Assembly: GCA_951406725.2 (NCBI GenBank)
Contig: OX597836.1
Location: 45,632,001-45,696,000, forward strand
Length of the DNA stretch: 64,000 bases
Reading direction: 5' to 3'
DNA from: Octopus vulgaris
Lineage: Eukaryota
Positions within the stretch are counted from its first letter, which is position 1; each line of letters opens with the position of its first letter. The notes below the pieces were generated by a model, which was not told where the DNA came from, did not search any database, and worked only from the letters and a program-made list of their open reading frames with translations. This document shows positions 1-64,000 of this stretch, in pieces. Both the position numbers and the translations under genes were made by a program.

Positions 1-28
1 CCCTAACCACTGGGCCATTGCGCCTCCA
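1..28 (-). mobile_element. 5' head of tRNA-derived SINE family B (truncated by window edge)
   Basis: ccctaaccactgggccattgcgcctcca is identical to the head end of the copy at 17499-17884. Confidence 0.8.
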
Positions 29-299
29 CAAGCTGGAGAAAAATAGACCCACCAAAGCAAATTTTCTATTCATGAGCATAAGTTATCTCGTTATGTAATT
101 CTAGTTAGTAAATGCTTTTGCAATAACATCGCTATTCTCTCTAATTAGATTGTTTTTATCTGTTTATTAAATCTTTACCTCACAGAGACTTTAATAATAA
201 ATATTTTCTTTTCTATAATATTTATTTTATCTTCTTCGTCTTTCTCGTTTTTTTTTGTTAATAAATCCTAGAAACTCTTAGCTTAGTTTAATCATTCTC

Positions 300-545
300 A
301 TACACACGCGCGCATACACACACAAATATATACACATACATGTACATGCATATACAGACATATGTGCATACATACACATATTCATACATACAAACATACA
401 CACACACATAAATATCCATACGTACGTACACACACATACACACACACACACACATACACACACATATACAACACGTATATACATGCGTCTAAAGAAATAT
501 GTCGCATGAGACAATTTTGTATTGGAGATTATTATGTTTGATGTT

Positions 546-576
<31 letters not shown>

Positions 577-616
577 CGATATATATATACATAGACACAT
601 GCATAATTATATATCA

Positions 617-705
<89 letters not shown>

Positions 706-831
706 CTCTCTCTATATATATATATACATACACACATGCATAATTATATATCATATATATATGTATGTATGTATGTATGTATATATATATACATACATAC
801 ATACATACATATATGTATGTATATATGAGTG

Positions 832-862
<31 letters not shown>

Positions 863-1030
863 GTCTGCATGTATGTTTGTATATATATAAATACACATGC
901 ATACACATATACAGAAACATATAAATACACACTCGCACACACACATACACATACACAAACACACACACACATACACGCACACACACACACACACATATAC
1001 ACACACATATATATATATGCATATATAATG
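300..1030. repeat. (CA)n/(TA)n/(TATC)n compound microsatellite
   Basis: direct inspection. Confidence 0.95.
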
Positions 1031-1250
1031 TCTGCAGTGCTTTGTCCCTTCGGTTATCCATTATTGTCTTTACACTCATGTCATCCTTGTATTAGCTTCT
1101 CTTTGATTTTTAAAATTGTTTTAATGTCTGTGAATTTTGTCATTTTTATAATTTTATTTACCCTCAGAGTTTTTTTTTTCTTATTTTGTTACATCTTTTC
1201 TTGTCCAACTAATTGAAAAGTTGAATGGACAAACAATTTGAAACACACAC

Positions 1251-1315
<65 letters not shown>

Positions 1316-2069
1316 TAAATCTCTAGGAATGCAAGAGTGCGACTTATTTGATAAATTAATATAGCAACTACTTGATCTAGAGAGTGCGTTACTTTGTGGT
1401 TCTGTTCCTAAAGAAATCGCCAACTTCATATATGTGTATATATGCATATAAACACACACACACACACACACACACGTGCGCGCGCGCACACACACACACA
1501 TATCTATATTTAAATATGAATTATAAGCAAATCGAGTTTTGTAAACAATATTGTTTACCTTGTTCGTCGATTGGCTGCGAGTCGAGGTGTCGGAGATAAC
1601 TCGCACAAAGCGCCGGGTATCAAAACACATGAAAGTCAGTCATGGAAAGGCGAGACAACTCGAGCCAAGTTCCGTTGAGAAGCGACGGACATCGATGTTT
1701 TGTCATCTTTGTGGCATCACGTTCCGGAACTGAACCTGATGCAAATTAAATAGCCTGTCGATGACTATAAACAAAATGGTGTAAGAACCATCTTCTGGCA
1801 TGCCCGAGCACGAACGATACATACGTAGGAATAAATTCAAATACGATCGAGAAGCAGCGCGTGTGTTGTAAACAATATCGAACACACAAACTCAACGTAT
1901 GTGCACTGGTAGTTCGTCGGTCAGCTGAGATTTGATGTGTTGGAAATGATGCTCTTAAAGCGTTGGGTGTTAAAATACTAGCCACAGAAACAGTATTCAA
2001 AGCAAAAGGTAATATTTATCTCCCACTTAAAAGTGGCTGTTGTGTTAGAACACAAAATGCTTCGATACA

Positions 2070-2186
2070 AGGTTCCGGGTTCAGTCCCATTGCGCGATAC
2101 GTTGCGCATGTATCTTCTACCATAGCCTCGGGCCGGCCAAAGCCTTGTGAGTGGATTTGGTAGATGGAAACTGAAAGAAGCCTGTC

Positions 2187-2187
<1 letters not shown>
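2070..2187 (+). mobile_element. SINE family A 5' half fragment
   Basis: ggttccgggttcagtccca...ggaaactgaaagaagcctgtc matches other family A copies. Confidence 0.8.
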
Positions 2188-2236
<49 letters not shown>

Positions 2237-2423
2237 TAGAGAAGAACCACCTTTTATCAATTCAGCAATGAAATAACAATGATATAATTAAATTATACCA
2301 TATAGAAAAATATTAAATATACGATAAAAACATAAACCAATAATTAAGTAAAGTATAAAACAATAAATAAAAAGTATAATTTAACTTGAATTTTTTCCTG
2401 TAAGTTTGGAATAATATTCCCTA

Positions 2424-2870
<447 letters not shown>

Positions 2871-3184
2871 TCAAATAACAGCGGATGAAACAGTTGTAGT
2901 GAATTAACCAATATCGACCTGTTGTTATTTGTTTATTATTCACCTTACACGAAACCTGCAGTCAGCGTGGATCTTGAGTCTATTAACTGCAGTACAACTG
3001 GTACAGTGTTTGTACCTAGATAAGCCTTGTGACTCGTCGTATATTCAGTCGGGCGCCTGTGATCCTATATGTAACTGGAATATTAACCCGTATGTATATT
3101 GGTGGGTACGTATATCTCCCTCTAATTTTGTTTCGTACACGATTGCTATTTCATCTGAACTTGGTGCTTTACTATTTAGGTACC

Positions 3185-3348
3185 TGGGCGTGGTTTTGTG
3201 GTAAGAAGCTTGCTTCCCAAACACATGGTTCCGGGTTCAGTCCCACTGCGTGACACTCTCCCTCGGCAAGTGTCTTCGACTGCAGCCTCGGGCCGTCCAA
3301 AGCCTTGTGAGTGGATTCGATAGATGGAAACTGAAAGAAGCCTGTCGT
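3185..3348 (+). mobile_element. SINE family A 5' half
   Basis: A/B-box-like head and gtggattcgatagatggaaactgaaagaagcc. Confidence 0.8.
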
Positions 3349-3435
3349 AAACACACACACACACATATAATGTAAGAAAATGGAGAGTTTGAATACAGCC
3401 AAAGCAATTTATTTACATATTTGTCGATTACGTAA

Positions 3436-3522
3436 GACCTACGATCGTTTCAATATCCGCCTTCATTCATTTTACAATTAACAATTGCATTATGAATTCA
3501 GAAGACAAATTTCTTCAGGGTC
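3436..3522 (-). ncRNA. type I hammerhead ribozyme motif (intact core)
   Basis: minus strand: GACC-CUGAAGA-60 nt stem II-GAAAC-GAUC-GUA-GGUC; stem III ACGAUCGU is palindromic. Confidence 0.8.
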
Positions 3523-3643
3523 AAAACCGACAAATTACTTTTACATCCAAGTAGACTGAGACTTCATTACAGGTTCTGTAACGAACTTTCAATCTATTAG
3601 GATGTAATAGGATGTAAAAGTAATATGTTAATATGTTGATATT

Positions 3644-3732
3644 GACCCTGAAGAGATTTCTGTCTTCTGAATTCATAATGCAATTGTTAATTGTAAAACG
3701 AATGAAGGCAGAGACTATATCGATCGTAGGTC
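3644..3732 (+). ncRNA. degenerate hammerhead (GAAAC box lost)
   Basis: GACC-CUGAAGA...uauauc-GAUC-GUA-GGUC; mirror of 3436-3522. Confidence 0.55.
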
Positions 3733-4007
3733 TTACGTAATCGATAGCTATGCAAATAAATTGATTTGGCTGTATTCATACTCTCCATTTTCTTATATTA
3801 CTAAATTTGTGTCCCCATATGTCGAATCAGATGGAAACATCTATACAGACTACTAGAATTCCAAAATGTGTACAGTACCAGTGTATTAAACACTAATACC
3901 TACACTAGAGGACTGAATTCTGGTAAATTCAGAGATATATGGATAAACCGGAGGAATCTTGACTGTAAGACATTGCTGGAAAGAGTAATTTATTTCTTTA
4001 CTAAACC

Positions 4008-4051
<44 letters not shown>

Positions 4052-4094
4052 TAATTCCTTGTAGGCCTAGTACTTATTCTAATGGTCTCTTATT

Positions 4095-4495
4095 TGTGTC
4101 TGTTTGTCCCCCTCACTCCTTGACAACTGATCTTATTGTGTATCCGTAAGGTAGCAGTTTGGTAAAACGGATCGATAGAATAACCACCAGGCTTAAAATA
4201 TAAGTCCTAGAGTAGACTCGATCAATTAGCATTCTTCTAGGCGGTGCTGCATCATGGCCGCAGCCTTATGACTGCAACAAGGAAACGATAAAAGATAAAG
4301 GTGCAGATGTGACTGCATGGTAAGAATCTTGCTTCCCGACCACATGGTTCCAGGTTCATCCCCACTGCATGGCACCTTGGGGAAGTGTCTTCTACTACAG
4401 CCTTGAGCCAACCGAAGCCTTGTGAGTAGATTTGGTAGACAGAAACTGAAAGAAGCCCGTCATATGGCTGCAGTCTCATAACTGAAACAAGTAAA
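4095..4495 (+). mobile_element. rearranged SINE family A fragments
   Basis: ggcggtgctgcatcatggccgcag tail followed by a second head-body segment. Confidence 0.7.
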
Positions 4496-4511
4496 AATTT
4501 GTATATATTTC

Positions 4512-5063
4512 CAGGGTGCGGACGGTAGTTGAGGACACATGCATTTTTAGTCAATGTTTTATTTAACTAATTTTTATTGAACGTCTATTTCAGAAAATAA
4601 CAATAACAGTCCCTATGCTTCCATATGAAATGAAAAAGCATGCTGTGATTGTGGCTTTCAAGGCTAAGCATGGTGATTTAAAAATTTCTCGTCTTCTGAA
4701 AGTTGTAAGATCTTGTGTCCACAATATTCGGTGTGAGAAAAAGATGATGGAAGCGTATTACTTGTATCAAAGCGTAAAAGACATTCCAAACGCTCTGATT
4801 CTGTCAGGACACCTGAATTTATTCAGGAAGTTAAGCAAAACATTGAAGACAATTCAGGAGAATCAATGAGGTCAATTCTTAAAAAAATTTCGTGTGTCAG
4901 AAAAAAACAATCAAAGGTGTTGTGCACGAAGACATCAGATACAAATCTTAAGTGATGAGGAAAGATCAATTCATGTCAGAAAAAACAAAAGAAAACTATT
5001 TAATCAGATCCCAAAGACTTTTGAACAAACTTAAATATCCATCAGAAGATGGTGTGATTTGGT
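4512..5063 (+). mobile_element. Tc1/mariner (DD37D/maT-like) transposase 5' remnant
   Basis: cagggtg TIR-like start; HAVIVAFKAKHGDLKISRLLKV...RTPEFIQEVKQNIED...VVHEDIRYKS...RLLNKLK with frameshifts. Confidence 0.75.
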
Positions 5064-5082
5064 TTATATATGTGTGGCTATT

Positions 5083-5125
<43 letters not shown>

Positions 5126-5143
5126 ATATACGTATACATATAA

Positions 5144-5204
<61 letters not shown>

Positions 5205-5231
5205 TGTGTGTGTATATACGTATACATATAA

Positions 5232-5282
<51 letters not shown>

Positions 5283-5469
5283 GATATATATCCAAATGTA
5301 TACATACATACTGTTACAAAAAAAGCGAAACAAAACCCCGCTGTTGGCTATATGAAACAATTGAAATCATATTGGGACGATCTGCATCCAGAATTAAATA
5401 ATTGATATTCAAAATGATATTTAAAAAATAAACAAAACCGAAATAACAAAGAAAGTCCCATCATGTGTT

Positions 5470-6980
5470 TTGAAGTCAAAGAAACCAAAAATAACTGGTT
5501 TACGGAAGACCATCAGTGATGTAATGATGCTTATTGCATGCAGACAAGCAAATCACTGTATGTCCAACCAACAGAAAGTAAAGAAGGAGATAGAAATGAT
5601 GTTTGGAGACAGCAAAAAGAGGACACTCACTTCCAAACTGATTACCCTCAAGCAGGAGCTAAAAGCAGTCAGGGAAAAACTCCGACATCAGAAGAGAAAA
5701 ACTGAGAGAAGAACAATAAACAAAAAGTTTAACAGCAACCAGGCAGCAGTGTACAGAGGCAAGAGAGGAGGAGCAGTAACTATCACGGGAGCTCCTTCAC
5801 GAAAAGACATAGACTCCTTCTGGAGGAAAATCTGGAGTGAAGAGAAGGAATTTAGCCAAAATGCTTTGTGGCTGGAAGAAATCCGAAAAAGTTATTGCTC
5901 CTTCGTTACATCCAAGACATACAACATTGATGGTGAAACACTTGCAACCGTGTTCCAGAAACTCCAGGATGGAAAAACACCTGGAAGAGATTTGATTGCT
6001 GGATATTGGTACAAGAAGCATGCCAGAATTAATGTATAAGATATATACAGCATGTTTAAACCTCTTCCTCCAGGACCATTGTGAAACCAGTAACATTATC
6101 ACAGCAGAACAAGCAGCTGGGAAGAAGGGAGTCTGGGGATGTACCGAGCAATTGTTAATCAACAAAATTGTGATGTCAGAGGTGCGAGAGCATAGTAGGA
6201 ACCTAGGTTCAATATGGCTAGACTACAAGAAAGCCTTTGACTCTGTTTCCCATTCATGGACGTTAGAAGTTCTTCAACTTGCTAAGGTTCCGGTGAGCAT
6301 AGTCAAAGCCTGACTTCATCGTGGGCCACCATCTTGAAATTAAACACAAAGAGTGACTGTATTATCACCAATAGAATACAGTATCGCAAAGGCGTCTTCC
6401 AAGGAGACAGCCTCTCTGTGATGTTGTTTATACTTTCTGTAAACCCCTTGTCATTCGTGTTAAGGAAGTCTGAAGGATATCTCACTGGTTCACAAGGAGA
6501 TAGGAATACCATAATTACTCAGCGTTTCTTTGTGGATGACTTAAAACTTTACATGAAGAATATGCATGAGATGAAAAAGAGCCTCGACCTATTTACGACA
6601 TTCTCAAATGATGTAGAGTTGGAGATTGGTCAGGATAAATGTTGTTATGTGGTTGTGAAAAGGGGGAAGACTATAAACCAGACTAGTAACATCTCCATCA
6701 TTGATTTGACTGTTTCCCCTGTATCTGACGAGGAATGTTACAGGTATCTGGGGGTGGATGAAAATATTTCTTACAATGGCACCTAAAGAATATTACAGAC
6801 GAATAAAGAAAATTTCTACCTCAGAACTCTTTGCATTCAATAGAACAGTGACCCACAATGTGTTTGCAGTGCCTGTACTTATACTACTTATACCAACATT
6901 TGGGCTGCTTGATTGGACGCTTCATGAGATCCGAGCCATTGATGTGAAAACCCGAAAAATACTAACAAGCACGCATAATT
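5470..6980 (+). mobile_element. R4/Dong-clade non-LTR retrotransposon RT remnant
   Basis: GCTEQLLINK, IWLDYKKAFDSVSHSW, GVFQGDSLS, FVDDLKLY, YRYLGV; frameshifted. Confidence 0.85.
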
Positions 6981-7184
6981 ATCAGAGACTAAGCACGAGG
7001 TCAGGAAAACCAATAGAATATTTTAGAAAACTACGCAATGAATTTCAGTAAGAAAAATGGTGAATATTTAGTAATTAATTATATAAAAAATAGAAATGTA
7101 TTACTGGCATCCTACAAAATTTCTAAAATAAAATATCTAAGCAAGAAACTCAAAAGAGGGCAGTAGCATCGAACTCCATCCTTC

Positions 7185-7295
7185 ACCTGAAGCCGCTCCG
7201 ACAAAGGTGGGATGCGGAAAGATGATTACAATGGCGGTGCTCCAGCATGGCCACAGTCATTGGACTGAAACATATAACAGAATAACAGAATAGCA
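7185..7295 (+). mobile_element. 3' terminus of CR1/L2-group-like LINE
   Basis: matches the reverse complement of 13775-13870, including ggcggtgctccagcatggccacagtcattggactgaaac. Confidence 0.75.
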
Positions 7296-7842
7296 AAGGC
7301 TGGGAAACCCCATAGTATTGGTGTAACTGTAATATTACCAGCGGTATCTGACATAATTTCATCACTTATGAAGCAAATTGCTAATGAAACTACTTGTAAG
7401 ATTCCTTTATTTAACTCATCAGTTTTAAGGTGCATTAATGAAATGGCTAAGGTGTGGAGAAGCAATTAATAGCCAAATTACAAGTAAAGAATTTTCCTCT
7501 TCAACCCGAGATATTAAAACGTATGTTTGATTTTTGGATGGTAATGGATTCAGAGAGGTAATACGTTTTGCCAGGCGTCTTAAACAGACGCTAAAGGCAA
7601 AACAATTTTCAAAGACGTTGTAACTTATTTCGAGGAAAATAATTCCCCTCAAAAATGTAATAACTTGCGCTAAGAAAGGTCGGTGCTCCAACCATGATTG
7701 GCAAATACAAAGATTTTTTTAGAAATCTGTACTTGAAATATTTTGCACACGCTGTGTGATGCACTGGTAACACTTAGTTGCAAAACAATGAAATGGACGT
7801 CTGTACGATGCCCTTGATATTATAATAAAAGTTATAAACTAT

Positions 7843-8250
7843 TCTTTTATTCTTTTATTTGTTTCAGTCATTTGAATGCGGCCATGCTGGAGCACCGACT
7901 TTAGTTGAGCAAATCGACCCCAGGACTTATTCTTTGTAAGCCTAGTAACTTATTCTATCGACCACGCTTGCCGAACCGCTAAGTGACGGGGACGTAAACA
8001 CCCCACCATCGGTTGTCAAGCGATGTTGGGGGGACAAACACAGACACACACACACACACACATACACACACACATACACAGACACACGCACACACACACA
8101 CATACGACGGGCTTCTTTCAGCTTCCGTCTACCAAACCCACTCACAAGGCTTTGGTAGAAGACACTTGCCCAAGGTGCCACTGAGTGGGACTGAACCCGG
8201 AACCATGTGGTTGGTAAGCAAGCTACTTACCACACAGCCACTCCTGCGCC
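7843..8250 (-). mobile_element. SINE family A (tRNA head, CORE-like body, internal microsatellite, LINE-derived tail)
   Basis: reverse complement of the family A consensus. Confidence 0.9.
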
Positions 8251-8434
8251 TATAAAATTCATTACAAGACTGCGTCTTTCATGAATTCCGTAATCGAAGT
8301 GAAGAAGAGTTTGAACACCTTGTAATTCACACAGATGTGAGATGGTTATCAATACGTAATTGCCTGCAGCGTTTTGTTGTACTTGGGGACACTACTGTCT
8401 CATTTCTGACTAATGGCAATCTCGACCAACAAAT

Positions 8435-8697
8435 AAAATATAAAATAAATGCACCCTTTTAAAGCCTAGCCAGGCTCATGGGGCCGGTTTCCCGGTTTCT
8501 ATGGCGCATGTTTTCCCCAGCTGGACGGGACGCCAGTCGATCGCAGCGTTACTCATTTTTGCCAGCCGAGTGGACTGGAGCAACCTGAAATGAAGCGTTT
8601 TGCTCAAGAACACAACGCGTCGCCCGGTCCAGGAATCGAAACCATAATCATACGATCATGAAGCTGACACTCTAACCACGAAGCCACGCGCCTCCAC
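8435..8697 (-). mobile_element. tRNA-derived SINE (family B-related head) with ~15 bp TSD
   Basis: flanks tctcgaccaacaaat (8420-8434) and tctcggccaacaaat (8698-8712); paralog at 53508-53733. Confidence 0.85.
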
Positions 8698-9385
8698 TCT
8701 CGGCCAACAAATGGTTGCAACTAAGTGTAATATATTTTATTTATCAGATATATTTAAAATTAATTTAATAAACAGCTTCAAGGAGAAAACTCCGATCTCA
8801 TATCCCCCCAAGGAGCTTTTGCTCGGGAAAGTACAGCCCTAGAAAATGAATATTGTACGTCGTGCATTATTACAACTTCCTAGTTTGGAATCGGTTAGCA
8901 GTAATGTGTACGATGATGACCTTGTGCCGAACATTTGAAAAACTTGCATGATTATATGCAAGCGAAGTTTAGCGACCTGCTCAAGTTAAATATACAGCGC
9001 TGAGTGACAATTCCTTTTCAAGTGAATGTTGTTGATATCTGCAAGAGAATCTCATTGAATTTCAGAGTTATGAAATATTTCAGACAAGAATGGAAAATTA
9101 ATGACACTGCTACAAAGTATCCGCTACTCTTGGAGAAAACACAATTGTACTTTACTGTTTGTCCTCCATATTGCCTTGTTGAATTCGGTTTCAGCTGTGT
9201 CACTAACTTACAGTCAAAAGCTTGTAGCCGAAACGACATTGTAAAAAGATGTGATTTTCAATTATCATTGACGACGTTGGAGCCAAATATTACAAAACAA
9301 GCAGAGCAGCATCAACCGTAAGGCTTGCATTAAATAAAGCAACATTAAAGTACTATCTTCTTTAATATGTCCTTTTAAAAATTTT

Positions 9386-9765
9386 TTATTTATTTATCTA
9401 GTTTCAGCTCACAAGCTGTGGCCATGCTGGGGCACCGCCATTTGGTGTTGCTACATGATTTTACGAATGCAGGTCTCTTAGGTTCTTCGGGAGGATATTG
9501 AAGAGCTGTGGGCCTCGGAAGCCCAGGCTATCACAGTATCTTGTCCTACATCTTGATGGCAAATTTGGAGTCCTTGGCACTATGCAGTGGCGCCCAGTTC
9601 TGGCATTTGTGTAACTCTCGATGCCAAAGTTTGGGACAAGTCCTTCTAGGATCTTCCAGATGTATATTATGGCATATCTTTCTCGCCTACGCTCTAAGGA
9701 ATAGAGTTTTAATCTCTTGAGTCTTTCCCAGTAGCTTATATACTGTACAGAGGCTATCTTGTTTA
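9386..9765 (-). mobile_element. 3' end of CR1/L2-group-like LINE
   Basis: RTRYCDSLGFRGPQLFNILPKNLRDLH; tail ggcggtgccccagcatggccacagc...tgaaac followed by (TAAA)n. Confidence 0.8.
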
Positions 9766-10104
9766 TTTATGACTATTTTTATTTGTGAGCATTCATTTTC
9801 CATAGAATTTAGTTGATGAAGTTTATGCGCATAAAGTTGGTTATACATGCACAAAATATTTTAACAATTTTTATAGAAGTCCTAAGAATATTTAACTCAA
9901 TAGCTACAATAGGATTTTTAAAATATTGAATGGCAATGGAGAGTCAGCACAAGTAAAATAGGAATCAAAGGGGTTCACAGGTAAAAAAAAGGTACAGAAC
10001 CTCTGCTTTAGAGTATGTCATTTATAAGTCAAAAATAATTACAGTTAGAAATATTGAATTTCTAAATGTCTCAAAGAGACATGAGTGGTGGTGGAGCGAT
10101 AGAG

Positions 10105-10387
10105 TGGTTGTATAAAGTCAACATAACGTGACAGTCCCGTAGAGGGAATTACACCACCGCTATATAGTCCTAGGAAGCATCGACGCTTCCTGTCGGCTTT
10201 CACACATTTCCTGTGTCCTTATATTCGCAAAGGGGAGGCAAGCACCCCCACCAGCTAGGACTAGCAACATGAATACATGCATGTTTCTGAGTATTGCCCG
10301 TCATCAGTTCAGGGTAGCGTGTCCCCGCTAGCGGTGATGCTTACTAAGCCCACGGGACTGTCACGTTATGTTGACTTTATACAACCA
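10105..10387. mobile_element. 283 bp element with perfect 36 bp terminal inverted repeats and internal HHR
   Basis: 10105-10140 is the exact reverse complement of 10352-10387. Confidence 0.75.
10270..10311 (-). ncRNA. minimal type I hammerhead motif
   Basis: UGAA-CUGAUGA-cgggcaauacuca-GAAAC-AUGCAU-GUA-UUCA; palindromic ACAUGCAUGU; weak stem II. Confidence 0.7.
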
Positions 10388-10469
10388 ATAATTACAGTGA
10401 TGTTAAAGTAAATAAGGGATTAAGAAGTAATGCATAAAATTTCTTACAACTGTTTCTGGAACAGCTGTA

Positions 10470-10750
10470 TATACGGGGTACATAAGGTATTTGGGGACAT
10501 AACTTTTTTGAGTCATTGCTGCATTTTTTGCTAACTCTGTATAATCTTTGTTTCAGAAAATAATCATGGTACACCCTCAGCTTACTCAGGAAATGAGGAG
10601 GCATGCTGTTGTTGTGGTCATAAAGGCTGAGCATAGCGATTTAGAAATATCTCGGTTTTTAAAAGTTGCCAGATCTTTCGTCTACAAAGTTTGTAAGGAG
10701 CTAGAGACTGAAGATAGAAATGTATCACCAGTATCAAAGCATAAAAAGAT
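10470..10750 (+). mobile_element. Tc1/mariner DD37D-like transposase 5' fragment
   Basis: RRHAVVVVIKAEHSDLEISRFLKVARSFVYKV; paralog of 4615. Confidence 0.75.
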
Positions 10751-10754
10751 TTTG

Positions 10755-11464
10755 TCATGGACAGGAACAAAGAGCCAACGTGAAAGTTTTCGTTAAACTT
10801 GGAAAGTCTGCTACAGAGACATTGAGCATACTTCAGCAAGCTTACGACATCAAAGTAGCAGTCGACATAATGGAAGAGCCCTTAAACTCCACGACCGAAG
10901 AAGGCACTACAGAACCACAGCTCATTCAAGGACATGCTCATCGTTTTATTCAAAATCCGCGGCAGTGTGTATCGAGAATTCGTTCCTCAGGGCCAGACCA
11001 TCAACCGAGAGTTATACTGCAATGCTTTTAAGCGTTTAAGGGAGGACATTCGGTGAAAGCGACCCGATTTGTGAAGCGCGAAGAATTGGATTCTTCACGA
11101 CGACAACGCACATTATTACGGAGCTCTCACTCGTGAGTTTCTCGCGCAAAACAACATGGTGTCGCTTCCGCACCCGTCCTATGCACCAGATTTAGCGCCT
11201 GCGGACTCCCATATCTTCCCCAAGATGAAAATGCAGTGCAAAGGTCGCCAATGTCCAGATCAAGAGTGAATCGCAGATGGTCCTCGACTCGCTTACGGAA
11301 TATGACTTCCAAGATGGATTCCAAATTGTTCCAGCAACGTTGGAACCGGTGTAATGCTGTGCAAGACGACTATTTCGAAGGAGATGCTGCTAAAATTTAG
11401 GTGAAAAAGTTATTTTTAAAAATTAAATATAACTAGTCCGGGAACGTTTTGATACCACTTCGTA
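10755..11464 (+). mobile_element. mariner (DD34D) remnant
   Basis: KLGKSATETLSILQQAY, EFVPQGQTIN, WILHDDNA, PHPSYAPDLAPAD; TIR-like end ataccacttcgta. Confidence 0.85.
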
Positions 11465-11738
11465 CACACGTATGCATGTAAAGGAACTGGAGGTACTGAA
11501 ATAAGTGGGGAAGAGGAGGTTCAATGGTAAGGTGTGAAGAAGACCATATGTGTAATGGCAAGAAACCAAGTGTAGTGGCGACGTGCATTGCGAGTTAGAA
11601 TTATCAAATACCCAAAGGGAGGTTTCAGTGCTGTAAAGAAGATAGAGGAAGTCTTCAGACAATAACATTTTATCATAGGGATTCCAGCATGGATGGAGGC
11701 TAAGGGTAAAGAGATCAAGGGTAAACCTCAACTGGTTA

Positions 11739-11935
11739 TACGAGGGGCTGCTGAAAAGCTCCTAGCTTTGGGTAAAAGAAGATACTGGAGGATCATTTGT
11801 GATTTTTATTCAACATATTCCCCTTTCAGATTCATACACTTATTGCAGCGGTCCTTCAGTTTATCTAAGCCCTGTAAAATAATTCGGAAGGTTGGGCCTC
11901 CACCTAAGGATTTCGTGATTCTCTTAAAGCGAGGG
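11739..11935 (-). mobile_element. mariner 3' fragment with TIR
   Basis: tacgaggggc TIR-like end; GLDKLKDRCNKCMNLKGEYVE* on the minus strand. Confidence 0.75.
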
Positions 11936-12379
11936 ACTTTTCAGCATGGTGTCAGCTATAAAAATATAAAAAATATTATTGAAAGTGTATGTTCACAGGT
12001 AATAAATATAATATTAAGTTATCGCTAAATTCGAATAGCATGAAGTATAAAGTATTAAGATAAGATAAGATAAAATAAAATAAAATAAAAATAAAGCAGA
12101 GTAAATAAATAGGTTTAATAGATAAATAAACTAGAGTAAGTATTGGAATTTAATTTCGCTCGTGCTTAATTCAAATATGTTATAAATCATAAGGTAGGTG
12201 AAGTGAGAAAATATATGAAGTGGTCGCTATAGGAATTATGAGTTGTATGTAGTATTAAGAGAGAAGAATAAAATAAGTTAAGGTAAATATAATAATATAT
12301 AATTAAGCTTATAATATAGCTCTTCGACGATGGAACTCATAACTTTTATTAATTCTCCTCCTGTGAAGATGGAATAGTT

Positions 12380-12382
12380 GAT

Positions 12383-12442
<60 letters not shown>

Positions 12443-12534
12443 ATATATATATTTATATAGATTTATATGGATATATATATATATCTTTATATATATATAT
12501 TTATATATATTTATATATATATATATTTATATAG

Positions 12535-12576
<42 letters not shown>

Positions 12577-12607
12577 TTATATTTATATATATATATTTAT
12601 ATATATG

Positions 12608-12638
<31 letters not shown>

Positions 12639-12770
12639 TTATATATATATCTATATTTATATATATTTATATAGATTTATATATATATATATATATTTAT
12701 ATAGATTTATATATATATATATAGATTTATATAGATTTATATAGATTTATATAGATTTATATGGATATAT
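12380..12770. repeat. degenerate (TA)n with (TATAGATTTA)n subrepeat
   Basis: direct inspection. Confidence 0.9.
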
Positions 12771-12993
12771 GTCAGTTGAGAGAATCAACCATTTTATATT
12801 TTATATTTGATTTACACCTGCGTTAAAGTCCATTTATTTATTCATATATTATACAAAAAATTCCACGTAAACACGAAGTTTCTACCTTTATAAACAAGGA
12901 GTTACAACATCTTTACTTGTGAGATTTTTGCTACCCTGGTAACTATTTATTTATTTTTTCCGTGTTAATTGTTAACAAGGTAAAAATACACTC

Positions 12994-13051
<58 letters not shown>

Positions 13052-13062
13052 GTAATATTGTT

Positions 13063-13569
13063 GTTCCTAAATCTCCCAACGAGAGATATTCAGTAGCAAC
13101 ACTTTAACGTAACGATATTTTGCCAACGTAAAGTGGCAGACCCATTTTGGGGCGAATGCTACTGTGTTTGGCCCCAGGAGACATTGTCTTCAGCTGGCTA
13201 TACGACACAAGATCCACGTCCTTATATTTTCGAACAGGGGAGGTTAGTACCCCCCACCCAGCACAAAGCGGTGTCTGTAGAGCGTACTGTTTCAGGGTTA
13301 TTTCTCTTCGTCGGCACAGAATAACTCTTCGGCTGAGATGGCACTGCTAAACACTTATTCGAAAATATATATGGTTTTTCTAAGTGATTCACAGTCACTG
13401 ATCTGATAAACTAGAAACATTATGGTTCCTAAATCTCTCAACGAGAGATATTCAGTAGCAGCACTTTAAAGGAACGATTTTTTGCCAACCTAATGTGGCA
13501 GTCACATTTTGAGGCGAATGCTACTGTGTTTGGCCCCAGGAGACATCGTCTCCAGCTGGCTATACGACA
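13063..13569. repeat. ~146 bp direct repeat pair (13063-13209 and 13425-13569)
   Basis: both begin gttcctaaatctc and end gctggctatacgaca. Confidence 0.85.
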
Positions 13570-13771
13570 TACGATATGTTCGAAAATATAAAGACAGCTT
13601 GTTCCATTGTTAACCCTCTGCTTTTAAGATCTTTCGTTATTGTTCTCCACCAAGTTTCCTTTGGTCGACTCCGTATTCTACCTTGTGGAACCCATTGCAA
13701 AGCGATCCTGACAATTGAGTTCGGTTTATTGGGACAAACTCGACCCAGCTATTTCCATCTTGTTTCAAAAG

Positions 13772-14167
13772 TTTCTTATTCTCTTATATGTTTCAGTCCA
13801 ATGACTGTGGCCACGCTGGAGCACCGCCATTGTAATCATCTTTCCACTTTCCACCTTTGTCGGAGCGGATTCTGGTGAAGGATGGAGTTCGATGCTACCC
13901 ACCTCTTTTGAGTTTCTTGCTTAGATATTGGCTCATCCGGGATCTCGGCGAGCCAGAGGTCAAGTTCACGCTTGAAAACGCCTACATCCACTCCATGCAG
14001 GCTCCTCAGATGCTTCGGCAGACAGTTAAACAGCTGTGGGCCCCTGAAACCCAAGCTATTGCAGTACATTGTCCTTGCCCGAGATGAATCAGTCGGCACA
14101 ATGGGGACAGCACAGTGATGTCCTGTTCATGGTCTGGTATAGCTCTTTATTCCAAAGTTTGCTACTA
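13772..14167 (-). mobile_element. 3' end of CR1/L2-group-like LINE
   Basis: ORF 13836-14099 SLGFRGPQLFNCLPKHLR...FKRELDLWLAEIPDEP; tail shared with SINE family A. Confidence 0.8.
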
Positions 14168-14333
14168 GGCACAGGAGTGGCTGTGTGGTAAGTAGCTTGC
14201 TAACCAACCACATGGTTCCGGGTTCAGTCCCACTGCGTGGCACCTTGGGCAAGTGTCTTCTACTATAGCCTCGGGCAGACCAAAGCCTTGTGAGTGGATT
14301 TGGTAGACGGAAACTGAAAGAAGCCCGTCGTAG

Positions 14334-14401
<68 letters not shown>

Positions 14402-14618
14402 ATGTGTGTGTGTGTTTGTGTGTCTGTGTTTGTTCCCCTAGCATTGCTTGACAACCGATGCTGGTGTGTTTACGTTTCCGTTACTTAGCGGTTCGGCAAA
14501 AAGAGACCTATAGAATAGGTACTGGGCTTACAAAAAGAATAAGTCCCGTGGTCGAGTTGCTCGATTAAAGGCGGTGCTCCAGCATGGCCGCAGTCAAATG
14601 ACTGAAACAAGTAAAAGA

Positions 14619-14620
<2 letters not shown>
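14168..14620 (+). mobile_element. SINE family A, full length
   Basis: tggctgtgtgg A-box-like, ggttcagtccc B-box-like, internal (TA)n(TG)n, tail ggcggtgctccagcatggccgcagtcaaatgactgaaac. Confidence 0.92.
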
Positions 14621-14668
<48 letters not shown>

Positions 14669-14696
14669 GAGAAAGAAGCAACAAGAATGGATTAGT

Positions 14697-14787
14697 TTTT
14701 AGTACAATTGTTTCATACAAAGACAGGCTTTATTACAAGTTGCAAAAATTGCAGCAGATAAAAGTGTCCTGTACTCATCAGCTAAAA
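14697..14787 (-). ncRNA. type I hammerhead motif
   Basis: mirror of 15301-15391. Confidence 0.85.
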
Positions 14788-15300
14788 TACATATGAGTTC
14801 TCCAAACATCTTAGTGGGTGAGGTTATACTCATGAAATATTGGAGATAATTTCATTAAAGGCAGATATAGGTTGCAAACAGATTTCCAAAGTTCCTTAAT
14901 GATGATGCACAGTCTTATCACAGATTCTTAAAAGCTTATTAGTTTCAAAGAGAAGATGAATTAATCCGTAGTGTAGATTTAAATTTCCAGAGATGTGAGG
15001 AGGATGGTGCACAGACTTATCACAGGTTTTTAAAAGCTTATTAGCTTCACAGAAAAGGTGAATTAATCCATAGTGAAGATTTAAATTTCCAGCGATATGA
15101 GGAGGAATTTCATACTCACAGACGATGAATTTAAATTAAATGAAACTAAAAAGCTTTTAAGAATCTGTGATAAGACTGTGCATCATCATTAAGGAACTTT
15201 GGAAATCTGTTTGCAACCTATATCTGCCTTTAATGAAATTATCTCCAATATTTCATGAGTATAACCTCACCCACTAAGATGTTTGGAGAACTCATATGTA

Positions 15301-15391
15301 TTTTAGCTGATGAGTACAGGACACTTTTATCTGCTGCAATTTTTACAACTTGTAATAAAGCCTGTCTTTGTATGAAACAATTGTACTAAAA
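15301..15391 (+). ncRNA. type I hammerhead motif
   Basis: UUUUAG-CUGAUGA-60 nt stem II-GAAAC-AAUU-GUA-CUAAAA; predicted cut after 15385. Confidence 0.85.
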
Positions 15392-15532
15392 ACTAATCCA
15401 TTCTTGTTGCTTCTTTCTCGTTTATAATCACCCCACATTACTGTATGGTTAACACCATATAGTTTTTCTGGTGCATCTAAGTTAAGTACCACATTCAAGT
15501 AAATTCATTGGAATTTACTTGAATCTTAATTG

Positions 15533-15586
<54 letters not shown>

Positions 15587-15679
15587 TGCATACCTTTCCC
15601 GCCTTCGTTCCAGGGAATAGAGTCGCAGCTATCATTGGTTTCGCGTTAGCGTTGGTGTGCAGTTGGCTATTCGAGATCA

Positions 15680-17456
15680 TATTCGGCCAGTAGACCATCA
15701 GTATTTAACTTGAAACACCACCAATTTCTTTTCAATACTTTTGGTTGTTAGGGGAGGAAGCTGAATATGTTGCCTTCGTAAATTCGTATTTTGGTGCTTT
15801 TGTCAAGTGTTGATGATTTCCAAATTGAGCTTAACATACCGAACGATTGGCTGGCTTTGCTGATTCTTGTATTTATTTCATGAATGCAGTCTCCATCTAT
15901 TGTTATTTTGGTGCCTAGATAGTTAACTTCGTCAGCATTTTTTGATTGGTTTGTTGTTCAAAGTCACATTGTCAGCGTCTGTTATATTTTTACAAAGAGG
16001 GTACTTCTCGTTGATTTTGACACATATGGTGTTGGCTATTTGACTAAGTCTTTCAGATTTGTTTTCTAACTCTTGAGGCATGTATGAGAACAAACAAATG
16101 TCGTCTGCATAATGTAAATTTTCTAATTGAGTTGTGTTCCAATTTATACCTCGTTTATATTCTTCTGTCGTTCTTTGCATTAACCAATTCGCTGCCAGTG
16201 AAAATAAGATTGGTGACAACATGCATCTTTGTTTGACTCCGGTTTTGATTTCAAACGGATCTGTCAGTTTGTTATTGTGTATAACTTGACAATAGAAGTT
16301 TTTTTATACAATAACCGATTCAATCTTGACTAATTTGTGTGGGAAACTATAGTGTCTGAGAATCTCGGTGAAAGCTATCGAAAGCTTTTTCAAAGTCAAC
16401 AAACAACATGCACAAAGATTAGTTCTATTCATTGCATCGTTTGAGTATTTGGCGACTTACAGAAATATTGTCAATAATGATTTTCCTTTCCTGAATCCAG
16501 CTAGCTCTTCGTGCTGTGATGTGCTGTAATATGATATGGGTGAATATTTCACTGGTAATTGAAAATAGAGTGGTTCCTCTCCAATTTTTACAGTTTGAAG
16601 CATCATCTTCCATTGGTGATTTCACAAGTCCTTTTTTCTGGCTGTTCGGTATTTCCTTATTTTGTAAAATTTCTTGTAAAATAATTGGTAATGTTTTGAC
16701 CTCTGCTTTAAGCATTTCAACAAAAACTCCATCTAATCCTGATGACTTGTCATTTTTTAATTCACAGATAGCTTTTATGACTTCGTTTTATGTCTTTTAT
16801 GATTTCTCCAGGGTTGATTTCCCAATCCTTGTCCGCTTCTTTTATTTCGGTAGAGATTATGGACTCTGGGCGATTAAGGATAGCTTGGAAATGGTTCTTC
16901 CATCGTTCTAGTTTGACTTTATCACCTGTTATTTTGATTACATCTGTACTTTGTACAGGTAGATCATAGTATCTTCCTTCATATCAACTTCGCTATCTTT
17001 TCCTCATTTTGTACAGTGATCTTAAATCTTTACGTTTAGCGGCTAATCCAGCCTCTTCAGCCAATTGGTTTCTGTATCTACGTTTGTCATTCCGTACAGA
17101 TTTCTTTACTGCCATATCCTCATTCATATATTGCATCTTATACTTTTCTATGTTTGGTTGATGTAGAAGTGAGAAGTTTCTTCTGTTTTTCTTTCCGTTT
17201 ATTCATGATTTTCCATGTCTTTTGATATCCATTCATACCTGTTTGTTTTTCTTTATCCAATAGTTTCCTTTTTTTTAGCTGAGTCTGTAAGGATTTGGTC
17301 GAAATTGTCAATTGTTACATTCTCACTAGTTTCTAATGCACTGAAACGATTCTGGAGAGATATTTGAAACTGTTTTATTTATTGTATAATCACTCAATTT
17401 GGTCACATCAAAACGCTGATTTGTAGTGGTTCCTGTGCATGATTTGTTTAGTTTGA

Positions 17457-17460
<4 letters not shown>
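15680..17460 (-). mobile_element. RTE-clade LINE RT remnant
   Basis: CKNWRGTTL, LFVDF*KAFDS, GVKQRCMLSPILFSL, LHYADDICL, YLGTKIT. Confidence 0.8.
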
Positions 17461-17498
<38 letters not shown>

Positions 17499-17500
<2 letters not shown>

Positions 17501-17884
17501 GAAGCACTCCGTCGGTTACGACGATGAGGGTTCCGGTTGATCCGAATCAACGGAACAGCCTGCTCGTGAAATTAACGTGTAAGTGGCTGAGCACTCCACA
17601 GACACGTGCACCCTTAACGTAGTTCTCGGGGATATTCAGCGTGACACAGAGAGTGACAAGGCCGGCCCTTTGAAATACAGGTACAACAGAAACAGGAAGT
17701 AAGAGTGAGAGAAAGTTGTGGTGAAAGAGTACAGCAGGGATCACCACCATCCCCTGCCGGAGCCTCGTGGAGCTTTTTAGATGTTTTCGCTCAATAAACA
17801 CTCACAACGCCCGGTCTGGGAATCGAAACCGCGATCCTATGACCGCGAGTCCGCTGCCCTAACCACTGGGCCATTGCGCCTCCA
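17499..17884 (-). mobile_element. SINE family B (tRNA-Arg-like head), full length
   Basis: ggcgcaatggcccagtggttagggcagcggacTCGcggtc...gtttcgattccc head. Confidence 0.88.
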
Positions 17885-17980
17885 CACATATATATATATA
17901 TACACATACATATATACATGCATGCATATCCATACATACATACATACATACATACATACATACATACATACATACATACA

Positions 17981-18012
<32 letters not shown>

Positions 18013-18749
18013 CATACAAGTATGTATGTATATATGTATACGCACACATGCACATATATATATATATATACAAGAATGTGTGTGTGTGTGTGTGTGCGTA
18101 TATATATATATACATACACACATAGTAATGGTAGTTTTGATTTTGCCTGGGATTCGACAATTGTGTCTGATGATCACAGGATAAATGGCTTTTATTGCTC
18201 TACTTCGTCAACTCAAACCGTTGGTGTAGAGGCTTCATCTTTTATTGAAGCCAGAACAGAGTCTAGCTTGGGCGCTCCCGAGTCACCGGTCCTGCATTCA
18301 GCCTGTCTTGTGTTTACGTGGCATTAATATGCACGGCGTCTAGGTTTTTTGGACGAGAGAGTGTAACAGGTGACACAAACCCGTACAACTTAAAGCAAAA
18401 TCATTGCGGAGGTAGTTTGAAGGTGAATTGAAAAAATTCCATGGCGATAGAATATGGTAACGAGAGGAACAAGTAAAGAGTGTTGATGAAAATTTGTAGC
18501 CAGAGTTTCACGTTTCACACATAAGCTGCACAGAGAGTGATGGTCATGTCTTTGTAGAATCCGAAGGAATCTACAAGACGCGTGTCTTTCTTTGTGTGGC
18601 AAGAAGTTATATTTAAGTTTAATACTGCTTCTCCAACATCGGAAGCGAGGTGAGAAAAGGACTCCTAAGGATGATTTATCTTTAATAAGGCTGGCATTAA
18701 CTGCAAATATTTAGCCAGCCAGTTTATTGTGGTCAAGGTAAAGATAATA

Positions 18750-19500
18750 AAAAAAAAATGTTAATCTTTGGTTTTGGGAATGTAAGAACTTTTCAAGGCA
18801 GCAAAGACAGTCTAGAATGAATAACAGCAATAATTGCAAAAGTAATCGGCTTATATAATATTGATATCACTGCTCTAAGTAAAATGTAATTTGCGGACTC
18901 TTGTGAATTAGAAGTTGAGAGTGGTTATACATGTTTTTGGAGTTTTTGGAGTGGTTATACGTAGACTTTATTTTGTAACTTGCCATCAATCCCTCAAGCT
19001 ATTGATCTGCATCTCATGGTTTTTCGTATACCCATAGGTAATTCCTCACTTATGCACATTAACAGCGGATGTGCACCTACTTTGTCAGCATCCGAACAGA
19101 ATATTTTCTATTTTATTTTCTACTTTATCAGTAAATTCAATATCCTGATCCAGCCATATTAATGGGTGATCTTAATGTCAGAATAGATAATAAACACATA
19201 ATGTGGCCAAAAGTAATAGGAAGATATCGAACAAGAAAAATGAATGCAAGAGGTTTAGGCCTGCTGTCTTTCTGTCAACAATTTGGTTTAGTAATTACAA
19301 ACACAATATTTCAGCAGGTCGATAAATATAAAAAACACATTGAAGCACCCTCGCTATAGTAACCAACACATGCTTGACTATGTCATAGCTTAGAGCAAAG
19401 ATTGCAGTGATGTCAAATTAAGCAGGGCTCACAGACTCCCAAATGTTACTCGGATCACAGAATGGTACGCAGGAAAGGTATACAAAGAGGCCATTAAGAA
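18750..19500 (+). mobile_element. RTE-like LINE AP-endonuclease remnant
   Basis: GNVRT, MGDLNVRI, NARGLGLLSFCQQFGLVITNTIF, MLDYVI. Confidence 0.75.
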
Positions 19501-19677
19501 CCAATATTCCTTCTAGAACAAATGTGTCACCTTAATGGCAAGAAAATGACGAAATACAAGACAGAAACAAACTACATTGATACACTGATCTCAAATAACA
19601 ACAGAGCAGAAATGGTCAAAGCGAGAAAAAAGTACATGAATACAGAACTACAGAACATATTAAAGAAAAAAATGGAA

Positions 19678-19839
19678 GGCGCAGGAGTAGCTGTGTGGTA
19701 AGTAGCTTGTTTACCAACCACATGGTTCCGGGTTCAGTCCCACTGCGTGGCACCTTGGGCAAGTGTCTTCTACTATAGCCTCGGGCCGACCAAAGCCTTG
19801 TGAGTGGATTTGGTAGACGGAAACTGAAAGAAGCTCGTC

Positions 19840-19919
<80 letters not shown>

Positions 19920-20140
19920 TTGTGTGTCTGTGTTTGTCCCCCTAGCATTGCTTGACAACCGATGCTGGTGTGTTTATGTCCCCGTTACTTAGCGGTTCGG
20001 CGAAAGAGACCGATAGAATAAGTACTGGGCTTACAAAAAAGAATAAGTCCGGGGTCGAGTTGCTCGATTAAAGGCGCTGCTCCAGCATGGCCGCAGTCAA
20101 ATGACTGAAACAACTAAAAGAGAGTAAAAGAGAGTAAGAG
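19678..20140 (+). mobile_element. SINE family A, full length
   Basis: consensus match. Confidence 0.92.
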
Positions 20141-20144
20141 TAAA

Positions 20145-20890
20145 GAAAAACCATTCCATGACCAATATTCTGCAAAGCTTGATAGAGAAGACGTTTGCTT
20201 GCGTAAAAGCCAACAATGGCTCAAAAGCTCTGGACTAAAAGCTGGAACGGAAGGACTGAATTTCGCTGTACAAGACAATGCCTGACCACAAAGAATTATA
20301 AAAGTAAAATAATGAAAACAGGCCCTAACACCAAATGCAGAATATGCAACCAGCACAATGAGACAATTGACCACATCATCTCTGGCTGTCCAGTACTTGC
20401 CAAATCTGAATATATACATACAGACACGACCGAGTAAATGGTTATATCCACTGGACAATATGTCAACACTAAACATAAAAACTGACAATAAATGGTAAAA
20501 ACATGCGCCAAACAAGGTACATGACAACGACCAGGCCACAATCATTTGGGATATATGTATGTTAAAACTGACAAAAAAAAAACAACAACAAAAAACTAAT
20601 CGTCCAGGCATAATAATTGGAAAAACAACATCTGCTTACTAATAGATATTTCAGTCCCTCCTGGTCAAAACAGCGCTCAAGAGAAGTGGGAAAATTGCCA
20701 AAGTACAAAGATCTCGAAACTGAAGTATTCAATGAAGGTGAAAATAATACCAGTAGTAATTAGAGTATTGAGCATGATAAAAAATCGTGAACAAAAACAT
20801 AGAAGCTGTACCTGAACCCACAACACTACACACTATCCAAAGAAATAACCCTGCTAGAAAACCCCCCACATCCTACGCAAGACACTACCG
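20145..20890 (+). mobile_element. R4/Dong C-terminal (CCHC + RLE) remnant
   Basis: KCRICNQHNETIDHIISGCPVLAKSEYI; NRP-like and LIDISVP motifs. Confidence 0.85.
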
Positions 20891-21178
20891 ATTCAATAAA
20901 ACAACCCAAACAAAACAATCCACAAACACAAGACACTCTATATAGCAAACATCCAATAAAATAAACAACCGCCAACAGGCTGGATAACCAACAGAACACA
21001 ATTTGTATTACACATACAACACACAATATAAACGAAAGATTGCAACTAGACTCCATAACAAAACAAACAGACGCATTACAATACCGGGAAGAGCTTCCAC
21101 TCACCCAACAACGAAAAAGAACATACAATACTACACACCTCACTGCAGTAGAAATTTGCCTGGAACTACCAAATGTTG

Positions 21179-21197
21179 AATAATAATAATAATAATG

Positions 21198-21263
<66 letters not shown>

Positions 21264-21290
21264 GAAATAATAATAATGATAATAATAATA

Positions 21291-21368
<78 letters not shown>

Positions 21369-21389
21369 GTAATAATAATAATAATAATG

Positions 21390-21426
<37 letters not shown>

Positions 21427-21468
21427 TAATAATAATAATAGTAATAATAGTAATAGTAATAGTAATAG

Positions 21469-21543
<75 letters not shown>
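21179..21543. repeat. (TAA)n/(TAC)n microsatellite
   Basis: direct inspection. Confidence 0.95.
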
Positions 21544-21544
21544 T

Positions 21545-22023
21545 GGATACAGTCACCTAGGAGAACTGCAAGGTGGTAGAATATTGAAAGGAGAAATGGG
21601 ATGGAACTTCTCGAAGCGTGCAAGAGAATTAGGAGTGTGTTCGAAACAAAAATTAAATGGCAGGAATATCATTAGAACAACAAATACGCGGGTTATGTCT
21701 GCATAAAGATACTCTGGTTCCTTTCTAAAATGGGCGAAGATCGAGTTACAGAACTTAGATCGAAGAACTAGAAAGCTGCTCACAATACACAAAGCACACC
21801 AGCCTAAAAGTAATACTAACAGACTATAACTACCAAGAAAAGAACTAGAGGAGAAGATACTGTGGGTACTACGATATTAGGGTTGAACATTATGTGGTAC
21901 GTAATAAAGAAATAATCTTCAGTCCCACTGCATGGCATCTTGGGCAAGTGTCTTCTGCTAGAGCCTCGGGCCGACCAATGCCTTGTGAGTGGATTTGGTA
22001 GACGGAAACTGAAAGAAGCCTGT

Positions 22024-22060
<37 letters not shown>

Positions 22061-23065
22061 ATATGTTTGTGTGTCTGTGTTTGTCCCCCCACCATCGTTT
22101 GACAACCGATGCTGGTGTGTTTACGTCCCCGTCACTTAGCGGTTCGCCAAAAAGAGACCAATAGAATAAGTACTGGGCTTACAAAGAATAAGTCCCGTGG
22201 TCGATTTGCTCGACTAAAGGTGGTGCTCCAGCATGGCCACAGTCAAATAACTGAAACAAGTAAAAGAGTAAAGAGAGCACCTTAAGATGTCCTAAAAGGT
22301 CCTGAAACAAGAGGAAGAGCAGCAAAGTGGTAGCTGGAAAGGGAAAGAATAATCTGGCGAATTCACGCAGCAAAGCGAAGATGCTGGAAGAAGTAAAGAA
22401 CGATAGTTGCAGCCGGCAGACGTAAACCTGAAACGAGAGACCGAAGCGCTAATTATAGCCACTTAGTAACAAGCCATTAAGACGAATTTAATGAAGGCAA
22501 TAATTGATTAAATTCAGAGCAACTGCAGTTTCTGAGTGAGACGGAAGTAGTAATCATGTCTTGAGTGAATGCAGTAAGCTAGTGTAAAAAAAAAAAGTGT
22601 CTAAGCGCAGACATGACTGCGTAGTTAAAGAGTGCATTCAAGGTGTCTGCCGAGTGTATGGGTTCAAACTTGCAGAAAAGTGGTATGATTACGAATGGCA
22701 GGCTTTAATAGAGAATGAGAATTACAGGACTTGTGGGATTTCCTCATTTCGACTGACGAAACTTTTGAAGAAGACCAGTTATGATTATGGAGAACAAAAT
22801 AAATAATCAGCGTAAGATCATAAACTCTGAAGTGGATACCAGTAAAAAAGGGAAAAACATTGAGAAATATCAGGACTTAGCCAGAGAACTGAATAGACTG
22901 TGGAAGATTAAAAGAACAATTATTCCGGCAGTAATTGGTGAACTTAGCACAATACTCAAAATGCCGCCTAAGGGAATGCAATTGAAACTCGCATTGCCAA
23001 CTTGCAGAAAAGTGCCATTTGGTATTCTGCAAGAATCCGAAGAAAGGTTCTTGAAATTTGAGGGT
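21545..23065 (+). mobile_element. old R4/Dong remnant interrupted by SINE A
   Basis: KLNGRNII, ELQNLDRRTRKLLT, RRHDCV, KYQDLAREL...IPAVIGEL. Confidence 0.75.
21919..22276 (+). mobile_element. SINE family A, 5'-truncated
   Basis: consensus match. Confidence 0.88.
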
Positions 23066-23569
23066 ATTTGTCATCAAACCTCAAGACAACATCAACGCAA
23101 GCTAATATAGCCTATAATAGTTTTAACAACAATAAAATCAATGATAGTTACATATATAATAAAATATAAAAAGCTAAATAATTGCTTTAACTAATTTTTG
23201 CTCTAGGCCAAGAATTTTCGGGAAGAGAGTAATCGAAACTGGTACTTCAATTTATCGACACTGGAGAGATAAAAGAGAGAGACGACCTCGAGGTGATTGG
23301 AACTCAAGACGTAACGAACCGTAATAGATACTGCAATGGCTTAACGATTCTGCCAATCGAACACCCTAGTGACAGTGACTGGGAGGAGACACTAATCGAT
23401 TGAATCGAAGAGAGTACTTGACTAGTACTTTATTTTATCGATATTGGAAGAATGAAAAGTTAAGTTCTTAGTGTGATTTCCATTCAAAACTTAAGAGTAC
23501 GACAACCGCCACCTCGCAAAAGAAACCCAAATAAATTCAAATCTTTTCTTTATGTACACCTGGCTTGAT

Positions 23570-23986
23570 TTTTCACTTCATTCCATTTGCATTTGATTAG
23601 GAGCTAGAAGGCCTGATTTGGTAGTAGTAGACAAAGAGAATAGAAAGTGCCAGGTAATTCACTTTACAGTCCCAAATGAGGAAAAAATTCATATGAGAAG
23701 TATAGAAAAATAGCAAATTACCAGGACCTGGCTATTAAATTACAGAGACTATGGATGGTGAAGGTAAAATGTATCCCTGTAGTTATAGGTGCATTGGGAA
23801 CTATCCCTAAAGATCTGAACAGATGGATAGAGGAAATAGGCATAAAACCCAGTTTAGTAGAGCTGCAGAAAATAGTGTTATTAGGGACAGCTAGGATACT
23901 TAGGAGGGTTCTTGGCATCTAAGGTTACTTGTTGTAGCCCGATGTTAGGATTCTTTTCGTTTCCAACAGTCTAATCTGTCGAGAGC

Positions 23987-23990
<4 letters not shown>
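23570..23990 (+). mobile_element. R4/Dong RLE 3' end abutting (TAA)n
   Basis: ARRPDLVVVDKENRKC, YQDLAIKLQRLW, IPVVIGALG, LQKIVLLGTARILRRVL. Confidence 0.85.
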
Positions 23991-24065
<75 letters not shown>

Positions 24066-24092
24066 TAATAATAATAATAATTATTAATAATA

Positions 24093-24168
<76 letters not shown>

Positions 24169-24206
24169 TAATAATAATAATAATTATTAATAATAATAAT
24201 AATAAT

Positions 24207-24242
<36 letters not shown>

Positions 24243-24281
24243 AATAATAATAATAATAATAACAATAATAATAATAATAAT

Positions 24282-24900
24282 AGCTGCCCAGTCCTGGCTA
24301 AGAAGGAATATATTCACAGACATGACAGAGTTGGAACCTACATACATTGGAAGCTATGCCAACATTATGGAATAACAACAGAAAAAAGATGGTATAGGCA
24401 CACACCAGAAAAGGTCACAGAAAACGAGAAAGCAACCATACTCTGGGACATGCCGATACACACAGATAGAGAAATTAAGGCCAACAGACCAGATATAGTT
24501 GTCAGAGATCATGAAGAAAAAAAATGCTTTCTAATTTATGTATCAATACCGGCAGATGACAACGTGTCTCTAAAAGAAATGGAGAAACTCTCAAAATACA
24601 AAGACCTGGAAATAGAGATAACTAGAATGTGGAATCTGAAAACAGAAACAATTCCTATCATAGTAGGTGCATTAGGCATGATAAAAAAATATTCAGACAA
24701 ATACATAACAAAAACACCAGGACTTACAAACACATATAACATACAGAAAATTGCACTACTAGGCACCGCACACATCTACGCAGAACACTTTCCATACAAT
24801 AACCATCAGAGCATCACAACAAATCACAGCACATACCCAAGGCACACAGAGCTGCGCTCGGTAGTGAAGTGAAAGCACGCTATAAAAATAAAACTACTGA
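24282..24900 (+). mobile_element. young 5'-truncated Dong-like element in (TAA)n
   Basis: CPVLAKKEYIHRHDRV...RPDIVV...EKLSKYKDLEIEI...IIVGALG; (TAA)n on both sides. Confidence 0.9.
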
Positions 24901-25269
24901 ATAATAATAATAATAATAATGAAAAATAGGCCAGGCATTAAAGTATTTCAGACAAAAATTAGATGCAAATAGGTCTAACATTATATCGACAAAGCGGACA
25001 GAGTCAAGACTGTTGAAAAGGTTGCAAGACGCAACGAAAATTTTAGGAAAATAATGATAAAAATAAGAAATAAGTGGAAATTTTTACCCCTGAGTGTGTT
25101 AAATTATAAGGCACAAAAACAAAATGACTCTCCCCAGACACAGCAGAACATCAACACATGAACTCGCATAAAGAATCTTGCAAACCAAATCCAAAAACGA
25201 AATGTAAAGTAATTAATTGAGTGAAATCAAAATTCATAACTGCATCGACACACCAAAATTGAAAACATT

Positions 25270-25270
<1 letters not shown>

Positions 25271-25313
<43 letters not shown>

Positions 25314-25320
25314 CAACAAC

Positions 25321-25386
<66 letters not shown>

Positions 25387-25413
25387 TATAACAATAACAA
25401 CAACAACAACAAC

Positions 25414-25452
<39 letters not shown>

Positions 25453-25479
25453 TATAACAATAACAACAACAACAACAAC

Positions 25480-25521
<42 letters not shown>

Positions 25522-25548
25522 TATAACAATAACAACAACAACAACAAC

Positions 25549-25581
<33 letters not shown>

Positions 25582-25707
25582 TATAACAATAACAACAACA
25601 ACAATAATAATAATAATAATAATAATAATTATAACAATAACAACAACAACAATAATAATAATAATAATAATAATAATATTAATTATAACAATAACAACAA
25701 CAACAAC

Positions 25708-25752
<45 letters not shown>

Positions 25753-25776
25753 TATAACAATAACAACAACAACAAC

Positions 25777-25812
<36 letters not shown>

Positions 25813-25836
25813 TATAACAATAACAACAACAACAAC

Positions 25837-25878
<42 letters not shown>

Positions 25879-25902
25879 TATAACAATAACAACAACAACA
25901 AC

Positions 25903-25942
<40 letters not shown>

Positions 25943-26430
25943 TTAATAATAATTATTAATAATAATAATAATAATGATAATTATTATTATTGTTATTACT
26001 CGATGTTATCGACTTACCCCTCCACCCAAATTTCAGACCTTCTGTCTATCGTTGAAAGGATTCTTCTTCTTCTTCTTCTTCTTCTTCTTCTTCTGCTGCT
26101 TCTTCTTCTTCTTCTTCTTCTTCTTCTTCTTCTTCTTCTTCTTCTTCTTCTTCTTTTTTCTTCTTCTTCTTCTTCTTCTTCTTCTTCTTCTTCTTCTTCT
26201 TCTTCTTCTTCTTCTTCTTCTTCTTCTTCTCCTTCTTCTTCTCCTTCTTCTTCTTCTTCTTCTTCTTCATTCTTCTTCTTCTTCATTCTTCATTCTTCTT
26301 CTTCTTCTTCTTCTTCTTCTTCATTCTTCATTCTTCTTCTTCTTCTTCTTCTTCTTCTTCTTCTTCTTCTTCTTCTTCTTCTTCTCCTTCTCCTTCTTCT
26401 CCTCCTTCTTCTCCTTCTCCTTCTTCTTCT
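25271..26430. repeat. (AAT/AAC)n higher-order array followed by (TTC)n
   Basis: direct inspection. Confidence 0.95.
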
Positions 26431-26699
26431 TCGTCTTTTGCTTTGTATTTGTACAAGTTTACTCCAAGTCTCATTCAGAGACATCAAGAGACAAGTTAGA
26501 AGTTCAAGTTATGACAAGGGTGTCATATTTTTGGCTTCGCACAGAGTAATGTTCCAGAGAACGTCTGTCAAAACATAAGAAAATTCGAAGTTTGATTACA
26601 AGATGAGAGTGTGATCTTAAGATGACAGTAAAAGTCGTTTGCTCTTTTGCACATTTAAAAGTACTTTTGACAGTATTTATAGATTACAATGTTTTAGGA

Positions 26700-27080
26700 T
26701 TACATAGACAATAATTTGCGTAGGATATGAGCAGTTCATATGAGCACTATTTTTCGAATTTCTTCCATGTTTAGATTTCCTGGTATCTGAAATAAGTAGC
26801 AATCAGCCCTTTTGCTATTATTCCTAGGGCGACTATGACAACAGGAATTGTTTTAGTCTTGAGGTTCCACATTTTTCTGGTTTCTACTTCAAGCTCTCTA
26901 TATTTACTTAGTTTTTTCTCGGTCTTGACAGATATATTTATATCGATTGGGTAAGTTATATCAATGAGGAGGCATGATTTTTGTCTGAACTCATTCGATT
27001 TAATGTTAGACCTATTTGCATCTAATTTATGTCTGAAATACTTCAATACTGAAATACGTTAGTGTCTGGCCTATTTTCAT
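26700..27080 (-). mobile_element. R4/Dong RLE remnant
   Basis: CLLIDITYP...KKLSKYRELEVE...IPVVIVALG. Confidence 0.8.
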
Positions 27081-27081
27081 G

Positions 27082-27353
<272 letters not shown>

Positions 27354-27366
27354 TATTATTATTATT

Positions 27367-28046
<680 letters not shown>

Positions 28047-53221: not shown

Positions 53222-53733
53222 TTCCTTCTCGAGCCACGCCTGGCTCATAAGGGCCGGTTTCCCGGTTTCCTTGGCTTATAGGTTCCCCACCTGGACGGGA
53301 CGCCGGTCCGTCTCACAGGTGAGCTGCAAGATGCAGGAGGAAAGAGTGAGAGAAAGTTGTGGCAAAAGAGTCAGCAGAAGTTCGCTATTACTTTCTGCCG
53401 GAGCCGTGTGTAGAGCTTAGGTGATTCGCTCATAAACACACACATCGCCCAGTCTGAGATTCGAACGCGCGATCCCTGCTCTAACCACTAGGCCATGTGC
53501 CTCTACTCTTCGAGCCATGCCGGGCTCATAAAGGCCGGTTTCCCGGTTTCAGTGGCTTAGAAATTCCCCACCTAGACGTCGCAGGATTACTCACTTTTGC
53601 CAGCTGAGTGGACTGGAGCAATGTGAAATGAAGTGTTTTGCTCAGGAACACAACGTGTCGCCCGGTCTAGGAATCGAAACCACAACCTTACGATCATGAG
53701 TTCAACACCCTAACCAATAAGCCACGCGCCTCC
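53222..53733 (-). mobile_element. two tandem tRNA-derived SINEs (family B-related)
   Basis: two heads ending gcctcta/gcctcca; shared ggctcataagggccggtttcccggtttc. Confidence 0.8.
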
Positions 53734-54422
53734 ATATGTATATTATAGTCGATCTTATATATAAGCTCTACTTGTTGGTATCGGCTCCAGTTGTTGGTAG
53801 TTGAAGAAGGAAAAGTGAAATGCCTCCACTTGAGTGTGGAATGTAAAAGAATGATAGATGTGTGGAGTGGAGGAATAGAAATGTGTGTTTTATTAGTGAA
53901 ATGATTGTGAAAATTGAAGAATGTAACTTTTCTAAGTCTTGATTTTCAAATGATTGACAACACTGCTTTATAGAAGAGGTAAGGTGTCGAAATGCTATAT
54001 TCTTAATTTCTAGCCTCAACTGAACTTAAAGCCTTCTAGAACGGGACCATGATCCAATCAAATCTCATATTAAAAAAGGGAGGCTGATCTCCGTCTGTCT
54101 GCCTGCTCGTAACAATATCTGTGTAGAGAGAGGGAACAAAGGGAAGAGAAAGAAATACAGTGAGAGAAAGAGAGAGAGAGAGAGAGGAGAGAGAGTGTGT
54201 TTATGTGTGCGTGTATGTGTGTCTGTATGTGTGTGTGAGGGAAAGATAGACAAATAAGTAGCATTGTCACTTTAGTAACTAAAATTTTGCTTAAAAACGC
54301 GGGAATTTTAAGTGAAAGTCTGTCAACATAACACAACACAAACTTTAAAAATTATATATATATATATATATATTTGTTGTTCAAGATTTTTATGTAAAAT
54401 CGTGTGTTGAAACAGATATATA

Positions 54423-54823
<401 letters not shown>

Positions 54824-54937
54824 ATATTTCGGAATGGTCATTTTGCTAGTTTAGCCAATAAAAACACACGCGCTATATATTTGGTGTTATTTTGCTTCAG
54901 TGTTATTTATTTTTCACATTAATCTTAATCTTATTTC

Positions 54938-54981
54938 GGCCAGAGTTCTTTCGTCACACTCCTGTGACCGCATCAGTGGTC
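54938..54981 (-). ncRNA. variant hammerhead motif (A9 to C)
   Basis: GACCA-CUGAUGC-G-GUCACA ggag UGUGAC-GAAAG-AA-CUC-UGGCC. Confidence 0.5.
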
Positions 54982-55295
54982 CTTTGTTTTCTTCTTTCTT
55001 ATTTGTGTCTCTCCTTACTAACCGTCAGCCATTTTGTATTTCTATTGTATGTCTTCATTTGCGCACGTTTATGTCTCTATGTGCGTCTATGTTTATTTAG
55101 TGTGTGTGTGTGTGTGTGGGGGGGGGGGTTGAATGCCTGTAATATTTGTATCTTCTGTTTATATACGTTCATGTAATTTGTTTTTGTTGTTGTTTTTGTT
55201 TATTCTTATTTTCATGTGTTTACATCCACTTATTATTATCATTACGTATGCTTGGCTTGTATGTATGTATGTATGTATAACAACAATACTAATAC

Positions 55296-55380
<85 letters not shown>

Positions 55381-55947
55381 AAAATCTTTTAAATTAAAAA
55401 AACAAAACTTATATAGTTATTTATTTCTATTTGTTTATTTATCTGTGTATTTTATTTACTATGTTTTCGGTTTTGTTTATATATTGTAACCAGTTTATGG
55501 GGATCCTCTACCGTCATATGTTGTGGTATGTGCTAGTGTTCCATTCCAGTTTCCTATTCAGGCTAGGTTTATCTTCTATTATGTGTGTAGCTTCTGTAAT
55601 TTGTCTGATTGTTGCATCTGTTCTATGTGTGGACAATATTTTAACTTTTATGTTGTTGATTAATCCCTCGTGTTTCTGTAACAAGACAACGACATACGTG
55701 GGGGAAACGGCACGAAGCATAGGAGAGCGGGTAAATGAACATTGGAGAGAACTTAAGAAAGGTAAAAGCTCATCGATTCTGTACCAACACGTCGAACAGA
55801 AAGATATTCTCGAGTGAAAATAATTGTTGTATTAAAAATATATAAATAAATAAATATAAATATGTATAAAAATATATGTAAATATATATAAGTATAAATA
55901 TATAATGTATATGACAGTTTAAATGTTTTGAATTAATTATTTAATGC

Positions 55948-56037
55948 ATCTTACGATCGTTTCGCAGAAGAGTTGTCCCTATAATGAAATCCTATATTGA
56001 TAAGAATTTATAGACAACTCTTCTGCTCTTCAGAGAT
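55948..56037 (-). ncRNA. type I hammerhead motif with 14 bp perfect stem II
   Basis: AUCU-CUGAAGA-GCAGAAGAGUUGUC...GACAACUCUUCUGC-GAAAC-GAUC-GUA-AGAU. Confidence 0.88.
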
Positions 56038-56669
56038 ATAAAAAAATGAATTTTTGTATAACATATCGAATGATATTTTAAAAAAAAATTTGAAGTAAAA
56101 CTGTAAAATGGTGTTTGTTTGAAATGTAAAATTAAAATTAAAAATTACTGCTTCTGATGAGAGTCTTTAAATCCTTATATATTTCCTTGGTTATTCTTCT
56201 GCAATAATCCATAATATTCATATGTAAAACCCATTATATTATCTTGTATTCTAAATATAGTTCATATAGTTAGTTTAGAAATGGGGAATTTGCATTTACT
56301 TTAGTATGAGAATCTTGAAATTCATATGTCTTCTTGGTAATTCCTCTGTAGCAATCCATAATAGTTTTGTATAAAATTCATTATATTTTCCGGTAATCCA
56401 AATATAGTTCATAATACAAAATCAAATTATATTTTAAATTATACGCGAAGTTATAAAATAATTTTATAACTTGCTACAGAGGAAGTACCAAGACAAAAGT
56501 ATTATGGATTGCTACAGAGGAATTACCAAGAAGGCATATGAAGGCAAATTTCCCCCGATTCATTCATTTTATTCCATATCAAAAGTTAATAATTATAAAT
56601 GTTTGAAATTTGATATCACAATTTCTCAAAATATAAGGTGCATCTAAAGAGTTTATATTTAATAATGAT

Positions 56670-56877
56670 TTCTACTGAAGGCACAAGGCTTGAAACTTTG
56701 TGAGAGGGGACTAGTCGATTACATCGACTCCAGTGTTCCACTGGTACTTAATTTATCGACTCCGAAAGAATTAAATGGAAAGTCGACTTCTGTGGAATTT
56801 GAACTCAGAATGTCATAGCGGACGAAATGCCGCGAAGCATTTTTGCTTGGCGTTTTAACGATTCTGCCAGCTCGCCG
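56670..56877 (-). mobile_element. SINE family C
   Basis: match to 34996-35225. Confidence 0.8.
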
Positions 56878-57507
56878 TTTTGATGTATATTTAATAATAT
56901 TTGCAATTATATGATGAATAGGTAAGTTTGGTATTCTACCATTTTCCAATTGCTGATTCTAGGATGTGTACAGTATCGTAGACAGGTTTCGAAACACGTA
57001 CCAGTATATCTAAAATATACAGGGAAGTAAGCTACCGACTCATGATTACTGACGGTGGTATATATTTACAATACATGTGCACCATGTTGTAATTGGATTT
57101 TCGTGGTAATCGTCATAAAATCCTTTATTCTTGCTTGTACACATAATAGAGAGCTGGATTTGAAACAGGAACATGATTTCTAAACTAAAAGCTAACAACT
57201 TTCGTAAGTAAGACGCCTGAGAATGAATCATGTTCAAATTGATCTATGAATGAAAATACTGTAAATGTACGTTCTAAAAATGATTTTTTCGCTGAAAAAA
57301 AAAAAAAAAAAATAAAGTATTAAGGTTAAACATGCCATGATTTGAAACTAGCCTCAGGTTCAATGCTTTAGTCCAGTATGTGAGTTGTTTCATATAAACA
57401 TAGATATAACAGAAGTAAATAGACATCGTTTATTATAACTTGTAAAGGTTTATATTCTTTATTAATTGACATTTTTATATTTTAGGTTCTATATGTGACA
57501 GTTTAAT

Positions 57508-58740
57508 TATGCCATGTACAAAAAGAAGCTTTGAAACTGTCTGAATTTGAAAGAGGCCGCATTGTAGGTCATTCTGAAAGCGGACATTGACAGCGTATAA
57601 TCGCAGAAAACCTTGGGATCCCGCTTTATCTTCTATTATGTGTGTAGCTTCTGTAATTTGTCTGATTGTTGCATCTGTTCTATGTGTGGACAATATTTTA
57701 ACTTTTATGTTGTTGATTAATCCCCCGTGTTCCTGTAACAAGACAACGACATACGTGGGGGAAACGGCACGAAGCATAGGAGAGCGGGTAAATGAACATT
57801 GGAGAGAACTTAAGAAAGGTAAAAGCTCATCGATTCTGTACCAACACGCCGAACAGAGGGGAAGGAGTTCACATCAGCTTGTCCAAATCAACCAGGGCCC
57901 TCTGACAGGACCCTTCTCTTTGTGAGGAGAAGTGTGGAGGATAATCCTCGTTGCAAGGCCTCTGACATAGCAGAACAAGTTGATGTCAGTCCCAGAACAG
58001 CTGTCAGGTATCTCCACAAAATTGGTTACTATGGCAGAGCAGCAAGAAAGAAGCCACTTCTTCGACCAACCAACACCAAGCGGAGAAAAGATTGGGCCAC
58101 TGAGATAGTGGAGAGGCCAATAGTATTTTGGGGCGCTGTCATAGTCTCTGATGAGTCCAGGTTTGCTGTATTTCCTGACAGTGGTTGAGTGTGGGTCTGG
58201 AGACTGTGATCAATAATTTAATGTGTAAAGATTGTAGCCAACAATGAAACACAACAGTTATTCTACGATGGCCTGTGTGTGTGAGGGAAACATAAACTCA
58301 AATAAATATTTGTCCACATTGCGGAAAGGACTCCTTCCAATCTTCTCCAGTGGTGAAATGATTAAACAGGACTCTTTATTTATGGAAGATGGAGCTCCTT
58401 GCCACAAATGACCCAAGATTTGTTGAATGAGAATGACATTAAAAAGCATCTATGGCCAAGCAAGTTACCAGATATGAACTCTATTGAACACTTCTGGGAC
58501 ATAACGAATAGGTCACTTCATAGAAAGAACAAGAAAGCATCTTCAATGTCAGATCTTTTGAGATTACTGCATGAAACTTGGCAAGAAATTCTGCAATCAA
58601 ATATTTATAATCTGATCAGTAACAAGCCCAATAGGGTCCTTGCATTGAAAGATGCAAAGCATAACAAATGCCTAACCGGTAAAAAGAACTTTCACCTAAT
58701 TAAATACACTCTCCCTTACTTAAATTATTTTGTCAGCATT
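57508..58740 (+). mobile_element. Tc1 transposase remnant
   Basis: LSEFERGRIVG, AARKKPLL, SDESRF, FMEDGAPCH, WPSKLPDMNSIEHFW. Confidence 0.88.
57625..57857. repeat. ~232 bp copy of 55568-55800 embedded in the Tc1 ORF
   Basis: 3 substitutions by eye; same inversion junction. Confidence 0.9.
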
Positions 58741-58756
58741 TTCTTCATTTCCTTTT

Positions 58757-58850
<94 letters not shown>

Positions 58851-58853
<3 letters not shown>

Positions 58854-59117
58854 AGTCGGAATGGCCCAGTGGTTAGGGCAGCGGACACGCGGTCGTAGGA
58901 TCGCGGTTTCGATTCCCAGACCGGGCGTTGTGAGTGTTTATTGAGCGAAAACACCCAAAGCTCCACGAGGCTCCGGCAACGGGTGGTTGCTGTATTCTTT
59001 CCCCACAACATTCTCTCACTCTTTCTTCTGTTGGCCTGCTCGCTTTTGAAGGCTAAAAACAATGCGAAGCGCATTGTGACCAGCGATGTGTAGCAACATC
59101 TGGTCACGGTGGTCACG

Positions 59118-59122
<5 letters not shown>
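58851..59122 (+). mobile_element. SINE family B variant
   Basis: tRNA-like head atggcccagtggttagggcagcgga. Confidence 0.85.
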
Positions 59123-59162
<40 letters not shown>

Positions 59163-59520
59163 CATCTAGAAGAAGGTGTTTCATTTGTATTCACCAAAGT
59201 GTATATGGAACTTTGCCCAGGAGGAACCGATATCATCAGACGGTATCCAACGATCATCGGGTGTTTAGATCCTAAACAGTGACACACTCCCATTGGTGCT
59301 TCTGCAAAGGTGGACAGATCATTGCTCAACATTTACCGGTTTCCCGCTTCACGCCTCTATGTTGCTCCGTAACCAGCAAGAGGCTCTGCCTGCTGTCTCT
59401 CCCATCCTGCGCTCACCTGCCCTTCGCTCTCTTCCTCTCATTCCAACACCTGTAATCATCCTCCATATTGACAGGGTGAAGAATCCCCTACAACCAATCT
59501 CGATTGGAAATATATATATA

Positions 59521-59878
59521 CTAGCAGTATCGCCCGGCGTTGCTCGGGTTTGTTTCGACCCGCTGGAATTGTGATTTTGAAAAGTAAAAATTTTGTGAAC
59601 ATTTTTCTGGTCGAAATACACCGAAAAGTGGCGACACAGCAGTGAAAAAATCGTAAAAAATAGGGATTTTCATAGAAAAAAGCAGCTTTTTGATGTAAAT
59701 AAATTTTGGTGTTAACATGGTCCGATTTGAATTTTATGTTCAACGGAAGGAAGAGCAACCCTTCTTCTATCATACTCTCAATTTTGGTCAACTTGAGCCG
59801 CAGGGTCTCGGAGGAGATAGTGTTAGTTGAAGGTTACCAAACGTGGCGCACACAGACAACTTCAGCTTTATATAGAGA
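59521..59878 (-). mobile_element. 358 bp non-autonomous Helitron
   Basis: minus A^TCtctatataaagctgaagttg ... cccgagcaacgccgggcgatactgCTAG^T. Confidence 0.85.
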
Positions 59879-61641
59879 TAATACACACACATTAATACAC
59901 ATGCATAGACACACACACACATGTATGTATGGATGTATATATGGGTACTTGTATCGCAGAGTGGTCCCGGTTGCGCACACGTGGACTCGCGCGTGCGCCC
60001 GAGCCAGACGTAGGTACTCGATACTCGATCGCCCTTAAATAATTACTTTTTTTTTACAGAAACGCGAACGTATATAACGCGCAAAATTATTCCGTAGAAT
60101 TTATCAAATTAAATAACGCAAAATTAATATATTTTTTGAAATTGCAAATTATTTAGAATATAAAAATCTGGCTGCTATTTCTAGGTGCCTGAGTAACAAC
60201 CTCGCGGATTTACAGATAAATGAATTAATTACTATTTTACAGAATAAAATTAATGAATTAATTATATAAATTAAATAATTCTTGAAAATTAATTAATATT
60301 AATAATATTTTTTGAACAAAGTAAATAATTTTTAAAACTTAAATAATAATTTTTTTTTACACAAACGCGAACGGGGAAAAGGGGGTGGCGAATTCGATTT
60401 TTTTATTTTCGTTGAATGAATTGAATGAATAGAAAAAATGTATAATATATGTTGTACATACCTTAATTTCTTCTTTTTCATGACATTGTAGCAAAATAGT
60501 AGTGAATTATATAAATACCAGCAGTACATTTTTTTTTCTGCGGTATTTGCTTTCAACCTCGTCACATATTTGCACCTTTCAATTTAAACAAAGTCTTAAT
60601 TAAGCAATTACGGCAGCTTAGCAATGGTTTCAATACAGGCGTGACATCTGTATCTCAATTGTTCAAAACCCTTCGAATTTTTTCGCACGTGATGATATCA
60701 TAGTGAAAACTTTCAATTACGCGCGCTTAGAAGTACGCTCGCCAATTAATACTACCAAAATTTTGAAGTTCGCGCTCCGCTTGTGTGTGTGTGTGTGTGT
60801 GCGTGCTTTAGGTGTACGTAGGTATGTGTTTTTGTGTGTGTGTGTCACTGAAGCCATACATACATATATACATACATAACCTCTCTCTCTTTTCTCTCTC
60901 AGTCACTCACTACAAAAAGTGAATAAAAAAAGTTCAGTCATCTCTGTCTTTCACTCTCTCTGTCTCTTTACACACACTAACAAAAGCACTTCACTTACAC
61001 ACCACACTTTCTGTGTCGCACAACCCACCAAACACACACACACACACACACACACACTCACGCACGCACACATGTACATCAATGCTTTCGGAGTGAAATG
61101 TTAAAATATTGAGTTTTCTCGAATTTTGTCTTAATTGGAGGTAAAATTGAAAGAAATTTTGTATGGCATGACCCAATGGAAGTACTTTGAAAAATCATGG
61201 GTAAACTCTAATTGAAGAAATTGTGTGAGGAGTAAATCGTTATGTATTTATTTGTTTCTGTTTGCTGTGTTATTTTTTTTTTAGTAGTGGTTTAAGGTAC
61301 AATTCTCTCGTTTTATCAGTTTCACTTTAATCGTTGCAAACTTGCAAAGAGAAAGTCGTAGAAATTAGAGTGATAGCGTGAGTGAATCAGATCGCTCCGT
61401 TTTTGTGTGTGTGTGTGCGTGTGCTATAGCCCACACTAAGAAAAGCACTTGACTCACATACCACAATGTGAGTTTTCTCTAAATTTTGCTTAATTGGGGT
61501 TGAAATTTTAAAAACTGGACCTGGCATGACCCGATGCATTCTACTCTTAAAAATGCTAGGTAAATTGTAATTGAAGAAATCCTATATTGTAGATTTCTAT
61601 AAGAGACAAAGGGAGGCAGATAAAATCTGCCTTTTATAATA

Positions 61642-61678
<37 letters not shown>

Positions 61679-61700
61679 CAACAGGATATCCAGAGGTAAT

Positions 61701-61776
61701 GCAGTACGATCGTTTCAAGCGACTCCATTTAATGGAACAATGCAACCAATATCAATGCAGAGCAATCCTCAGCTAC
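61701..61776 (-). ncRNA. hammerhead motif, stem II base degenerate
   Basis: GUAG-CUGAGGA...GAAAC-GAUC-GUA-CUGC. Confidence 0.6.
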
Positions 61777-61802
61777 ATAAATACATAGAATTAAATTAAA
61801 TT

Positions 61803-61857
<55 letters not shown>

Positions 61858-61882
61858 CTATCTATATATATATATATTTTTA

Positions 61883-61913
<31 letters not shown>

Positions 61914-62164
61914 AGTATATTTTATAGCAAACTGTTAACTTTCAAAGCACAAACGAAAACTTTCGTGTGAAAATGTGACATGCTCCCTCGACTATTTGGT
62001 GTAAAACTCACGTTGTAAATATACACGCAATTGTTTTTAAACGAAAAGATATGTGTTATGTGCGAACATATTTTTGTATCTTTATTTTCATACATTTAGA
62101 TATATAATAGAAATACTTACCTACTGTGCTGAAGTGCTGAAAAGTAAAACTTACTGTATTCGAA

Positions 62165-62250
<86 letters not shown>

Positions 62251-62478
62251 TGTATGTATGTATATTCCCATTTTTTGTGGTTATAGAACTTAGCTGTTCT
62301 TTCTAGCGCGTAGAATCCCTATAAGTGAATTCTCTATGTCTTTAAATATACACTATATCGTATGACTAATATATAGTCTTTTTGACTAAAATTTTTTACG
62401 CGTTAGACCACTGGAAATGTAAATTTTATTTGAATGTTTTTAATTTTAATTAAATTCCATTTCCCTTTGATATGATTG

Positions 62479-62520
<42 letters not shown>

Positions 62521-62525
<5 letters not shown>

Positions 62526-62541
62526 TTACCTCTCTGTGTGA

Positions 62542-62589
<48 letters not shown>

Positions 62590-62610
62590 TCACACAGAGA
62601 GGTAAAACAA
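62521..62610. repeat. perfect 90 bp palindrome centred on (TA)23
   Basis: ttgttttacctctctgtgtgag-(TA)23-ctcacacagagaggtaaaacaa. Confidence 0.92.
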
Positions 62611-62679
62611 CGGTGAAGGTATTAGAGCTTGTTCAATGTGCCGCATAGGTATGAGAAATAACTCAAATGGGGTTTAAAG

Positions 62680-62761
62680 TTTTCGACAGCTGTTCCGGTG
62701 GAATTTTGTTGATGTATCTGTAGACTACATCATAGAATATTATCCACCGTCTTCAGGTAAA
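62680..62761 (-). ncRNA. degenerate hammerhead motif
   Basis: CUGAAGA-CGGUGGA...UCCACCG-GAAC (one A short)-AGCU-GUC. Confidence 0.6.
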
Positions 62762-63109
62762 ATTTTAAACAGGTATAAATAGAAGTGATAATAACTTGAT
62801 AATGAATCCAAGTAAGACTTTGCGTAAGTGGTATTTTATGAAATAACACTCGAATTTATTGAGAAAGCAGGAGTGTCTGTAAGGGACATGCAAGAAGCAA
62901 GGGGATCAAACGACTCTATTATTTGAAAAACAGTTATCTTAATTAGTTTATTAGCCAAACAGGATATGAGGACGTAGAAAGGACACAGACAAGCTATAGC
63001 CAATAAATGTCTCATAGATCATTAAAGCCCAGAAGGAAAACACCAGACTTGCAGAAAGTCGTAAAACTGTTATCACTTTTTCTCGCACATACACACTCAC
63101 ACATGCATA

Positions 63110-63153
<44 letters not shown>

Positions 63154-63271
63154 CATATACATAAACACAGATATTATACACACATACACACGTACACTCG
63201 CATGCGTGTACGTACACATGTATATATGTATACACGTATACATATACACATATACACTTAGAGCCATATAT

Positions 63272-63695
63272 ACTCTTTTAGTCTTTTTACTCTTTTACTT
63301 GTTTCAGTCATTTGACTGCGGCCACGCTGGAGCACCGCCTTTAGTCGAGCAAATCAACCCCGGGACTTATTCTTTGTAAGCCCAGTACTTATTCTATCGG
63401 TCTCTTTTTGCCGAACCGCTAAGTGACGGGAACGTAAACACACTAGCATCGGTTGTCAAGCAATGCTAGAGGGACAAACACAGACACACAAACACATACA
63501 CACACATACATATATACATATACACATATATACGACTGGCTTCTTTCAGTTTCCGTCTACCAAATCCACTCACAAGGCATTGGTCGGCCCGAGGCTATAG
63601 CAGAAGACACTTGCCCAAGATGCCACGCAGTGGGACTGAACCCGGAACCATGTGGTTGGTTAGCAAGCTACTTACCACACAACCACTCCTGCGCC
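63272..63695 (-). mobile_element. SINE family A, full length
   Basis: consensus match. Confidence 0.92.
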
Positions 63696-64000
63696 TATAT
63701 ACAGAACACTGTAAAAGACTCTTACTTTTTTTCTTATACACTGAAATCATTCACAAAAAATGAACATTGTATTCTAACCCAATTTTTCTCTTTTTTTTTT
63801 GTTTAAAAAAAGAACTTTCACCTAATTAAATACACTCTCCCTTACTTAAATTATTTTGTCAGCATTGTTTTCATTTCCTTTTTCATATATATATATATAT
63901 ACTTATATAAACTATATAGATATAAACTAAATAATATAATGTAAAGAAAGATATATAAGACATAGGAACAGCGTAGATGAATAACAGAAGGTAGACAAAT

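Follow-up and report, generated by a model that had tools for sequence, protein, structure and literature searches.

Penelope-like elements (PLEs) have a characteristic anatomy, with a hammerhead ribozyme in the pLTR, an inverted truncated copy, an optional tail and microsatellite targets (PMC8557442, PMC11167929). Their minimal hammerheads (Cervera 2014, PMC4209133) are of type I topology, with CUGANGA and GAAA boxes, a stem I of 4-7 bp, a tiny palindromic stem III and no evident loop-loop contact, and they occur as many divergent families per genome, mostly as single truncated copies or close inverted pairs. The hammerheads described here share these properties, a loop-loop contact being judged by canonical pairing, and differ in stem II. 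A helix II of 7-8 bp is termed large in that study, and the longest stem II region across 44 of the ~56 rows of its alignment is ~23 nt, while the region is 49-63 nt in the long forms described here, two to three times the usual length.

In canonical hammerheads helix II is ~4 bp because loops I and II touch (PMC4209133, PMC6155905), and in natural hammerheads without that contact the length of helix II varies (PMC13725137). For PLE hammerheads whose stem III is a short palindrome, cleavage is weak and takes place in dimers (PMC4209133, PMC6765202), and that of an Anolis PLE hammerhead requires the protein of the element (PMC11167929).

Three further systems are close. The hammerheads of Hydra-clade PLEs (PMC8557442 File S2) share (TA)n targeting and a type I ribozyme near the 3' end, and they occur in Octopus; their stem III resembles that of two motifs found here, with cores at 36349 and 33023. 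They differ in having 11-26 nt between the boxes in 26 of 26 rows, and mostly other stem III loops. PLE-X1_sMoe of Selaginella (same file) has a 9-bp stem II with a 35-nt loop, 53 nt in all, and provides a printed precedent for the length. It is, however, one EN-less plant family with a 28S rDNA target and another stem III, and appears there as a table entry marked as deviating, not as a recurrent form. In the non-LTR retrozymes (PMC7229834; Li et al. 2026 preprint), which are animal repeats with a relationship to pLTRs, the hammerhead is likewise of type I and its palindromic stem III is short. Retrozymes differ in their canonical loop contacts and head-to-tail tandem units (PMC7229834), and we found no such units with a hammerhead in the 64,000-nt stretch of Octopus vulgaris DNA analysed here (the window).

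In Octopus vulgaris, PLEs of 190 families account for 6.83% of the genome (PMC13282606 supplement), and the main text of that repeat annotation does not mention ribozymes. In the running text of the literature searched, PLE hammerheads are nowhere described as having a recurrent stem II of 50-60 nt, and provisionally we take such a recurrent form to be absent from print. The long forms are predicted ribozymes, a variant of a known ribozyme in a known class of element. As both the chemistry and the element class are known, what is gained is the variant and a blind spot in searches, not a new system.

The predicted ribozyme at 15301-15391 and its insertion

By pattern and pairing script the sequence at 15301-15391(+) is a type I hammerhead, with the boxes and stems listed in Table 1. 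Its stem II region fills the gap between CUGAUGA and GAAA exactly and is closed by seven consecutive pairs; further out there is a C-A mismatch between 15337 and 15345. Stem III has 2 bp and a palindromic AAUU loop, making an 8-nt palindrome in all. Cleavage is predicted to occur after 15385. The inverted twin at 14697-14787(-) carries a single base change that gives C-G in place of the C-A mismatch.

Table 1. Coordinates of the hammerheads and associated features in the window. Hammerheads are named in the text by the position of the core where one is given; z compares the fold of the arm alone with dinucleotide shuffles.
Feature	Position	Strand	Detail
Putative Penelope-like insertion	14666-15534		869 bp, two copies head to head
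(TA)n run	14620-14665		left flank of the insertion
(TA)n run	15535-15583		right flank of the insertion
Tandem repeat	14901-15106		two 102-bp copies, non-coding upstream part of minus copy
Optional 3' extension (tail)	15426-15534	+	from copy ends in public contigs
Stem I, 5' strand	15301-15306	+	6 bp with 15386-15391; RF00163 alignment agrees
Catalytic box C3-A9	15307-15313	+	CUGAUGA, intact
Stem II region	15314-15373	+	60 nt; basal helix, internal loops, distal hairpin
GAAA box, stem III and loop, GUA triplet	15374-15385	+	GAAA at 15374-15377
Stem I, 3' strand	15386-15391	+
Inverted twin hammerhead (core 14781)	14697-14787	-	60-nt stem II
Hammerhead, other family (core 3518)	3436-3522	-	60-nt stem II (z -5.0), loop 3 GAUC; damaged inverted twin, core 3648(+)
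Hammerhead (core 38041)	38034-38117	+	51-nt stem II (z -4.6), loop 3 AAUU; identical inverted twin, core 37672(-)
Hammerhead (core 56033)	55947-56038	-	63-nt stem II (z -6.7), loop 3 GAUC; 15 consecutive pairs at start of stem II
Hammerhead (core 61772)	61699-61778	-	49-nt stem II (z +0.2), intact boxes and stem I; no clear basal stem II, fold not above shuffles
Relic (core 62756)	62680-62762	-	53-54 nt stem II (z -3.9); GGAAC instead of GAAAC, stem I gone, loop 3 AGCU
Relic (core 35508)	35503-35620	+	89 nt between boxes (z +0.1, no fold signal); stem I mismatched, loop 3 not palindromic
Short form (core 32695)	32691-32736	+	19 nt; AC-AAUU-GU stem III as in long forms
Intermediate form (core 36349)	36343-36405	+	31 nt (z -3.0), different stem III; inverted twin, core 36292(-)
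Intermediate form (core 33757)	33750-33814	+	30 nt, weak stem II; stem I 7 bp; stem III insert an 8-nt palindrome
Short form (core 31031)	30993-31037	-	17 nt, downstream of GIY-YIG C-terminal remnant; second, damaged copy, core 54976(-)
Short form	10270-10311	-	13 nt
GIY-YIG remnant split by inversion	55517-55802	N half +, C half -	PF01541, E 0.0045, 17.7 bits

The 5' side of stem I and the adjoining sequence (15295-15306), and likewise 61773-61785(-), are pyrimidine-rich, end in UAG and abut the first box, resembling a splice acceptor. The intron of Penelope in Drosophila virilis likewise ends at helix I, on its 5' side (PMC4209133).

The ribozyme lies within an insertion composed of a minus-strand copy (14666-15140) and a 5'-truncated plus-strand copy (15141-15534), whose arms 14666-14947 and 15141-15422 are 99.3% complementary. 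In other copies the loose ends before 15141-15155 are, by eye, similar to the upstream sequence of the minus copy. In 32 and 8 contigs from two public runs the element ends at ~15426 against (TA)n, which is 41 nt beyond the predicted cleavage position, and the inverted arm also terminates at the matching place. The copy in the window continues to 15534, and this tail of ~110 nt is longer than the 30-40 nt reported for PLEs (PMC8557442). The locus is probably inert, as it retains no open reading frame and has one hammerhead on each strand; the opposed orientation also means that the twins could not form a dimer within one transcript.

The surrounding window is AT-rich and contains numerous microsatellites and a U6 gene, together with SINE-like repeats and pieces of LINE, Helitron and Tc1-type elements. 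The U6 snRNA is a full-length copy at 33403-33508(-) (106.8 bits), 240 bp from the hammerhead 33757. There is a Helitron Rep remnant at 43755-44303(-) (PF14214, E 2e-37), and non-LTR reverse transcriptase remnants (PF00078) are found at 5996-6783(+) and 15935-16303(-); the fragment 6286-6783 of the former has 41 relatives in a search.

Recurrence, length and detection of the long forms

We searched the window for a core followed by 45-70 nt and GAAAC-N4-GUH, using 100 shuffles of the window as control. There are seven matches against a shuffle mean of 0.01, and none of the 100 shuffles reaches seven; the same pattern with a gap of 8-38 nt gives one match. Two of the seven are the inverted twins of 15307 and 38041, so that the matches represent five intact families (3518, 15307/14781, 38041/37672, 56033 and 61772). 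All five have both boxes and U16.1-H17 in type I order; the relics 62756 and 33023 do not, the second box of 62756 being damaged and the first box of 33023 having three mismatches. Stem I has at least four pairs in all seven matches (six by script, one by eye), compared with 1 of the 120 metagenome matches listed for a similar pattern (at least 120 exist) and 0 of 18 loci in viral contigs. These viral (18) and metagenome (at least 120) loci are regarded as chance matches and served as a negative control.

A wider scan that required stems I and II gave 11 motifs, compared with 0.1 in 60 block shuffles. Together with five families that its rules exclude and that were added by eye (61772, 62756, 35508, 31031/54976 and 33023) it yields 13 families, with stem II lengths of 10, 13, 17, 19, 30, 31, 49, 51, 54, 60, 60, 63 and 89 nt. 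Seven further cores (41381, 27741, 56154, 58148, 6725, 16739 and 43978) have no matching second half.

The lengths given in the original prediction are borne out. For the long forms they are 60 (3518-), 60 (15314-15373), 51 (38041+), 63 (56033-) and 49 nt (61772-), and those of 53 or 54 (62756-) and 89 nt (35508+) are also correct, but belong to relics. The short regions are 13, 17, 19 and 10 nt at 10270, 30993, 32691 and 33023, the last again a relic. The contrast drawn between long and short forms was therefore right in its lengths, but it overlooked the forms of 30 nt (33757+) and 31 nt (36349+/36292-). Six families fall within 49-63 nt, with P = 0.07 under a log-uniform null and 0.30 under a uniform one. 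A distinct mode at 50-63 nt is thus possible, not established. Of the structural subclass that had been proposed, a real and recurrent long arm, mostly a single interrupted helix, stands; its status as a separate class is not established (P 0.07-0.30).

A stem III of the form AC-N4-GU is present in all seven long families and in one of six shorter ones (Fisher P 0.005). Since it is common to all the long families, the long arm looks like a trait of related elements, and this probable relatedness weakens their standing as independent cases.

The published descriptor for minimal hammerheads allows a stem II of 3-7 bp with a loop of 3-10 nt, ~26 nt at maximum (PMC4209133 supplement), and that for bare cores allows 7-17 nt between the boxes (PMC8557442). 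The long forms, at 49-63 nt, lie outside the former, as they do outside the criterion of a 3-8 bp stem II and 3-10 nt loop, and 9 of the 13 families in the window exceed the limit of ~26 nt. Numbers of hammerheads in animal genomes are obtained with such descriptors, and these numbers, like statements that an element has none, may be too low for similar genomes.

The Rfam model RF00163 has a 4-bp stem II and a 6-nt loop, unlike the long forms, yet 15301-15391 and 38035-38116 both align to it over the full length, loop II being handled as an insertion. The scores are 20.3 and 30.2 bits respectively, with a gathering cut-off of 34. At E <= 10 the 63-nt form 56033 and the 31-nt and 19-nt forms are not listed, and no hammerhead in the window reaches the gathering score (three of the seven long families were also scanned singly). 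The expectation that short-stem models would miss the long forms thus holds for the published descriptors, but stem II length as the reason why Rfam misses them is not supported, because two long forms score better than short ones that go unlisted.

A custom model (R1) was built on an alignment of five families, with 3518 held out. This held-out 60-nt form scored 26.2 bits, the 30-nt form 33757 scored 27.5 and the 19-nt form 32695 scored 22.9, while decoys reached 23.8 bits among 100 of the 120 metagenome loci listed. The comparison of Rfam with a custom model that had been suggested as a check therefore gave no class signal, the held-out long copy scoring no higher than the 30-nt form. We conclude that what R1 captures is the core, with no general feature of the long arm. 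It revealed no further long hammerhead in the window, and the 89-nt form 35508 is absent from its hits. A candidate at 7329-7428(-), scoring 19 bits, was rejected for want of a proper stem III or stem I.

Identity of the element

The long hammerheads probably belong to the pLTRs of PLEs, judging from the anatomy of the loci. In the five intact long families a palindromic loop 3 (AAUU or GAUC) is carried on a stem III within the 1-2 bp of published PLE minimal hammerheads. Truncated copies meet at an inverted junction at 14666-15534, 37316-38272 and 3368-3800, and there is a junction also around 36349. A TA or TG run lies within 200 nt downstream of 11 of the 16 hammerheads, compared with 19% of random positions, counting twins separately.

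The assignment is drawn from anatomy because no open reading frame lies beside any long form. A Pfam scan of the 150 longest of the 547 frames in the window found no PLE reverse transcriptase or GIY-YIG coding beside the long forms, as expected if these are truncated. GIY-YIG remnants are found only upstream of the short forms 31031 and 54976, and are the sole direct trace of Penelope-type coding. The score of the remnant at 55517-55802 (17.7 bits) is below the PF01541 cut-off of 22.6, and a protein search with its C-terminal half gave no match. A 233-bp section of this inverted GIY-YIG junction (55568-55800) recurs at 57625-57857 with 98.7% identity, inside a Tc1-type transposase remnant.

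Nature of the long arm

The arm alone folds far better than dinucleotide shuffles in four of the seven long families (3518, 38041, 56033 and 62756; z -3.9 to -6.7), and there is no fold signal in 15307 (z -0.45; twin -1.7), 61772 or 35508. In an alignment of five families, 89.8% of 49 cells in stem I, stem III and the basal part of stem II are paired, with 5 of the 10 pairs altered on both sides, compared with 25-52% paired in slid structures; the alignment structure was derived from those same five sequences, which favours pairing.

The long arms had been described as sharing no obvious sequence, and neither the custom model nor a k-mer test contradicts this. No k-mer of 4-7 nt is enriched, relative to shuffles, among the six long arms in the range 49-63 nt (P 0.48-0.98), the closest to an excess being 5-mers present in at least three arms (P 0.052). 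The motif UGCAW, which the eye picks out in three arms, occurs no more than expected by chance. No common apical or internal loop was found among the long arms. Watson-Crick pairing of stem II with the sequence up to 40 nt beyond stem I is not above chance in any of the six arms (P 0.09-0.99). For a contact between loops I and II we found no Watson-Crick match in the flanks above chance and no common loop motif, within a test that covers canonical contacts.

Copies of the element elsewhere bear on whether the arm is a property of the family. Contigs from four of 24 public sequencing runs, with three organism codes among them, were aligned to 15107-15534 (428 nt) at 80% likeness, giving 2093, 767, 535 and 36 matching contigs per run, a high copy number. 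Variants were taken from 40 of 68 rows, unphased, and the short contigs would hide larger indels. In these rows 0 of 19 positions in the boxes and stem III are variable, with no variant in the CUGAUGA box, and 1 of 12 in stem I. In stem II 14 of 60 are variable, compared with 24 of 289 in the flanks (P 0.002), and the only stem II indel listed is of a single nucleotide, with no joint listed. The 60-nt arm is therefore a trait of the 15307 family and not the decay of one copy.

Selection on the fold of the arm in this family is likely. In the four runs the share of A at 15345 is 46, 12, 28 and 0%, and that of U at 15337 is 53, 14, 65 and 0%. The share of A is never above that of U, which fits C-G, U-G and U-A pairs, so that the C-A mismatch looks private to the copy in the window, as far as unphased data go. 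With the changes that co-occur in run X4, possibly an RNA run, and that were placed on the same two contigs by inference from a common depth value, the arm has a folding energy of -18.6 kcal/mol (z -3.6), with P 0.012 relative to 8 random class-matched changes. The majority DNA variants combined give an arm that folds at -9.9 only, and the 15 stem II variants listed, when introduced one by one, preserve the fold no better than random changes of matched class (P 0.30).

We favour the explanation, with a probability of about 0.65, that the long forms carry a length-tolerant structural arm inherited within one clade of PLE type I minimal hammerheads. In one lineage stem II would have grown into an interrupted, AU-rich hairpin of 49-63 nt (~20-25 bp). 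A stem III of 2 bp would be too weak alone, and two copies in a tandem precursor could pair through the 8-nt palindrome; alternatively, as published PLE hammerheads suggest, the element's protein may assist folding. By analogy with the same ribozymes, the RNA would be cut after GUH. If there is no contact between loops I and II, as we infer here, only the base of stem II need close the junction, and the distal part of the arm would be free to lengthen and to drift in sequence provided it folds back cleanly. The length would become fixed in active master elements and then be inherited, and several of the long-arm families probably come from one clade. With six families at 49-63 nt the length could itself be under selection, but an inherited arm does not need this.

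The likeliest alternative is that the arm is a functional module kept at ~20-25 bp, either a docking site for the RT-endonuclease protein of the element or a ruler for folding, dimer formation or the start sites of reverse transcription. Six of 13 families lie within 49-63 nt without likeness of sequence, and in the 15307 family the length is constant, yet stem II is the most variable part (14/60 against 24/289, P 0.002). The shares at 15337 and 15345 fit pairing in four of four runs, the X4 set folds at -18.6 kcal/mol (P 0.012), and the dependence of the Anolis hammerhead on protein (PMC11167929) would suit a docking site. However, the lengths show no significant mode (P 0.07-0.30), and common ancestry of the families is probable; the arms have no apical loop, internal loop or k-mer in common; one family with the same stem III (32691) has an arm of 19 nt; and conservation of the fold is equally expected if the arm must merely spare the core. 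We therefore consider a functional module unlikely, and it is similarly doubtful that the long-armed form, which makes up 7 of the 13 families in the window and escapes published descriptors, is the predominant hammerhead in a major PLE clade here with the arm a selected module. If the arm were such a module, with for example binding of the RT-endonuclease switching on cleavage, it would give a handle on the purpose of PLE hammerheads, and PLE clades thought to be free of hammerheads might carry a long-armed form. Natural forms that have this stem III in common but differ in arm length provide a ready comparison for the role of stem II in PLE biology.

It is improbable that the long forms are the 'missing' hammerheads of Naiad elements, overlooked through a limit on the distance between boxes. 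No canonical hammerhead is reported for Naiad, which targets (TA)n (Craig 2021, PMC8557442), and that source gives eight 'half core' cases, two from cephalopods, in which 35-50 nt separate the boxes. In Naiad_Esco the first box is ~45 nt ahead of a GAAA (PMC8557442 supplement), and the long forms have long non-coding DNA upstream, like Naiad 3' UTRs. Against this, GAAA precedes the CUGA box in Naiad_Ovul and Naiad-3_Dst, two of the three half-core 3' ends checked by eye, and stem I of Naiad_Esco is, by eye, unpaired; none of these three 3' ends forms the long-armed motif. Four stem III motifs gave no hits in the PMC8557442 supplement, searched on one strand of its wrapped lines, and no Naiad coding trace adjoins the long forms in the window. 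In the consensus 3' ends of Naiad_Ovul and Naiad-3_Dst, GAAA precedes CUGA by ~25-45 nt and hairpins lie close by (PMC8557442), and these reversed boxes are possibly a permuted hammerhead.

That each long arm arose by accident in one dead copy, through insertion or fold-back duplication after integration, and was never present in a working ribozyme, is very improbable, and for the 15307 family largely refuted: 35508 (89 nt) and 61772 lack a fold and the window has many fold-back palindromes (among them 3368-3800, 32985-33125 and 56321-56542), but hundreds to thousands of contigs with three organism codes span the 60-nt arm with only a 1-nt indel listed, both twins of three insertions have the long arm, and intact cores stand beside four long arms.

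Some features of individual hammerheads are recorded here in their own right. The palindrome at 32985-33125 surrounds the relic 33023 (10 nt between the boxes), which has a Hydra-like stem III. The stem II region at 38048-38098(+) contains an AUG and three codons followed by a consensus splice donor, and an intron beginning there would strip the second half of the ribozyme from the spliced RNA. A start codon or splice donor as a general feature of stem II was discarded, 38041 being by eye the sole long arm with both. The same insertion contains an exact 85-bp direct repeat, 37316-37400 and 37851-37935, at its left edge and inner junction, which suggests a template jump during integration. Finally, the 10270 hammerhead lies within a GC-richer unit of 283 bp (10105-10387) that has perfect 36-bp terminal inverted repeats and folds as a long rod; this could be MITE-like or retrozyme-like rather than a plain pLTR.
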